Positions 1 through 64,000 of a DNA stretch of 64,000 bases are shown in pieces. The position numbers and the translations under genes were made by a program. The stretch covers positions 160,001 to 224,000 of the forward strand of contig CAVTUQ010000007.1 in assembly GCA_963737905.1 (NCBI GenBank), in the 5' to 3' direction. The notes beneath the pieces were generated by a model, which was given only the letters and a program-made list of their open reading frames with translations, did no database searches and was not told the DNA's origin. Source of the DNA: an uncultured delta proteobacterium (GTDB lineage: Bacteria > Desulfobacterota > Binatia > UBA9968). Position 1 is the first letter of the stretch; every line of letters starts with the position of its first letter.

Positions 1-92
1 TAGCCTTGATTGTCGCTACTCATAATCGGGAATTCGCCCAGAGAATTGGTCGTCAGGTGGAGCTTCAAAGCGGGAAGCTGGTCCGTTCATGA
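1..92 (+). CDS. lolD: C-terminal fragment of ABC transporter ATP-binding protein, probably LolD (partial at window edge)
   Basis: Not in ORF track. Frame starting at 3 reads ALIVATHNREFAQRIGRQVELQSGKLVRS*, with the ABC H-loop (VATHN). Position upstream of bamA fits lolD. TGA at 90-92. Confidence 0.65.
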   Translation, partial: ALIVATHNREFAQRIGRQVELQSGKLVRS

Positions 93-181
93 GATCGAGC
101 CGAAGAATTAGCTTTACAAAAGTATTTGAATTTGTTACAAAAAGAGACCTTAGACGCGATTCCCATGGCTATCTACCGGTC

Positions 182-2563
182 ATGAAACCCCGATCAGAAT
201 TCCATCGATTTTGGTTTCTAATTTTTCTCCTTATACTCGGTCCTTTAATGGGCTCTTCTAGTACGGGTATCGCCCAAGACAAGGTCGTCTTGAAAGAGGT
301 CAAGATTTCGGGAAACCTGAGAGTTGAGGAGGACGGGATTCGCCTGCACATCAAGAACCGTCCGGGAGAGCTATTCGATCGGGCCGTCGTTGAGCAAGAC
401 GTCAAGGCTATTTATCGCATGGGTTTCTTTGAAGATGTTCAAGCGGAAATTTCACCGGACGGTGTTTTGACCTATACGGTGAAGGAAAAGCCCTACGTCC
501 GGGAAATTAAGATACAGGGCAATTCGCAGATTGGACGAGACAAGATCGAGACAGCCCTTGGAGTAACTCCCAGAACGATTCTTGACCGCGGTAGAGTAGC
601 GGAGGGAGTAGACAAGGTTAGAAAGCTTTATAACGAGCAGGGCTATGTCAATGCTAAAGTGGACTATGCGCTTTCTGTCGAGTCCAGCAATCAAGCGGTG
701 TTGGTGTTGGATATTATTGAAGGAACTCGACTTCTTATCAAAAAGATTTCATTTGAGGGTAATCGAACCTTCAGCGGCGGGGAACTCAAGGGATTGATGG
801 CCACGAAAGAGGAGTGGATTTTCTCTTTTGTAACCAATCGTGGAGTTTTGGACCGTGATATCCTGACGAACGATATCGCGATCTTGTCAAATCATTATTA
901 TGATCACGGCTATATCGATCATAAAATCGATGAGCCGATTATCCTCAGAGATCGAGACGGGCTTGAAGTGGTCATCCGGGTCGACGAGGGACAACAGTAC
1001 CGTGTGGGCAAGGTCGAGATTGGCGGCGAACTCATACAAGACGGCAAGCAGATGTTAAAGCAAGTGAAGCTGACAACAGGGCAGATTTTCCGGGGAAGCC
1101 GCCTCCGCGAAGACATTTCCTCGATCACGGATATGTATTCCGATAAGGGCTTCGCGTTTGTGCAGGTAGATCCTGTCACTAAAGTCAACGCGTCAGAGAA
1201 AAAGGTCGATGTAGCCTTGGTCATTACCAAAGGACCGCCGGTTTACTTCAACCGCGTCCTGATTGCCGGAAATACGAAGACTAGGGACAAAGTCGTGCGC
1301 CGAGAGCTCGAGGCAACGGAACAAGAACTCTATTCCGGCGCTAAGATTACGCAGAGCCGTAATGCCCTTCAACGAACGGGATATTTTGAAGACGTTCAAT
1401 TGACGACTAAGAAAACCGCTCAACCAGACACGGTTGACTTGCTGGTGGACGTCAAGGAGGGACCCACCGGGACCTTCAGCATCGGGGCGGGATACAGCGG
1501 CGGTAATGGGTTCTTGTTCAACGCGGGCATCTCGGAAAAAAATCTTTTCGGCCGTGGGCAAAGCGTCAACGGAAACTTTGCAATCGGATCCAAGCAACAG
1601 GATTTTGTCTTTAGCTTTAACGAGCCCTATCTCAATGATACCAAGGTCGCTTTGGGAGTCACGGGCTATAATACGCAGACGGACTATCCTGACTTTAATG
1701 AGAGAAAACTCGGCATGGCTGTGAGCACCAGTTATCCGTTAAAGGGCTTTACGTTTCCGGTTTGGGGGGACCGCAAGACCGAAGCGTCAATAGGGAGCGA
1801 CGAATTGAATCGCGACCCTCCCCTGACCATGTGGGATTACATGCGCGGCACGATGGCCTATGAATTTACAAAAGATACGATAAGCAACATTGAATCCGGG
1901 GCACCCGCTTCCATAGTCGATGCCAAGGGGAGTTCTCTGACCAGCGCGGTAATACCGGGTTTCACCTATGACAGCCGGGATCATTTCTTCAATCCGACAG
2001 AAGGAACCAAGTCCCTTTTCTCGGTCAAGTTGGCCGGATTGGGCGGCGATAGTCGCTTCATAAAAACTGACCTCGGTGCCCGCTGGTATTATCCGCTCTT
2101 CAAAGATCCTAACTGGGGAGGATCCTACGTTTTGTCCTTGGGCGGGGCGTTGGGTTATGGTATTGGATACGCCAATTCTAGCAGCGCGGGTCACGATCTT
2201 CCCCTCTTCGAGCGCTACTTCCCTGGCGGAATCAATTCCGTGCGGGGTTATGCCGATCGGAGCTTAGGTCCCAAAGAAAACGGTGACGTTGTCGGTGGTG
2301 ACAAGCAGGCCATTGCGAATGTTGAAATTCTGTTTCCAATCGCCGAGCAGTTCGGCCTGCGGGGCGTAGCTTTTTTTGATATCGGTCAAGCCTTTGCATC
2401 ATACCAGGACATAAGTTGGGGTGAGTTCCGCAGGTCCGTTGGGTTTGGCGCGCGTTGGATGTCTCCTTTTGGCCCTCTCAGAGTGGAACTCGGATTCCCG
2501 CTTAACAAAAAACCCGGCGATGACACTTCCGTGCTCGGGTTTTCGGCTGGCAATCTGCCGTAG
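182..2563 (+). CDS. bamA: Outer membrane protein assembly factor BamA
   Basis: POTRA repeats (GNxRV, GNTKTRDKVVRRE), barrel start GTFSIGAGYS, L6 motif VRGY, SPFGPL near the C-terminus. ATG 182 gives a good signal peptide, although the ORF is open from 89. Confidence 0.95.
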   Translation: MKPRSEFHRFWFLIFLLILGPLMGSSSTGIAQDKVVLKEVKISGNLRVEEDGIRLHIKNRPGELFDRAVVEQDVKAIYRMGFFEDVQAEISPDGVLTYTVKEKPYVREIKIQGNSQIGRDKIETALGVTPRTILDRGRVAEGVDKVRKLYNEQGYVNAKVDYALSVESSNQAVLVLDIIEGTRLLIKKISFEGNRTFSGGELKGLMATKEEWIFSFVTNRGVLDRDILTNDIAILSNHYYDHGYIDHKIDEPIILRDRDGLEVVIRVDEGQQYRVGKVEIGGELIQDGKQMLKQVKLTTGQIFRGSRLREDISSITDMYSDKGFAFVQVDPVTKVNASEKKVDVALVITKGPPVYFNRVLIAGNTKTRDKVVRRELEATEQELYSGAKITQSRNALQRTGYFEDVQLTTKKTAQPDTVDLLVDVKEGPTGTFSIGAGYSGGNGFLFNAGISEKNLFGRGQSVNGNFAIGSKQQDFVFSFNEPYLNDTKVALGVTGYNTQTDYPDFNERKLGMAVSTSYPLKGFTFPVWGDRKTEASIGSDELNRDPPLTMWDYMRGTMAYEFTKDTISNIESGAPASIVDAKGSSLTSAVIPGFTYDSRDHFFNPTEGTKSLFSVKLAGLGGDSRFIKTDLGARWYYPLFKDPNWGGSYVLSLGGALGYGIGYANSSSAGHDLPLFERYFPGGINSVRGYADRSLGPKENGDVVGGDKQAIANVEILFPIAEQFGLRGVAFFDIGQAFASYQDISWGEFRRSVGFGARWMSPFGPLRVELGFPLNKKPGDDTSVLGFSAGNLP

Positions 2564-2621
2564 CGTGGCGCGTATTTTCGTTATTTCACCTGCCTAAATC
2601 GCAGCAATTCGGAGGACCCAA

Positions 2622-3134
2622 GTGAGATATTTTCTAGTTGTTATCTGTTTGTTTCTCTCTGCTGGAGTCGGTTGGTCGCAAGACAAGGTCAAGATCGGAT
2701 TCATCGACGTTCAACGTGCCATCAGCGAGTCGCAAGCCGGAAAGCGAGCTAAGGAAAGGTTCCAGGCCCAGGTTAAAAAAGCCGAGGCCGATCTGTTAAG
2801 AGAAAAACAGGAAATCGAACGGTTGAAGGCCGATCTCGACAAGAAGGGGCCTCTGATCAAAGACGAAGAAAAACGAAATTTAGAAGCCGACCTTCAGCGG
2901 CGCTATGTCAGTTATCAACGAGGCATGCAGGATCAGCAGCAGGACCTCCGGCAGAAAGAAGGTGAAATGACCACCGATATACTCAAAGAATTGGAGAAAA
3001 TTGTCAACGAGGTGGGGAAGGCGGAAAAATTTACTTTGATTTTGGAGCGCTCACAGATCCTGTACAGCGACCAGGGTATTGATATCACGAACCGAGTCAT
3101 AGAAGCTTATAATGCTCGAAGTAAGTCCAAGTGA
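2622..3134 (+). CDS. skp: Periplasmic chaperone Skp/OmpH
   Basis: Signal peptide, KIGFIDVQRAI start, coiled-coil body, DITNRVI end; located between bamA and lpxD. Confidence 0.93.
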   Translation: MRYFLVVICLFLSAGVGWSQDKVKIGFIDVQRAISESQAGKRAKERFQAQVKKAEADLLREKQEIERLKADLDKKGPLIKDEEKRNLEADLQRRYVSYQRGMQDQQQDLRQKEGEMTTDILKELEKIVNEVGKAEKFTLILERSQILYSDQGIDITNRVIEAYNARSKSK

Positions 3135-4189
3135 CTGCGGCAGGGAAAACTCTATCTGAACTAGCCCAGCAGGTCGGGGGAAGAGTTGTCGGCGACGGGC
3201 GCATCGTCATCCGCAAGGCTGCGTCGATCGAAGAGGCTGGGCCCGGTGAAATTACTTTCCTCGCAAACCCTCGCTATCAGCCCTTGCTCGCCTCTTGTAA
3301 GGCGAGCGCGGTCATCGTAGGCCCCGGCATCGCTCTTGAATCCCGACACCACAGGAATTATCTAGAGGCTTCGGATCCCTATGTCGCCTTCGCCAAGATT
3401 TTGCAGTTATTCAATCCGCCGGCGAGTTACAATGAAAGTATCAGTTCCCAGACGAATATCGATCCTGCAGCCGCTTTAGAAGCGGGGGTGACAATCTTCC
3501 CTCACGTCTTTGTGGGTAAAGGAGCACGCGTGGGGGCAAGGAGCGTACTTTATCCAGGTGTATTTCTGGGAGAACACGTTCAAGTTGGACAAGATTGTGT
3601 GCTGCATCCGAATGTCGTTGTCCGCGACGGATGTCGGATTGGAAACCGCGTGGTATTGCATGCCGGAGTCGTCATAGGAAGCGATGGGTTTGGATATGCG
3701 GGGGAGGGTAAGCTGCGGGTTAAAATTCCACAAGTGGGAATCGTGGAATTAGAAGACGATGTGGAGATAGGTGCCAACACCACAGTAGACCGTGCTACCC
3801 TTGGAAGAACCCTCATTGGCAGGGGCGTCAAAATCGACAACCTGGTCCAGATCGCGCATAATGTCCTTGTCGGTGAAAATTCGATTATTGCCGCGCAAGC
3901 GGGCATAGCCGGAAGCACTCGAATCGGTAAGGATGTTATGCTGGGCGGCCGCGTTGGCATCATCAATCACTTGACCATAGGGGATGGCGCCAGGATTGGA
4001 CCGGGGTCGGGTATTCTCCAGTCCGTTCCACCTGGAGTTATGCGGTCGAGCGGGCTCCATGCTGCGCCTCATCGAGAATGGCTTAAGGTCATTACGCTCT
4101 TGCCGCAATTGCCGAGATTGTGGGCTGCTGTCCGGCATCTGGAGAAGAAGGTGTCTGAGCTAATCAAGTCAAGCCACAAGGAATCGTAA
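3131..4189 (+). CDS. lpxD: UDP-3-O-acylglucosamine N-acyltransferase
   Basis: Hexapeptide repeats, GSDGFGY, DRATLG, KIDNLVQIAHN. Confidence 0.96.
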   Translation: MTAAGKTLSELAQQVGGRVVGDGRIVIRKAASIEEAGPGEITFLANPRYQPLLASCKASAVIVGPGIALESRHHRNYLEASDPYVAFAKILQLFNPPASYNESISSQTNIDPAAALEAGVTIFPHVFVGKGARVGARSVLYPGVFLGEHVQVGQDCVLHPNVVVRDGCRIGNRVVLHAGVVIGSDGFGYAGEGKLRVKIPQVGIVELEDDVEIGANTTVDRATLGRTLIGRGVKIDNLVQIAHNVLVGENSIIAAQAGIAGSTRIGKDVMLGGRVGIINHLTIGDGARIGPGSGILQSVPPGVMRSSGLHAAPHREWLKVITLLPQLPRLWAAVRHLEKKVSELIKSSHKES

Positions 4190-4193
4190 ACAG

Positions 4194-4631
4194 ATGCTGG
4201 ACGTTAAAGAGATTCTTAAATATATCCCTCACCGCTACCCGTTTCTGCTTGTAGACCGTATCGTCGAAATACACGGGGAAGACAGAATTGTCGGGATTAA
4301 GAATGTTTCCTTTAACGAACCTTTCTTTCAGGGGCATTTTCCCGCCCGCCCGGTTATGCCCGGAGTTCTTATATGCGAAGCCATGGCACAAGTCGGGGCG
4401 ATATTTGCACACAACGCACGCGGCGGAATGAATAGCGGCAAAGTCTTCGTCTTAACAGGGCTCGAACGCGTGAAGTTCAAGCGCCCGGTGGAACCGGGCG
4501 ATCAACTGCGATTGGAATTGTCCTGTTTGAAACGTCGCGGCTCCTTCTGGAAAATGCAAGGCGTCGCCACCGTCGATGGGAAAGTTGTTGCGCAAGCTGA
4601 AATCTCCGCCATGGAAATAGATATGCTTTAG
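4194..4631 (+). CDS. fabZ: 3-hydroxyacyl-ACP dehydratase
   Basis: IPHRYPFLLVDR and FFQGHFP..PVMPGVLICEAMAQ motifs. Confidence 0.97.
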   Translation: MLDVKEILKYIPHRYPFLLVDRIVEIHGEDRIVGIKNVSFNEPFFQGHFPARPVMPGVLICEAMAQVGAIFAHNARGGMNSGKVFVLTGLERVKFKRPVEPGDQLRLELSCLKRRGSFWKMQGVATVDGKVVAQAEISAMEIDML

Positions 4632-4658
4632 CCTTTCGGGTGAAGGACTGTTCCAAGC

Positions 4659-5435
4659 ATGACAAGGATTCATGAAACGGCCGTGGTTGACCGGCGTGCG
4701 GAGATCGATTCTGATGTCGAGATTGGACCGTATTCAATTGTCGGTGGATGCGTAAGGATCGGCAGGGGGTCACGGATCAAATCTCACGTCGTGATCGAAG
4801 GGCGAACGACTCTGGGCGAGGGTAACGTCATTTTTCAGTTCGCCACGGTGGGTTCGGTGCCCCAGGATTTGAAATACAAAGGAGAGCCTAGCGAGCTTAT
4901 TGTCGGCAATCGCAATACGATTCGCGAGTTCGTTTCCATCAATCCTGGAACCCAGGGAGGTGGAATGGTAACCCGGATTGGGGACCGCAACCTACTCATG
5001 ATGTATTGCCATATCGCCCATGACTGCCTCTTGGGTAACCATAATATCATCGCTAATGGAGCAACATTAGGAGGGCACGTCGTGATCGAAGACTATGTCA
5101 TCGTCGGCGGGCTCGTCGGAATTCATCAGTTTACGAGGATCGGCAGCGGGGTTATTTTAGGCGCAGGGTCGATGGTGTCGAAGGACGTGCCACCCTATTG
5201 TAATGCGACCGGCGATCGGGCCCGGCTGCGGGGCCTCAATTTGGAGGGGCTGAAGCGCCGGCGGGTGGAAAAGGAAACAGTTGAAGCGTTAAGGAAAGCG
5301 TATCGAATTTTGTTCCGCTCAAAATTAAAGACCCGAGATGCGATCGTGAAAGTTCGACAAGAATTGCCCGGCTGTGCCGAGGCGGAGCAGTTGGTGACCT
5401 TCGTCGAAAACTCCCAACGAGGCGTCTGTCGTTAA
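4659..5435 (+). CDS. lpxA: Acyl-ACP--UDP-N-acetylglucosamine O-acyltransferase
   Basis: Hexapeptide repeats, PQDLKYKGE, HIAHDC, GIHQFTRIG. Confidence 0.96.
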   Translation: MTRIHETAVVDRRAEIDSDVEIGPYSIVGGCVRIGRGSRIKSHVVIEGRTTLGEGNVIFQFATVGSVPQDLKYKGEPSELIVGNRNTIREFVSINPGTQGGGMVTRIGDRNLLMMYCHIAHDCLLGNHNIIANGATLGGHVVIEDYVIVGGLVGIHQFTRIGSGVILGAGSMVSKDVPPYCNATGDRARLRGLNLEGLKRRRVEKETVEALRKAYRILFRSKLKTRDAIVKVRQELPGCAEAEQLVTFVENSQRGVCR

Positions 5436-5463
5436 CGGCCGGCAGCCCGTTTTATTACCACCC

Positions 5464-6270
5464 GTGAAAAAATTAGGGTTGATTGCGGGGAATGGAAAGT
5501 TTCCCCTTATTTTCGCGGAGCAAGCAACCAAGGAAGGCTATTCCTTGGTGGCCGTTGCGCATCGAGGCGAAACCGTCAAAGAAATAGACGATCTTCTGGA
5601 AGATGTTACGTGGATCTATGTCGGGCAGTTAGGAAAAATGATCCGGACATTTCTCCGTGCCGGAATTACGGAGGCGGTGATGGCCGGGGGGATTCATAAA
5701 GTTAAATTTCTGGAGAATTTTCGACCCGACCTGCGCGGGGCGAGGTTTTTGGCTCGGATCAAGAGCAAGGACGATGACGCGTTGCTTCGAGGTGTGGCTG
5801 AAGAGTTGGAAAGTGAAGGAATCAAGATTTTAAAGTCGACCCTCTGTGTGCCTCAGATCGTTGCCTCCGAAGGAGTCTTAACCCTACGCTCGCCGAGCGC
5901 AGCGGAGTGGGAGGATGTCCGGTTTGGGTTTCGCGTTGCCAAGGAAATCGGTCGCCTCGGTATAGGACAAACGATCGTGGTCAAGAAGCAAATCGTTGTC
6001 GCCGTGGAGGCCTTGGAAGGAACGGACGCCGCTATTGAGCGAGGCGGCAAGTTAGCCAGGTCAGGGTTTGTAGTCGTCAAAGTGAGCAAACCAGAGCAGG
6101 ATCTTCGATTCGATGTCCCGGCCGTCGGCGTTGCAACTCTGAGGCAACTTCGTGAGGCGGGTGGAACCGTGCTGGCCGTGGAGGCTGGCAAGACGATTCT
6201 TCTGGAGAAGGAGTTGTTACTCAAAAAGGCCGAGGAGCTCGGAGTTTCAGTGGTGGCACTCTGTGATTGA
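5464..6270 (+). CDS. lpxI: UDP-2,3-diacylglucosamine pyrophosphatase LpxI
   Basis: LGLIAGNGKFP, IGQTIVV, AVEALEGTD, KP.QDLRFDVPAVG; position after lpxA. Confidence 0.92.
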   Translation: MKKLGLIAGNGKFPLIFAEQATKEGYSLVAVAHRGETVKEIDDLLEDVTWIYVGQLGKMIRTFLRAGITEAVMAGGIHKVKFLENFRPDLRGARFLARIKSKDDDALLRGVAEELESEGIKILKSTLCVPQIVASEGVLTLRSPSAAEWEDVRFGFRVAKEIGRLGIGQTIVVKKQIVVAVEALEGTDAAIERGGKLARSGFVVVKVSKPEQDLRFDVPAVGVATLRQLREAGGTVLAVEAGKTILLEKELLLKKAEELGVSVVALCD

Positions 6271-7195
6271 TCCGTCCAAAGTCGCCACCGCCGTTGTCGG
6301 CGTGGGCTATGTGGGAAAGTTCCACGCGGAAAAGTATGCAAGTTCCGGAAAGGCGAGTCTAGTCGCGGTAGCAGATATTGACAAAGGGCGGGCGGAGTCG
6401 GTGGCGAGTCAACTGGGCACGGCGACGCTTACGGACTATCGGGAGTTGGTGGGGCGAGTTCGGTGCGTCAGCGTCGCCGTGCCGACGCGCCTGCACTATG
6501 AAATTGCGAGTTATTTCCTCAAAAATGGCATAGATGTTTTGGTCGAGAAGCCAATCGCAGCCGATATCGACCAGGGCCGAGAGCTGGTGGATTTGGCAGG
6601 CGTCAAAGGACTCATTCTCCAAGTAGGGCATCTGGAACGCTTTAATCCCGCTATCCGTCGCCTCGAAAATGTCATTCAAGAACCTCGATTCGTGGAGTGC
6701 CATCGGCTCGCGCCGTTCGTCGAACGAGGCACGGATGTGGATGTGGTCTTGGATCTCATGATCCACGACATCGATGTCATCGCCAGCCTGGTACGCTCCA
6801 CCGTTGATCAGGTAGAAGCCGTCGGGGTGGCGGTGCTGACGGACAAGCCCGATATAGCGAACGCACGAATCAAATTCTCGAACGGTTGTATCGCCAATAT
6901 AACCGCGAGCCGCGTCTCCATAAAGCGCGAGCGTAAGATCCGATTCTTTCAACCGGACGCCTATCTTTCCATCGACTATGATCAGAGACGGGCGCAAATT
7001 TTTCACAAGCCGCCCCCAGGCGGAGGGTGGACGGATATTCGTGCTGAAACGATCGAGATTAAGGAGGCCGATGCCTTGGCCGACGAGATCGATTCGTTTC
7101 TTGATTGTGTGCGAACCCGATCGCTCCCATTGGTCAGTGGCGCGGAAGGACTACGGGCTCTGGAAATTGCGTCGATGATCAGCGAGCAACTGTAA
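6263..7195 (+). CDS. Gfo/Idh/MocA oxidoreductase, GnnA-like (UDP-GlcNAc 3-dehydrogenase candidate)
   Basis: VVGVGYVG, LVEKPIA, QVGHLERFNPA, DLMIHDID motifs; GTG 6263 overlaps the lpxI stop; sits between lpxI and lpxB. Confidence 0.85.
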   Translation: MIDPSKVATAVVGVGYVGKFHAEKYASSGKASLVAVADIDKGRAESVASQLGTATLTDYRELVGRVRCVSVAVPTRLHYEIASYFLKNGIDVLVEKPIAADIDQGRELVDLAGVKGLILQVGHLERFNPAIRRLENVIQEPRFVECHRLAPFVERGTDVDVVLDLMIHDIDVIASLVRSTVDQVEAVGVAVLTDKPDIANARIKFSNGCIANITASRVSIKRERKIRFFQPDAYLSIDYDQRRAQIFHKPPPGGGWTDIRAETIEIKEADALADEIDSFLDCVRTRSLPLVSGAEGLRALEIASMISEQL

Positions 7196-7221
7196 GATGC
7201 GGTTTAGAGTCCGGTTTCAAA

Positions 7222-8394
7222 ATGGTCAGACAATCAAAGCAAGTCATGCTGGTCGTGGGAGAAGCCTCCGGAGATGTTCATGGTGCTCATCTGGTCAAGG
7301 CGCTCCGGGATAAGGATCAAACGCTGCGATTTTTCGGTGTTGCGGGTGAACAATTAAAGCAGACCCATTTTGAGGCGCTTTTTGACGTATCAGAACTCGC
7401 CGGCATGGGATTGGTCGAACTTGCCGGCCATCTGCGTAATATTTGGCGGGCCTACCTTACTTTGCGCCATGCCCTGCGCGACCGAAGACCGGACCTGTTG
7501 GTGTTGATTGATTTTCCGGAATTTAATTTGAGGTTGGCGAAACTTGCCAAGCAACTAAAGATACCTGTTCTTTATTACATTAGCCCACAGATCTGGGCAT
7601 GGCGACGAGGTCGGGTTCGTCAGATCGCCAGATATGTCGATCATATGGCTGTCGTGTTTCCGTTTGAAGTGCCGTTTTACGAAAAGCGGAGGGTCCAAGT
7701 CAGCTTTGTCGGTCACCCTTTGCTCGATATCGTTCATTCGCGAGAGCCCCGCGAGTCTGTGTTAGGACGGCTCGCTTTGGATGCGGGGAAGCGAACCATC
7801 GCCATTCTGCCGGGGAGTCGTCGGGGCGAAGTCTCGTATCATCTCCCGGTGTTGCTGGACGCGGCATTGCGACTCAGTAAGGTCTCAGAGATCCAGTTTT
7901 TTGTGATTCGCGCCAGCACGGTGGGTCGTCAAGAGGTAGAATCGCTTTTGGATCGGGTTCCCTTAAAGATTCCGATCGTTGAAGACAAGCGCTACGACGC
8001 CTTGAATGCCTGTGATTTGGCATGGACGGCATCAGGCACGGTTACCCTGGAGGCGGCATTGCTTTTGAAGCCTATGATTGTTGTTTACCGGTTGTCGTGG
8101 CTCACCTACTCCCTCGCGAGAATGCTGGTCAAGATTAGACATGTCGGGATTGTAAATATTATGGTGGGTAAGGAGATCGTCCCTGAACTCATCCAAGCTG
8201 ATTTTACAGCGGCGGGAATTGTAAAGGAAACACGGAGTTTACTGGAGAACCAGGACCTGCGGGACAGAATGGTTAGAAAGCTGATCACCTTGCGAGAAAA
8301 ACTGGGCACGCCCGGGGCGGCCGATCGGGTCGCCGATATCGCCCTGTCCATCATGGGTAAAGCCCCCCGCGTGGCGATCGAGGAGATTTCTTGA
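7222..8394 (+). CDS. lpxB: Lipid-A-disaccharide synthase
   Basis: VGEASGD.HGA, IDFPEFN, YYISPQIWAWR, LPGSRRGE, ASGTVTLE. Confidence 0.96.
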   Translation: MVRQSKQVMLVVGEASGDVHGAHLVKALRDKDQTLRFFGVAGEQLKQTHFEALFDVSELAGMGLVELAGHLRNIWRAYLTLRHALRDRRPDLLVLIDFPEFNLRLAKLAKQLKIPVLYYISPQIWAWRRGRVRQIARYVDHMAVVFPFEVPFYEKRRVQVSFVGHPLLDIVHSREPRESVLGRLALDAGKRTIAILPGSRRGEVSYHLPVLLDAALRLSKVSEIQFFVIRASTVGRQEVESLLDRVPLKIPIVEDKRYDALNACDLAWTASGTVTLEAALLLKPMIVVYRLSWLTYSLARMLVKIRHVGIVNIMVGKEIVPELIQADFTAAGIVKETRSLLENQDLRDRMVRKLITLREKLGTPGAADRVADIALSIMGKAPRVAIEEIS

Positions 8395-10145
8395 AAAATT
8401 ACTTGCGATTGTTGCAATATCTCAGACCCTATGTCTGGCCCTATTTCGTGTTGGCGATGGCCTGCATGCTGGGCTACAGCGCTACAGAAGGGGCGTTGCC
8501 CTTTTTGGTCCAGTGGATGATGGATGACGTATTTGTCAAAAAAGATGTGGTCATGCTCTATTACCTTCCACCGACGATTGTCGCGATCTTTGCAATCCGG
8601 GGACTCCTGAATTTTGGCCAAGGTTATTTGAGTGATTATGTCGGACTGCGGATCATCCGGGACGTCCGGGATCTGATGGCCAGGCATCTGCAATTCATGT
8701 CCTTGTCTTTTTTTTCCCGTCATCCCAGCGGCACCTTGATTTCTCGGGTCGCCAGCGATGTTACGCTTCTGCGCTCCGCTTTGACTGATGCCATGGCTTC
8801 GTTTTTGAAGGACACGACCTCGCTTCTCGTACTGGTCGCGGTGGCCTTCATCAAGGATTGGTTTTTGGCGTCGCTGGCGTTTGTGGTTTTTCCGGCCTCC
8901 GTGTTGCCGGTCATGCGGCTAAGTAAGAAAATTAAAAGATTTGCCAGGCGTGGGCAGATCAGTACGGGTAAGTTGACCGTCTTTTTACAGGAGAGCATTC
9001 AAGGCAACCGAATCGTGAAAGCTTTTGGGATGGAAGAGTACGAGCTCCAAAGATTCGCCAAGGAGAATTTCCGGCTATTCAAACAATCCCTACGAGCCAG
9101 CCGCGTCAGAGGGATCGTGACGCCGATGATGGAGTTGCTTGCCGCTTTTGGCATCGGCACCGTCGTGTGGTACGGCGGATCGAGCGTCGTTGCCGGCGGC
9201 CGTACGCCCGGCGAATTCATGGCCTTTATGGCGGCTATGTTTCTCATGTACCAGCCGTTCAAAAACCTCACCCGCACGTACACCGTGCTTCATCAAGGAC
9301 TTGCGGGGGCAGAGCGCGTGTTTGAGATCCTTGACGAACCTCCGAGCATCAAAGACAAGCCAGACGCTAAGATGGCCCCGCGCTTTTCGAAGGCGATCGA
9401 GTTTCATGACGTGAGCTTTGCCTACGGAGCAAAGCCGGTGCTGAGCCGCATTAATCTAACGATCCGAGCGGGCGAGGTGGTTGCCTTGGTGGGCATAAGC
9501 GGTGCCGGGAAAAGCACCCTGGCCGATCTGATTCCTCGCTTCTATGATGTGAACGCGGGCCAAATTACGATTGATGGAATCGATATTCGGGACGTCAGTT
9601 TGGCAACGTTGCGCTCGCAAATCGGCATCGTAACACAACACACGTTTCTCTTTGACGACACGGTACGAAACAATATCGCGTACGGCGATCCGGATCGGGG
9701 TATGGACGCTGTCGTCGCCGCGGCTAAGGCAGCTCATGCGGACGAGTTCATAAGGTCTATGCCAAACGGATACGATTCCCAAATCGGCGAGATGGGCATG
9801 CAGCTGTCCGGGGGCCAGCGGCAAAGGCTGGCGATTGCGCGGGCACTCCTTAAAGATGCGCCGATTCTAATTCTTGACGAAGCCACCTCGGCGCTCGATT
9901 CGGATTCAGAACGAATGGTTCAGGAAGCTCTGGAACATTTGATGACGGAGCGCACGACGCTCGTTATCGCCCATCGCTTATCGACGATAAGGAATGCGGA
10001 TCGCATCCTAGTCTTGGTTGACGGAGCCATCGCCGAGGAGGGAACGCACGAAGAATTGTTGGCTCGAAAGAGCGAATACAGCCGACTTTATTCGTTGCAG
10101 ATGTTGGAGGAAGAAAACTCCCTCAACCCGGAGACGCTTCATTGA
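8391..10145 (+). CDS. msbA: Lipid A export ABC transporter MsbA
   Basis: TM domain plus Walker A GISGAGKST, LSGGQRQR, ILDEATSALD; lies in the lipid A operon. Confidence 0.9.
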   Translation: MKNYLRLLQYLRPYVWPYFVLAMACMLGYSATEGALPFLVQWMMDDVFVKKDVVMLYYLPPTIVAIFAIRGLLNFGQGYLSDYVGLRIIRDVRDLMARHLQFMSLSFFSRHPSGTLISRVASDVTLLRSALTDAMASFLKDTTSLLVLVAVAFIKDWFLASLAFVVFPASVLPVMRLSKKIKRFARRGQISTGKLTVFLQESIQGNRIVKAFGMEEYELQRFAKENFRLFKQSLRASRVRGIVTPMMELLAAFGIGTVVWYGGSSVVAGGRTPGEFMAFMAAMFLMYQPFKNLTRTYTVLHQGLAGAERVFEILDEPPSIKDKPDAKMAPRFSKAIEFHDVSFAYGAKPVLSRINLTIRAGEVVALVGISGAGKSTLADLIPRFYDVNAGQITIDGIDIRDVSLATLRSQIGIVTQHTFLFDDTVRNNIAYGDPDRGMDAVVAAAKAAHADEFIRSMPNGYDSQIGEMGMQLSGGQRQRLAIARALLKDAPILILDEATSALDSDSERMVQEALEHLMTERTTLVIAHRLSTIRNADRILVLVDGAIAEEGTHEELLARKSEYSRLYSLQMLEEENSLNPETLH

Positions 10146-10161
10146 TCTCTGAAGAAAACAG

Positions 10162-11454
10162 GTGACGTACTGGGTTTACAACGCGCTAGCGAGCGCATTA
10201 TTACTGATCGGTCTGCTTTTCTCACCGGTGCTATATCTGTTGGGGAAGCGATACAGCATGGGTTTCGGCGAGCGTATCGGGTTTTATGGTCGGGAGATTA
10301 GAAAGTCTGTTAGAAATACGCGACCGGTATGGATCCATGCGGCTTCTGTGGGTGAAGCCGTATGCGCCGGCCGTCTCGTAGAGGAGATTAGGAAGCGGTT
10401 TCCCTCGCGGAAGATTGTTGTTTCGGCATTTACGCATACGGGTTATGAGACCGCTCATCGGGTTATACCCGATGCCTCGGTGATTTTTTTTCCCTTGGAT
10501 CACCCGTGGATTGTCAAAAAAGCCTTGTCCACCTTTGATCCGTCAGTGATGGTTTTTTTGGAGACCGAAATCTGGCCGAATATGCTGCGCTTGGCTCATC
10601 GGAAGGGAACTCCGATCCTGCTCCTGAGTGGGCGGCTTTCTCCACGGTCGTTCAACAAATATTCTTTATTGTCATGGTTCTTTCGCCGTGTCGTCCGAAA
10701 CTTTGCGTCGATGGGAATGCAGAGCGAGGAAGATGCCAGCCGTGTCAAAAGGCTTGGAGCCGATCCCAGAAAGGTGGTCGTCACAGGTAATTTGAAGCTC
10801 ATGGGGTCGGGAAGTGATGTTCATTGCAACGGCATGACCGCCGATTTTTTTAGCTTGAAAAGAAAAGCCACCGGGCGCTTGCTGGTGGCGGGGAGTTCAC
10901 ACCGCGGGGAAGAAGCAATCCTCCTGGATGCGTTTCGCCGTTTGAAGCAGGCCTTTCCCGATTTCCAAATGGTTTTGGCCCCCAGGCATCCGCAGCGTTT
11001 TCCAGAGGTGGAAAGTTTACTCAAGGCGAGCGGCATGGCGTATGGAAAGAAGAGCGAGATCAATGGACGGGCGACTTTGCTGCCGGATATTTTGCTTTTG
11101 GATACCCTCGGGGATCTTCAAGAGTTTTACGCCCTGGGAGATATTGCTTTTGTGGGCGGTAGCCTTTTCGATGCCGGGGGACACAATTTGCTGGAGCCGG
11201 CACGTGTACGCAGTCCGATGTTATTCGGGCCGCACATGACCAATTTTGCAGCGATCGCCGAAGCGATGAAAGAAAGAGGAGGAGGGGTCGAAGTTCGGGG
11301 GGTAGAGGACCTGGTTCGCGAGATCACCGGTCTGCTGAACGATACGGCCAAACGTCTGACCATGGGTGAGAAAGCTTACCAAGTTGCGGCGGATGAACAG
11401 CGTGTCGGCGAGCGTACTTCCGAATTATTGTCCCGTTATCTTCAACCGCTATGA
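10162..11454 (+). CDS. waaA: Kdo transferase
   Basis: VWIHAASVGE, FLETEIWPN, LAPRHPQRF, GGHNLLEP. Confidence 0.95.
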   Translation: MTYWVYNALASALLLIGLLFSPVLYLLGKRYSMGFGERIGFYGREIRKSVRNTRPVWIHAASVGEAVCAGRLVEEIRKRFPSRKIVVSAFTHTGYETAHRVIPDASVIFFPLDHPWIVKKALSTFDPSVMVFLETEIWPNMLRLAHRKGTPILLLSGRLSPRSFNKYSLLSWFFRRVVRNFASMGMQSEEDASRVKRLGADPRKVVVTGNLKLMGSGSDVHCNGMTADFFSLKRKATGRLLVAGSSHRGEEAILLDAFRRLKQAFPDFQMVLAPRHPQRFPEVESLLKASGMAYGKKSEINGRATLLPDILLLDTLGDLQEFYALGDIAFVGGSLFDAGGHNLLEPARVRSPMLFGPHMTNFAAIAEAMKERGGGVEVRGVEDLVREITGLLNDTAKRLTMGEKAYQVAADEQRVGERTSELLSRYLQPL

Positions 11455-11485
11455 GGCTGCAAATCAAAGCCGTGATTCGAGTTAG

Positions 11486-12550
11486 ATGAGCGGCAGGTGG
11501 ATTCGTCGAGTTTGGGAACGTCGTGGAGTTTGGGGAAGACTTTTGTGGATCTTGTTTTTACCCGTATCCTGCCTTTATTGGTTGGGTGTACAAACTCGTA
11601 ACGCCCTCTATTCCGCTGGCTGGAAAACGACCCAAAACCTTAATCCATTTGTGGTTAGTATCGGCAACTTGACAGTAGGCGGCACGGGGAAAACACCCAC
11701 CGTTGTTTGGGTCGCTCAGGAGTTGCAAAAAAAAGGCTTCAAAATCGTTGTGCTCAGTCGGGGTTATAGAAGAAAAGGAAATCAACCTGTGGTGCTGGCT
11801 GCTAACCTCCCTGCGAACGTCGATGACTTCGGCGATGAACCGTCGATGATGGCCCGACTTTTCGGATTGACCGTTGCGGTCGCGAGCCCGCGTTATAAGG
11901 GGGCTCTCGAGGCAGTTAAGAATTATGCTGTGGATGTTTTTATTCTTGATGACGGCTTTCAACACCGGCAACTGAGGAGGGACCTGGATCTCGTACTCCT
12001 GGGATCCGATTCAACGGGCTGGGTTCTTCCGTCCGGTCCCTTTCGCGAATCTAGAAAAGCGATCGGTCGGGCCGGCTTTTTGCTGATTACGGGCGGACAA
12101 GAAAAATGGCAACATGTAATCGCCAAAGCCGACCGGCAGTCTATTTTCTATGGTTCCCTCGAGCCCGCGGTTTTGATCGGAATGGAGTCACGACGTTGGA
12201 AAGAATATCCATTGAGTCTTATGGCGCGCCGGAAAATCGTGGTTGTCACGGCTATTGCGAATCCAGGGCCGGTTTATGGGATCATTCACGACTGGGAGGG
12301 TGAGATCATGGATGTGCTCGAATTCGCGGATCACCATCACTACTCCTCGCGGGATTGGCAACGCATTAATCGGGCTGCCCGCGACGCCGATCTGATCATT
12401 ACCACCGAGAAGGATATCCTCAAGCTGATCCGGTTTCCATTTGGGCGCGGCAAACTCTTCGCCCTGCGAGTGGCGATGGTCGTCGAAAACGGAGACATTC
12501 TCGTTCAGGCAATCGTTGATCGTATTCAAAAGAAGGCTAAAAGCAATTAG
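11486..12550 (+). CDS. lpxK: Tetraacyldisaccharide 4'-kinase
   Basis: GNLTVGGTGKTP, LSRGY, GDEP, LDDGFQH, TTEKD. Confidence 0.95.
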   Translation: MSGRWIRRVWERRGVWGRLLWILFLPVSCLYWLGVQTRNALYSAGWKTTQNLNPFVVSIGNLTVGGTGKTPTVVWVAQELQKKGFKIVVLSRGYRRKGNQPVVLAANLPANVDDFGDEPSMMARLFGLTVAVASPRYKGALEAVKNYAVDVFILDDGFQHRQLRRDLDLVLLGSDSTGWVLPSGPFRESRKAIGRAGFLLITGGQEKWQHVIAKADRQSIFYGSLEPAVLIGMESRRWKEYPLSLMARRKIVVVTAIANPGPVYGIIHDWEGEIMDVLEFADHHHYSSRDWQRINRAARDADLIITTEKDILKLIRFPFGRGKLFALRVAMVVENGDILVQAIVDRIQKKAKSN

Positions 12551-12610
12551 AATAGGGGGAACCGTTGGCGCTGCGGTATTCGGACTGCCGCCATTTAAGA
12601 AAGGCATTCA

Positions 12611-13552
12611 ATGAGAGCATTGATCACTGGGGTTGCCGGCTTTATCGGCTCTCACCTGGCCGAGAAGCTCCTTGGGTTAGGGCACGAAGTCGTGGGTGTG
12701 GACAAATTCTTGGACAATTACGCACGCGACTTCAAAGAAGCAAATTTGGCGCCATTCCTCCAGCATCCGTCCTTCAAGTTTATCAACGATGATCTCGTCA
12801 ACATTGGATTGCGCCAACTACTCAGTCAAACGGATTATGTGTTTCATTTAGCTGCCCAGCCGGGGGTTCGCTCGAGTTGGGGGGAGGAGTTTTCTCATTA
12901 CCTGCACAACAATATATCCGCGACGCAGGTTTTGTTAGAAGCGTGCAAGGAGGTCGCGGTCAGAAAGTTCGTTTACGCCTCGTCTTCTTCTGTCTATGGA
13001 GATACCGACGACCTGCCGATGAGGGAGAGTGGCGGAACCCGCCCTGTATCCCCCTATGGGGTTAGCAAACTGGCCGCCGAGCATCTGTGTTACCTGTACT
13101 GGAAGGCGTTTGGGATTCCAACAGTTTCGCTCCGTTTTTTCACCGTTTACGGGCCGCGGCAGCGGCCTGATATGTTTTTTCATATTCTGATGCGGCATCT
13201 GCTTCTTGACGACGAAATCCCCTTATATGACGACGGTGAACAAAGCCGTGATTTTACGTATTGCGCGGATATCCTAGAAGGATTGACCGGGGCGGCATTT
13301 TACCCGGGATCCGGGGAGGTATTTAACTTAGGCGGCGGCGGCGAGATTACCTTGCTCAATGCAATCGCTTTGATCGAGCAAATAAGCGGCCGCAAGGCAA
13401 AGCTCAAAAGACTCGATCGTCAAAGGGGCGACGTACGCCGTACCCGTGCGAGCTTAGATCTGGCAGGAAAGAAAATCGGTTATAAGCCACTCGTTTCATT
13501 GGAAGAGGGCTTGTCGCGTCAATGGGAGTGGATTGCCGCAATAAGAAAATAA
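12611..13552 (+). CDS. NAD-dependent nucleotide-sugar epimerase (UDP-glucose/glucuronate 4-epimerase family)
   Basis: TGVAGFIGS, HLAAQPGVR, ASSSSVYG, YGVSK, RFFTVYGPRQRPDM. Confidence 0.9.
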   Translation: MRALITGVAGFIGSHLAEKLLGLGHEVVGVDKFLDNYARDFKEANLAPFLQHPSFKFINDDLVNIGLRQLLSQTDYVFHLAAQPGVRSSWGEEFSHYLHNNISATQVLLEACKEVAVRKFVYASSSSVYGDTDDLPMRESGGTRPVSPYGVSKLAAEHLCYLYWKAFGIPTVSLRFFTVYGPRQRPDMFFHILMRHLLLDDEIPLYDDGEQSRDFTYCADILEGLTGAAFYPGSGEVFNLGGGGEITLLNAIALIEQISGRKAKLKRLDRQRGDVRRTRASLDLAGKKIGYKPLVSLEEGLSRQWEWIAAIRK

Positions 13553-13617
13553 AACTCTTACGAATGACAGTGGCCTTTCAAAGGTTAATCTAGGCCCTTT
13601 GAGAAAAGGAGTGTTCG

Positions 13618-13785
13618 ATGTCGATCAGTAAAGAGTTATTGGATATCCTGGCGTGCCCCAAGTGTAAGGGGGATATTCATCTAAACGAGCACGGCGATGG
13701 TTTGATCTGTGATGCCTGCCGCCTCCTGTATCCCATCAAGGATGATATTCCGGTGATGTTGATCGACGAGGCCGTGCGACTGTAA
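13618..13785 (+). CDS. Trm112/YcaR family protein (55 aa)
   Basis: Below ORF-track cutoff. Manual translation MSISKELLDILACPKCKGDIHLNEHGDGLICDACRLLYPIKDDIPVMLIDEAVRL; AAGGAG RBS upstream. Confidence 0.92.
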   Translation: MSISKELLDILACPKCKGDIHLNEHGDGLICDACRLLYPIKDDIPVMLIDEAVRL

Positions 13786-13788
13786 ATC

Positions 13789-14889
13789 ATGGATCCACGC
13801 ATTTGGGATAAGGTCTTGGTGGTTCAGACGAGCTTTCTCGGCGATACCGTTCTAACGGTCCCGTTGCTATACGAGATCAAACGGCGTTTCCCTAAGTCGA
13901 AGCTCAGTCTTCTTTGCACGCCGCTGGGGCAGGAGCTATTGTCGGATCATCCCGCCGTTGATGAGATTATCGTCGACGACAAAAAAAAACGCGACCGTGG
14001 GTGGACGGGTTTGTGGCGAAAGGCGGGGCTTCTTAGGCGTCAGGGATTTACGATGGCCTTGTGCCCGCATAAATCCTTTCGTAGTGGCTTGCTCTTGTTT
14101 CTGGCAAGAATACCTCTCCGGGTGGGCTTCGCCCAAAGCAAGAGCTTTTTCCTCTTCCCTGTGCGCGTCAACCGCAATGCAAAGCGACACGACGTGGATC
14201 GCACCCTTTCCGTTCTCGAGGGATTAGGGATACGGACCGAAGAGTGCGAACGCGTATTGGATATTCCGATCACAGCGGATGCGCGGGAAGATGTTATTCG
14301 GGAGTTCCACTCCTTGGGTCTGGACACGTCGAAGATGCTGATCGGACTGCATCCGGGATCGGTATGGGCCACGAAGCGATGGTCGGCGGAGGGTTTTGCG
14401 CGACTCATAGAGTTGCTGAAGGAAAGATACACTTGTGAGATACTCCTATTCGGCGGTCCCGAGGACGGGGAGGTCGTTGCCAAAGTTCAAAACCTTTGCG
14501 CCGGTGGCGCAGTGAGCCTGGTTGATCGGATTGGACTCCGCGAGCTTCCTGCAGCTTTAAGCCAGTGCAGGATTCTCATCACGAATGATAGTGGGCCTAT
14601 GCATATCGCCGTCGCGGAAGCTGTGCCGGTGATCGCAATCTTTTGCGCAACCACCCCCTCGCTCGGTTTCTATCCATACTCATCCAGAGCGATGGTGTTG
14701 GAAAAGAATCTATCGTGCCGTCCATGTAGCTCCCATGGCGGGCGGCGTTGCCCCCTGGGCACTGAAGATTGTATCCGTCTGATTGGCCCTGCACAGGTTT
14801 TTCAGGCGGTGGAGCGACTCCTCGAAGAAACGAGCCGGCCGGATTTCGTGATGGCGAATCGTTACGTGCCGCAGTTCGTAGCGGTCTGA
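13789..14889 (+). CDS. GT9 LPS heptosyltransferase (WaaF-like)
   Basis: QTSFLGDTVL, HPGSVWATKRW, TNDSGPMHIA, CRPC..HG...CP. Confidence 0.88.
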   Translation: MDPRIWDKVLVVQTSFLGDTVLTVPLLYEIKRRFPKSKLSLLCTPLGQELLSDHPAVDEIIVDDKKKRDRGWTGLWRKAGLLRRQGFTMALCPHKSFRSGLLLFLARIPLRVGFAQSKSFFLFPVRVNRNAKRHDVDRTLSVLEGLGIRTEECERVLDIPITADAREDVIREFHSLGLDTSKMLIGLHPGSVWATKRWSAEGFARLIELLKERYTCEILLFGGPEDGEVVAKVQNLCAGGAVSLVDRIGLRELPAALSQCRILITNDSGPMHIAVAEAVPVIAIFCATTPSLGFYPYSSRAMVLEKNLSCRPCSSHGGRRCPLGTEDCIRLIGPAQVFQAVERLLEETSRPDFVMANRYVPQFVAV

Positions 14890-14977
14890 TCTTCCTCTGC
14901 GTAAACAGTTGCCAACTTCACCAGCTTAAAATAAAGCCTTAGCAATTTGGGCTTGTAACGGCGAATCGCGGGGGGAC

Positions 14978-15787
14978 ATGAGTCGTGGATATTGGATAAT
15001 GTCGACTTCCCGAGATTGGCCGTGGGGCGTTGTTCCGCCAGGGTTCAGAAGAGTGGTCGATGGACGCGGGAGCCTGATGATCGTTCGAGAGGATGTTGCA
15101 GAATTTCTTACCATCGAGGAATGCACGAAAGAGAACCCTGAAGATGACCACGAGCCCGCCGTCTTCCAGGGAAGGGGAAGGTTACGGGCTATTAAGCTTC
15201 GCAATGGTGATGCGGCGCTGGTCCGACCCTATCGACACGGGGGCTTGTTTCGTCATTTGCTGGACGGGATTTTTTTTACTTGGCCGCCACGGCCCTTTAG
15301 GGAATTAGCGATCACCGAAGAGGTGCGCCGACGCGGCATCCCCACGGTTGAGGTCTTCGGTGCCTGCGTGAAGCGTATTGGCGGGCCGTGTTACCGTGGC
15401 TGGCTGGTGACACGACAGTTGAATGGCGGCGAGGATCTATGGACGGCCATTCGAGACGGTCTCGTTCGTCGGGCAGGAGCCCAGAAAGTTTTGGACGCGG
15501 TGGCAGGGAGCCTTCGGGCTTTGCATCGTGAGGGTATCTATCATCGGGACCTGAACCTGAAGAATATCATGGTACGTCGTGAGTCCGACGGGGTGAAGGG
15601 ATACATCATCGACTTTGACCGGGCTATGCTCTTCTTGGGAGAGGTTCCACCGAACCGGGCGCAGCGAAACCTCAACCGTCTCCTCCGGTCGGCGAATAAG
15701 TTGGACTCGAAGCGGGAGTATTTCTCCGTCGATGATTGGAAGAGGTTCGTCGATTCATATCGTGGGCACAATGCGGCCGAGCCCTAA
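14978..15787 (+). CDS. Kdo/LPS kinase (KdkA-like)
   Basis: GRG, VRPYRHGGL, YHRDLNLKNI, IIDFDRA, NLNRLLRS. Confidence 0.82.
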   Translation: MSRGYWIMSTSRDWPWGVVPPGFRRVVDGRGSLMIVREDVAEFLTIEECTKENPEDDHEPAVFQGRGRLRAIKLRNGDAALVRPYRHGGLFRHLLDGIFFTWPPRPFRELAITEEVRRRGIPTVEVFGACVKRIGGPCYRGWLVTRQLNGGEDLWTAIRDGLVRRAGAQKVLDAVAGSLRALHREGIYHRDLNLKNIMVRRESDGVKGYIIDFDRAMLFLGEVPPNRAQRNLNRLLRSANKLDSKREYFSVDDWKRFVDSYRGHNAAEP

Positions 15788-16826
15788 ACCAAAGAAAATT
15801 CTCGTGGTTCTTCATGGATCCATCGGTGATGTGACCCGTGCCTTGCCGCTGGCCAATCTTATTCACCGTGGTTTTCCCGGGGCGACCCTCGCGTGGGCTG
15901 TCGAACCGCCCTCTCTGCCGCTGGTGGAGCATCATCCCGCCGTGGATGAAGTCATTCTTTTTGATCGTCCCCGCTGGTGGAGCCAACTGGGTCCGTTCCT
16001 GCGGAGAATTCGCGCCGAACGCTTCGATTTGGTGTTGGATCTTCAACGCCATCTAAAAAGCGGCCTGATCAGTCGCTGGAGCGGGGCGCCGCACCGTTTG
16101 GGCTTTCACAGGATTGACAGCAAGGAATGCAACTGGCTGTTCAACAATCACTACATTCCAGCTGCGGGTCACGGCATATCCAAGTTCAACCATTATCTCA
16201 AGTTCGCTGAATATCTTGGTCTTGTTCCGGAGCCGGTGGAATGGAAGCTTTCGTTGACCAAGGAGGAGCAGGTTTGCGTTGACCATCAACTGGAAAAGGT
16301 GCGCGGCGAATTTGCCACGCTGTTTGTAGGCAGTCGATGGGAGAGTAAGGGATGGTTCGCGGCCCAAATATCGTCGTGCGCGAACCTTATCCAGGAGCGT
16401 TACGGCTTTAGCATTGTTTTGCTCGGCAGCGAACAAGACGCGATCCTCGCAAGGGAAGTCGAGGTCTCTTGCGGTCAAGGCACCACGAACCTGGTGGGCC
16501 GTACCTCGCTGAAGGAAGCCGTAGGGATCATCGCCCGGGCAAAGGTCGCAGTGGGACCCGATACCGGTTTAATGCACATTGCTGCTGCAGTGGGTACACC
16601 GGTCGTATCATTGTGGGGCGCTACGAATCCGTCTCGCGCCGGGCCGTATGGGTTCGAGGAACTAGTGATTCAAGGAGAGGCGGAGTGTTCGCCCTGCTAC
16701 CGCAAGCGGTGCCCTATTGGGCGAGTCTGCATGCAATCGATCGAAGTCGAAACCATCATGGCAAAAATTGAGATCGGCCTCTCACGCGAGCGAAACTGTC
16801 CGTCGGCCTATGAAACTCGGCTCTGA
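15771..16826 (+). CDS. GT9 LPS heptosyltransferase (WaaC-like)
   Basis: GSIGDV, VLDLQRHLKSG, GPDTGLMHIAAAVGTP, CSPCYRKRCP. Confidence 0.88.
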   Translation: MRPSPKPKKILVVLHGSIGDVTRALPLANLIHRGFPGATLAWAVEPPSLPLVEHHPAVDEVILFDRPRWWSQLGPFLRRIRAERFDLVLDLQRHLKSGLISRWSGAPHRLGFHRIDSKECNWLFNNHYIPAAGHGISKFNHYLKFAEYLGLVPEPVEWKLSLTKEEQVCVDHQLEKVRGEFATLFVGSRWESKGWFAAQISSCANLIQERYGFSIVLLGSEQDAILAREVEVSCGQGTTNLVGRTSLKEAVGIIARAKVAVGPDTGLMHIAAAVGTPVVSLWGATNPSRAGPYGFEELVIQGEAECSPCYRKRCPIGRVCMQSIEVETIMAKIEIGLSRERNCPSAYETRL

Positions 16827-17701
16827 CCACTATTACCTGCGCAAAGATGGAGGATGGTCGCTTTGGATTCTCCCTGAGGAATGGACGGAAGAACTCTGGC
16901 AGGTCGTCTTGGCGCTCGTAGAAAAGCAGCCATCCTCCAAGCACCCGCAAACGCTGCAAGTAAAAGCTCCCTTTGCTGCGGATGGTGAATTACTTTTTTT
17001 GAAAGTGTTTCACGGTTCCTCCGGCATGGGCGCGCTCAAGGGGTTCTTCCGAGATTCCAAGGCTTTTTGCTCCATGGGCCAAGCGGCCGCGTTGGCGCGG
17101 TTCAATTTCAAGGTGCCGATTACGGTGGCTGCCGGAGAAAAGAGGGAGCATCGCTTCTTACGAAAGGCATTCGTCTTGACCGTGGCAGTGAAGGGCCAAT
17201 CCTTGCCCGCTTTCCTTGGACAATACGGCTTGGGTTGTAGCGGTATTTCGCTGTTTGACAAAGCGCAACGGTTTAAAGGAGTTAGCTATGGAAGTTCGAC
17301 GCTTACATGACCTGGGCTTTGTGCACGGCGATCTTGTTCCCACGAACATCTTCGTATCCCGGGCTCCCGGAAAGGGAAGCGGTTTTTTTTTCATGGACAA
17401 TGATCGCACCCATCATTATCCGAAATGGATTCCGCAACCTTTTTGGCGGCGCAATCTGGTACAGCTAAATCGCATTCCGCTTCCTGGAATAACCCTTCAA
17501 GATCGCGTGCGGTTCTTGCGCCATTACCTCGGGGCAAGCGAATGGGGAAACAAGGAACGTCAACTGCTTGCATGGCTCGAACAGAAGACCCGTCAACGCC
17601 GTGTAGAGTGTGACGCGGTGGATTCGAGCTTGAGTTTCAGGGAGCTGATGCGGTGGCAAGAGTTAGGGCAGTGTTCTCATGAAAATCGCGCTCGTTCATA
17701 A
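16810..17701 (+). CDS. LPS kinase, Kdo/WaaP/InaA family (one frameshift near 17255)
   Basis: ORFs 16810-17310 and 17216-17701 join into one kinase: N-lobe FLKVF, then VHGDLVPTNI, FMDNDR, RRNLVQLN. Confidence 0.78.
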
Positions 17702-18833
17702 GCGATTAGATAGAAGGGGCGGAACCGAATTAGACTTCTATCGGACCGCCAGCGGTCTAAAAGATCTCGGCCACGAGGTTCATTTATTTTGTAGCGAATT
17801 TGCAATTGAGCCGCCACCGGGCACTTATACGCATTCCATACCCATCGTGCCGCTAGGGCGCACGGCGCGACTGTGGAGTTTTGCCAGAGGTGCTCCAAAG
17901 ATAATGCGTCCGTTCCCATGTGACGTGGTTGTCAGCTTCGGACGTATGATCTCGCAAGATGTTCTTCGCAGCGGCGGCGGTTCCCATCGGGCATTTTTGC
18001 AGAAGTCGGGTGCGGAGGGTGGGCTCGGACGGCGACTGTGGCAAGATCTGAGCCCGTACCACCGGACCCTTCTTGCTTTAGAACAGCGACAATTTCAGCC
18101 AGATCATTACAAACGAATCCTCGCGGTATCCGAAGAGGTCAAGCGGGAACTGTTGGGTACCTATGCTATCCCCGAAGACAAAATCACTGTGATTTATAAC
18201 GGCGTGGACGAGCAGCGATTTGATTTCAGCTTAGGCGATAAATTTCGTGCGCCTATAAGACAACAATGGCATATTCCATTGGATGCGCCTGTGGTCTTAT
18301 TTGTCGGAAACGGCTTTCGCCGGAAAGGCTTGGATCGTTTGCTGAAAGCATGGAGTTCACCGCAAATGAAAGACACGTACCTTGTGGTAGTTGGGGAAGA
18401 CGCGCAACGGGCCAGGTACAAAGCGCTAGCCGAGGAGCGGGCCAGGGGTAAGGTTATCTTCGTCGGAAGACGCGACGACGTCGAGAAGTATTACGGCGCA
18501 GCGGATCTGCTGGTGCTACCGGCAGTCCAAGAGGCTTTTGGCAATGTGGTTTTGGAGGGCTTGGCGGCGGGATTGCCCGCTGTGGTGAGCGCAGTCGTCG
18601 GTGCATCCGAGATTCTCGAGGGTGGACTGGCGGAAGGGATCATCGCCCATCCAGAGGATCCGAAGGACATGGCAGCCAAGCTGTTGACGATGCTCGAGCG
18701 AGGCCGCAATCGGGCGTTTTCCGTGGAGGCCAGAAGGTTGGCTGAAGGGTATTCATGGAACAACCATTTCAAGAAGTTAGACGGGTTCCTTAAAGACCTT
18801 GTTGAAGAGGGTGGGTGTGGATCACCAGCCTGA
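17679..18833 (+). CDS. GT4 glycosyltransferase (WaaG/RfaG-like)
   Basis: GGTE, FVGNGFRRKGL, EAFGNVVLEGLAAGLP. Confidence 0.88.
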   Translation: MKIALVHKRLDRRGGTELDFYRTASGLKDLGHEVHLFCSEFAIEPPPGTYTHSIPIVPLGRTARLWSFARGAPKIMRPFPCDVVVSFGRMISQDVLRSGGGSHRAFLQKSGAEGGLGRRLWQDLSPYHRTLLALEQRQFQPDHYKRILAVSEEVKRELLGTYAIPEDKITVIYNGVDEQRFDFSLGDKFRAPIRQQWHIPLDAPVVLFVGNGFRRKGLDRLLKAWSSPQMKDTYLVVVGEDAQRARYKALAEERARGKVIFVGRRDDVEKYYGAADLLVLPAVQEAFGNVVLEGLAAGLPAVVSAVVGASEILEGGLAEGIIAHPEDPKDMAAKLLTMLERGRNRAFSVEARRLAEGYSWNNHFKKLDGFLKDLVEEGGCGSPA

Positions 18834-19695
18834 ATTTGTCTTGGAGAAGCGGGGATCGCTGTCGATACGGGTGGCACGGACTTTCGCCAACGACCTAGTA
18901 CCTGACATCGCGCCCGATCCGGATCGCCTGTTTCACTTACCGGGATGCGTGATCATCAAGGACCAGAGAAAAATTAAAGTCGCGCGTATCAAGGTGAAAA
19001 TTCAAGGGAACGCGAAAACGGTCTATCTCAAACGTTATAATACCTTCTCTTGGCGCTATCGGTTCGGATCTATCTTTCAGTTCTCCGGGGCCGTCAGGTC
19101 ACTCCATGGAGCTGCAATTTTGTCCCAATCCGGCATCGCGACGGCGCGTCCATTGGCTGCGGTCGACTCGAGATCATGGGGAATGTTGGACGGAAGTTTT
19201 TTTCTATCGGAGGAGATCGAGAATGGGAAGACCGCGGACGCGTATTGGCGGGAAGAACTGGTGACTATCAAAGGGAAAGAGGGAATGCAGAGGCGCAACC
19301 GGTTCTTACGACGAATGGGTGAGTTGTTTCGTCGCCTGCATGATCAAGACGTTTATCATAACGATCTCAAGGACGCCAATATTCTCGTCTGTCGAGATTC
19401 TAGTGGAGGCGCCGAGCACTTTTATCTCCTCGATCTGGAAGGCATTCGCCGCTATCGGAAGTTGAATCGGCGGCGGCAGGTTAAGAATCTGGTCCAGTTA
19501 AACCGCACGCTGGGCAAGTATCTACGAGCGACAGACAAGCTTCGCTTCCTTGAAAGCTACATGGGGTCGTCGTTTTCAAATCGAATCGATAAGAGAGATT
19601 GGGTCGCAAGCGTTCTCACACAAAGTAACCGTCTGGATCGCCTTCAAAACATCAAGGTGTCGTCTATTGCAATGGCAGGAAACACCGGCGCGTGA
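18799..19695 (+). CDS. LPS kinase, Kdo/WaaP/InaA family
   Basis: YLKRY, YHNDLKDANIL, LLDLEG, KNLVQLN; true start may be GTG 18811 or 18817. Confidence 0.82.
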   Translation: MLKRVGVDHQPEFVLEKRGSLSIRVARTFANDLVPDIAPDPDRLFHLPGCVIIKDQRKIKVARIKVKIQGNAKTVYLKRYNTFSWRYRFGSIFQFSGAVRSLHGAAILSQSGIATARPLAAVDSRSWGMLDGSFFLSEEIENGKTADAYWREELVTIKGKEGMQRRNRFLRRMGELFRRLHDQDVYHNDLKDANILVCRDSSGGAEHFYLLDLEGIRRYRKLNRRRQVKNLVQLNRTLGKYLRATDKLRFLESYMGSSFSNRIDKRDWVASVLTQSNRLDRLQNIKVSSIAMAGNTGA

Positions 19696-19713
19696 ATCCT
19701 GATTTTATTCTAA

Positions 19714-20283
19714 ATGGCCTTTAAGTTTCAGCCACTAGAAATCCCAGACGTAGTCTTGATTGAAGCTCAGGCTTTCGCAGATGAGCGCGGCTTATTTATG
19801 GAGAGCTACAAGAGATCCGCGTTCTCGGCCCATGGGATTCACGACACCTTTATACAGGACAACTACTCTCATTCACGTCAGGGAGTACTCCGAGGGCTCC
19901 ATTACCAGAAACTGCCTAAGGCTCAGGCTAAACTGGTAACCGTTTTGAGAGGGCAAATTTTTGACGTCGCGGTGGATATCCGGCGGGACTCCCCGACTTA
20001 TCGCCGATGGGTGGGAAAGGCAATCTCCGCTCAGGATGGTTGCTTGCTTTATATCCCGGTGGGTTTTGCGCATGGTTTTTGTGTGCTCAGCGAAGAAGCC
20101 GATGTTTTTTATAAAGTCACGGCAGAGTATGCCCCGGAGCTAGATCGAGGCGTCATTTGGGACGACCCCGACATCGGTATTCGTTGGCCCATCCGCGCTC
20201 CGACGGTTTCCCTCAAAGATGCCAAGCTCCCTTTGCTTAAATCATCCGACAACGATTTTCTATACGAGGAGACGGCCTTGTGA
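19714..20283 (+). CDS. rmlC: NDP-4-keto-sugar 3,5-epimerase (RmlC family)
   Basis: DERGLFME, QDNYSHS..GVLRGLHYQ, DVAVDIR..SPTY, IPVGFAHGF. Confidence 0.9.
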   Translation: MAFKFQPLEIPDVVLIEAQAFADERGLFMESYKRSAFSAHGIHDTFIQDNYSHSRQGVLRGLHYQKLPKAQAKLVTVLRGQIFDVAVDIRRDSPTYRRWVGKAISAQDGCLLYIPVGFAHGFCVLSEEADVFYKVTAEYAPELDRGVIWDDPDIGIRWPIRAPTVSLKDAKLPLLKSSDNDFLYEETAL

Positions 20284-20341
20284 ATATCTTGCCTAGGGAT
20301 CGTCTGCCCCCGATTGGAAGCCAGGGAAGGAGATCCTCAAC

Positions 20342-21223
20342 GTGATGCGAGTCGCCGTCATCGGCAGCACGGGACAATTGGGGACCGACCTTCTAGATGT
20401 TTTGGTGGAAGCCGGACACTATGAAGTGTTCGGACTCAGACATCACGAAATCGAATGCACCGATCCGGTATCGATAAGAAAGGCATTTAAAACGGCGCGC
20501 CCGGACATCGTCGTCAATTGTGCCGCCTTTGTCCGGGTTGATGAATCCGAGGATCGTCCGGACGATGCCTTTCGGGTGAACAGCCTGGGCGCCCTCGCTG
20601 TGGCGCGGGCTTGCGCAGAGATGGGCGCCGTCTGTGTTTACATCAGCACTGACTACGTTTTTGATGGCAAAAACGGATCTCCCTATACGGAAAGCGACGC
20701 GCCGCATCCGATCAACATTTACGGCGTCTCCAAACTGGCGGGAGAATACCTCGTTCAGCAGGCTTGTTCCCGCTGGCTCGTAGCGCGAATGGCGAGCCTA
20801 TTTGGAAAAGCCGGTTCCAGCGGGAAGGGCGGAAACTTCGTAGAAACAATCTTGGCCAAAGCAAAAGCCGGCGAGCCGTTGAGGTTAGTCGACGATATCC
20901 GAATGTCCCCCACATACACCCGAGACGCGGCACTGGCCTTGGAAAGACTTCTTCGGGAAGGGGCTCTAGGGCTTTTTCATTTGGTGAATGCCGGCAATTG
21001 CACCTGGTATGAGTTTGCCTGCAAAGCTCTGGAAGTCGCGGGGCTGCGTCACAGAATCGAGCCAATATTGTCTTCGAGCTACCCGATGAGAGCCCGCCGT
21101 CCTAAAGATTCCAGCTTGGAAAGCACGAAACTCAATCGGTCTCTGAAGGAGTGTCTCCGTCCCTGGGAGGACGCCCTCGAATCCTATTTGCGGGGGAAAG
21201 GCTATCGGTCCTCGTCGGCCTAA
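20342..21223 (+). CDS. rmlD: dTDP-4-dehydrorhamnose reductase family
   Basis: GSTGQLG, NCAAFVRVD, ISTDYVFDG, YGVSKLAGE, ARRPKDSSL. Confidence 0.9.
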   Translation: MMRVAVIGSTGQLGTDLLDVLVEAGHYEVFGLRHHEIECTDPVSIRKAFKTARPDIVVNCAAFVRVDESEDRPDDAFRVNSLGALAVARACAEMGAVCVYISTDYVFDGKNGSPYTESDAPHPINIYGVSKLAGEYLVQQACSRWLVARMASLFGKAGSSGKGGNFVETILAKAKAGEPLRLVDDIRMSPTYTRDAALALERLLREGALGLFHLVNAGNCTWYEFACKALEVAGLRHRIEPILSSSYPMRARRPKDSSLESTKLNRSLKECLRPWEDALESYLRGKGYRSSSA

Positions 21224-21332
21224 AGATTACTGGTGCTGAAGTTCTGAGTAGGCGGCATCGGTAAAGTATGCTATAGAGTAACCCTACATTCGAAAATAAC
21301 CTTAAGTCTCTAAAAATTTTCCCAACCCATCC

Positions 21333-22271
21333 ATGAATTTGCATGTTCTCGTCACCGGCGGTGCTGGCTATCTGGGGTCTGTGTTATGCGAGCGTCTGCT
21401 CGCCGCCGGATACCGGGTAACAGCCGTGGATGATCTGATGTATCAACAGCGAAGCTTGCTTCACCTCTGTGCCAACCCACACTTCGATTTTGTCTTGGGA
21501 GATGCGCGGGACAAAGAGCTGATGCAGCGTCTGGTGAAAGAGGCCGATGTGCTGATTCCCCTTGCCGCCATCGTAGGAGCACCCGCGTGCGACCGAGACC
21601 CGTTGCTGGCACGGTCAGTCAATCTGGAAGCCGTTCGACTCCTCAATGATTTGCGGAGTGCTCAACAGCCGATCATCTATCCGACTACCAATAGCGGCTA
21701 CGGTACGCAGTCCGGCGACCTCTTTTGCACGGAAGATACGCCACTGCAGCCGATCTCACTTTACGGTCAGACCAAGAGTCAAGCTGAGGCAGAACTATTA
21801 GAGGCGCATAATGTGATTACGTTAAGATTGGCGACGGTGTTCGGCATGTCGCCGCGCATGCGTCTTGACTTGTTGGTCAACCATTTTGTCCATGCGGCCA
21901 TCACGGATGGTTACCTTGTCATTTTCGAGAAGGACTTTAAGCGCAATTACATTCATATTCGCGACGTGTCGGATTGCTTTGTCCATTGCATCGATAACTT
22001 TAAAAGAATGGCGGGGCGACCCTACAATGCCGGCCTGGACGCCGCCAACCTGTCCAAGGAAGAATTGGCATTGAAGATCAAAGCGTACGTGCCCAATTTC
22101 TACATTCACTTCGCCCAGGTAGGATCCGATCCGGATAAGCGCAATTACGTCGTTTCGAATCAGCGATTGCGTGAGGCTGGCTTTGAAGCCCGGCGCTCGC
22201 TGGACGATGGAATTGGAGAGCTGCTCAAAGGATATCGGATGACGGGACGGGCTCGGTTTAAGAACGTTTGA
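21333..22271 (+). CDS. SDR nucleotide-sugar dehydrogenase, Campylobacter Cj1427-like (GDP-heptose C4-dehydrogenase candidate)
   Basis: TGGAGYLGS, IPLAAIVGAP, YPTTNSGYG, RLATVFGMSPRMRLDLLVN, RNYIHIRD, DPDKRNY. These match motifs recalled for Cj1427; adjacent to hddC/gmhB/hddA. Confidence 0.8.
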   Translation: MNLHVLVTGGAGYLGSVLCERLLAAGYRVTAVDDLMYQQRSLLHLCANPHFDFVLGDARDKELMQRLVKEADVLIPLAAIVGAPACDRDPLLARSVNLEAVRLLNDLRSAQQPIIYPTTNSGYGTQSGDLFCTEDTPLQPISLYGQTKSQAEAELLEAHNVITLRLATVFGMSPRMRLDLLVNHFVHAAITDGYLVIFEKDFKRNYIHIRDVSDCFVHCIDNFKRMAGRPYNAGLDAANLSKEELALKIKAYVPNFYIHFAQVGSDPDKRNYVVSNQRLREAGFEARRSLDDGIGELLKGYRMTGRARFKNV

Positions 22272-23050
22272 AAGGCCATGGCGCAGTGCCAACGGAAATG
22301 TCAACTTCGAACTTGCGACGAACCGATGCCGTGCGTGAATTAACTGAGGTCACGGCGGCGATACTCGTTGGGGGACTGGGGAGCCGGTTGCGTCCCGCGG
22401 TGACCGGTCGTGCGAAGGCGCTTGCCAACGTGGGAGAACGACCCTTTCTCACCTATCTGTTCGATCAGCTCGTTGCGGCGGGCACGAGAGACGTCGTGTT
22501 GTGCACAGGATACCTAGGCGATCAGATACCCATGATATTCGGTGAATCCTATGGCACCCTCCGCCTTAGCTATTCCCGGGAATCCACGCCACTGGGGACG
22601 GCAGGTGCGCTTAGATTGGCGCTGCCATTGTTCAACTCCAATCCTGTGTTGGTGATGAATGGCGATTCGTATTGCGACGCAAACCTCAAGGAGTTTTGGT
22701 TTTGGCACGGTAGGAGGCAGGCGGCGGCGACGTTGTTTCTCACCAAGGTTTTGGATAGCGAGCGTTTTGGGCAAGTACAAGTCGATCACTATGGCCTGGT
22801 AACCGACTTTAAAGAGAAGGGCAGCGGAGGGGGCTTGGGTTGGATTAGTTCGGGTATTTATCTGCTAAGCCGTGATTTGCTGGCGGAGATTCCAGCGGAT
22901 CGCGCCGTCTCTCTGGAGCGAGAGGTTTTCCCGAACTGGATCGGCCGCCGACTTTATGGCTTTCAACGGGAGGCCCGATTTATAGATATCGGAACGCCGG
23001 AAGCCTATGAGAGCGCACAATCGTTTTTCGCTACGGGTTTGGGGAGATGA
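22268..23050 (+). CDS. hddC: Sugar-1-phosphate nucleotidyltransferase, HddC-like (GDP-heptose synthesis)
   Basis: ILVGGLGSRLR, PLGTAGAL, VMNGDS, SLEREVFP, FIDIGTPE; context with hddA and gmhB. Confidence 0.75.
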   Translation: MKGHGAVPTEMSTSNLRRTDAVRELTEVTAAILVGGLGSRLRPAVTGRAKALANVGERPFLTYLFDQLVAAGTRDVVLCTGYLGDQIPMIFGESYGTLRLSYSRESTPLGTAGALRLALPLFNSNPVLVMNGDSYCDANLKEFWFWHGRRQAAATLFLTKVLDSERFGQVQVDHYGLVTDFKEKGSGGGLGWISSGIYLLSRDLLAEIPADRAVSLEREVFPNWIGRRLYGFQREARFIDIGTPEAYESAQSFFATGLGR

Positions 23051-23616
23051 AGCGGCGGCCATTCGTATTGCTGGATCGCGATGGAACCATCATCGTTGAG
23101 CGCCATTATCTTGCAGACCCGCGGCAGATTGAATTTTTGCCCGGGGCAATCAACGGCCTGCGTCAAATGCGCACCCTGGGACTTGGGTTAGTGGTGGTAA
23201 CCAATCAGTCTGCAGTCGGACGCGGCTTCTTTGATGAGAGCCACTTGAATCTCATTCATCGCCATCTCTGCGAACTCCTGAAAGACGAGGGCATCCAGCT
23301 AGGAGGCATCTTTTTTTGTCCCCATACGCCCGAGACGAATTGTTCCTGCCGCAAGCCTCGCCCCGGTCTGGCCGAGCGAGCGGCCCAAGAGCTGGCATTT
23401 GATCTGCAAGCGAGTTTTCTCATCGGTGATAAACCCGCCGATATTGAATTGGGGCGAAATGTCGGGGCAACGACATTTCTAGTGCGCACGGGTTATGGTG
23501 CGGGCTTTGTGAACGATCCGACCGTCCATCCAGACTACGTCGCCAATGATTTGTCGGCGGCGGCTCAAATCATGGAGAGCTTGCTCGATGCCAATGAGCG
23601 CAACGTGGTGCCATGA
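23047..23616 (+). CDS. gmhB: D-glycero-D-manno-heptose bisphosphate phosphatase
   Basis: LDRDGTI, VTNQSAVGRG, CPH....C.CRKP, IGDKPAD. Confidence 0.9.
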   Translation: MKRRPFVLLDRDGTIIVERHYLADPRQIEFLPGAINGLRQMRTLGLGLVVVTNQSAVGRGFFDESHLNLIHRHLCELLKDEGIQLGGIFFCPHTPETNCSCRKPRPGLAERAAQELAFDLQASFLIGDKPADIELGRNVGATTFLVRTGYGAGFVNDPTVHPDYVANDLSAAAQIMESLLDANERNVVP

Positions 23617-24689
23617 TCATTAGCAGGACGCCATTTCGTGTTTCTTTTTTCGGTGGCGGAACCGACTACCCGGTATGGTACCGCACCTATGGTGGAGCGG
23701 TGCTGGCCACGACCATCGACAAGTATTGCTATCTAACTTGCCGTTATTTGCCGCCCTTTTTCGAACACAAGATTCGCGTCGTCTATTCGAAAATCGAGAA
23801 TTGCCACAGCGTTGAGGACATCGCCCATCCGGCTGTGCGGGAGATACTACGCTACTGTAGGATCGATCGTGGTGTGGAAATTCATCATGATGGCGATCTG
23901 CCCGCCCGCAGCGGAATGGGCACGAGTTCATCTTTCACCGTGGGCCTGTTGCATGCTCTTTATGCTCTCAAAGGACAGATGCCGTCCAAAGCGCAACTGG
24001 CTAGGGAAAGCATCGGTATCGAGCAGGAGATTCTCAAGGAGACCGTGGGGTCTCAGGATCAAGTCTTGGCGGCCCACGGCGGTCTCAATCATGTGGTTTT
24101 CCATACCAGCGGTGAAATTACGGTGAAGCCCGTAACGGCAACTGTGGGACGGGTCAACGAGCTCAATCGGCACTTGATGCTGTTCTATACCGGGATTCGG
24201 CGGACAGCCTCCGATGTTGCGGAAAGCTACGTTAATGGTCTGGAGGACAGGGAGAGGCAACTCCGAATTATTGGCGACCTGACAAACGAAGGTGTGTCGG
24301 TTCTTTGCGGCAAGAGCAAAATCTTTGTTTTTGGCGAATTGTTGCATAAAGCCTGGCAAGTAAAGCGGGATCTCAGCTCTAAAGTTTCGAATTCGGAGAT
24401 TGAAGAGATCTACACCGAAGCGATGTCAGCTGGGGCGGTTGGTGGAAAACTGCTGGGCGCCGGTGGGGGCGGGTTTATTCTTTTTTTTGTGCCCCCTGCC
24501 AAACACACTGCCGTGAAGCGAAGACTCAACAAGCTAATTTATGTTCCCTTCAAGTTTGAATCCTCGGGTAGCCAAATTATTTTTTTTGATCCGGAACAGG
24601 ATTATTCTCGAGAGGAAAGGGCGCGCATATTTCCACCTGACTTGGTCTTTCGGGAGCTTTCGATCAAGGCCATCAATCATAAACCGTGA
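23613..24689 (+). CDS. hddA: GHMP kinase, D-glycero-alpha-D-manno-heptose-7-phosphate 1-kinase
   Basis: SRTPFRVSFFGGGTD, DLPARSGMGTSS, VGSQDQ, GGKLLGAGGGGF. Confidence 0.85.
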   Translation: MIISRTPFRVSFFGGGTDYPVWYRTYGGAVLATTIDKYCYLTCRYLPPFFEHKIRVVYSKIENCHSVEDIAHPAVREILRYCRIDRGVEIHHDGDLPARSGMGTSSSFTVGLLHALYALKGQMPSKAQLARESIGIEQEILKETVGSQDQVLAAHGGLNHVVFHTSGEITVKPVTATVGRVNELNRHLMLFYTGIRRTASDVAESYVNGLEDRERQLRIIGDLTNEGVSVLCGKSKIFVFGELLHKAWQVKRDLSSKVSNSEIEEIYTEAMSAGAVGGKLLGAGGGGFILFFVPPAKHTAVKRRLNKLIYVPFKFESSGSQIIFFDPEQDYSREERARIFPPDLVFRELSIKAINHKP

Positions 24690-25624
24690 AGCAAACCGAT
24701 CGTATCTACGTTGCCGGCAGTGAGACTCTCGTCGGAAAAGGGCTCCTGTGTCGATTGGCTTTGGCCGGCTATTCTAATGTCGTCGATACTTCGTCCGTAG
24801 AGCCAGACCTGACCGATGGCGCGAAGGTCAATGCGTATTTCGAAGCCACGAAGCCGGATTATGTCTTTCTCGCGGCCGGCACGTCGGGAGGTATTGGAGC
24901 CAATCAAAAGTATCCCGCCGACTTGATGCTCAATAATCTATTGATTCAATGCCAGATCATTCGCAGCGCCCAACGGCATGGTGTCCGAAAGCTCTTATAT
25001 TTGGCAAGCTCCTGTACCTATCCGCGCTCCAGTCCGCAGCCGATGCAAGTCAAATCCCTGATGACAGGGCCATTGGAGGCTACCAGCGAAGCCTACGCGA
25101 TGGCAAAGATTGCCGGCATCAAGCTATGTCAGGCGTACCGCCAGCAACATGGTGCGGATATGATTAGCGTAATCCCGGGTGATGTCTTTGGGCCCGGCGA
25201 TGATTTCAGCTTGGAGGACGGCCATGTCATCGCCGCCCTCATTCGTAGAATGCATCAAGCAAAAATTGACGGCGCGCAAACGATCGAAGTCTGGGGCTCA
25301 GGTTCGCCGCGGCGGGAATTCATCTTTGTCGATGACGTTGCGGATGCGGCCATCTTCTTGATGCAACGCTATAGCGATCCGACGCCCGTCAACGTGGGCA
25401 ACGGAGCTGAGATGTCGATCAAGGATATTGCCGAGCTGATTCGAAGAGTGGTCGGCTACGAGGGCCAGTTGCGATTTGATCCCGCAAAGCCGGATGGCAT
25501 GCCGCTGAAAGCGCTCGACTCCAGCGAGCTGATGGCGATGGGATGGCGGCCAAAAGTTTCTCTGCGGGCCGGTTTGGAAGAAACCTATCGCTGGTTCATG
25601 GATACCAACAAAGATGCCGTCTAA
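24686..25624 (+). CDS. GDP-L-fucose synthase-like epimerase/reductase (Fcl/ColC/Cj1428 family)
   Basis: LASSCTYP, YAMAKIAG, HVIAALI, VWGSGSPRREF, KPDGMP. Confidence 0.87.
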   Translation: MKQTDRIYVAGSETLVGKGLLCRLALAGYSNVVDTSSVEPDLTDGAKVNAYFEATKPDYVFLAAGTSGGIGANQKYPADLMLNNLLIQCQIIRSAQRHGVRKLLYLASSCTYPRSSPQPMQVKSLMTGPLEATSEAYAMAKIAGIKLCQAYRQQHGADMISVIPGDVFGPGDDFSLEDGHVIAALIRRMHQAKIDGAQTIEVWGSGSPRREFIFVDDVADAAIFLMQRYSDPTPVNVGNGAEMSIKDIAELIRRVVGYEGQLRFDPAKPDGMPLKALDSSELMAMGWRPKVSLRAGLEETYRWFMDTNKDAV

Positions 25625-26567
25625 AGAGATATACGAGAGGCTCTACCGATCGCTCTACCGGATTCGGCGGGCAGAGGAGGAGATTGCGCGAATCTATCCC
25701 AGCGACAAGATCAAGAGTCCGGTACACCTTTCCATCGGGCAGGAAGCGGTTTCCGTTGGAGTCTGCGAAGCCCTGCGGCCACAGGATGTGGTTTTTGGGA
25801 CCTACAGGAGCCATGCCTATTATTTGGCAAAGGGTGGCGATCTAAAAAAGATGATTGCCGAACTTTACGGCAAAGCCACGGGTTGCGCCAAAGGGAAGGG
25901 AGGTTCCATGCATCTTATCGACGCAGCTCATGGGATCATGGGCGCTTCGGCCGTGGTGGGGACGACGATCCCCAATGCCGTCGGTTATGCCTACGCGCTA
26001 AAGCTGCAAAGAAAAGACTCTATTGTGGTTAGCTTCTTCGGGGACGGCGCGACGGACGAGGGAGTCTTTTACGAAAGTCTAAATTTTGCCGCACTGAAGC
26101 AGCTGCCGATTATTTTTGTGTGTGAGAATAATTTTTACGCCATTCATACCCATTTGCTGCACCGGCACAGAGACGTGAATTTATGCGAACGGGTAAGCGC
26201 CTACGGCATTCCCGCCGAACAGATCGCGGCCAACGACATACTCAAGATTAATGAACGGGTAAAGGCTGTTGTTGACCTGTTGCGCGCCAACCAAGCTGGA
26301 CCGTTCTTCTTCGAATGCTTGACCTATCGCTGGAAAGAGCATGTTGGACCCAACGATGATTTCCATTTAGGCTACCGCAGTTACGAGGAGGCTCGTCCCT
26401 GGATAGAGGGAGACCAGGTTAGGCGGCTGTCGGCTCTTATGGCGCCGGAAAGCCGTGGGGGTATAGAGGCCCAGGTGGAGGAAGAAATCCAAGCGGCCTT
26501 CGCCTGTGCGGAGAATGATGCCTTCCCGCAGGCACACGAGTTGCTGACCGATGTGACTGGAGACTAG
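25614..26567 (+). CDS. TPP-dependent dehydrogenase E1 alpha-like subunit
   Basis: HLSIGQEA, GKGGSMH, TPP motif GDGATDEG...CENN, TYRWKEHVG. Confidence 0.9.
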   Translation: MPSKEIYERLYRSLYRIRRAEEEIARIYPSDKIKSPVHLSIGQEAVSVGVCEALRPQDVVFGTYRSHAYYLAKGGDLKKMIAELYGKATGCAKGKGGSMHLIDAAHGIMGASAVVGTTIPNAVGYAYALKLQRKDSIVVSFFGDGATDEGVFYESLNFAALKQLPIIFVCENNFYAIHTHLLHRHRDVNLCERVSAYGIPAEQIAANDILKINERVKAVVDLLRANQAGPFFFECLTYRWKEHVGPNDDFHLGYRSYEEARPWIEGDQVRRLSALMAPESRGGIEAQVEEEIQAAFACAENDAFPQAHELLTDVTGD

Positions 26568-26569
26568 AC

Positions 26570-27616
26570 GTGGAGCGCCTTTTATCCTACGTGGATGCGA
26601 TTCGTGAAGCCACGGATCAGCAGATGGCAGAAGATCCTTCCGTCGTTGTGTTTGGGCTCGACGTGGACGATCCTAAAGCCATACAGGGAACGACCCGGGG
26701 GTTGGCAGAGAAGTATGGCCCCGAGAGGGTTTTTGGCACCCCACTTTCCGAGGAAGCGATGACCGGCGCGGCCATCGGTATGGCCCTGGCTGGCTTACGT
26801 CCCATCCATGTCCATATCCGGATGGATTTTCTCATGCTGGCGATGAACCAGCTCGTCAATGTCGCTGCCAAAAGTCGCTATATGTACGGCGGGCAAGTTC
26901 ATGTGCCGATGGTGGTTCGCTGCATGATCGGCAAGAGTTGGGGCCAAGGAGCGCAGCACTCGCAAGGGTTGCATTCTTTTTTTATGCACGTTCCCGGGCT
27001 GAAGGTCGTCGCTCCCACCAATCCCTACGATGCCAAAGGCTGTTTGATACAGGCGATCAGAGACAATGATCCTGTGATTTACGTCGAGCATCGCATTCTT
27101 CACTTCCAAAAGGGAATCGTGCCCGAGCCGCTCTACGGGATTCCACCCGGGAAGGCGCGTGTGTTGGAGGAAGGGAAAGACGTCACCCTGGTCGGCATTT
27201 CCTACATGCTGACGGAATGTCTGAGAGCGCGGCGCTACCTTGAGACTGTCCACGTTCAGGCGGAGGTGATCGACCCGATCTGGCTGAGTCCCTTGGATAC
27301 CGAGACAATCGTCCAGTCGGTCAAGAAGACCGGGAGGTTGTGCGTCGTCGACAACGGCTGGACTACGTGCGGTGCCAGCGCCGAAATCGTGAGCCGCGTC
27401 ATTGAGCGATTGCAAGGCGAAAGGCAGGTCGTCATCCATCGCATGGGGTACGCGCCCGCGACGTGTCCGCCGACACCTTCGCTCGAAGATCTCTATTATC
27501 CGAACGCCCGCACTATCGCCTCGGCCGCCTACGATTTGGTCAAGGGCGGCCATAATCGCTGGTTGCCGCAAGAGCGCGAAGAGCTTCAGGAGATGGAATT
27601 CCGGGGTCCGTTTTAA
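26570..27616 (+). CDS. TPP-dependent dehydrogenase E1 beta-like subunit
   Basis: TPLSEEAMTG, G.GAQHSQ, PGLKVVAP..PYDAKG, SVKKTGRL. Confidence 0.9.
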   Translation: MERLLSYVDAIREATDQQMAEDPSVVVFGLDVDDPKAIQGTTRGLAEKYGPERVFGTPLSEEAMTGAAIGMALAGLRPIHVHIRMDFLMLAMNQLVNVAAKSRYMYGGQVHVPMVVRCMIGKSWGQGAQHSQGLHSFFMHVPGLKVVAPTNPYDAKGCLIQAIRDNDPVIYVEHRILHFQKGIVPEPLYGIPPGKARVLEEGKDVTLVGISYMLTECLRARRYLETVHVQAEVIDPIWLSPLDTETIVQSVKKTGRLCVVDNGWTTCGASAEIVSRVIERLQGERQVVIHRMGYAPATCPPTPSLEDLYYPNARTIASAAYDLVKGGHNRWLPQEREELQEMEFRGPF

Positions 27617-27624
27617 CTGCAACG

Positions 27625-28816
27625 GTGGACACTCCGACAAATCTCGATTGGCCCTTGATGAAAAACAATATCTCAAGGGCGGACCTCGCTGTTGTTATTA
27701 GTTTCCTTCAGCAGGATGATCCGATTCTCACTCAAGCCAGCCAAGTGCAAGCGTTCGAGAAAGAATGGTCGGCTTGGCTTGGCGTGAAACACAGCGTTTT
27801 CGTAAACTCCGGTTCCTCGGCCAATCTGTTGACGATCGCTGCCCTTCGAGAGCGATACGGTTTGGGGGAGATCATCGTTCCAACGCTAACCTGGGTATCG
27901 GATATTGCGTCGGTCATTCAGTGCGGATTCAAGCCTGTTTTCGTGGATATAGATCGTCGCACCCTGGGGATGGATAACGCAGAGATAATCGGCAAGATCA
28001 CATCCCAGACTAAAGCGGTCTTTTTGACCCACGTGCTGGGGTATAATGCCCTCAGTCAATCTCTGATGGACGAATTGGACGCGCGTAAAATTCCCCTGAT
28101 CGAGGATGTTTGCGAGTCTTACGGGGCGACTTTTGCCGGTCGAAAGCTCGGCACCTTCGGACTCATGGCTGATTTCTCCTTCTACTACGCGCATCATCTA
28201 ACGACGGTCGAAGGAGGAATGATATCCACCAACGATGGGGACTTGTACGAGACTCTTCGGATGCTTCGCTCCCATGGAATGGTGCGCGAGTCGAGCTCCG
28301 CTGCATTGCGGCAATCCTATGCGGAGAAGCATCCTGACCTAAACCCGGATTTTATCTTTGCCTTCCCGGCTTATAACATGCGCAGTACGGAGATAAGCGC
28401 TGTCATGGGTCGCTCACAAATCAAGCGTCTTGATGAAAACAATAGGCTCCGATCCGAGAATCTGGCCCTGTTCCTGAAGAGTCTGGATCCTGCAAAGTAT
28501 CGGATCGATTTTGAAACGGCAGGCAACTGTAACTATGCGTTCACACTCGTACTCAAGCGACCAGACCCTGTGCTTTGTGATAAAGTCATGAAAACGCTGG
28601 ACTGCTATGGCGTCGAATATCGTCGGGGCACCTCCGGAGGGGGAAATCAACTTCGCCAACCTTATTTAAAACGACTGTTGGGCGGGCCGGACCTCAAGGC
28701 AATTTCCCAACGTGGAACATATCCATTTTTACGGTTTTTATATTGGCAACTATCCTGGACTGGAGCGTGAAAAGATTCTCGCCTTGTGTTCGCTATTGAA
28801 CAGTATTAAGGAGTGA
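27625..28816 (+). CDS. PLP-dependent DegT-family enzyme, ColD-like NDP-4-keto-sugar 3-dehydratase (frameshift near 28698)
   Basis: FVNSGSSANL, EDVCES.GA, FSFYYAHHLTTVEGG (His at the usual Lys position), RSHG. The conserved C-terminus HIHFYGFYIGNYP lies in the +1 frame and ends at TGA 28814-28816. Confidence 0.82.
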
Positions 28817-30369
28817 CGACTCTGCCCGAGAGTTCAAGTGTTTTTTCAGAGTCAAATTCTCGGATGACAAACCGCAAATTGGACCTCGTGTTGGTTAACT
28901 CTGGTAATCGAAGACAGGTGTTTCAGTCGCTCGCAGAGGATTTGGCGGCCGTTGAGCCTCCCGTTTGGGCAGGGTTGATAGCCACGTTTATTCGGGCCCG
29001 CGGTTTTGCGGTTCAAATCGTGGACGCTGAAGGGGAGGGGCTGAGCTTCGATGAAACAGCAAATCGAATTATCGATATGGATCCCACCCTCACAGCGGTC
29101 ATCGTTTACGGCCACCAACCTTCCGCATCCACACAAAACATGCCGGCGGCGGGGGAACTGTGTACGGCACTCAGGGAGAGAGCTCCCAATCTTAAGACGA
29201 TCCTGGTGGGAGGCCATGTAGCGGCCCTACCGGAACGTACTCTGCTTGAAGAAAATGTTGATTTCACCTGCGACGGCGAAGGGCCTCATACGATCCTCCA
29301 ATTGCTTCAAGCTCTGACGAACAAGGAAACCGAGCTCCGAAAAGTCGGCGGCCTGGTGTACCGGAGCGGGGGGACGATTGCCCGGTCTGGTCCAGCAGCG
29401 CTGGTCAGCGACTTGGATACAGAAATGCCGGGCATGGCTTGGGACCTCTTGCCGATGCAGAATTATAGGGCGCATAATTGGCATTGTTTTGGTGATTTGG
29501 TACGCCAGCCCTATGCTTCGTTGTACACGACTTTAGGCTGCCCCTTCCGTTGTAGTTTTTGTTGTATTCAGTCGCCTTTCAAATCGGGCGAATCGTTAAT
29601 GGGACTCAAGGCTGCGACGAATAGCTATCGACTGTGGAAACCGAAGACGATTATTACTGAAATTGACAAGCTCGTGAATCAGTATGGGGTTCGTAATATC
29701 AAAGTAGCGGATGAACTGTTTGTTCTTAATCCTAAACACGTGACCGATCTTTGTGATCTCCTCATTGAGCGGAATTATGATCTCAATATCTGGGCCTATG
29801 CGAGAGTCGACACGGTCAAAGAGGCAATGGTGGAAAAGCTCAAACGAGCCGGCGTTAACTGGCTTGCCTTTGGAATTGAAGCCGCGAGTGAACGAGTCCG
29901 CGATGATGTCGCAAAAGGCTTTGATCAGAATGATATCGCAACAACCATCGGCAAAGTCAGGGCTTCGGGTATTAACGTGATCGGCAATTTTATTTTCGGC
30001 CTGCCTGAGGACAACCTGTCGTCTATGCAGGCGACTCTCGATCTCGCGGTAGAACTCAATTGCGAGTTTGCAAATTTCTACGTCGCTATGGCCTATCCAG
30101 GCTCCCAGCTCTACAACGATGCTGTCCGGAACGGTTGGCCTTTGCCTGAGACTTGGAATGGCTATTCCCAGCATGCGGTGGATACGCTTCCCCTGCCGAC
30201 GAAATATCTGTCTGCTGGGGAAGTTTTGCGGTTTCGCGATGATGCGTTTCGGGTGTACTTCAAAAATCCCAACTATTTGACCATGATATCCAGGAAGTTC
30301 GGGCCCCAGACCTGCGCGCATATTGATGAAATGGCCTCCCATCGCCTCGAACGGCGTTACGCTTCCTGA
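28813..30369 (+). CDS. B12-binding radical SAM enzyme
   Basis: N-terminal cobalamin-binding-type domain (LVGGHVAALP), GCPFRCSFC motif, GIEA, NFIFGLPED. Confidence 0.88.
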   Translation: MTTLPESSSVFSESNSRMTNRKLDLVLVNSGNRRQVFQSLAEDLAAVEPPVWAGLIATFIRARGFAVQIVDAEGEGLSFDETANRIIDMDPTLTAVIVYGHQPSASTQNMPAAGELCTALRERAPNLKTILVGGHVAALPERTLLEENVDFTCDGEGPHTILQLLQALTNKETELRKVGGLVYRSGGTIARSGPAALVSDLDTEMPGMAWDLLPMQNYRAHNWHCFGDLVRQPYASLYTTLGCPFRCSFCCIQSPFKSGESLMGLKAATNSYRLWKPKTIITEIDKLVNQYGVRNIKVADELFVLNPKHVTDLCDLLIERNYDLNIWAYARVDTVKEAMVEKLKRAGVNWLAFGIEAASERVRDDVAKGFDQNDIATTIGKVRASGINVIGNFIFGLPEDNLSSMQATLDLAVELNCEFANFYVAMAYPGSQLYNDAVRNGWPLPETWNGYSQHAVDTLPLPTKYLSAGEVLRFRDDAFRVYFKNPNYLTMISRKFGPQTCAHIDEMASHRLERRYAS

Positions 30370-30418
30370 ATTCAAAGCTCTATTAGGTCGGTTGATGGAG
30401 ATTTTGTTTCAGTCGAAT

Positions 30419-31336
30419 ATGGCGAGTCCTCTAGTCACCGTTATTCTTTTCGCCCACGCTCCCTACGCGAAGTTTTTGCCGTCTTCGTTGGAATCCATAC
30501 TCCATCAATCGTATCGCGATTTGGAGGTCCTAGTTTTAACAGATGGAAGCAAGGACGTCGGGATTGTGATTGAGCGATATATGGATGATGGGCGGGTCAA
30601 GCTCTGCGCCCAGGCGCACCCGTACTTCCTGGAAACAGCGAATGAATTGATGATGGAGTCTAAAGGGGAATATCTCGGCACGTGGAATAGTGACGACATC
30701 TATAATGACAAACATGTCGAGCTGCTCGTTCAGGCCTTGGTGAATGACCCCGAGGTGGGAGGCGCATTCGATAATACCGAATATTTCAGGGAGTCGGAGC
30801 GAAGTGAAATAAGCGAGGGCTTGATTGTGCCCGAGGACAGCGCAAAAACATTATCTTCGCGGCGCCTATCGGTTCAGCATATTTTCAACGAAAATATCAT
30901 GACCGGTCCTTCTTCGCTCATCAAAAAGGCCGCATTTGAACGTGTCGGTGGTTATGACCGCAAAATCCGGCTCAACTGCGACCTGCACTGGTTTTATCGG
31001 CTCGGAGCCTACTTCCCTATTCGGTTCGTGAACTATGTTGGAGTGAGAAAACGGATTCATCCCCTGAATAACACCGCTGTGAATCCCCATTATGAGTTTG
31101 GCGTGACAGAGCTAGAGGACATTCGCGATTACTATCCTGAAGTCTACCAGCGGATTGGTAAAAGTGTTTTCAACAGGAAGCTTGGGAGAAAATATTTTCG
31201 CCTCGGATCTTATTACGAGGCGCGGGGTCAGCTCGCCCAAGCACGGCAGGCCTATAGAAAGGCGATGATCCTCCGCAAGCTTAGTTTCCGTTATAGTTGG
31301 GAGTATTGTCGATCCGCTTTCTTCCCTGGTTCCTAG
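30419..31336 (+). CDS. GT2-like glycosyltransferase with C-terminal TPR-like helices
   Basis: LESILHQSYRDLEVLVLTDGS, WNSDD, VGGYD; start uncertain (30395 or 30419). Confidence 0.75.
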   Translation: MASPLVTVILFAHAPYAKFLPSSLESILHQSYRDLEVLVLTDGSKDVGIVIERYMDDGRVKLCAQAHPYFLETANELMMESKGEYLGTWNSDDIYNDKHVELLVQALVNDPEVGGAFDNTEYFRESERSEISEGLIVPEDSAKTLSSRRLSVQHIFNENIMTGPSSLIKKAAFERVGGYDRKIRLNCDLHWFYRLGAYFPIRFVNYVGVRKRIHPLNNTAVNPHYEFGVTELEDIRDYYPEVYQRIGKSVFNRKLGRKYFRLGSYYEARGQLAQARQAYRKAMILRKLSFRYSWEYCRSAFFPGS

Positions 31337-31455
31337 AGAGAATCGGCTGTTTCTCACTTTCGCCTAGAATTGAAATCCACAGCCCACGGCACTGGCGGGT
31401 GCAACGACGAGTTAGACCGTTCTCTACGAGTTCACCAGGTCCGGTGCGATTCTAA

Positions 31456-32364
31456 ATGTTCATGGCTTCGCTTCCCCATGTAAGTGTCATTGTGCCGACG
31501 TATAATCGAGGCGAAAGCTTGGAAAGGTTACTCACAAGTCTGGGCGCGTTGGAGCAGTCGGATTCGATCCTGGCTGAAGTGATTATTGTTGATAACGGCT
31601 CGACGGATAATACTGGAGAAATCCTGCTTCGGGAGAAGAGAAAGCGAAATCGATTTGATTTACGGGTGTCGAAGGAAGAGACCAAGGGCAAATCGAGCGC
31701 ATTGAACCAAGGTATCGGTCTCGCCCGGGGGGAAATCCTGATTGTTGTGGATGACGATGTCGTGGTGGACCATCGGTGGATGACTGAACATTGGGAGTGT
31801 CACCATGTCAGTGAGTTTGGCGCGGTTCAAGGCCGGGTTCTTCCGGGGGTGGACCCCCAAGGACGGCCAGCAGATCCGAGCCGGCTTCGGGAATATAATA
31901 TCCCCATCGTAGATTATGGCGGCGGCATTCGGCCCATCCGTGGATTCACCGGGACGAACGTTTCATTCAAGCGGGATATCGTTAGGCAAGTGGGGCTTTT
32001 TAATCCGCGGCTGGGTCCAGGCGCCCTAGGTTTCAGCGAAGATACCGAGTACTCGATTCGGATGCGCAGAGCAGGCTTCAAGATCGGTTACAATCCTGGT
32101 GCCATCGTTTACCACGAACTCAATCCCGAACGGTATGGTCGAGCGTACAATCGCCGGGCGGAATATCGAAAGGGAGTCAGTCGAAGTATTTACCGGCAGG
32201 ATTCGATTTGCTTCAAAGTATTACCTGACCTAATGGCCCAATGTATGCGATACGGAATCTATCGCCTCCTTGGCAAGGCTCAAAAAGCCTACAAAACCGA
32301 AGGGAGAATTTTGAAATCCTGGGGCTATCTCAGCGGCAAGTTAGGGTCGTCCAAACCTAGCTAA
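31456..32364 (+). CDS. GT2 glycosyltransferase
   Basis: VIVPTYNR, VDNGSTD, VDDD, GTNVSF, SEDTE. Confidence 0.9.
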   Translation: MFMASLPHVSVIVPTYNRGESLERLLTSLGALEQSDSILAEVIIVDNGSTDNTGEILLREKRKRNRFDLRVSKEETKGKSSALNQGIGLARGEILIVVDDDVVVDHRWMTEHWECHHVSEFGAVQGRVLPGVDPQGRPADPSRLREYNIPIVDYGGGIRPIRGFTGTNVSFKRDIVRQVGLFNPRLGPGALGFSEDTEYSIRMRRAGFKIGYNPGAIVYHELNPERYGRAYNRRAEYRKGVSRSIYRQDSICFKVLPDLMAQCMRYGIYRLLGKAQKAYKTEGRILKSWGYLSGKLGSSKPS

Positions 32365-32395
32365 CTTCCCAAGGGGGTCATTCTTAAGGAAGGTC

Positions 32396-33320
32396 GTGAT
32401 TGAAAACCCCAAAGTATCCGTCGTCATTGCCACCTATAATCGGGCCAATTATATTCGTGAGACGCTGGAAAGTATTTGTCGCCAAGGCTTTCGCGATTAT
32501 GAGTTGATTGTAGTCGACGACGGTTCGACGGATGGGACGCGGAAAGTTTTAGAGCCCTACGATTCCCAGATACGCTATATTTACCAGGATAATGCAGGGC
32601 CCTCCGCGGCACGCAACACGGGGGTTCGACACGCGAAGGCACCATGGCTTGCATTTCAGGACTCTGACGATTTGACGGAGGCCGATCATTTGGAGACTTT
32701 GTATAGCTATGTCGAATGAACATCCCAGCTGTGGAATGGTCTTTGCCAACGGCGCTTATCTCAGCGGCTCGGAGCATAAGCGAGCGACTATTATTCCTTC
32801 GCAAAAATCACGTCGCTTTGCCAAGGAGGGAGTCCGGCTGCTCGATTTATTTGAAAAGAGTGTGGTTCGCCTCCAGGCCTGTTTGATCTCTAAAGAAGCC
32901 TACCGTGTGGTCGGCGGGCACGACGAGTCTTTGCGTATTTGCATGGATTTGGATTTGTCTTTCCGTCTGTTGCTGAAGTATCCCGTGGCGTATCTCGACC
33001 ACGTTGTTTTTCGATATCGAAAACACGAAGGTAACATCGGTCGGAACGAAGAGCTGCGTCTGACCGAAAATATTCGAGTGATTCAAAAATTGATCGAGCA
33101 GTTTCCCAACGCGAAGCAGGAGCTCGGCGTGCGTCGCATCGCTAAGCGCATGGCCTATCGATATTACCGTCTGGCCAAAGGACGTTGGAAAAGAGGACAA
33201 CGGGCCGAGGCTCGTGCGGCGATTCGAGAGGCGACGGCTTTATACCCGGCTTCTTTGAAGTATTGGTTTTACCAATTGCAATGGAGCTTAAGCTTCGACG
33301 AGCCGGCCGGAAGAATTTAG
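32396..33320 (+). CDS. GT2 glycosyltransferase with TPR-like tail (frameshift near 32712)
   Basis: ORF 32396-32719 (VIATYNRA, VDDGSTD, QDSDD) continues in ORF 32709-33320 (VGGHDESL..CMDLDL, YRKHEGN). Confidence 0.8.
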
Positions 33321-33506
33321 CTTGAACACCGCCAGCTGGCTTGGCGGGCTCTTTAGTAAACGAACCTCCAAGGTCGTAGGCGTGTGACAGATGCTTTTGC
33401 CGAAACATCTCCGCCACCGTAATACGCTATGGGTTATGGCACCCTGGCTGGGAAAATGGCTACGATAGTTTGATTTTTTAGACCGCAACTCCTATCTTTT
33501 GCCAGC

Positions 33507-34316
33507 ATGAACGTTCAGGAAGCCAAGGCGAGTGCGACGCCTACGGTATCCGCCATTGTTGTTTGCTTCAACGAAGAGCGGAATATTGGCGCTTGTCTCG
33601 ATAGCGTGCGCTGGTGCGATGAGATCGTAGTGGTGGATTCCTTCAGCACGGATCGGACCGTGGAGATCTGCCGGCGATACACGAACCGTGTAGTGCAGCG
33701 GAAATGGTCCGGCTACCGTGATCAAAAGGCCTTTGCTCATTCCCTCGCGACGAAGGATTGGGTTCTACTTGTGGATTCCGACGAACGAGTTTCGCCGGAA
33801 CTCAAAAATGAGATTAACGACAACTTGGCGTCCTATGACAATACCTGTGCCGGGTTTTCAGTGCCGCGTCTAGTGTTTTATTTGGATCGTTGGTGGTGGC
33901 GAGGCGGTTGGTATCCGGATTATGACATTCGATTGTTCCGCCGTGACCGCGCGACTTGGGGCGGCACGGATCCTCACGAAAAGATTATAGTCGATGGCAA
34001 AGTTCGACGCCTCCGGAACCCCCTCCATCATTTTTCTTACCGAGACATCGCCGACCACGTGCAACGGATTAACCAGTTCACGTCCATTTCTTCGCGCGAG
34101 CTATTCAACGAGCGCAGGCGTTGGCGGTTGAGCGACGCCCTGGTCCGGCCAGCTTTCCGCTTTTTTCGCTCGTACATTTTGCGTCGCGGTTTTCTCGAAG
34201 GCTTTGCTGGTTTTCATGTGGCGTTGATGGCGTCCGTTTATGTGTTCCTTAAGTATGCTAAGCTTTGGGAGCTAGAATCAAAGGAGAAAGACGACGGTGA
34301 GCGCAAGCGGTCATAG
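33507..34316 (+). CDS. GT2 glycosyltransferase, WaaE/KdtX-like
   Basis: CFNEE.NI, VVDSFSTD, VDSDERVS, GWYPDY..RLF, HE, GFLEGFAG. Confidence 0.88.
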   Translation: MNVQEAKASATPTVSAIVVCFNEERNIGACLDSVRWCDEIVVVDSFSTDRTVEICRRYTNRVVQRKWSGYRDQKAFAHSLATKDWVLLVDSDERVSPELKNEINDNLASYDNTCAGFSVPRLVFYLDRWWWRGGWYPDYDIRLFRRDRATWGGTDPHEKIIVDGKVRRLRNPLHHFSYRDIADHVQRINQFTSISSRELFNERRRWRLSDALVRPAFRFFRSYILRRGFLEGFAGFHVALMASVYVFLKYAKLWELESKEKDDGERKRS

Positions 34317-35439
34317 CCGCGGGCTCAGAATTTTGCACATCGATCCGGAGCGGAAGTGGGGTGGTGGAGAGGCTCAAGTTCTCGGTCTTTTATCCTACCT
34401 TGCACAGCGGGGTCATCGCAACGACCTGCTCACGCATCCCCACGGCCGGTTGTTTCAACAGAGTCAAGCGCTGAACGTCAGAACGATTCCTCTGGTTGTA
34501 CGAAATGACTTGGATTTACGGCCCGTGCCGGGTCTGAGGCGGCTTATACGCCGCGAGGATTACGATATTGTTCATTTGCACACGAAGCGAGCCCATGCGC
34601 TTTCGCTTTGGCTATCCCACAGATCCGCAAGACCAAAATACGTCGTGACCCGCCGTATGGATTATCCGGAGTCCAACACTTGGTATACGCGGTGTCTTTA
34701 CAATCGAAAAGCAGATGGCGTGGTGGCGATCTCACAGGAAATATTCGACCTGCTGGTCGAAGCTGGAGTAAAGTCCCACGGGATCCGTTTGATCCACAGC
34801 GGGGTTGACCCGCGACCATTTGCAGCTTCCGCCAGGGGATCTCACGAACACCCCGAACGCATCGTGGTTGGCATGGCTGCGGTTTTGGAAAAAAGGAAAG
34901 GCCATCGTTTGCTATTGGAAGCCGCTCGGCGGCTCAAAGAGCAGGGGTGTCAGATTAGCTACCGCCTCGCAGGTGAAGGGTCATTAAAAGAATCTCTCGA
35001 AGCACGGACCCTACAGCTAGGCTTGCAAGAGGATGTCCAGTTCCTGGGCTTCGTCGCCGACATGCCTGGCTTTCTAGCCAGTGTCGATGTTGTGGTCTTG
35101 CCGTCCCTCTTCGAAGGTCTCGGAGTGTCGATTCTGGAAGCTATGGCGGCGGGAAAAGCCGTCATCGCGAGCCGGGTGGGAGGGCTCCCGGAACTCGTGG
35201 TCGATGGGGCGACGGGAGTTTTGGTGGAACCGCGTGATGTCGCGGGACTCGTCAGAGCGATTGCGAAACTGGGGAGTGATCGAGCCCTGATTCGAAGCAT
35301 GGGTCAAAAGGGTAGAGAGCGGCTGAAAAACAACTTTACTATGGAACAAATGGGGCGGAAGAATGAAGCCTACTACTATGACCTTCTCCAAAGCACGGGA
35401 CGGTCGCCTATGACTGAGACGAGTTCAACTTGGGCATGA
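34297..35439 (+). CDS. GT4 glycosyltransferase
   Basis: WGGGE.QV, RKGH, EGLGVSILEAMA, SRVGGLPE. Confidence 0.9.
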   Translation: MSASGHSRGLRILHIDPERKWGGGEAQVLGLLSYLAQRGHRNDLLTHPHGRLFQQSQALNVRTIPLVVRNDLDLRPVPGLRRLIRREDYDIVHLHTKRAHALSLWLSHRSARPKYVVTRRMDYPESNTWYTRCLYNRKADGVVAISQEIFDLLVEAGVKSHGIRLIHSGVDPRPFAASARGSHEHPERIVVGMAAVLEKRKGHRLLLEAARRLKEQGCQISYRLAGEGSLKESLEARTLQLGLQEDVQFLGFVADMPGFLASVDVVVLPSLFEGLGVSILEAMAAGKAVIASRVGGLPELVVDGATGVLVEPRDVAGLVRAIAKLGSDRALIRSMGQKGRERLKNNFTMEQMGRKNEAYYYDLLQSTGRSPMTETSSTWA

Positions 35440-36422
35440 AGCCTCTATTGGATATTCTCCACCGGTTTCGCCGCTCCCATCTGTTAGTGGTGGGCGATCT
35501 GATGCTGGATCGCTTTATTTGGGGAGATGTCGAAAGAATTTCACCGGAGGCGCCGGTTCCGGTTATGCGGGTTATGGCGGAGAGTCATCGCCTCGGTGGG
35601 GCGGCCAACGTTATAAACAACGTTCTTTCGCTGGGCGCGCAAGTGACCGCTTGCGGGGTCATCGGACGGGATATGGCGGGGAGACAGCTCGTGCATGACC
35701 TGCGTCGAGCGGGCGCTTCTACGGCTGGCATTGTCGGTGACCAGCAAGTTCAAACGACTCAAAAAAGTCGGATCATCGCCCGGCCGCGGCATCAACAGAT
35801 CGTGCGTTTGGACCGGGAGAATCAAAACCCGATTGCAGACGCAACCCTCAAGCGACTGCGCGAGTTCGTGCTCGTCAGGGCTAAGACATGCGATGGCATC
35901 GTCATCTCGGATTATGGGAAAGGCGTCGTGCATGGGAGCCTCTTAAGATCGATTGCACCTTTGGTCAGGCGAAAAAAGCTTATCTGTGTGGTCGATCCAA
36001 AAAAGGAAAATTATGCGGTTTATCGGTTTCCGACTTTGATCACGCCGAACAAAGATGAGGCGAGCGAGGCCTCGGGGATCTTAATTCGAGATGACGCCAG
36101 TCTCCGGGCTGCGGGGGAGAAGTTGGTGCGCATGTGGCAGGCGGAGGCCGTTTTGATCACGCGCGGGCCGGATGGGATGAGCCTTTTTCGGCGGAACCAC
36201 GCCGTTAAGCATTTCCCCACCCAACCGAGAGATATGTTCGACGTTACCGGGGCGGGCGATACGGTGGTCGCGATTTGTGGTTTGGCGCTGGCGTGCGGCG
36301 CGAGTTTTGAAGAAGCGGCCGTGGTCGCCAATCTCGCCGCCGGGCTGGTGGGCGCGGAAGTTGGAACCGTGGCGGTCTCGTTAGAAAAACTGAAGCAAAG
36401 CATCCAGAACAAGCAACTATGA
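35436..36422 (+). CDS. rfaE1: D-glycero-beta-D-manno-heptose-7-phosphate kinase (HldE domain I, stand-alone)
   Basis: VGDLMLDRF, RISPEAPVPV, ISDYGKG, VDPK, DVTGAGDTV. Confidence 0.93.
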   Translation: MKPLLDILHRFRRSHLLVVGDLMLDRFIWGDVERISPEAPVPVMRVMAESHRLGGAANVINNVLSLGAQVTACGVIGRDMAGRQLVHDLRRAGASTAGIVGDQQVQTTQKSRIIARPRHQQIVRLDRENQNPIADATLKRLREFVLVRAKTCDGIVISDYGKGVVHGSLLRSIAPLVRRKKLICVVDPKKENYAVYRFPTLITPNKDEASEASGILIRDDASLRAAGEKLVRMWQAEAVLITRGPDGMSLFRRNHAVKHFPTQPRDMFDVTGAGDTVVAICGLALACGASFEEAAVVANLAAGLVGAEVGTVAVSLEKLKQSIQNKQL

Positions 36423-37286
36423 AGAGCATGACAGGTTACGGCGAAGCATCGAGTCAAATTCGAGGAACAAGCGTCACCGTTCAGGTCAGGAGCTTGAACC
36501 ATAGACATTTGGATCTGCAATTGAGGGCACCGAGGGAATACCTCTCCTTTGAAGAAGAGATTCGCAAAGTGATTCGCCAGAAGATTTCAAGGGGAAGGCT
36601 GGACGTCTTTATTAATCGTTCGCCGGCAAAAGGACAAGGTCGCAGGACTCGAGCTCGACGAGAAACTGTTAGGGGAATATTTGGCCACGGTCCGGCAGGC
36701 CAAACGAAAGTATCAATTGAGTGGAGACTTCAACGTGTCCCTGCTTTACAGTGTTCCAGACCTGTTGCGGGTTCGGGAAGTCGAGTTCAATGCGGCCGCG
36801 GAGCGGGAAGGGGTTTTCAAAATCCTCGATCAGGCGTTGGCGAGGCTCGAACGGGCGCGGGAACGGGAGGGACGACAACTTAAGTCGGATATGCAGTCAC
36901 AGATCCGGCACTTAAAACGGATCTCGATTCTGCTTGGATTACGGGCGAGCGAGATCGGCACCCGTCCGCAAAAGACCGCGGTTGTAGCGAAGGACCGAGA
37001 GGGCTCATTGCGAGCCGACAGAGATACGCCGGAAACAGCCAATTGGATTCTCAAGGGCGACATCAACGAGGAAGTGGTGCGCTTGAAAAGCCATGTGGAC
37101 GCCTTGTCGCGTGTGCTCGGGGAAAAAGAGCCGGTGGGAAAAAAGGTCGACTTCATGCTTCAGGAAGTGCAACGAGAGCTCAATACGATCAGTTCCAAGG
37201 TTCCCCACCTTCCTGTCGTTCAACTCGTGCTCGAAGGCAAAGAACGGGTCGAGAAGATCCGGGAGCAAACTCAAAACATTGAATGA
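36419..37286 (+). CDS. yicC: YicC/YloC family endoribonuclease (frameshift near 36645)
   Basis: N-terminal MKSMTGYG, RSLNHRHLD, ISRGRLD; C-terminal DINEEVVRL.SH, GKKVDF..QE..RELNTI.SK, EKIREQ.QNIE in the +1 frame. Confidence 0.85.
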
Positions 37287-37918
37287 TTCGCAAAACCAAA
37301 CATTTCGCCCGGCGAGAGGGAATTATATTTATTCTCTCGGCTCCGTCAGGGACAGGGAAAACAACGCTGATTAAAGGCTTACGGGCGGTTTATCCCGAAA
37401 TGAGGCTGTCTGTTTCCTTTACCACACGGGCGCGTCGCCAAGGCGAAAGCCACTCGCGTGATTATAATTTCGTTAACGCGCCAAAATTCGCTGCCATGAA
37501 AGCCAACGGTGATTTTGCGGAATGGGCCAAGGTCCATGACTTTTTTTATGCGACGCCGCGCCGACCGCTGGACCAGTGCGTTCGTCGAGGCCAGGACATT
37601 CTTCTGGACATTGACGTCCAGGGGGCTAAAAGGATCAAGCGGAAGTATCCCCAGGCCGTTTCGATCTTTCTCCTTCCCCCTTCATGGCGTGAGTTGCGGC
37701 GGAGATTGGCCCGGAGAGGGACCGATGGCAAAGAGACCATCCGTCGGCGATTGGTTAACGCCCTAGGTGAAATAGGAGAAATAATCAAGTATGATTATTA
37801 TGTCGTCAATCGCGAGGTTAAGACATCGGTGGAACTTTTGAAAGCCATCGTTGAGGCTGAGCGAGTCAAAACCTTCCGCGTAAAGCAATGGCGCATCGAG
37901 CCGTTGCATCGGCAATAA
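37283..37918 (+). CDS. gmk: Guanylate kinase
   Basis: SAPSGTGKTT, SVSFTTR..R.GE, DIDVQGA, FLLPPS. Confidence 0.96.
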   Translation: MIRKTKHFARREGIIFILSAPSGTGKTTLIKGLRAVYPEMRLSVSFTTRARRQGESHSRDYNFVNAPKFAAMKANGDFAEWAKVHDFFYATPRRPLDQCVRRGQDILLDIDVQGAKRIKRKYPQAVSIFLLPPSWRELRRRLARRGTDGKETIRRRLVNALGEIGEIIKYDYYVVNREVKTSVELLKAIVEAERVKTFRVKQWRIEPLHRQ

Positions 37919-37931
37919 GGTGCCGGTGGCC

Positions 37932-40133
37932 ATGAGCAAGGAAGTAAAAATCACCGACCTTGTAGATCAGGTTCAATCCTATTATCCGGCCGCGGATGTC
38001 GAACTCATCCGGAAAGCTTACGATTTTTCCGCCAAAGTGCATCAAGGGCAGAAACGGCTCTCCGGGGAACCTTATTTGATTCACCCGATGGCTGTGGCCG
38101 GCGTCATTGCCGACTTGAAGATGGACGTGCCTAGCGTCATCGGTGGTTTACTGCATGACACGGTGGAAGACACTCTGACGACGCTGGAAGAACTGAAAAG
38201 TATTTTTGGTCGAGAGATCGCCTCCTTGGTGGACGGCGTCACCAAACTCAGTCGGACGAATTTCAACAGCCGGGAAGAAAAACAGGCGGAAAACTTTCGC
38301 AAGATGCTGTTGGCCATGGGAAAGGACGTCCGCGTGATTCTCATCAAGCTCGCGGACCGGGTTCACAACATGCGCACCCTCGATCATTTGCCGCTTGAAA
38401 AACAGATTCTGACCGCCGAAGAAACGCTGGATATTTATGCGCCCATGGCGCATCGCTTGGGGGTCGCTTGGATCAAAACCGAACTTGAAGATCTTGCCCT
38501 CAAGTATTTGCACCCGGAGATCTACTACCAGCTGAAGCGCAATGTCGCCAAAAAGAAGAGTGATCGCGAAAAATACATCGCCGAAGTCATCTCCGTCATT
38601 AAAAGAAAGCTTGATGGCGAGGGTATCGAGGCGGATATTACGGGCCGGCCGAAGCACTTTTTCAGTATCTACCAAAAGATGGAAAGCCAGAACCTTCTCT
38701 ACGACCAGATCTACGACTTGGTCGCCTTTCGGATTTTGGTAGATACGCTGAGGGAATGTTATGAAACGTTGGGCGTGATCCATTCCCAATGGCGTCCCGT
38801 ACCGGGACGATTCAAGGACTACATCGCATTACCGAAGCCGAACATGTATCAGTCCTTACACACGAGTGTGATCGGGCCTTACGGTGAGCGGATCGAAATC
38901 CAAATCCGCACCCATGAGATGCATCGTGTCGCCGAGGAGGGAATCGCGGCCCACTGGCGTTATAAAGATGGGACCGATTTCCGGGTTAACGATAACCAGC
39001 GCTTTGCTTGGCTTAGGCAATTGCTAGAGTGGCAGCAAAACCTGCAGGACCCGCAAGAATTTTTGCACAGTCTTAAAGACGATCTTTTTACCACGGAACT
39101 TTATGTGTTTACGCCCAATGGTGACCTGTTGAATTTCCCCAAAGGGTCGACGGTTATCGATTTCGCGTACCGAATTCATTCCGACATCGGCCATCACTGC
39201 TCCGGAGCACGGGTCAACGGGCAGTTGGTTGCTCTAAAGTACATATTGCGCAGCGGTGATACCGTGGAGATTATCACGACACCTCAGCAGGTCCCGTCCC
39301 GGGATTGGCTGAAGCTGGTGAAAACGCCCCGGGCCAAAGCCAAAATCCGAGACTGGTTAAAATCACAACAGCGCGAAAGAAGCGTGGCGCTCGGACGAGA
39401 GATTCTCGACAGCGACCTGCATCGCTACGGATTGGATTACCCCACCTTGCGTAAAGAAGGCCACATCGGTTCCTTGACGAAAGAGTTAGGGCTGAAGGAC
39501 GAAGAGGCCCTTCTAGCCGCTCTCGGATATGGAAGAATAACTCCCAGGCATGTGCTCGCCAAGTTGGTTCCTCCGGAGAAACTTGATGGGGCCCACAAGA
39601 AGAAGGAAGGTTCTTTGGAGCGTCTCTTTCGGCTGGCGTCAGGGCAGAAGCAGGGTTTGGGTATTCGAGTGAAGGGTGTTGATGATGTCTTGGTGAGATT
39701 CGCTCTATGTTGTCATCCTTTGCCGGGAGAGCAGATCGTCGGTTTCATCACTCGAGGGAGAGGCGTTACCGTTCATACGGTGGGTTGTCCGACGGTTCTC
39801 GAAAGTGACCCTCATCGCAAGATCGAGGTGAGTTGGGAAGAAAAAAGCGGTCAGACACCGCGCGCGGTGAAAATAGAAGTTACCTGCATAGACCAACCCG
39901 GCCTCTTGGCAGCTATTAGCTCCGCGATTACGAGCGCGGAAGCCAACATTGCGCGGGCTCAGGTAAGAACGTTCTCGGGCCAGAAGGCGCTCAACATCTT
40001 CGACGTGATGATCAAGAATTCCAAACATCTCCAGCAGGTGTTACAGAATATCTCAAAAGTGAAGGGCGTTTACAAAGCCGTCCGTGGGCGCGGTCGAACG
40101 GGAGCGGAGGTCCGGGACCCGGCGGTCCAGTGA
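37932..40133 (+). CDS. relA: Long RelA/SpoT homologue, (p)ppGpp synthetase/hydrolase
   Basis: HD motif LLHDTVED, KLADRVHN, RFKDYIA.PK.N.YQSLHT, TGS, CC and ACT domains. Confidence 0.95.
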   Translation: MSKEVKITDLVDQVQSYYPAADVELIRKAYDFSAKVHQGQKRLSGEPYLIHPMAVAGVIADLKMDVPSVIGGLLHDTVEDTLTTLEELKSIFGREIASLVDGVTKLSRTNFNSREEKQAENFRKMLLAMGKDVRVILIKLADRVHNMRTLDHLPLEKQILTAEETLDIYAPMAHRLGVAWIKTELEDLALKYLHPEIYYQLKRNVAKKKSDREKYIAEVISVIKRKLDGEGIEADITGRPKHFFSIYQKMESQNLLYDQIYDLVAFRILVDTLRECYETLGVIHSQWRPVPGRFKDYIALPKPNMYQSLHTSVIGPYGERIEIQIRTHEMHRVAEEGIAAHWRYKDGTDFRVNDNQRFAWLRQLLEWQQNLQDPQEFLHSLKDDLFTTELYVFTPNGDLLNFPKGSTVIDFAYRIHSDIGHHCSGARVNGQLVALKYILRSGDTVEIITTPQQVPSRDWLKLVKTPRAKAKIRDWLKSQQRERSVALGREILDSDLHRYGLDYPTLRKEGHIGSLTKELGLKDEEALLAALGYGRITPRHVLAKLVPPEKLDGAHKKKEGSLERLFRLASGQKQGLGIRVKGVDDVLVRFALCCHPLPGEQIVGFITRGRGVTVHTVGCPTVLESDPHRKIEVSWEEKSGQTPRAVKIEVTCIDQPGLLAAISSAITSAEANIARAQVRTFSGQKALNIFDVMIKNSKHLQQVLQNISKVKGVYKAVRGRGRTGAEVRDPAVQ

Positions 40134-40152
40134 TGCGCGATGACGGCGGTGC

Positions 40153-40344
40153 TTATGCAACTTTTTGAACGCGTCCAGAATGAATACAGTCCGTGCAAAC
40201 CAAAGCGCGCTTCACCTGCCCGTTAAAGTTGGCCCTAACGCGCTGCAGATTGGGGCGCCAAGAGCGCTTGCTCTTGTTGTTGGCGTGACTGACGTTGTGG
40301 CCGACCGAGCGGCCCTTCCCGCAAATGGAACAAATCCGCGCCAT
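40153..40344 (-). CDS. rpmB: 50S ribosomal protein L28
   Basis: [10 protein letters not shown]...[18 protein letters not shown]. Confidence 0.96.
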
Positions 40345-40349
40345 ATTTT

Positions 40350-40820
40350 TTAACTCCTTATCTTCGCAATGATTTCCGTCGTCGAGAAGCCCTTCAAATA
40401 GGGAACGACAACGATTTTACCGCCAGTCCTTCTGACGAGATCGGCGCCTACGACTGCTTCGGCGGACCAATCGCCGCCTTTAACAAGTATGTTTGGGCGC
40501 AAGATCGAAATAACATTGTACGGATCCGGCTCGTCAAACAACAGCACGTAATTTACCATCTCCATTGCGGCAATCAACTCAAGTCGATCGGTCTCCGATA
40601 CGATTGGGCGGCTCGGTCCCTTAATCGTCTTAACGGATCGGTCGCTGTTGACAGCGACGACCAGCAGATCCCCCAGCGCCTTGGCCTCCCGCAAAAGGTA
40701 GATGTGTCCCCGATGGATCAGGTCAAAACAGCCGTTGGCAAAAACTACAATCTTTCCATTTGTTCTCGCGGCGGCGGTGAGCGTCTTAAGCTCGTCTAGG
40801 CTTTTAACCTTGTCCGACAC
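40350..40820 (-). CDS. rfaE2: D-glycero-beta-D-manno-heptose 1-phosphate adenylyltransferase (HldE domain II, stand-alone)
   Basis: [36 protein letters not shown]; likely GTG start at 40820. Confidence 0.92.
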
Positions 40821-40890
40821 ATTCAATGGGTAACATGAGAAACTGGGGTTTTCAATTGGAAGTTCCCGTGTTTCAAGGATATTCGATGTC

Positions 40891-40919
40891 TTGACCCACC
40901 CGCAAATTTTCGCTAAGGT
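40891..40919 (+). promoter_or_regulatory. Putative sigma70 promoter of ubiD
   Basis: TTGACC-N17-TAAGGT in the divergent intergenic region, about 60 nt upstream of ATG 40980. Confidence 0.5.
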
Positions 40920-40979
40920 CGAAGGCAACTCGAAAACGCCGCACTTTTGTCACCTCGTTCCCGAAATCAGGAGGAAAAA

Positions 40980-42419
40980 ATGGAATATCAAGATCTTAGA
41001 GATTGGATCGAAATCGCCGATGAAATGGGGGAGTTAAAAACCCTCAAAGGCTGTGACTGGAACCTAGAAATTGGCGCCGTTACCGAGCTGGTGGCCCACA
41101 AAGAAGACGGTCCCGCCGTTTTGTTTGACGATATTAAGGGTTATCCAGCGGGCTACCGGGTGTTGTCCAATTCCCTTGCCTCGAGGAAACGGCTGGCGTT
41201 GACCCTCGGTCTTCCGGCGGGCGACACTAAAATGGACTTCGTCAAAATCTGGAAAGACAACTACAAGAATATCAAACCCGTTCCGGCGAAGTTTGTTAAG
41301 AAGAGCCCGCTATTTGATAACGTTTACAAAGACGGCGACATCGATATGTTTAAGTTCCCAACGCCGTTTTGGCACGACAAGGATGGGGGACGCTACATCG
41401 GCACCGGGAGCGTAGACATCACACGCGACCCGGACGAAGGATGGGTGAATTACGGTACTTACCGCGTCATGATTCATGACAAGAATAAGGTGGGATTCTA
41501 CATTTCGCCTGGTAAGCACGGCCGCATGCAACGCGATAAATACGCCGCCAACGGTCAGCCCTTTAAGATGGCTATGTCGTTCGGCCACGATCCGCTGACC
41601 TTTTTGGCGGGGAGCATCGAAGTTCCTTACGGCGTTCCCGAATATGAATTTATTGGCGGTATTCGTGGCGAACCGTTCGAAATGATCGAAGGCGAGTACT
41701 CCGGACTACCGATTCCGGCAAACGCCGAGATCGTCATTGAGGGCGATGTACATTTCGATAATCCAAAGGTCGAAGGTCCATTCGGTGAATGGACGGGTTA
41801 TTATGCTAGCGCAGAACGGTCGGAACCCTGGGTGGAAGTGAAGCGGCTTTACCACCGCAACAATCCGATCATCCTCGGTTCCCCTCCTGGCCGGCCTCCT
41901 TCAGAGCTCGGGTGGTACCGCTCTTACCTCCGTTCCGCGCTAATTTGGGACGAGATGGAGAAGGCCGGTGTGCCGGATGTCAAAGGGGTTTGGCTTACCG
42001 TGTCGGGCGGCAGCCGGCTGATGATGGTGGTTTCGATCAAGCAGCGATATCCGGGCCATGCCAAGCAAGCCGCCGTCATTGCATCGCAATGCCACGCTGG
42101 CGCCTATCTCGGCCGTTTCGTGGTGGTGGTCGACGATGACATCGATCCGTCGAACACGGACGACGTCATCTGGGCCATGGGTACCCGCTGCGAACCGGAA
42201 CAGGATATCGACATCCTCCGCCGTTGCTGGAGCGGGCCGCTCGATCCCGTCATTCAAGTGGGCAAGAAAGGCTTCAACTCTCGCGCAATCATTGACGCGA
42301 CGCGGCCCTACGAGTGGATGAAAGACTTTCCGCCGGTGGCGGAATCTTCCAGAGAAGTTATGGACGCTACAGCCAAAAAGTGGGGCGCGGAGCTGTTCGG
42401 CAGCAACGGAAAAAAGTAG
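40980..42419 (+). CDS. UbiD-family (prFMN-dependent) decarboxylase
   Basis: GGRYIGT, GTYRVMI, EIVIEG, EGPFGEWTGYY, VVVVDDDIDP, LDP; AGGAGG RBS. Confidence 0.92.
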   Translation: MEYQDLRDWIEIADEMGELKTLKGCDWNLEIGAVTELVAHKEDGPAVLFDDIKGYPAGYRVLSNSLASRKRLALTLGLPAGDTKMDFVKIWKDNYKNIKPVPAKFVKKSPLFDNVYKDGDIDMFKFPTPFWHDKDGGRYIGTGSVDITRDPDEGWVNYGTYRVMIHDKNKVGFYISPGKHGRMQRDKYAANGQPFKMAMSFGHDPLTFLAGSIEVPYGVPEYEFIGGIRGEPFEMIEGEYSGLPIPANAEIVIEGDVHFDNPKVEGPFGEWTGYYASAERSEPWVEVKRLYHRNNPIILGSPPGRPPSELGWYRSYLRSALIWDEMEKAGVPDVKGVWLTVSGGSRLMMVVSIKQRYPGHAKQAAVIASQCHAGAYLGRFVVVVDDDIDPSNTDDVIWAMGTRCEPEQDIDILRRCWSGPLDPVIQVGKKGFNSRAIIDATRPYEWMKDFPPVAESSREVMDATAKKWGAELFGSNGKK

Positions 42420-42445
42420 AATCGGCTAGCGAATTTAAGTTGCGG

Positions 42446-43245
42446 TTACGAGGGCAAGTCGATCATAATAAGGGTCGGCTTGCCCTTTTTTGTGACTTCC
42501 AATTTGATCTGAGTCTCCGCCTTTCTGGACTGGACAAATGCCTCCAGTTCATGGGCGGATTGAATCGACTTGGTCGTCTCGCTTTCGTGATGACGTCTCC
42601 GCGTTGCATTCCCGCAACCATCGCGGCACTGCCTTTGGCCACGTCAACCACCAGAACGCCTCTCTGGAACGGAATGTCCAAAAGGGCTGCGACTTCTGCG
42701 GTCAAATCCTGCGCTTGGATGCCTGACCGTTTTTGTAACTCTCTGGTGGGAGGAGGAGTGTTGAGCGCCGGCAACGACTTGGATTTCGCTAGTACCTGGG
42801 TCGACGCGTAGATAGGCACTTTCATTCTCAAGGCGACGGCAAGGGCGTCGCTTGGTCGCGCATCGATCTGCAAGTCCTGACCCCTCATGACTAAGAATAG
42901 AACGGCGAAGTAGGTATTGCGCCGAAGGTCGGTAATCATCACCCGTTGCAGGGTTGCGCCTAATCCTTGGATGATGTTGCGAATCAGATCGTGAGTCAGC
43001 GGTCGCGGCGGTGTCACATGCTCAAGTTCGAGGGCAATGGCTCTTGCTTCGGGCACGTCGATCCAGATCGGCAGGAGTTTTTTGTCAGCCACGGTTTCAA
43101 GAACGACGATTGGGCTTTGTGTATTCGGATCGAGCATGAGAGTTTTGATTTTTGCCTCCACGGAGCTGATCTCTTGCGCGGCGTAGAGGCAGATAGGAAA
43201 GAAAAAGAGAAGCGATAACAGAAAAAGCCATGGGCTACGTTTCAT
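42446..43245 (-). CDS. Signal-peptide-bearing DUF151 (bifunctional nuclease) domain fused to a PDZ domain (frameshift near 42578)
   Basis: LPIWI...EA.AI, RPLTHDL, IDARPSDALAVALR; PDZ GVLVVDVAKGSAA..AGMQRGDVI. The PDZ end (SIQSAHELEAFVQS...IKLEVTKKGKPTLIMIDLPS*) is in another frame, with its stop at 42446-42448. Confidence 0.8.
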
Positions 43246-43396
43246 ACAAGCCTCCTTCGCTAGAGTGGTGGCTGTTATCCCATCGTTTCCTCTGCCCCAG
43301 CTTATCCGTGGCCGTTGGAGGATGTCAACAATGCCGTTTTTCTTGACCCGGTGATTCGGGCTGAGTTATTGTCGGCCCTAGGAGAGCTTTCCCGTC

Positions 43397-45131
43397 GTGA
43401 AAATTCACATTCTCTCGGATGAGATGGCGAGCCGCATCGCCGCCGGCGAGGTGGTCGAGCGTCCGGCGTCGGTGGTTAAGGAGCTCATAGAAAATTCCTT
43501 GGATGCCGGTGCGACGGAGATCTCCGTCTCCATTGAAAAGAGTGGCACGGCACTGATTTGCGTGACTGACAACGGTGAAGGCATGGGGTCTGAAGATCTC
43601 GCCCTAGCGGTAGAAAGACACGCGACGAGCAAACTGAGAAACGAAGAGGATCTCTTCCGCATCGCCACTTTGGGATTTAGGGGGGAAGCGTTGCCGAGTA
43701 TCGCCTCCGTTTCAAGGATGGAAATCGTGTCTCGCCTGCCCCTGTCGGAAACGGGATTCCGGATACGGATCGAAGGAGGAAAAAAGGCAGCGCCTTTGGT
43801 GACGGGTTCGCCACCGGGGACGAGTGTTGAGATCAGAGATATTTTTTTCAACACTCCGGCTCGACGCAAGTTTCTCAAATCGCCTGCTACTGAGCTGAGC
43901 CATATTTGTGACGTGTTTAACCGCATGGCGTTAGCCCATCCGGAGGTTCACTTTCGTCTCTCTCATGAGGGCAGGACGATTGCGGATCATGCAGTCGTGA
44001 ACCAGCTCAGCGATCGCTTTTATCAGGTTTTAGGGCGCGAAATCGCAAAGGATTTGATCCCTTTCTCTTGGGTCCGAGGCGATTTGCTTGCCAGCGGATA
44101 CCTAAGCTCTGTGCCGACTTCGTTCCCCAATTCGCGCTATCTTATTACATTTGTTAATCGCCGTTTTGTACGGGACAAGACGTTGACGCACGCGGTGTTG
44201 CAGGGCTATGAGACTTTGCTGATGAAGGGCCAGTATCCTGCGGTGGTCCTCTTTCTGGACATTCCGTCTGCCGAGGTAGACGTTAATGTCCATCCGGCAA
44301 AGTATGAAGTTAAGTTCCGCCGACAGTCGATCGTGCACGAAACGGTTGCCGAGGCCATTCAGCAAAAGCTAAAAGAAAAAGCCAAAGAACCGTCACGAAA
44401 CACATTCCCAACCATGTCCGGGCCGTTTGCCGGGGTGATGGAGGCGCAGCTACCGTATCGACCGTGTCGCAGAGCAAGAAAGGCACCCCGGGACGGATGC
44501 GTTTCCGATTTCCGGCGGCGGACACGCGGAATCGATCCCCAGTGGATTTTTCTCTTCTTTGAGTATCTTGGGCCAGATTCTTGGCTGCTATTTGGTTTGT
44601 TCCTCTCCGCAGGGATTGGCGCTTATCGATCAACATGCCGCCCACGAGCGGGTTTTCTTCGAAAAGTTCCGGCAACAATTGATTGGGGGGAATGTTCAGA
44701 AGCAGAGCCTACTCATCCCGCAAACGATTGAACTAACCGCCGGAGAGCTGATGCTCTTGGAGCAAAAACTTCCGGCCTTGGAGCGGTTGGGATTTCTTCT
44801 GGAGCCGTTCGGTCCTGCTTCCTACGCTATTACTGGAGTCCCGGCGCTTTTGCCGGAAGGTGATTACCGTCCCATCGTGCGACAAATGGTTGCGGAGTTG
44901 GCGGAGGTGGAGAATTCAGAGAAACTACGACAGCATCTGGAAGAGCGACTGGCGAGTATGGCATGCCATAGTGTTATACGGGCCAATCGTAAACTAGAAA
45001 TGCGCGAAATGCAGGCGCTGCTAAGCGAGCTGGATGGAATTGAATTTGCTACCCAATGTCCCCATGGTCGCCCGGTGCTGATCGAATTTGGCCGCGATGA
45101 GCTTGATCGGATGTTTAAGCGCGTGGTGTAG
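43397..45131 (+). CDS. mutL: DNA mismatch repair endonuclease MutL (frameshift in linker, about 44455-44540)
   Basis: IAAGEVVERPASVVKELIENS.DAGA, GFRGEAL, DVNVHP.K; C-terminal DQHAAHER and CPHGRP in the +1 frame. Confidence 0.92.
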
Positions 45132-45141
45132 TCTCTAGGGA

Positions 45142-45220
45142 GTTCTGGTTCAAGGTTCAAAGTTGCGGGTTCGAGGTTCTGAGTATTCACCTTGAACATT
45201 GAACCTTGAACTTTTGAACC
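45142..45220. repeat. Inverted heptamer tandem arrays (GTTCAAR)n ... (TTGAACN)n forming an imperfect hairpin
   Basis: gttctg gttcaag gttcaaa gttgcgg gttcgag gttctga - gtattcacc - ttgaaca ttgaacc ttgaact t ttgaacc, between mutL and miaA. Confidence 0.85.
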
Positions 45221-45245
45221 GAAAGGACCTCGTCCCCACTTTTCC

Positions 45246-46163
45246 ATGAAGCCTAAACTAGTGATTGTCCTTGGCCCTACGGCCGTGGGCAAGAGCGAGG
45301 TTGTGCTGGAGCTCGCGCCACAGCGAAATGCGGAGATCATCAACGCCGACTCGCAACAAGTGTACCGACAAATGGACATTGGCACGGCGAAGCCGTCTTC
45401 CAAGCTGCGCAAGAGGATTCCGCATCATGTGATCGATGTTGTTGATCCGGATCAAGAGTTTAATGCCGCCAAGTATCGGGAACTGGCTTCAGCCAGCATC
45501 CATGATATCCGGAAACGAGGCAAAGAGGCGATAGTCTGCGGTGGAACGGGACTGTACATCAAAGCGCTCACGCGGGGTTTGTTCGTTGGCCCCGCACAAA
45601 ACGCTGGAATCCGAGCAGCCCTCACCCTGGAGGCGGAGGGGAGTGGCCTCAGACCGCTTTACGAGCGGCTTGAGCGAGTCGATCCGTCAGCAACCTCATG
45701 GATTCATCCCAATGACCGACAGCGAATCATTCGCGCGCTGGAAGTTTATGAATTGACGGGCAAACCCATGAGCGAGTGGCAGAAAGAACATGGTTTCAAG
45801 GAGGGCCCTTTTGAGACACTCAAGATCGGAATGGTCCGTGACCGTGCAGAACTTTACAATTTAATCGATCAACGTTCTGACAGAATGATCGAAGAAGGCT
45901 TGGTCGACGAAGTGAAGGGCCTTTGTGAGAAAGGTTATGGCCTCGGTCTAAAACCGCTTCGAAGTGTTGGTTATAAGCATGTTGGATTTTTTCTCGAGGG
46001 GCAGATGACTTTGAAGGATGCCGTGTCTTTGATGAAAAGAGATACGCGCAGACTTGCCAAACGGCAACTCACGTGGTTTCGAAGCGATAAAGAGATTCGC
46101 TGGTTCCATCCCGAGCTTGAACGAGCAAAGATTAAAGGTTTAGTCGAAGAATTTTTGCATTAA
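45246..46163 (+). CDS. miaA: tRNA dimethylallyltransferase
   Basis: GPTAVGKS, NADSQQVYR.MDIGTAKP, GGTGLY, AKRQLTWF. Confidence 0.96.
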   Translation: MKPKLVIVLGPTAVGKSEVVLELAPQRNAEIINADSQQVYRQMDIGTAKPSSKLRKRIPHHVIDVVDPDQEFNAAKYRELASASIHDIRKRGKEAIVCGGTGLYIKALTRGLFVGPAQNAGIRAALTLEAEGSGLRPLYERLERVDPSATSWIHPNDRQRIIRALEVYELTGKPMSEWQKEHGFKEGPFETLKIGMVRDRAELYNLIDQRSDRMIEEGLVDEVKGLCEKGYGLGLKPLRSVGYKHVGFFLEGQMTLKDAVSLMKRDTRRLAKRQLTWFRSDKEIRWFHPELERAKIKGLVEEFLH

Positions 46164-46211
46164 ATCATGCCTGTCTCGCATGGGTTGCCGGGAAAGACTC
46201 ACGATCACGCG

Positions 46212-47468
46212 CTAGCAACAGGGGAGCGGATTTTCGATTAAATTATAGACATGATCGAAGGTGACTTCGTTGATGCGCGCGAGAATTTTGAAAGTCCGCG
46301 GCGGCTCGTTCTTGAGAAATACCATGATTGCGGTCTCGACGGGTGGACATCCGGCTTTCACGCAGGGAACCTCTTTGACCACAACCGGCGCGTCGGGGGG
46401 GAACGTTAGGATAGTCTGTACCCAGTAGCGAATCTGATCGAGAGTGAATTTGGAAACGTCTTGCTTACGACCGAAGGGGTCCACTTCATCGGCAGGGCCT
46501 GTGCCGTTGTCCGTGGTAATGCATTGCATGAAACCCTGAGTAATTTTGTCTTTGTCCAAGTCGCGACCGATAAAAACCAGGCGATTGAGCCGTTCTTCAT
46601 CCGCCGCCCACGCACGACCGGGCCGACCCTCAAAGAGCATATGGACGCCCTGAAAGACGAATTGGTCTGTGTCTTTGCGCAGGTTTAAAATGCCCTTCAT
46701 GCGCATGATTTTTTCGCCGAATTCGGCGATGAGCTCGCGAAACCACTGGCTCACTTTTACGCCATCCAGATCACCCGGTGTCGCGATGGCAACCGTTTCG
46801 ATGTCTTGGGTGTGACTGTGGTTGTGGTCGTGGTTTTGCGATTTCACTTCGAGCTCGAGAGCGCGTAAATCCAAGATCGTGCCGATATCGACATCGGAAT
46901 TCCTCGTCTGGCAGATTCGGGCCGCGCCGTTTAAATTACGAATCTTATATTCCAGCTCCGGTAAATCTTCGGGGTTGATGAGATCGATCTTGTTCAGCAG
47001 CACCATGTCGGCGAAGCCGATCTGTTCTTTCGCTTCGGGGGATTGTTTCAATTGTTGGTAGACGTGCTTGGCGTCGACAACGGTGACCACGCCGTTCAGT
47101 TGATATGCCGTCTTGATCCGATCGTCGATAAAAAAAGTTTGTACGACCGGTGCCGGATCAGCCAGACCCGTGGTCTCGATCATCAAGGTATCGAATTTCT
47201 CGCGGTGCTCGAGAAGCTGGAAAAGACTGCGCACAAGATCACCGCGCACGGTGCAACAGATGCAGCCGTTGCTCATTTCCACGACTTCCTGATCCGATGA
47301 GATCAACAAGTGGTGATCGATGCCCACTTCACCGAATTCATTGACAATCACGGCGACTCGGCGTCCGTGGTCCGCGGTCAGTATGCGGTTCAGCAATGTG
47401 GTCTTTCCAGCGCCTAAAAACCCCGTGAGGACGGTCACCGGGACTCTCTGATCATTCTCATTTGCCAT
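46212..47468 (-). CDS. CobW/COG0523 metallochaperone GTPase with extra Cys-rich C-terminal domain
   Basis: GFLGAGKTT, NEFGE, GCICC, ETTGLADP, NKID, CobW_C (RMKG..FQGVH); extension with CxxxGCPPVET and terminal CC. Confidence 0.9.
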   Translation of the reverse strand: MANENDQRVPVTVLTGFLGAGKTTLLNRILTADHGRRVAVIVNEFGEVGIDHHLLISSDQEVVEMSNGCICCTVRGDLVRSLFQLLEHREKFDTLMIETTGLADPAPVVQTFFIDDRIKTAYQLNGVVTVVDAKHVYQQLKQSPEAKEQIGFADMVLLNKIDLINPEDLPELEYKIRNLNGAARICQTRNSDVDIGTILDLRALELEVKSQNHDHNHSHTQDIETVAIATPGDLDGVKVSQWFRELIAEFGEKIMRMKGILNLRKDTDQFVFQGVHMLFEGRPGRAWAADEERLNRLVFIGRDLDKDKITQGFMQCITTDNGTGPADEVDPFGRKQDVSKFTLDQIRYWVQTILTFPPDAPVVVKEVPCVKAGCPPVETAIMVFLKNEPPRTFKILARINEVTFDHVYNLIENPLPCC

Positions 47469-47575
47469 CGGCGTCAAGTACCTCCGCAATTCTCCTTTGA
47501 AAAAATAACAACGGGGCGGAGTTGAGTCAACCTGGAAGCAATTGTATATCTAGTCCAATTGCGGAGGTTTGTCAG

Positions 47576-48325
47576 ATGAAGCTCGAGGGAAAAGTGGCAT
47601 TGGTCACGGGATTTGGTTCGGGTCTAGGCCGGGCGATTTCGGTGCTGTTCGCCAAGGAGCGCGCAGCCGTGGCGGGAACGTCAACCACCGAGGCCAAGGG
47701 GCGAGACACGGCGGCGATGATTGAAAACGACGGAGGAAAAACGTTCTTTCGCCCGGGGGATGTAAGCGACTCTGAGCAGATGAAGGCAGTGATCGACGAG
47801 ACGATCCAACGATTCGGCGGCTTGGATATTGTAGTCAACAGCGCGGGTGTGCGAACCAACGGGAGCATTACTGAGATTACCGAAGAACAATGGGATCGAA
47901 CCCTCGACGTAAACCTCAAGGGGGTCTTTGTTGTTTCGCGTCTTGCGATCCCGCAAATGATCAAACGCGGCGGCGGAGTGATTCTCAATATCGGGGCGCG
48001 TTCAGGGATGGCCGGCCAGGCCGGACGCGCGGCGTATTGCGCCTCGAAGGGTGGGTTGATCACTTTGACCGAGGCCATGGCCATGGATTATGCTGGGCAG
48101 AAAATTCGCGTCAACTGCATTTGTCCGGGACCAACGAGAACGCCGATGGTCGATACCTCGACGCCGGAACGGCTCGCGCATTACCAACGACGGGTGCCCA
48201 TTGGACGGATTGGCGAACCGGAAGACATCGCCCGGGCGGCTCTTTACTTGGCATCCGACGAGGGATCCATGGTGACCGCCGCCGTTTTGCCGGTGGACGG
48301 GGGTATGCGTTTGACCGGTAGGTAA
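47576..48325 (+). CDS. Short-chain dehydrogenase/reductase
   Basis: TGFGSGLG, VNSAG, YCASKGG, IRVNCICPG; GGAGG RBS. Confidence 0.92.
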   Translation: MKLEGKVALVTGFGSGLGRAISVLFAKERAAVAGTSTTEAKGRDTAAMIENDGGKTFFRPGDVSDSEQMKAVIDETIQRFGGLDIVVNSAGVRTNGSITEITEEQWDRTLDVNLKGVFVVSRLAIPQMIKRGGGVILNIGARSGMAGQAGRAAYCASKGGLITLTEAMAMDYAGQKIRVNCICPGPTRTPMVDTSTPERLAHYQRRVPIGRIGEPEDIARAALYLASDEGSMVTAAVLPVDGGMRLTGR

Positions 48326-48369
48326 ATTCGTCGATGACTGAACCGGAAGGCTTTTTTGAGGCGACGCAC

Positions 48370-49260
48370 TCAGCCGGAAGTGAGACGTTTCAGAGTCCTT
48401 GCCAGATCAACGGGCAGGGAGGCTACCCAACTGCCTCGCTTGCCACAGTATTCCAAGGCAACCATCGACGCGTGAAGGAACTGGCGGCGCAGCCCGTGCG
48501 CCTGGCGAAATTTCTTGTTGAATGAAAAGTCTCCGTGCTGATCGTCCAAAACGACAGGGTGGCCATAGCGCGCGAAATGAAGACGAATTTGATGCATCCG
48601 GCCCGTGGCGATGATCGCTCGAACCAAAGTAGTTTCCGAGAATCTCTTGACGACCCGAAAACGGGTTAGAGCGCGAACCGGTTTGCCCTCCCTACCTGGA
48701 AGCCGCAACTCTATCGTCCCTTCGTTCTCTTGAAGCCGCCCCGCCAACAAGCAGACATACTCTTTTTCCACCCTCCCCTCAGCAAATAAGTTCTCCAACT
48801 CTCTCGCCATCGGTTCGTTCTTGGCCGCGAGCAATACGCCGGAAGTGTCCTTATCGAGGCGGTGAATCAGCCGTGGTGCAATTCCCTGAGGGCGATATCT
48901 TGTTTCCAATATCCCTAAAATGGAATGCCGCTTGAGAATGTCTCTGCCCTCGTGAACCGCAATGCCCGCCGGTTTGTTGAGGACGATAATTTCATCGTCT
49001 TCAAAAATAATTTCCAAGTCAGACTGGGGTGTGGCATTTTGGCGGGTTGGCTGTGGGCTTTCCTCGAATGGAATGTAGAGTTGAATGCGATCTCCCGGGA
49101 CGATTGGATCGGCGGGTTTGGACCGTCTGCCGTTAACCCGCACGCCATTCTTACGGAAGAGTTTTCTTACATAACCGATGGGAAAGCGTTTCTTGAGAAA
49201 ATTCTCCAACTTCTTGGAACTTTCTCCAGCCGTAATGGAGATTTCTTGTATCACGCTCAT
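48370..49260 (-). CDS. RluA-family pseudouridine synthase
   Basis: S4-like N-terminus, NKPAG, HRLDKDTSG, TGRMHQIRLH, QFLHA. Confidence 0.92.
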   Translation of the reverse strand: MSVIQEISITAGESSKKLENFLKKRFPIGYVRKLFRKNGVRVNGRRSKPADPIVPGDRIQLYIPFEESPQPTRQNATPQSDLEIIFEDDEIIVLNKPAGIAVHEGRDILKRHSILGILETRYRPQGIAPRLIHRLDKDTSGVLLAAKNEPMARELENLFAEGRVEKEYVCLLAGRLQENEGTIELRLPGREGKPVRALTRFRVVKRFSETTLVRAIIATGRMHQIRLHFARYGHPVVLDDQHGDFSFNKKFRQAHGLRRQFLHASMVALEYCGKRGSWVASLPVDLARTLKRLTSG

Positions 49261-49309
49261 GAGATAACCAAGACGGCGCTCCGTCGTCAAGAGTACAATA
49301 TGGCAATAT

Positions 49310-49338
49310 TTGCAATTCTGTAGGAATTAAGATACGTT
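49310..49338 (+). promoter_or_regulatory. Putative sigma70 promoter of the pheA-aro-rpsA operon
   Basis: TTGCAA-N17-TACGTT upstream of pheA in the divergent intergenic region. Confidence 0.4.
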
Positions 49339-49385
49339 ACGCGGGTGGCGCCAAGGAATAAGCCTTGTTGTAGCGCCTGGGTGAG

Positions 49386-50468
49386 GTGTTATTGAGCCGT
49401 AAAGAGTCGGTCGATGCTCTCAGAAAAAAGATCGATCAGATTGATGAAAAAGTTGTTGCTCTTCTAAACGACCGTGCTTCGCTCGCACTACGGATCGGTC
49501 ATAGTAAAAGGCTCAACCACGAAGGAGTTTACGCGCCTAGCCGCGAGCAGGAAGTCCTTCATCGGGTCGGCAAGTTAAGTCGCGGGCCGCTGTCTCAACA
49601 GGCACTTCGTTCTGTCTTCAAAGAAGTTATCGGCGTTTGCCGTTCCCTCGAATCACCCTTGAGGGTTGCATTTTTCGGGGCTGAGGGCACGTACTCCCAT
49701 CTCGCCGCCAGGGAAAAATTCGGCTCTGCGGTCACTTTACTCTCGACCCCCAGCATCAGCGATGTCTTTCAGGAGGTCAGGCAGGGACGAGTTTCTTTTG
49801 GCGTCGTGCCAATAGAAAATTCGACCGAGGGTGTCGTGGCTCATACCCTCGATCTATTGGTGGAATCTGACTTGCAGATTTGCGCGGAAATTTTCCTGGA
49901 CATTCATCATAACCTGTTATCGCGCAGGGGTCGCGCCGAGGACATTCAGAAGATCGTTTCCCACCCTCAGGCGTTGGGCCAGTGTCGTCGTTGGCTCGCC
50001 AGCCATTTTCCCAAGGTGGAGGTGGAGGAGGTGGCAAGCACCGCCCACGCCGCGATGATGGCAGCAACGGATGCCGCACTCGCTGCCATATCGAGTAGCT
50101 TGGCCAGGGAAGTTTATGATCTTCAACCCGTTGCGGAAAATATCGAGGATCAGAGCAATAACATCACGCGCTTCCTGGTCATCGGACACGATGATTCGAA
50201 GCCCAGTAGAGATGACAAAACTTCACTGGTCTTCTCGGTGAAAGATGAGCCCGGAATTTTGCACCGGATGCTGGAACCTTTTGCCAAAGGCCGAATCAAC
50301 TTGACGAAGATCGAGTCGCGCCCTTTGAAGAATAAACCCTGGGAGTACATGTTTTTCATCGATTTCAAGGGACACAAAGAAGAAGGGGGGGTCAAAAGAG
50401 CCATCAAGAAGTTGAAGAACAATTGTCTCTTCTTAAAGATCTTGGGCTCTTATCCGAGCGGCATATGA
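49386..50468 (+). CDS. pheA: Chorismate mutase/prephenate dehydratase (P-protein)
   Basis: CM domain LRKKIDQID, PIENSTEG, SHPQAL.QC, NITRF, ACT domain KIESRP. Confidence 0.95.
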   Translation: MLLSRKESVDALRKKIDQIDEKVVALLNDRASLALRIGHSKRLNHEGVYAPSREQEVLHRVGKLSRGPLSQQALRSVFKEVIGVCRSLESPLRVAFFGAEGTYSHLAAREKFGSAVTLLSTPSISDVFQEVRQGRVSFGVVPIENSTEGVVAHTLDLLVESDLQICAEIFLDIHHNLLSRRGRAEDIQKIVSHPQALGQCRRWLASHFPKVEVEEVASTAHAAMMAATDAALAAISSSLAREVYDLQPVAENIEDQSNNITRFLVIGHDDSKPSRDDKTSLVFSVKDEPGILHRMLEPFAKGRINLTKIESRPLKNKPWEYMFFIDFKGHKEEGGVKRAIKKLKNNCLFLKILGSYPSGI

Positions 50469-51562
50469 GCCCGATGGATCGAGTCCCAGAATATATCCGC
50501 ACGTTGGTGCCCTACCTCCCCGGTAAACCCATTGAAGAGGTCGAGCGGGAATACGGCATTTCCAATTCCGTCAAGCTCGCTTCCAACGAAAACCCGTTGG
50601 GTCCTTCGCCCAAGGCGATGCGCGCCATTCGGGACAAACTGGACCAGTTGCATCTCTATCCGGACGGCGATTGTTTTTATTTGAAATCCGCTTTGGCGGA
50701 CAAGTTAGGGATCGAAGGCGAACGACTGATCTTTGGCAACGGCTCCAATGAACTCATTGAGTTGGCGGTTAGAACCTTTATGCGTCCCGGCGATGAAGCG
50801 GTGATGGCCCAACAGGCCTTCGTAGTTTATCAATTGGTGGTTCAAGCCGCGGGTGGCCTAGGCAAAGTCGTACCGCTGCGGGACTTCACGCATGATCTTT
50901 CAGCCATCGCCGAGGCCATCGGCCCGAAAACGCGGATCGTTTTTTTGGCCAATCCGAACAATCCCACCGGGACGATCTATCGCCGCGACGAATGGGAACG
51001 CTTTCTCCAACGGGTATCTCCCCACGTCTTGATTGTCGTTGATGAAGCCTATTTCGAGTATGTCGGCGACGCAAACTATCCCGATTCATTAAAATATCAT
51101 GATCATGGAAGGACACTGCTGACACTCAGGACCTTTTCCAAGCTTTATGGTCTAGCCGGCTTGAGGATCGGTTATGGCGTAGCGTCCAAGGAGATCGTGG
51201 ATCTTCTGCACAGAGTTCGCCAGCCATTCAACGTCAACGCTGTGGCGCAGTGGGCCGCCTTGGCGGCGTTAGAGGATCACGAACATGTCCGGCGGAGCCT
51301 CGATGTCAACCGAAAAGGTATGCAGTACCTCAGCAAGGAGATCGCCCAACTCGGCCTGGAGCAGGTTCCAAGCAGCGCGAATTTTATTCTGACTCGGGTG
51401 GGAAATGGAAATCATGCGTTTCAACAACTGCTCGCGCACGGAGTGATCGTGCGGCCGATGGCGGTCTATGACCTTCCGGAATACGTCAGGGTCACGGTCG
51501 GTACCAAGGAGGAGAACCGGAGATTCATCGACGCCTTAAAGAAAGTCATTAAGGCTTTTTAG
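50465..51562 (+). CDS. hisC: Histidinol-phosphate/aromatic aminotransferase
   Basis: KLASNENPLG, GNGSNE, NPNNPTG, DEAY, RTFSKLYGLAGLRIGY. Confidence 0.93.
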   Translation: MSPMDRVPEYIRTLVPYLPGKPIEEVEREYGISNSVKLASNENPLGPSPKAMRAIRDKLDQLHLYPDGDCFYLKSALADKLGIEGERLIFGNGSNELIELAVRTFMRPGDEAVMAQQAFVVYQLVVQAAGGLGKVVPLRDFTHDLSAIAEAIGPKTRIVFLANPNNPTGTIYRRDEWERFLQRVSPHVLIVVDEAYFEYVGDANYPDSLKYHDHGRTLLTLRTFSKLYGLAGLRIGYGVASKEIVDLLHRVRQPFNVNAVAQWAALAALEDHEHVRRSLDVNRKGMQYLSKEIAQLGLEQVPSSANFILTRVGNGNHAFQQLLAHGVIVRPMAVYDLPEYVRVTVGTKEENRRFIDALKKVIKAF

Positions 51563-51586
51563 TTTTGGGGGGAGAGATTTGTCGCG

Positions 51587-52600
51587 ATGATTGTTGTTTT
51601 AAAGCCTGAAATTCAACCCGACGAGATTCAGAGAGTTGTTGAGCGAATCGAAAGCTTCGGCCTTCGTGCGCATCTATCGCAGGGAGAGGAAAGAACGATC
51701 ATTGGGGCCATTGGCGATGAACGGCTTCTGGCAGATCAAACACTGGAGTCCTTTCCCGGCGTCGAAAAGGTGCTCCCCATCCTTAAACCCTATAAGCTCG
51801 TGAGCAGAGAGTTTCAACCCAGCAACACCATCATTCAGATTAACGGACGCAGAATCGGCGACAAGAGAATACACGTTATGGCCGGTCCCTGCTCCGTCGA
51901 ATCGCAAGAGCAAGTTCTGGGGGCTGCCATTCCAGTCAAAGAAGCCGGGGCGACGTTTCTGCGCGGCGGCGCTTACAAGCCGAGAACCTCGCCCTATAGC
52001 TTCCAGGGTTTGGGCCCGCAAGGTTTGGATCATTTGGCTCATGCTCGCGAAGTGACCGGATTGCCGATCATCACCGAAGTTCTCGATCCCCGGGATTTGG
52101 AGATTGTATGCAAGTATACCGACATTCTTCAGATCGGCGCGCGCAACATGCAGAACTTCAAGCTGCTCACGGACATCGGCAAACTCGACAAACCGGTCAT
52201 GCTCAAGCGGGGCTTGAGCGCTACCATCCAAGAATTCTTGCTTTCCGCCGAATACATCGCGGCGGAAGGCAATCGAAGAATCATCCTCTGTGAACGCGGC
52301 ATCAGAACGTATGAAACCGAGACGCGCAACACGCTCGACTTAAGCGCGGTACCCGTACTCAAGCAGTTGACGCACTTGCCGGTGTTCGTCGATCCGAGTC
52401 ACGGCACCGGAAGGTGGGATCTAGTGGCACCGATGGCCCTAGCGGCTATTGCAGCGGGAGCGGACGGGCTTTTGATAGAGGTCCATCCAAAGCCCGAAGT
52501 GGCCCTGAGCGACGGCCCGCAGTCGCTCAAGCCGCTCAAATTCGCCGCCCTTATGGAACAGCTAAAGAAGGTGGCGGTGGCTTTGGGTAGGGAGGTTTAG
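51587..52600 (+). CDS. aroF: DAHP synthase (type I-beta)
   Basis: [45 protein letters not shown]. Confidence 0.95.
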
Positions 52601-53463
52601 TGGCGTTGATTTTTCGGCGGATGGTGGTTGTGGGAGTGGGACTGATCGGTGGATCGTTGGCGCTCGATGTGCGGAGGCGCGGCTTGGTAGAAGAGATCAT
52701 GGGTGTCGGCCGAAGCGAAAAGAATCTCCAATTTGCCCAGCGGCAGGGTATGATCGATGGTTATGTTACGAAGGAGACGGACGTTCCCGAAGATACGGAT
52801 CTGTTGATGATGGCCACGCCGGTTCAAACCACGGTCGCTCTTACCAAAGGATTTTTGCCCGCGTTGCGGCAGGGTTGCATCGTCAGCGATGTGGGCAGCG
52901 TGAAGGCGGAAATTGTTCACGGAATGGAAAAACTACTGCCGTCGGATATTCCGTTCGTAGCGGGTCATCCGATCGCGGGAGGTGAACAATGGGGCGCCCG
53001 GGCCGCAAAAGCGGATCTTTTTGCAGGTCATCGTTGCATTCTAACGCCGACGAAGAGAACCGATGCAGCGGCCTTGAGAAAAATCGCCCTGCTGTGGCGC
53101 AAAGTGGGGGCAAAAGTAGAAATGATGGATCCGGAAACCCACGACCGAGTGCTGGGCATCATCAGCCACTTGCCCCATGTGTTAGTCTATGCTCTTGTGA
53201 ACACTTTGGCAGAGACTCGGGTTCGCGGTATCGATCTGAAAACCTACTGCGCCGGCGGCTTTAAGGATTTTACCAGGATCGCCTCGAGCCGGCCCGAATT
53301 GTGGCGCGATATATGCCTGTTGAATCGCCGCGCCCTCGGCGAGTCGCTCGGGGATTACATCAAAAGCCTTGAGCAACTTAAACGTTGGATTGAGGACGGC
53401 GAGGGCGCTTTGCTGGAAAAGGAGTTTGCGCGGGCCAATCGAATCCGCACCCAGATTGTCTAG
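52600..53463 (+). CDS. tyrA: Prephenate/arogenate dehydrogenase
   Basis: GVGLIGGS, DVGSVK, HPIAG.E, HD....SHLPH, GFKDFTRIA. Confidence 0.93.
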   Translation: MALIFRRMVVVGVGLIGGSLALDVRRRGLVEEIMGVGRSEKNLQFAQRQGMIDGYVTKETDVPEDTDLLMMATPVQTTVALTKGFLPALRQGCIVSDVGSVKAEIVHGMEKLLPSDIPFVAGHPIAGGEQWGARAAKADLFAGHRCILTPTKRTDAAALRKIALLWRKVGAKVEMMDPETHDRVLGIISHLPHVLVYALVNTLAETRVRGIDLKTYCAGGFKDFTRIASSRPELWRDICLLNRRALGESLGDYIKSLEQLKRWIEDGEGALLEKEFARANRIRTQIV

Positions 53464-53474
53464 CGCGCTACGAC

Positions 53475-54782
53475 ATGAAACGAATCGAGCCAGCCCGAGG
53501 CCCGCTGCATGGAGATATCACCGTGCCGGGAGACAAATCCATCGGACATCGCGCGGTGATTTTTGCCAGCATCGCTTCCGGCCGAAGCCGCATTTTCAAT
53601 CTCTCGGGGGGCGAGGACAATCTGCGAACCGTCCAAGCGTTCAAGGATATGGGGATTAAGATCTGGTCCGAAGGCAATTCTCTTTACCTGGAAGGAAGGG
53701 GCTGCAACGGTTTGTCGGCGCCCGGTAAAACGATTGACTGTGGTAACTCAGGAACCGCCATGCGCCTTCTCTCCGGAGTATTGGCCGGACGTCCTTTTAC
53801 CAGCCGCCTCGACGGCGACGCTTCGCTTCGACAGCGACCGATGCAGCGAGTGATCGACCCGCTGGGACGCATGGGAGCCCAGATCAGAAGCCGGGAAGGC
53901 AAAGGCCTCGCCCCTCTGGAAATCCAAGGCGCCAAGTTGAAAGCCATCGACTATAGAATGCCCGTCGCCAGTGCCCAGGTAAAATCGGCGATCCTGTTGG
54001 CGGGGCTGCAGGCCGAGGGGGTCACAAGTCTGGAAGAGCCGCAAAGTTCGCGTGATCACACCGAGCTGATGATCAAGGGCTTTGGAGGTGAAGCCAAAGT
54101 TGAGGGTCGCTCGGTCACGGTTATGGGCGGACAAGAACTTTCCGGAAGAGAAGTGCGCATCCCGGGTGATATTTCGTCTGCTGCTTTTTTCCTTGTGGCG
54201 GCAGCGGTGATTCCCGGTTCGGAAATCATCGTCCGGGATGCCGGCGTGAATCCCACCCGTGATGGCGTGATTGAAGTCCTGCGCCGTATGGGAGCCAAAG
54301 TCCAATTTCTCAACCCGCGAATCGAAACGGGCGAGCCCGTCGCTGACATTAAAGTATATGGCGGTCAATTGACGGGCGTTGAGATCGGCCCGGAGATGGC
54401 GGCGCGAACCATTGACGAGTATCCCATTTTAGCGGTAGCGGGAGCACTGGCGGCGGGAGTGACCACGATCTCGGGCGTCAAGGAACTCCGCTACAAGGAG
54501 TCGGATCGTATCGCCACCATGACAGAGGGCCTTCGTCATCTGGGCGTCGAGGTCGAAGAACGAGAAGACGGCATGACCATTCGAGGCGGGAAGCCCCTTG
54601 AGGCAGCAACGGTAAAGACCTATGGTGATCATAGGGTCGCTATGTCATTGGCGATCGCCGGTTTGTCCACCAACGGCGGCCTGCAAATGGACGATGCAGG
54701 CTGCGTCGATACTTCGTTTCCCGGGTTTTTTGAGTTATTGAAACGGATGTGTTCGCATTCGGTAAGCTTAGAGAGTATATAG
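53475..54782 (+). CDS. aroA: EPSP synthase
   Basis: PGDKSI.HR, GNSGTAMRL, SAQVKSA, RDHTE, ELRYKESDRI, DHRVAM. Confidence 0.96.
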   Translation: MKRIEPARGPLHGDITVPGDKSIGHRAVIFASIASGRSRIFNLSGGEDNLRTVQAFKDMGIKIWSEGNSLYLEGRGCNGLSAPGKTIDCGNSGTAMRLLSGVLAGRPFTSRLDGDASLRQRPMQRVIDPLGRMGAQIRSREGKGLAPLEIQGAKLKAIDYRMPVASAQVKSAILLAGLQAEGVTSLEEPQSSRDHTELMIKGFGGEAKVEGRSVTVMGGQELSGREVRIPGDISSAAFFLVAAAVIPGSEIIVRDAGVNPTRDGVIEVLRRMGAKVQFLNPRIETGEPVADIKVYGGQLTGVEIGPEMAARTIDEYPILAVAGALAAGVTTISGVKELRYKESDRIATMTEGLRHLGVEVEEREDGMTIRGGKPLEAATVKTYGDHRVAMSLAIAGLSTNGGLQMDDAGCVDTSFPGFFELLKRMCSHSVSLESI

Positions 54783-54794
54783 GCGCGAAAGACG

Positions 54795-55472
54795 GTGAGC
54801 GCATTGATTATTGCCATCGACGGGCCATCCGCAGCGGGTAAAAGTACACTGGCGAAGCGGCTCGCCAAGGATTTGGGCTTTACCTACTTGGATACGGGAG
54901 CCATGTATCGAGCTCTCGCGCTCAAAGTCTTAAGGGAAAGCATCGATATCGGCAACGACGCGGCGCTTACGAAACTCATGGACGGCACGGAAATCGACCT
55001 CGTAGAAAAGGGAGGCAAACTTCAGGTGCTGTTGGATGGCGAGGACGTTTCGGAGGCGATTCGGACTCCAGAAGTCAGTCAAATGGCGTCGAAAGCTTCA
55101 GCGCTGAAGGTGGTGCGTCATGGGCTGTTGGTTTTACAGCGGGCCTTCGGGCGAAGAGGGAATGTGGTGGCAGAGGGTAGGGATATCGGCACCGTCGTGT
55201 TCCCCGACGCGGAAGTGAAGATTTACCTGGATGCTTCGGCGGAGGAGAGAGCGCGCCGGCGCGTCGAAGAGTTGCGGAAGACGGGCCGGCAAGTGAGTCT
55301 CGATGAAACGCTCCGGGAGATGGGGGAAAGAGATAAAAGGGACAGCGAGCGCGATCTGGCCCCGCTGCGAAAAGCGAACGATGCTATCGCCCTCGACTCC
55401 ACCGCGCTGGACGCTGAAACCCTGGCGCAGACAGTGATGCAACAGATTCGTAAGAAGCCTTTAGAAAATTAA
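54795..55472 (+). CDS. cmk: Cytidylate kinase
   Basis: AIDGPSAAGKST, DTGAMYR, EGRDIGTVV, RD..DS.R..APL. Confidence 0.96.
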   Translation: MSALIIAIDGPSAAGKSTLAKRLAKDLGFTYLDTGAMYRALALKVLRESIDIGNDAALTKLMDGTEIDLVEKGGKLQVLLDGEDVSEAIRTPEVSQMASKASALKVVRHGLLVLQRAFGRRGNVVAEGRDIGTVVFPDAEVKIYLDASAEERARRRVEELRKTGRQVSLDETLREMGERDKRDSERDLAPLRKANDAIALDSTALDAETLAQTVMQQIRKKPLEN

Positions 55473-55492
55473 AGTAGATTGGAGTTACCTCC

Positions 55493-57244
55493 ATGGCTCA
55501 GAAGGAAGAAGAAATAAAAGGCCCGCCCCCTGGCGGCGCTAATGAATTTGCAGCGCTGTTTGAGGAGAGCCTGCGCTCGGTCAAACCTGGGGGTGTCGTC
55601 AAAGGCAGAGTTGTCGGCATCACATCCACTCACGTTCTGATTGACGTCGGGTACAAGTCGGAGGGACAAATCCCGCTCGGGGAGTTTTTGGACAGAGAGG
55701 GCAATCTCCAGGTTAAGGTGGGTGACCAAGTTGATGTTTTCTTCGATTCTTCCGAGGGAGAAAATGGCGGTATTGTCCTGTCTCGCCAGCGGGCCGAAAA
55801 TATCAAGATTTGGGAAGAGATCGAAAACGCCTATAACGAGGGCAGGGGAGTCGAGGGTTTTATTATCGGCAAGGTTAAAGGCGGGTTCAAGGTCGACGTG
55901 GGAGTGCCGGGATTCTTGCCGGGATCTCACGTGGATATCCGTCCAACACGTAATTTGGACAAGTTCATCGGTACCAGAGATCGTTTTGCGATTCTAAAAT
56001 TCAATCGTGCGCGCGGCAATGTCGTGGTGTCGCGCCGAGCGTTGCTGGAAAAAGAACGCGACACGCTTAAGCAGGAAGTGCTGAAGGTCATTGAGGAAGG
56101 TGTCATTCTGGAAGGGACGGTCAAGAATATCACCGGCTATGGGGCGTTCGTAGATCTAGGCGGCATCGATGGTATCCTCCACATCAGCGACATGTCTTGG
56201 GGCCGGATCAATCACCCTTCCGAAATCGTGCAGGTGGGAGAGAAAGTAAAAGTTGTGGTCTTGAAGTTCGATGCCGAGAAGGAGCGAATTTCCCTGGGCA
56301 TGAAACAATTGACGCCTGACCCGTGGCACACGGTCGCCGATCGATATTCCGTAGGCGCTCGGGTCCAAGGCAAAGTCATAAGTCTGATGGACTATGGAGC
56401 CTTTGTTGAGCTGGAGAGCGGTATCGAAGGGCTCATCCATATTTCAGAGATGTCATGGACCAGAAAAATTTCCCATCCTTCCAAGGTGCTTCAGGTTGGG
56501 CAGACTGTTGAGGTTGTCGTTCTCAACGTAGACCCGAACCACCGTCGTATTTCCTTGGGACTCAAACAAGTCATGGCCAATCCCTGGGAGCTTGCCAAGG
56601 AAAAATATACGGTCGGAACCGTCATCACAGGACCGGTCCGAAACGTCACCGATTTCGGTATTTTCGTGGGCATAGAAGAAGGCATCGATGGTCTGGTTCA
56701 CATTTCGGATCTTCATTGGACCAAGAAAATCAAGCACCCATCGGAGCTCTATAAAAAAGGCGATATGGTGGAAGCCAAGGTGCTGGGGGTCAACGTCGAA
56801 AACGAGCGTTTCTCCCTCGGTGTCAAACAACTGACCACCGATCCGTGGAAGATTATTGCTGAACGGTTTCCGGTAGGCTCCAAAGTCAAAGGACAAGTGA
56901 CCAGCGTGCCAGATTTCGGTGTCTTTGTGCGCTTGGACGAGGGAGTTGAAGGGCTCATCCATGTCTCTCAATTGAGCACCGAACGGGTGGATAAACCTTC
57001 TAGCCTGTTCAAAGTCGGAGACGAGTTAGAAGCGGAGGTCATCAATCTGGATGTCAACGAAAGAAAGATTGCCCTCAGCGTCCGCGCGTTGCGCAAGACG
57101 GAAGAACGGCAGGAAATGGAGAACTATCTGAGCCGGGAAAAAGAGGGAGGGCGATTCTCCTTTGAATCTATCCTTAATGAGGAGCTTCGGCTAGACCGAG
57201 ACGAAGAGGGTGGGCAACAGGGTCGTAAAAAACAAGGAGGGTAA
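55493..57244 (+). CDS. rpsA: 30S ribosomal protein S1
   Basis: Six S1 repeats (YGAFV..GLIHIS pattern). Confidence 0.97.
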   Translation: MAQKEEEIKGPPPGGANEFAALFEESLRSVKPGGVVKGRVVGITSTHVLIDVGYKSEGQIPLGEFLDREGNLQVKVGDQVDVFFDSSEGENGGIVLSRQRAENIKIWEEIENAYNEGRGVEGFIIGKVKGGFKVDVGVPGFLPGSHVDIRPTRNLDKFIGTRDRFAILKFNRARGNVVVSRRALLEKERDTLKQEVLKVIEEGVILEGTVKNITGYGAFVDLGGIDGILHISDMSWGRINHPSEIVQVGEKVKVVVLKFDAEKERISLGMKQLTPDPWHTVADRYSVGARVQGKVISLMDYGAFVELESGIEGLIHISEMSWTRKISHPSKVLQVGQTVEVVVLNVDPNHRRISLGLKQVMANPWELAKEKYTVGTVITGPVRNVTDFGIFVGIEEGIDGLVHISDLHWTKKIKHPSELYKKGDMVEAKVLGVNVENERFSLGVKQLTTDPWKIIAERFPVGSKVKGQVTSVPDFGVFVRLDEGVEGLIHVSQLSTERVDKPSSLFKVGDELEAEVINLDVNERKIALSVRALRKTEERQEMENYLSREKEGGRFSFESILNEELRLDRDEEGGQQGRKKQGG

Positions 57245-57273
57245 CCCGTAGCCGGTTCGCTGCAGGAAAGTCC

Positions 57274-58173
57274 ATGGCAAAAATGCATTCGCTATTTAAA
57301 GGTTTAGGGATCCTTTCGGCATTGATCTTGGTGTTTTTTGTGCTGGTATTCTTCTATGCGTATCTCACGGGGGGTGATGCTAAAGTCCTTTCCTTTCTTT
57401 CGGGGGACGGTGTGGGTGTGCTACAGATCGAAGGCGCGATCGATGATTCCCGCGACGTGGTGGGTGAGCTCAAGCGATTCAATGAGGCGCCTTGGATCAA
57501 GGCCATTGTCGTGCGCATCGACTCTCCGGGAGGAGCGGTGGCTCCAACTCAGGAAATCTTTGACCAACTGCAGAAGACCAAGAAAAAGAAACCGCTGATC
57601 GCTTCCATGGGGAGCATGGCGACGTCGGGAGGCTACTATATCGCCAGCGCGTGCGACAAGATTATCGCGAATCCAGGCACCTTGACCGGTTCCATCGGCG
57701 TTATTATGCAGCTCACTAATGTCGAGGACTTGATGAAAAAAGTTGGCGTCAAAGGTTACAATATCAAGAGCGGAGCGAACAAGGATATCGGATCTCCGTT
57801 TCAGCCGCTTTCGCCGGAGGGCAGAGAGATCCTTCAAAGCCTGGTCGATAACGTACACAGTCAGTTTATCAGCGCCGTGGCCAAAGGAAGAGGCATGAAC
57901 GAATCGCAAGTTAGAAAACTGGCTGACGGCCGCGTTTATTCCGGCGCGCAGGCCAAAGAGCTCGGGTTAGTGGACCAGTTCGGGACGCTGGACGATGCCA
58001 TCGAATTCGCCGCTAAACGGGTAGGTTTGGAAGAGAATCCGACGGTTTACTATTCCAGTCCCGAGGAGGAGCGTTGGTGGGAGAAGATGTTTTTCGCAGC
58101 GATGGGGAATCGGTTCCCCATCTCGCAACGAGGTTGGCTCCGCTACGAATGGTCGCCCTCTCTGCTCCAGTAG
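57274..58173 (+). CDS. sppA: Signal peptide peptidase SppA (S49)
   Basis: N-terminal TM segment, RIDSPGG, ATSGGYY, TGSIGV, ADGRVYSG. Confidence 0.93.
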   Translation: MAKMHSLFKGLGILSALILVFFVLVFFYAYLTGGDAKVLSFLSGDGVGVLQIEGAIDDSRDVVGELKRFNEAPWIKAIVVRIDSPGGAVAPTQEIFDQLQKTKKKKPLIASMGSMATSGGYYIASACDKIIANPGTLTGSIGVIMQLTNVEDLMKKVGVKGYNIKSGANKDIGSPFQPLSPEGREILQSLVDNVHSQFISAVAKGRGMNESQVRKLADGRVYSGAQAKELGLVDQFGTLDDAIEFAAKRVGLEENPTVYYSSPEEERWWEKMFFAAMGNRFPISQRGWLRYEWSPSLLQ

Positions 58174-58234
58174 CGGGGAAGGGAAATTGCGAGACATCGG
58201 TTCAGATTCTTTCTTGTGTTGTGAGGGAGATGTT

Positions 58235-58543
58235 ATGACGAAACGGGACTTGATTGACGAGGTGAATAAAAGGTTTCCGCATCTTTCACGAAGAGATTCG
58301 GAAGTGATCATTAATGCGATCTTCGATTCCATGGTGGACGCTCTTGCGCAGGGTGACCGGATCGAGATACGCGGCTTTGGAAGTTTCGTCGTAAAACATC
58401 GGCGAGCACGTCAGGGACGGAACCCGAAGAGTGGGGTTCTGGTATCCGTCGCCGCCAAACGAGTCCCGTTTTTTAAAGTCGGTAAAGAACTAAGACTGAG
58501 GGTGGATGGCAAAGATCCGGGGACCGCAGAGGCATCGGAATGA
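58235..58543 (+). CDS. ihfB: Integration host factor beta subunit
   Basis: MTKRDLI, RIEIRGFGSF, GRNPKSG, PFFKVGKELR. Confidence 0.9.
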   Translation: MTKRDLIDEVNKRFPHLSRRDSEVIINAIFDSMVDALAQGDRIEIRGFGSFVVKHRRARQGRNPKSGVLVSVAAKRVPFFKVGKELRLRVDGKDPGTAEASE

Positions 58544-59016
58544 AACAACTGTGGGCTCCATGGAGGATGACCTATATCAATGAAGTTTCTAAGGATGAAG
58601 GCTGTATCTTTTGTCGGAAGATGCGAGAGAATGATGCCCGTGAAGCTTTGGTCCTGGCTTGTACCGGCCACTCCGTGATCATGCTTAACAAATACCCTTA
58701 CGCTAACGGTCATCTCCTTCTTGCTCCCAAGCGGCACGAAAAGGAGCTCTCTAACCTATCAGCAGATGAGTACGGTGATCTCAATGAGGCGCTACGGCGT
58801 TCCGTCGATATCATTCGGAAATCTTACAATCCAGCCGGTATAAATCTGGGCATGAATCTAGGCAAATGCGCTGGCGCCGGCATCGAGGACCACCTCCATT
58901 GGCATGTTGTGCCGCGCTGGGAAGGGGACAACAATTTCATGCCTGTCATAGCAGAAACCCGGGTGATGCCGCAGCATCTACTTGAAAGTTACGACCAGCT
59001 AAAAACTTATTTCTAA
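58540..59016 (+). CDS. HIT family hydrolase
   Basis: LWAPWR..YI, CIFC, LNKYPY..GH, HLHWHVVPRW. Confidence 0.92.
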   Translation: MKQLWAPWRMTYINEVSKDEGCIFCRKMRENDAREALVLACTGHSVIMLNKYPYANGHLLLAPKRHEKELSNLSADEYGDLNEALRRSVDIIRKSYNPAGINLGMNLGKCAGAGIEDHLHWHVVPRWEGDNNFMPVIAETRVMPQHLLESYDQLKTYF

Positions 59017-59130
59017 TATTTTTGTCGATGAAAGAAGAAAAACCAGCTAAGATGGAAAGGTCATCAACAAGGACCAGCAACGGTTTGTCTCGAGGCGTAA
59101 AAAATTCTTGACCAAGGAGGCCATGTCCAA

Positions 59131-60531
59131 GTGAATGAGGCAAAAACCTTAGGAGAGCTTAAGAAGAACGAGGTGCGGGTTTTATCGGTCCGCGACGAGA
59201 TGCGCAAAAATCTCGTCGATCGTCTGGAAGCCGGGACGCGCATATTGCCCGGGATTATCGGCTATGATGATACCGTAATCCCGGAGATTGAGAACGCGAT
59301 CCTCTCCGGACACCATATGGTGTTCCTCGGCGAACGCGGTCAAGGCAAATCGCGAATTATTCGTGGCCTCACTAGCCTCCTTGACGAGCGCATACCCATC
59401 GTTCAAGGATGTGAGATCAACGACAACCCGTTTAAACCCATTTGCCAGGCTTGTCGGAAGAAATCCGCGGAAATGGGAGACGGATTGCCCCTCCAATGGA
59501 TCGACCGCGACGCGCGATACGGAGAGAAATTGGCCACGCCGGACGTCTCGATCGCCGATATCGTTGGCGAGATCGATCCCATCAAGGTTGCCGAGGGGAG
59601 ATACCTCGCCGACGAAGAAACCATTCACTATGGACTCGTCCCACGCACCAATCGCGGCATCTTCGCTATCAATGAGCTTCCCGATTTGACGGAAAAAGTT
59701 CAGGTGGGTTTGTTCAACCTGATGGAAGAGAAAGATGTGCAGATTAAGGGCTACAAGATTCGCTTGCCTTTAGACGTCGTGATCGTTGCCAGCGCCAACC
59801 CCGAGGATTACACGAGCCGGGGTCGGATCATCACACCGCTCAAGGATCGCTTCGACGTGCAGATTCGCACCCATTATCCAAAGAGCATCGACGACGAAAT
59901 CGTTATCATGGAGCAGGAGGCTGCGCCGATAGATCAACGAAGCCGCAAGGTGGAAGTGCCGCGCTTTCTGAAGGAAATCCTCGGCCACTTGACCTTTGAG
60001 GCTCGGAAGTCCAACGAAATCAATCAGTCATCCGGCGTGAGCGTCAGGGTTACGATCAACAATTTTGAAAGCCTGATCAGCAACGCGGAAAAGCGATCGC
60101 TCCGATGCAAAGAGAATGAGATCGTTCCGCGGGTCAGCGATATGCATGCGATTTTGGCGTCGACGAGTGGCAAAATCGAGATGGAATATGTCGGAGAGGA
60201 CAAAAAAGAAGACGACCTGGTAGAAAAACTCCTCAACCGTTCGATCGTCAAAGTTTTCGACCAATATTTCAGCCTGAACTCATTGCAAAAGGTCGTTGAG
60301 TATTTCAACTCCGGTTGGGGCGTCGAAGTGTCGGACCAAATGGCGTCCCAGGATTATCTGCAAGACATCAAGGAAATTCCAGGGTTAAAAGAAGCCATCC
60401 GGTCTCTAGGAATTCAAGACTCACCTTCCCTCATGGCATCGGCAACCGAGTTTGTTTTAGAAGGTCTTCACCTGCACCAGAAGCTGAACAAGGAAATCGA
60501 AGGGGGAAGAGTCACCTACGGTAATAAATAG
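59131..60531 (+). CDS. AAA+ ATPase (Mg-chelatase ChlI/MoxR-like)
   Basis: Walker A GERGQGKS, INELPDL, SANPEDY..RGRII.PLKDRF. Confidence 0.85.
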   Translation: MNEAKTLGELKKNEVRVLSVRDEMRKNLVDRLEAGTRILPGIIGYDDTVIPEIENAILSGHHMVFLGERGQGKSRIIRGLTSLLDERIPIVQGCEINDNPFKPICQACRKKSAEMGDGLPLQWIDRDARYGEKLATPDVSIADIVGEIDPIKVAEGRYLADEETIHYGLVPRTNRGIFAINELPDLTEKVQVGLFNLMEEKDVQIKGYKIRLPLDVVIVASANPEDYTSRGRIITPLKDRFDVQIRTHYPKSIDDEIVIMEQEAAPIDQRSRKVEVPRFLKEILGHLTFEARKSNEINQSSGVSVRVTINNFESLISNAEKRSLRCKENEIVPRVSDMHAILASTSGKIEMEYVGEDKKEDDLVEKLLNRSIVKVFDQYFSLNSLQKVVEYFNSGWGVEVSDQMASQDYLQDIKEIPGLKEAIRSLGIQDSPSLMASATEFVLEGLHLHQKLNKEIEGGRVTYGNK

Positions 60532-60576
60532 CAGCACGAGCTAGCGATCGAATTCGAATTTCGACCCCATACCCTT

Positions 60577-62169
60577 ATGGTACACATAAGATACAGCCGT
60601 TGGGACAGGAACGCGCGGGACTCTCTAGATTCCGAGAGCGTGTTCGATCAGCTCAACGACTACATGAACGACAGTGGCGACCTCCAGCAGGCGATGCGGC
60701 GGCTCATGCAGAAGGGCATCAAACAGGGGGAAAAACAGACCAAAGGAATCGATGATTTGTTGTCTCAAGTGGCGCGGGAAATGCGCAAACTCTACGACGA
60801 GTATCGCCTTCAGTCCGCTATGGACGAAGTGCAGGAGCAACTGGAGTCCATCGTCGATCAGGAGCGCCAGACCCTAGAGGAGTTAGACCAAGCCGGCCAA
60901 AACACCCAGGAACAAAAACAATTTTTGAACAACCTGCCCGGCAAAGTCAGCGAGGCGGTTGAAAAGCTGACTTCTTACCGCTTCGAAAATACCAACGCCG
61001 AGAAAGAGTTCCAACAGCTGCTCATGCAGTTGGAGCAGATCCGCAAGCTGGAAAACTGGCTGCGTCGCGAAGGGAGTCTCTTTCGCGGCCAAACTCCCTT
61101 GCAATTTCAGGAGTCCATGGACCTCATGGAGCGCATGGAGGAGCTGCGGCGTCTGGAAGGCCAGTTATCGAGCATGCAACTGCGCGACGTCGACAAGGAG
61201 CTTTTGGAAAAACTCCTGGGCGCCGATCCGAAGCAGGACTTCGAAGGCGTTATGCGGATGCAATCCTTGCTCGAAGAGGGCGGCTACGTCTTGGAGCAGG
61301 GAGACCGTTTCGAGCTGACTCCGCGCGGCATCCGACGCGTGGGGCAGTTGGCCCTGAGAGATATTTACCAGCAGCTGCGCCGGGACGGCATGGGCAGGCA
61401 TTCGGCTCGCTACCGGGGCAGCCAGGAAATACAGATCGAGAATAGCCGGCCCTATGTCCAAGGGGACGCTCTCCATATCAACATGATTCAAACCCTCAAA
61501 AACGCGCTGCTCAATGGCGGAGGTGTGCCGGTTAGAATTCGTCCCGGAGATTTTGCCGTCTATGATTCCGAGCACACCACTCGCGCCGCCACGGTTCTGC
61601 TTTTGGACATGAGTTGGTCCATGAGCTGGGAAGGGCGTTTCGCCGCGGCGAAAAAAGTGGCATTAGCGATGGAGAGTCTCGTTCGGTCGCTTCACCCGCG
61701 GGACTATTTCGGTATCGTTGGTTTCTTCACCCGTGCCGTGGAGCTGAAGGCAAAGGATCTGCCACAGGCGACCTGGAATATGGGCGATCCGTTTACCAAT
61801 CTCCAGGACGGATTGCACCTGGCTGCCGAGATGTTGGAGCGACGACCGAGCCCGAATCAACAGATGATCGTCATAACGGACGGTCAACCCACCGCTTATT
61901 GCCGCCAGGGGCGGCTTTACTGCGAGTGGCCCCTGAGCTTTGGCGGCATCAGCCAACGCGCCGCCGAGGAAACCTTGAAAGAGGCCGAGCGCATTACCCG
62001 TAAGGGGATCACGATCAACACCTTCATGCTCGACGATAGCCCGGTGCTCCGCGGCTTTGTCGATGATCTCACCCGCATCAACAGAGGCCGCGCCTTCTAC
62101 ACACGACCGGATCGTCTGGGTCAATACTTGCTCATCGACTACCTCTCTCACCAAAAAAAGAAAGTCTAA
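60577..62169 (+). CDS. VWA domain protein with coiled-coil N-terminus
   Basis: MIDAS DMSWSM, TN, ITDGQPTA; partner of the upstream AAA+ ATPase. Confidence 0.87.
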   Translation: MVHIRYSRWDRNARDSLDSESVFDQLNDYMNDSGDLQQAMRRLMQKGIKQGEKQTKGIDDLLSQVAREMRKLYDEYRLQSAMDEVQEQLESIVDQERQTLEELDQAGQNTQEQKQFLNNLPGKVSEAVEKLTSYRFENTNAEKEFQQLLMQLEQIRKLENWLRREGSLFRGQTPLQFQESMDLMERMEELRRLEGQLSSMQLRDVDKELLEKLLGADPKQDFEGVMRMQSLLEEGGYVLEQGDRFELTPRGIRRVGQLALRDIYQQLRRDGMGRHSARYRGSQEIQIENSRPYVQGDALHINMIQTLKNALLNGGGVPVRIRPGDFAVYDSEHTTRAATVLLLDMSWSMSWEGRFAAAKKVALAMESLVRSLHPRDYFGIVGFFTRAVELKAKDLPQATWNMGDPFTNLQDGLHLAAEMLERRPSPNQQMIVITDGQPTAYCRQGRLYCEWPLSFGGISQRAAEETLKEAERITRKGITINTFMLDDSPVLRGFVDDLTRINRGRAFYTRPDRLGQYLLIDYLSHQKKKV

Positions 62170-62187
62170 CGCGCCTAGGGCGCGAGA

Positions 62188-62265
62188 CAGTTCAAAGTTC
62201 AAGGTTCAAAGTTCAAAGTACTCGGAGCCTCTGTCCTTGAACCTGGAACCTTGAACATTGAACTG
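62188..62265. repeat. Inverted heptamer tandem arrays forming a 31-bp hairpin with a 16-nt loop
   Basis: cagttcaaagttcaaggttcaaagttcaaag (62188-62218) pairs with ccttgaacctggaaccttgaacattgaactg (62235-62265); 27/31 Watson-Crick by hand. Confidence 0.9.
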
Positions 62266-62284
62266 GGCGTCGCCCCGGCGCCTA

Positions 62285-62313
62285 TTGACACCTGAAACTA
62301 TTTTCAGTATATA
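62285..62313 (+). promoter_or_regulatory. lexA promoter with palindromic operator in the spacer
   Basis: TTGACA-N17-TATATA. The spacer contains CTGAAA-ctat-TTTCAG (62292-62307). The ATG follows the -10 after a 6-nt gap, with no SD. Confidence 0.75.
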
Positions 62314-62319
62314 GAGCTT

Positions 62320-62928
62320 ATGCTTCCTTCGCTGACTTTTAGGCAAAAAGAAATTTACGATTTCTTGCTCAAGACGATTCGCGAAAAGGGCTTTGCCCCT
62401 TCGATTCCCGAGATCGGCAGACAGTTTAAGATCGCCTCGACCAATGGCGTTTCCGATCACCTCAAGGCCCTGGAAAAAAAAGGTTACATTCGCAGAGTCG
62501 GTAAACGAGCCATCGAGGTTTTATCCGCTGTCGGCAAGCCGGTTCTGACAGCGGTTCGCGACATTCCGATTGTGGGCAGGGTCCCCGCGGGCAAGCCGTT
62601 TCTCAGCGAAGAAAACGTCGAAGGGCTTTTGACGGTCCCCAGCGATATGGGATCGGGAAGACTTTTCGCCCTGCAGGTCAAAGGAGACAGCATGACCGGC
62701 GCCGGCATCCTAAACGGCGACCGGGTGATCGTGAAGCAACAGGGGACCGCGGAGAACGGCGAGATCGTCTGTGCCCTGATCGAGGGGGAAGCGACCTTGA
62801 AGCGTTTCTATAAAAAAGACGGCGCCATAACCCTTAAAGCAGAGAACGAAAAATATGCTCCGATCACCATCTCAGCCGGAGAATTTCGCGTCCTGGGCAA
62901 GGTGGTGGGGTTGATGAGGAAATTCTAA
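62320..62928 (+). CDS. lexA: SOS repressor LexA
   Basis: wHTH LTFRQKEI...STNGVSDHLKALEKKGYI, Ala-Gly cleavage site VPAG, catalytic Ser (GDSM) and Lys (TLKR). Confidence 0.96.
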   Translation: MLPSLTFRQKEIYDFLLKTIREKGFAPSIPEIGRQFKIASTNGVSDHLKALEKKGYIRRVGKRAIEVLSAVGKPVLTAVRDIPIVGRVPAGKPFLSEENVEGLLTVPSDMGSGRLFALQVKGDSMTGAGILNGDRVIVKQQGTAENGEIVCALIEGEATLKRFYKKDGAITLKAENEKYAPITISAGEFRVLGKVVGLMRKF

Positions 62929-62933
62929 AAATA

Positions 62934-62972
62934 GTTCAAAACGTTCAAGCCGTTCAAAACGTTCAAGTCGTT
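62934..62972. repeat. Left arm: 9-mer tandem array (GTTCAARNC)x4
   Basis: gttcaaaac gttcaagcc gttcaaaac gttcaagtc gtt, directly followed by AGGAG RBS. Confidence 0.9.
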
Positions 62973-62985
62973 AGGAGAAAAACCG

Positions 62986-63423
62986 ATGCAAGTAAGAAAC
63001 TTTGAAGATCTGGAAATTTGGAAGGACGCTAGAGCACTAACACGGGAAATCTATCAGCTGACAAGCGATTCTAAATTCTCAAAAGATTTCGCCCTGCGGG
63101 ATCAAGTCCGGCGTGCAGCGGTCTCGATCATGTCAAATATCGCGGAGGGGTTTGAACGAGGAGGCAACCAAGAATTCATTCAGTTTCTCTATGTTGCCAA
63201 AGCGTCTTGCGGTGAAGTTCGCTCTCAACTTTACGTAGCCTTGGATCAATCTTATGTAGCACCTAAAGATTGCGATGATGCCAGCAAGTCTTTTCGGCGT
63301 TTATCAATCATGATCAGCAACTTAATCGATTACTTAAAGCGCAGCGGTCTGAAAGGATCAAAATATACCGCGACAAATCGTCCAAAAAGTCCGACATCTT
63401 TGATTCCCACCGAAACGGCTTGA
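62986..63423 (+). CDS. Four-helix-bundle protein (23S rRNA IVP / Avd-like family)
   Basis: FEDLEIWKDA, DFALRDQVRRAAVSIMSNIAEGFER, EFIQFL..AKASCGEVRSQL. Confidence 0.92.
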   Translation: MQVRNFEDLEIWKDARALTREIYQLTSDSKFSKDFALRDQVRRAAVSIMSNIAEGFERGGNQEFIQFLYVAKASCGEVRSQLYVALDQSYVAPKDCDDASKSFRRLSIMISNLIDYLKRSGLKGSKYTATNRPKSPTSLIPTETA

Positions 63424-63452
63424 ACGGCTTGAACGATTTGAACGTCTTGAAC
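63414..63452. repeat. Right arm: inverted 9-mer tandem array (GNYTTGAAC)x4
   Basis: aac ggcttgaac ggcttgaac gatttgaac gtcttgaac; its reverse complement matches the left arm at 33/39. Confidence 0.9.
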
Positions 63453-63462
63453 ATTCAAGCAG

Positions 63463-64000
63463 ATGTTTTCTTCTACCCCAGAACTCAGACACGATATCGT
63501 CCAGCCGTCGCCCTGGAATCTCGCGGCGATCGCCGGGCGGTTCATCGAGATTTCGGCCTCGGCCAGCGCCGCTTCATTGACTCTCGCCTTTGGTCTCGTT
63601 CGGGAGGCGCAAATACGGGGCGAGCCTGCGGGCTGGGTGACATCGATGGAGAGTTTTTTTTATCCACCCGATGCGGCTTACGGCGGAATTGATCTTGCGG
63701 CACTGGCCGTTGTTCGTGTGCTTCATGCTGTAACCATCCCTCGCGCGGGAGAAAAGCTTTTACGCTCGGGCGGCTTCGGTCTGATCGTGCTCGATCTCGG
63801 AATTGCCGATATTCCTATGCCGCTCCAAAGCCGTCTGACCGGACTGGCCCAACGTTACCATACCGGCTTGGTTTGCCTTACAGAGAAGGAGAGCAAGGCA
63901 TTTTCACTGGGATCATTGGTTTCATTGCGGGCTCATGCCGAACGGCAACGAAGTTCTGACAATCGCTTTACTTGTAGGCTCCGTGTTCTCAAAGACAAGC
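63463..64000 (+). CDS. imuA: ImuA/RecA-like translesion cassette protein (runs off window)
   Basis: Not in ORF track because it has no stop. Manual translation MFSSTPEL...IAGRFIEISASASAASLTLAF...FYPPDAAYGGIDLAALAVVR...LLRSGGFGLIVLDL. RecA fold with degenerate Walker A, downstream of lexA. Confidence 0.78.
   Translation, partial: MFSSTPELRHDIVQPSPWNLAAIAGRFIEISASASAASLTLAFGLVREAQIRGEPAGWVTSMESFFYPPDAAYGGIDLAALAVVRVLHAVTIPRAGEKLLRSGGFGLIVLDLGIADIPMPLQSRLTGLAQRYHTGLVCLTEKESKAFSLGSLVSLRAHAERQRSSDNRFTCRLRVLKDK

Follow-up and report, generated by a model that had tools for sequence, protein, structure and literature searches.

A four-helix-bundle gene bracketed by inverted repeat arrays between lexA and an imuA-like gene, a candidate operon-borne counterpart of rRNA intervening sequences

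A small gene encoding a four-helix-bundle (4HB) protein of the PF05635 family lies between lexA and an imuA-like gene in an uncultured member of the Binatia, enclosed on both sides by inverted arrays of a short repeat. The locus raises the question of what such a wrapped gene is, how it came to occupy the spacer of an SOS operon, and whether it behaves in RNA like the intervening sequences (IVS) of 23S rRNA. To answer it, we analysed the 64,000-nt stretch of DNA that contains the gene (hereafter the window, whose numbering is used throughout) together with related loci in other genomes. An initial annotation, made from the letters of the window, had already described the element as a candidate intervening sequence in mRNA; its claims are taken up where the results bear on them.

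Anatomy of the bracketed gene

All parts of the cassette were located on the forward strand. The left arm (62934–62972), read from the sequence and recovered by the repeat finder, consists of four tandem 9-nt units, GTTCAARNC, followed by GTT. The right arm (63414–63452), identified by the repeat finder and in the fold, consists of four inverted 9-nt units (NNYTTGAAC). Each arm is 39 nt long, and the repeat finder scored the pair as 85% (33/39) complementary with a separation of 441 nt. The lexA stop codon TAA is at 62926–62928, and the first left-arm unit begins 5 nt later. The left arm directly abuts AGGAG (62973–62977), the ribosome binding site (RBS) of the 4HB ORF, which was read in the loop 8 nt 5' of the ATG at 62986. 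The stop codon TGA (63421–63423) falls within the opening unit of the right arm. That arm extends to 63452, and 10 nt separate it from the next ATG at 63463, the start of the imuA-like gene. Arms, RBS and ORF thus occupy the whole spacer between lexA and the imuA-like gene, as a cassette of 519 nt. The GC content of 63001–63420 is 45.2% (190/420), compared with 53.7% in lexA, 55.9% in the downstream ORF and 53.3% in the window. In a sliding analysis, GC was 41–48% over 62800–63500 and 55–62% on either side. The initial annotation had placed the arms, RBS and ORF, the 33/39 complementarity and the 5-nt and 10-nt margins correctly throughout, and its hand count of about 45% GC, below that of the flanks, was accurate.

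The repeat motif is far more clustered than expected by chance. The window contains 14 pairs of the form GTTCAA-N0-4-GTTCAA, where 0.07 would be expected and 100 shuffles gave at most 1; all 14 are confined to three inverted arrays. No target duplication was seen, as the 5 nt flanking the arms (AAATA and ATTCA) form no direct repeat. Among the 55 window ORFs there was no transposase, including Y1 transposases, and no RAYT, reverse transcriptase (RT domain searched at E ≤ 1e-5) or integrase. The absence of a transposase and of a target duplication in the initial annotation therefore stands. Rfam gave no family at its gathering score anywhere in the window.

The upstream cistron was identified as lexA (62320–62928, forward strand) by a TIGR00498 score of 205.8 bits (cut-off 110.95). 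The downstream cistron (63463–64000, forward strand) is partial because it leaves the window, and profile searches classified it as an imuA-like RecA-fold gene. Its score on the ImuA model was only 15.6 bits, against a cut-off of 150, and it gave a RecA-like fold signal; in relatives, the imuA-like gene precedes an IMS-family (ImuB-like) gene. The lexA–imuA operon of the initial annotation is thus certain in its first gene, but weaker in its second. The remainder of the window is core chromosome, including genes for LPS, aromatic amino acids, S1 and relA. A likely lexA promoter, TTGACA and TATATA spaced by 17 nt (62285–62313, forward strand), was recognized in a by-eye alignment of 12 upstream regions. 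The palindrome CTGAAACTATTTTCAG (62292–62307) lies between the two hexamers, and the promoter region is conserved in relatives. A simple promoter scan misses this site because its −10 hexamer ends in A. A scan of 62100–63600 gave no promoter-like site and no relevant terminator-like site. With neither in or beside the cassette, read-through from the lexA promoter would be the simplest source of its transcript, and we presume this promoter to be that source.

The enclosed ORF (62986–63423, forward strand) encodes a 145-aa protein that profile searches assigned to PF05635 and TIGR02436. It scored 117.7 bits on PF05635 (cut-off 33.8), with 105 of the 106 profile positions covered, and 112.4 bits on TIGR02436 (cut-off 24). 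The protein combines a neutral helical core with a basic C-terminal tail, in which an S-G-x-K-G-x-K-Y motif is conserved, and has a pI of 9.1. Homology to 2gsc was found at E 3.8e-14 with the single sequence and 2.5e-18 with the profile, and homology to 2rld at 6.7e-06; both structures are deposited as five chains. The initial annotation had also related the family to Avd, the DGR accessory protein. This relation is stated in the structural comparison of PMC10053308, in which PF05635 resembles Avd (4DWL against 2GSC), but our own sequence profile, which found 2gsc and 2rld, did not retrieve an Avd chain at E values of up to 10. Close relatives were very numerous, with 7996 of 8000 scored candidates at E ≤ 1e-3. 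The best 120 protein relatives listed are 77–96% identical, and several are named Candidatus Binatia. No second 4HB gene is present in the window, PADLOC gave no match, and tblastn against a phage collection gave no match at 1e-5. The dN/dS of the ORF was 0.02–0.07 (about 0.05), with dS above 1 in 42 pairs, which indicates strong purifying selection. The divergence is old, as dS exceeds 1 between the window's copy and the relatives nearest to it, and the hexamer cores of the arrays persist over a depth at which synonymous sites are saturated.

Array hairpins and wrapped genes in related loci

Two further GTTCAA arrays in the window enclose no gene and were not mentioned in the initial annotation. 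One, detected by the repeat finder at 62188–62265 (no strand assigned), lies between the stop of a VWA gene and the lexA promoter; it has a period of 7, 4+4 units, a 20-nt loop and a fold z-score of −5.8. The other, at 45147–45220 (no strand assigned), lies between the stop of a mutL C-terminal ORF and the miaA ATG; it also has a period of 7 and 4+4 units, with a short loop and a fold z-score of −3.4. Searched with a gene-less hairpin, Rfam returned only sub-threshold matches to miRNA-like hairpins. These two arrays place the bracketed gene within a family of array hairpins.

To place the cassette among its relatives, species-representative genomes were scanned. This yielded 185 coding relatives, of which the best 80 were retained as 79 loci, most of them from metagenome-assembled genomes. 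An arm score was defined as the local alignment of the 130 nt upstream of an ORF with the reverse complement of its downstream flank. Scores of at least 24 were obtained for 63 of 79 4HB ORFs, versus 12 of 374 other ORFs from those loci, and the best-scoring controls were lexA genes between two gene-less hairpins. Flanks were called periodic when they exceeded the 99th percentile of 328 control windows. By this measure, among 86 4HB ORFs the upstream flank was periodic in 53, the downstream flank in 55, and both in 34. The two periods were equal in 32 of these 34 (9/9 in 23, 8/8 in 6 and 7/7 in 3). Overall, repeat periods around 4HB genes were 7, 8, 9 or 10 nt, matched across sides.

The repeated units themselves differ. 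Binatia loci carry GTTCAA or GTTCCA, and anammox bacteria and Nitrospirota carry GTTTAAAC-like units. The unit is CGATTAAA in Desulfobulbaceae, and Bacteroidota have GGTTYAA or GTTTGAA. Units varied by protein subfamily, with GTTCAA-type units down to 46% protein identity and unrelated heptamers at 29–45%. Plasmid copies from cultured bacteria (Nostoc, Aulosira, Calothrix, Geminocystis and Riemerella) gave 21 records, and inverted heptamer arrays were found in all 6 that were fetched. Their units are unrelated (GGGAAAA, AGGAGTC, GGGTGTA and GGTTYAA).

The wrapped genes also recur in operons of unrelated content. Both neighbours were co-directional in 65 of 83 4HB cases versus 337 of 541 control triplets, as judged from crude ORF calls, and the gaps between 4HB genes and their neighbours are mostly occupied by the arms. 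The contexts included suf operons (between a sufA-like gene and sufB in six Flavobacteriia loci, and between sufB and sufC) and cas operons (cas6b-4HB-cas1 and TumE-4HB-cas8b). In other loci the neighbours were a dnaE2-like polymerase gene and then an integrase, or fba and then acetyl-CoA hydrolase. These results show that the wrapped-gene design recurs across several phyla in unrelated operons. The compact repeat-bracketed module between operon genes that the initial annotation had proposed, and the flanking arrays it expected on other family members, were both borne out by this comparison.

Closer to the window, a lexA or imuA-like context was found in 27 loci, and in 27 of 27 the 4HB gene lies on the operon strand. 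Two sites are used in this cluster. Site A, between lexA and the imuA-like gene, is filled in 14 loci and in the window; site B, just 3' of imuB, holds 15 copies; and two loci (L013 and L032) have both sites filled. Five of the 30 cluster copies look disrupted, although in metagenome assemblies such as these sequencing errors are possible. A gene tree was built from the first 381 nt of 35 intact copies, with the five disrupted copies excluded. On this tree, 13 site-A and 12 site-B copies are intermixed, well-supported branches force at least 4 switches, and the window's site-A copy nests within site-B copies. One site-B copy (L008) groups with two site-A copies (L006 and L007) at 100/100, and L006 and L008 share one contig. 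An AU test, run after the tree had been seen, rejected the grouping of either site's copies into one clade (p 5.7e-10 and 4e-50). The documented movement is confined to these two sites of one gene cluster, plus the other operons. The site changes could alternatively reflect rearrangement of imuAB around a resident cassette.

The initial annotation had suggested comparing filled with empty lexA–imuA junctions. Presence of the gene does vary among relatives, and at 5 junctions lexA is followed directly by the imuA-like gene with no gene between. However, 4 of these 5 apparently empty junctions (L001, L016, L021 and L040) keep 4+4 inverted units around an 80–113-nt loop, and L055 is the only gene-free junction without arrays. 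In the loops of the 4 gene-less junction elements, no remnant of a 4HB gene was found beyond the repeat units. An integron integrase gene (TIGR02249, about 458–468 bits, cut-off 265) follows immediately downstream, in the same orientation, in 13 of the 27 related loci.

Pairing of the arms and the rRNA precedent

The arms are predicted to form a strong duplex. Its energy was −47.9 kcal/mol, compared with −11.0 ± 3.2 kcal/mol for 300 shuffled right arms. The long-range pairs (n = 37) had a mean probability of 0.97, and the long stem, present in the MFE structure and in the centroid, contributes about 26 kcal/mol to the fold. The stem of about 39 bp with the ORF in its loop, as drawn in the initial annotation, was thus recovered. 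A consensus fold of 13 Binatia cassettes retains the long stem with 27 pairs, 5 of them changed on both sides, and these both-sided changes derive mostly from a single lineage (L020/L024).

Whether pairing itself is maintained was assessed from the arms of many loci. In a unit-permutation test of 37 loci, the real unit order paired better (z 6.7), but 11 of these loci, including the window's copy, showed no excess pairing for the real order. Every re-pairing of units in the window's arms scores equally well, so their complementarity follows from the repeated motif alone, and the spacer positions of these arms pair no better than chance. Selection on a stem in the sense RNA would predict enrichment of G-U wobbles. 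The mismatches across 50 arm pairs comprised 54 of G-U type, 88 of A-C type and 117 others, a spectrum with no sign of RNA-specific tolerance. The A-C excess was left uninterpreted because repeated units are not independent. Purine polarity was also mixed: the left arm had more purines in 27 pairs and the right arm in 22, 7 pairs were equal, and strongly asymmetric pairs split 11 versus 4.

The link to rRNA IVS drawn in the initial annotation proved stronger than it could know. As described in PMC4990558, the IVS of Coxiella burnetii 23S rRNA is 428 nt long, and inverted repeats at its borders form a 28-bp stem in the middle of which RNase III cuts were mapped. Three tandem heptamers and a degenerate fourth, in strain-variable number, stand just before its S23p ORF, and its GC content is 36% versus 42.5% for the genome (PMC4990558). 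The same account places the IVS in helix 45, describes its ORF as decaying with the SD sequence lost on cleavage, records an old idea that the IVS ORF might serve mobility, and cites ORF-bearing 23S IVS in Leptospira (PMC4990558).

The cassette shares much of this description. The ORF family is the same (S23p, PF05635), the sizes are 519 nt here and 428 nt there, and a long terminal stem is present in both (37–39 bp here, 28 bp there). Tandem repeats stand right before the ORF in each case, as four nonamers here and three to four heptamers there. GC lies below that of the host genome in both, with no transposase. Unlike rRNA IVS, the cassette lies in an mRNA operon, between two protein-coding genes and outside 16S and 23S rRNA genes. 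It also differs from the Coxiella IVS in having arrays on both arms and in the existence of gene-less versions. Its ORF is intact and under strong purifying selection, with the RBS in the loop, in contrast to the Coxiella ORF as described, and the analogy is to this extent incomplete. RNase III cleavage is demonstrated for the Coxiella IVS, whereas the cassette is a candidate substrate by analogy.

On our best reading, the cassette is a promoterless module composed of an inverted-repeat arm, an RBS, the 4HB ORF and the inverted arm, set in the spacer of an SOS operon. The feature is best filed as an operon-borne, array-armed counterpart of the rRNA IVS. We give an even chance to the proposal, made by analogy with the rRNA case, that it is an IVS-type cassette which relies on the operon transcript and is separated within the RNA by a stem of its own, the likely nuclease being RNase III. 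The cassette would be transcribed by read-through from the LexA-controlled promoter, and its arms would pair in the transcript to form a 37–39-bp duplex. RNase III would cut this duplex as it does in the 23S rRNA IVS. The cut would free a monocistronic 4HB mRNA that retains its RBS and would leave lexA and imuA-imuB on separate messages. The stem contains the 4HB stop codon and lies 10 nt 5' of the imuA-like start, so that its formation, its cleavage or translation of the 4HB ORF would also control access to that start. By analogy with Avd, the 4HB protein may bind its own repeat arms. Spread between sites would be explained most simply if a filled cassette recombined with a gene-less hairpin through their similar arrays.

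The RNA-stem reading is favoured by the rRNA precedent, the strict sense orientation, the lack of a promoter or terminator, the equal period and length of the arms, and the 27 stem pairs kept in the 13-cassette consensus fold. Neutral or contrary to it are the missing G-U preference, the both-sided changes that come mainly from one lineage, and the 11 loci that lack an excess for unit order. Processing stems for RNase III are known in polycistronic mRNAs, for example in the phage T7 early region and in rpsO-pnp. The cassette resembles them as a long inter-cistron duplex that would separate the messages of one operon, but we know of no enclosed, conserved and portable ORF and no tandem-repeat build in those stems.

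Alternative readings and wider meaning

The arrays might instead be chiefly binding sites, in RNA or DNA, for a 4HB oligomer that acts in autoregulation or in a ribonucleoprotein, with the hairpin as a by-product and no part for RNase III. This reading, in which the protein recognizes its own arms, is kept alive by the conservation of the units and their change between subfamilies. Unit sequence is conserved beyond pairing while synonymous sites are saturated, the spacer positions in the window pair at chance level, and G-U enrichment is lacking. The protein would also suit such a role, given its pI of 9.1 and conserved basic tail, the five chains in which its relatives 2gsc and 2rld are deposited, and the fact that Avd, its structural relative according to PMC10053308, works with nucleic acid. 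The cassette resembles Avd in belonging to a related four-helix-bundle fold family, according to the same comparison (PMC10053308). Unlike Avd, however, it has no RT and no template/variable repeat pair among the window ORFs, and its neighbours are VWA, LexA and imuA-like genes. A hairpin needs equal period, equal length and inversion of the arms, none of which flanking protein sites require. With loops of 20 nt, gene-less hairpins form strong folds by themselves, and co-variation of unit and protein is expected from shared descent in any case. Taken together, we consider it unlikely that binding is the chief role of the arrays.

A second alternative acts at the level of DNA. The hairpins, single-stranded or as cruciforms, would be used by a recombinase or a replication-linked process in the manner of REP/RAYT or attC elements, so that hairpins and cargo are mobile and the 4HB gene is cargo or helper. 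Gene-less copies at several sites, the site changes among relatives and the integron integrase just downstream in 13 of 27 related loci keep a DNA-level role alive. The low GC of the cassette also fits, and the G-U test is neutral in favouring no RNA strand. Like REP, REPIN and MITE-like palindromes, the gene-less elements are multi-copy, non-coding intergenic hairpins (45147–45220, 62188–62265 and the junctions of relatives). They differ in that their arms are tandem arrays of 7–10-nt units, some of which enclose a conserved gene. In addition, the window has no RAYT or transposase, and no target duplication was seen. REP elements occur as numerous short, imperfect palindromes in genomes that encode a RAYT transposase; the 64 kb of the window contain three array hairpins. 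Integron cassettes likewise combine a promoterless small gene with a hairpin-forming element, and an integrase adjoins in those 13 related loci. An attC site, however, is one hairpin downstream of the ORF that contains inverse-core and core sites. Here two arms flank the gene in place of a single 3' attC, the window has no integrase, and the GTTCAAR / YTTGAAC units presumably do not fit the attC core consensus. The arm flanks AAATA and ATTCA form no direct repeat, none of the 55 window ORFs encodes a transposase, RAYT, reverse transcriptase or integrase, and copies in suf and cas operons were seen without an adjoining integrase. The cassette is always sense to its host operon, and the gene-less loops hold no detectable gene remnant. 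On balance, a primarily DNA-level element seems decidedly unlikely.

That the 4HB gene is an ordinary resident of the operon, its hairpins being generic mRNA stabilizers or insulators with no excision, self-recognition or mobility, agrees with the strong purifying selection, the long residence (the window's copy and its closest relatives differ by a dS above 1) and the placement conserved in the Binatia cluster and in the suf operons of Flavobacteriia, but it is improbable given neighbours of mutually unrelated function (SOS, Fe-S assembly and CRISPR), presence and site that vary among close relatives, 5 of 30 cluster copies that look disrupted, and an array design peculiar to the 4HB family within the loci.

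The RNA-stem, binding-site and DNA-level readings are not exclusive and could hold together. A broader proposal, which we put forward tentatively and as doubtful in its full form, is that PF05635 genes are the cargo of a so far unrecognized class of promoterless "stem cassettes" that ride operons across phyla. These would be bracketed by arrays, released by RNase III, recognized at their arms by their own pentamer and spread by hairpin recombination, with the rRNA IVS (1993) as a special case. No description of inverted tandem arrays around non-rRNA PF05635 members was found in the literature covered, which included few subscription journals.

The findings also have a practical bearing on cas loci. 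Zhang et al. (2014, PMC3936711) reported 23S_rRNA_IVP genes within cas loci and treated them as candidate cas-associated genes; their passage on these genes leaves flanking arrays unmentioned. The loci described here resemble those cases, in that PF05635 genes are interspersed in operons that include cas operons (PMC3936711). Arrays around the cas-locus copies suggest hitch-hiking over a function in CRISPR. Reports of the PF05635 family as "CRISPR-associated" (PMC3936711; PMC10910872) may thus reflect hitch-hiking in cas operons.

Our findings reveal that the array-bracketed feature is real and more general than the initial annotation could see. Short-period arrays and gene-less hairpins of this kind turn up in many genomes, where they are unannotated. 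The function of the ORF in rRNA IVS is a long-standing question, and a conserved architecture outside rRNA makes direct experiments possible. If the RNA-stem reading is true, the cassette would represent a way for a gene to inhabit an operon with little polar damage, which bears on operon evolution. It would likewise bear on how the lexA, imuAB and intI messages balance during SOS.

Features of the window around lexA and mutL

A likely lexA promoter was located at 62285-62313, with TTGACA and TATATA hexamers separated by 17 nt and the palindrome CTGAAACTATTTTCAG lying between them. When upstream regions were compared, 12 related loci carried a near-identical promoter-plus-palindrome stretch 5' of lexA. 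This palindrome-bearing promoter looks like the LexA box of this clade. Two hairpins of inverted GTTCAA arrays, each of period 7 with 4+4 units, enclose no gene; one occupies the VWA-lexA spacer (62188-62265) and the other the mutL-miaA spacer (45147-45220). These hairpins and the arms that bracket the four-helix-bundle (4HB) gene belong to one repeat family. mutL itself (43397-45131) consists of two overlapping ORFs in differing frames, the first encoding the N-terminal ATPase and mismatch-repair domains (43397-44731) and the second MutL_C (44559-45131). The frameshift falls in the linker, at about 44400-44560; mutL here may be a genuine pseudogene or a split gene, or the break may come from an error in the assembly.

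Motifs near cassettes in relatives

In the imuB-like gene of one related locus (L002:4618-4665), an in-frame TTGAAC array of period 9 encodes Leu-Asn repeats, and the same in-gene array was found in L001, L003, L004, L008, L013, L015, L016, L021, L040 and L051. It lies about 300 nt 5' of the left arm at the site just after imuB, with which it could also pair. Additionally, a GGCGGAAGCYT motif, often preceded by a small hairpin, is conserved in relatives within the stretch separating the right arm from the gene that follows it, either imuA-like or intI (L006:5484, L007:5580, L011:5027, L012:5484, L014:5537, L015:92, L016:2794, L021:1099 and L055:1325). This motif is not present 3' of the window's own cassette.

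Taxonomic and operon settings of related cassettes

The contigs of L005, L011, L014 and L024 are labeled Chloroflexota, Limnocylindrales, Udaeobacter and Verrucomicrobiia. VWA-lexA-4HB synteny is common to L011, L014, L024 and the Binatia loci, with protein identities of 80-90%, while L005 keeps the Binatia order imuA-like-4HB-intI (imuA-like 68%, 4HB 92%). For these non-Binatia labels, mis-binning seems more likely than transfer. 4HB cassettes also occupy conserved internal positions in Flavobacteriia suf (Fe-S assembly) operons and in cas operons (L056, L059, L063, L066, L070, L073, L074, L078, L080; L025, L033). In the cas setting the order cas6b-4HB-cas1-4HB occurs, and L073 and L033 each hold two 4HB copies.

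Integron integrase in the SOS cluster

Of the 27 related loci, 13 (L001, L002, L005, L006, L008, L011, L012, L013, L015, L017, L021, L055 and L062) carry an integron integrase gene just 3' of their 4HB cassette (for example, L006:5482-6576). The integrase matched TIGR02249 at about 458-468 bits in the four loci scanned (cut-off 265). Because it is just downstream of the cassette and on the same strand, lexA, imuAB and intI form a single cluster in these genomes. Small HTH or toxin-antitoxin-like ORFs sometimes intervene between cassette and integrase, and methyltransferase and RibD_C genes follow the integrase. In two genomes, where L006 and L008 share one contig and L007 and L051 another, lexA-4HB and imuA-imuB-4HB are parted by roughly 15 kb in one case and 20 kb in the other, as derived from the contig ranges of the loci. 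Both intervening stretches start with intI and may represent an integron cassette array within the SOS cluster.
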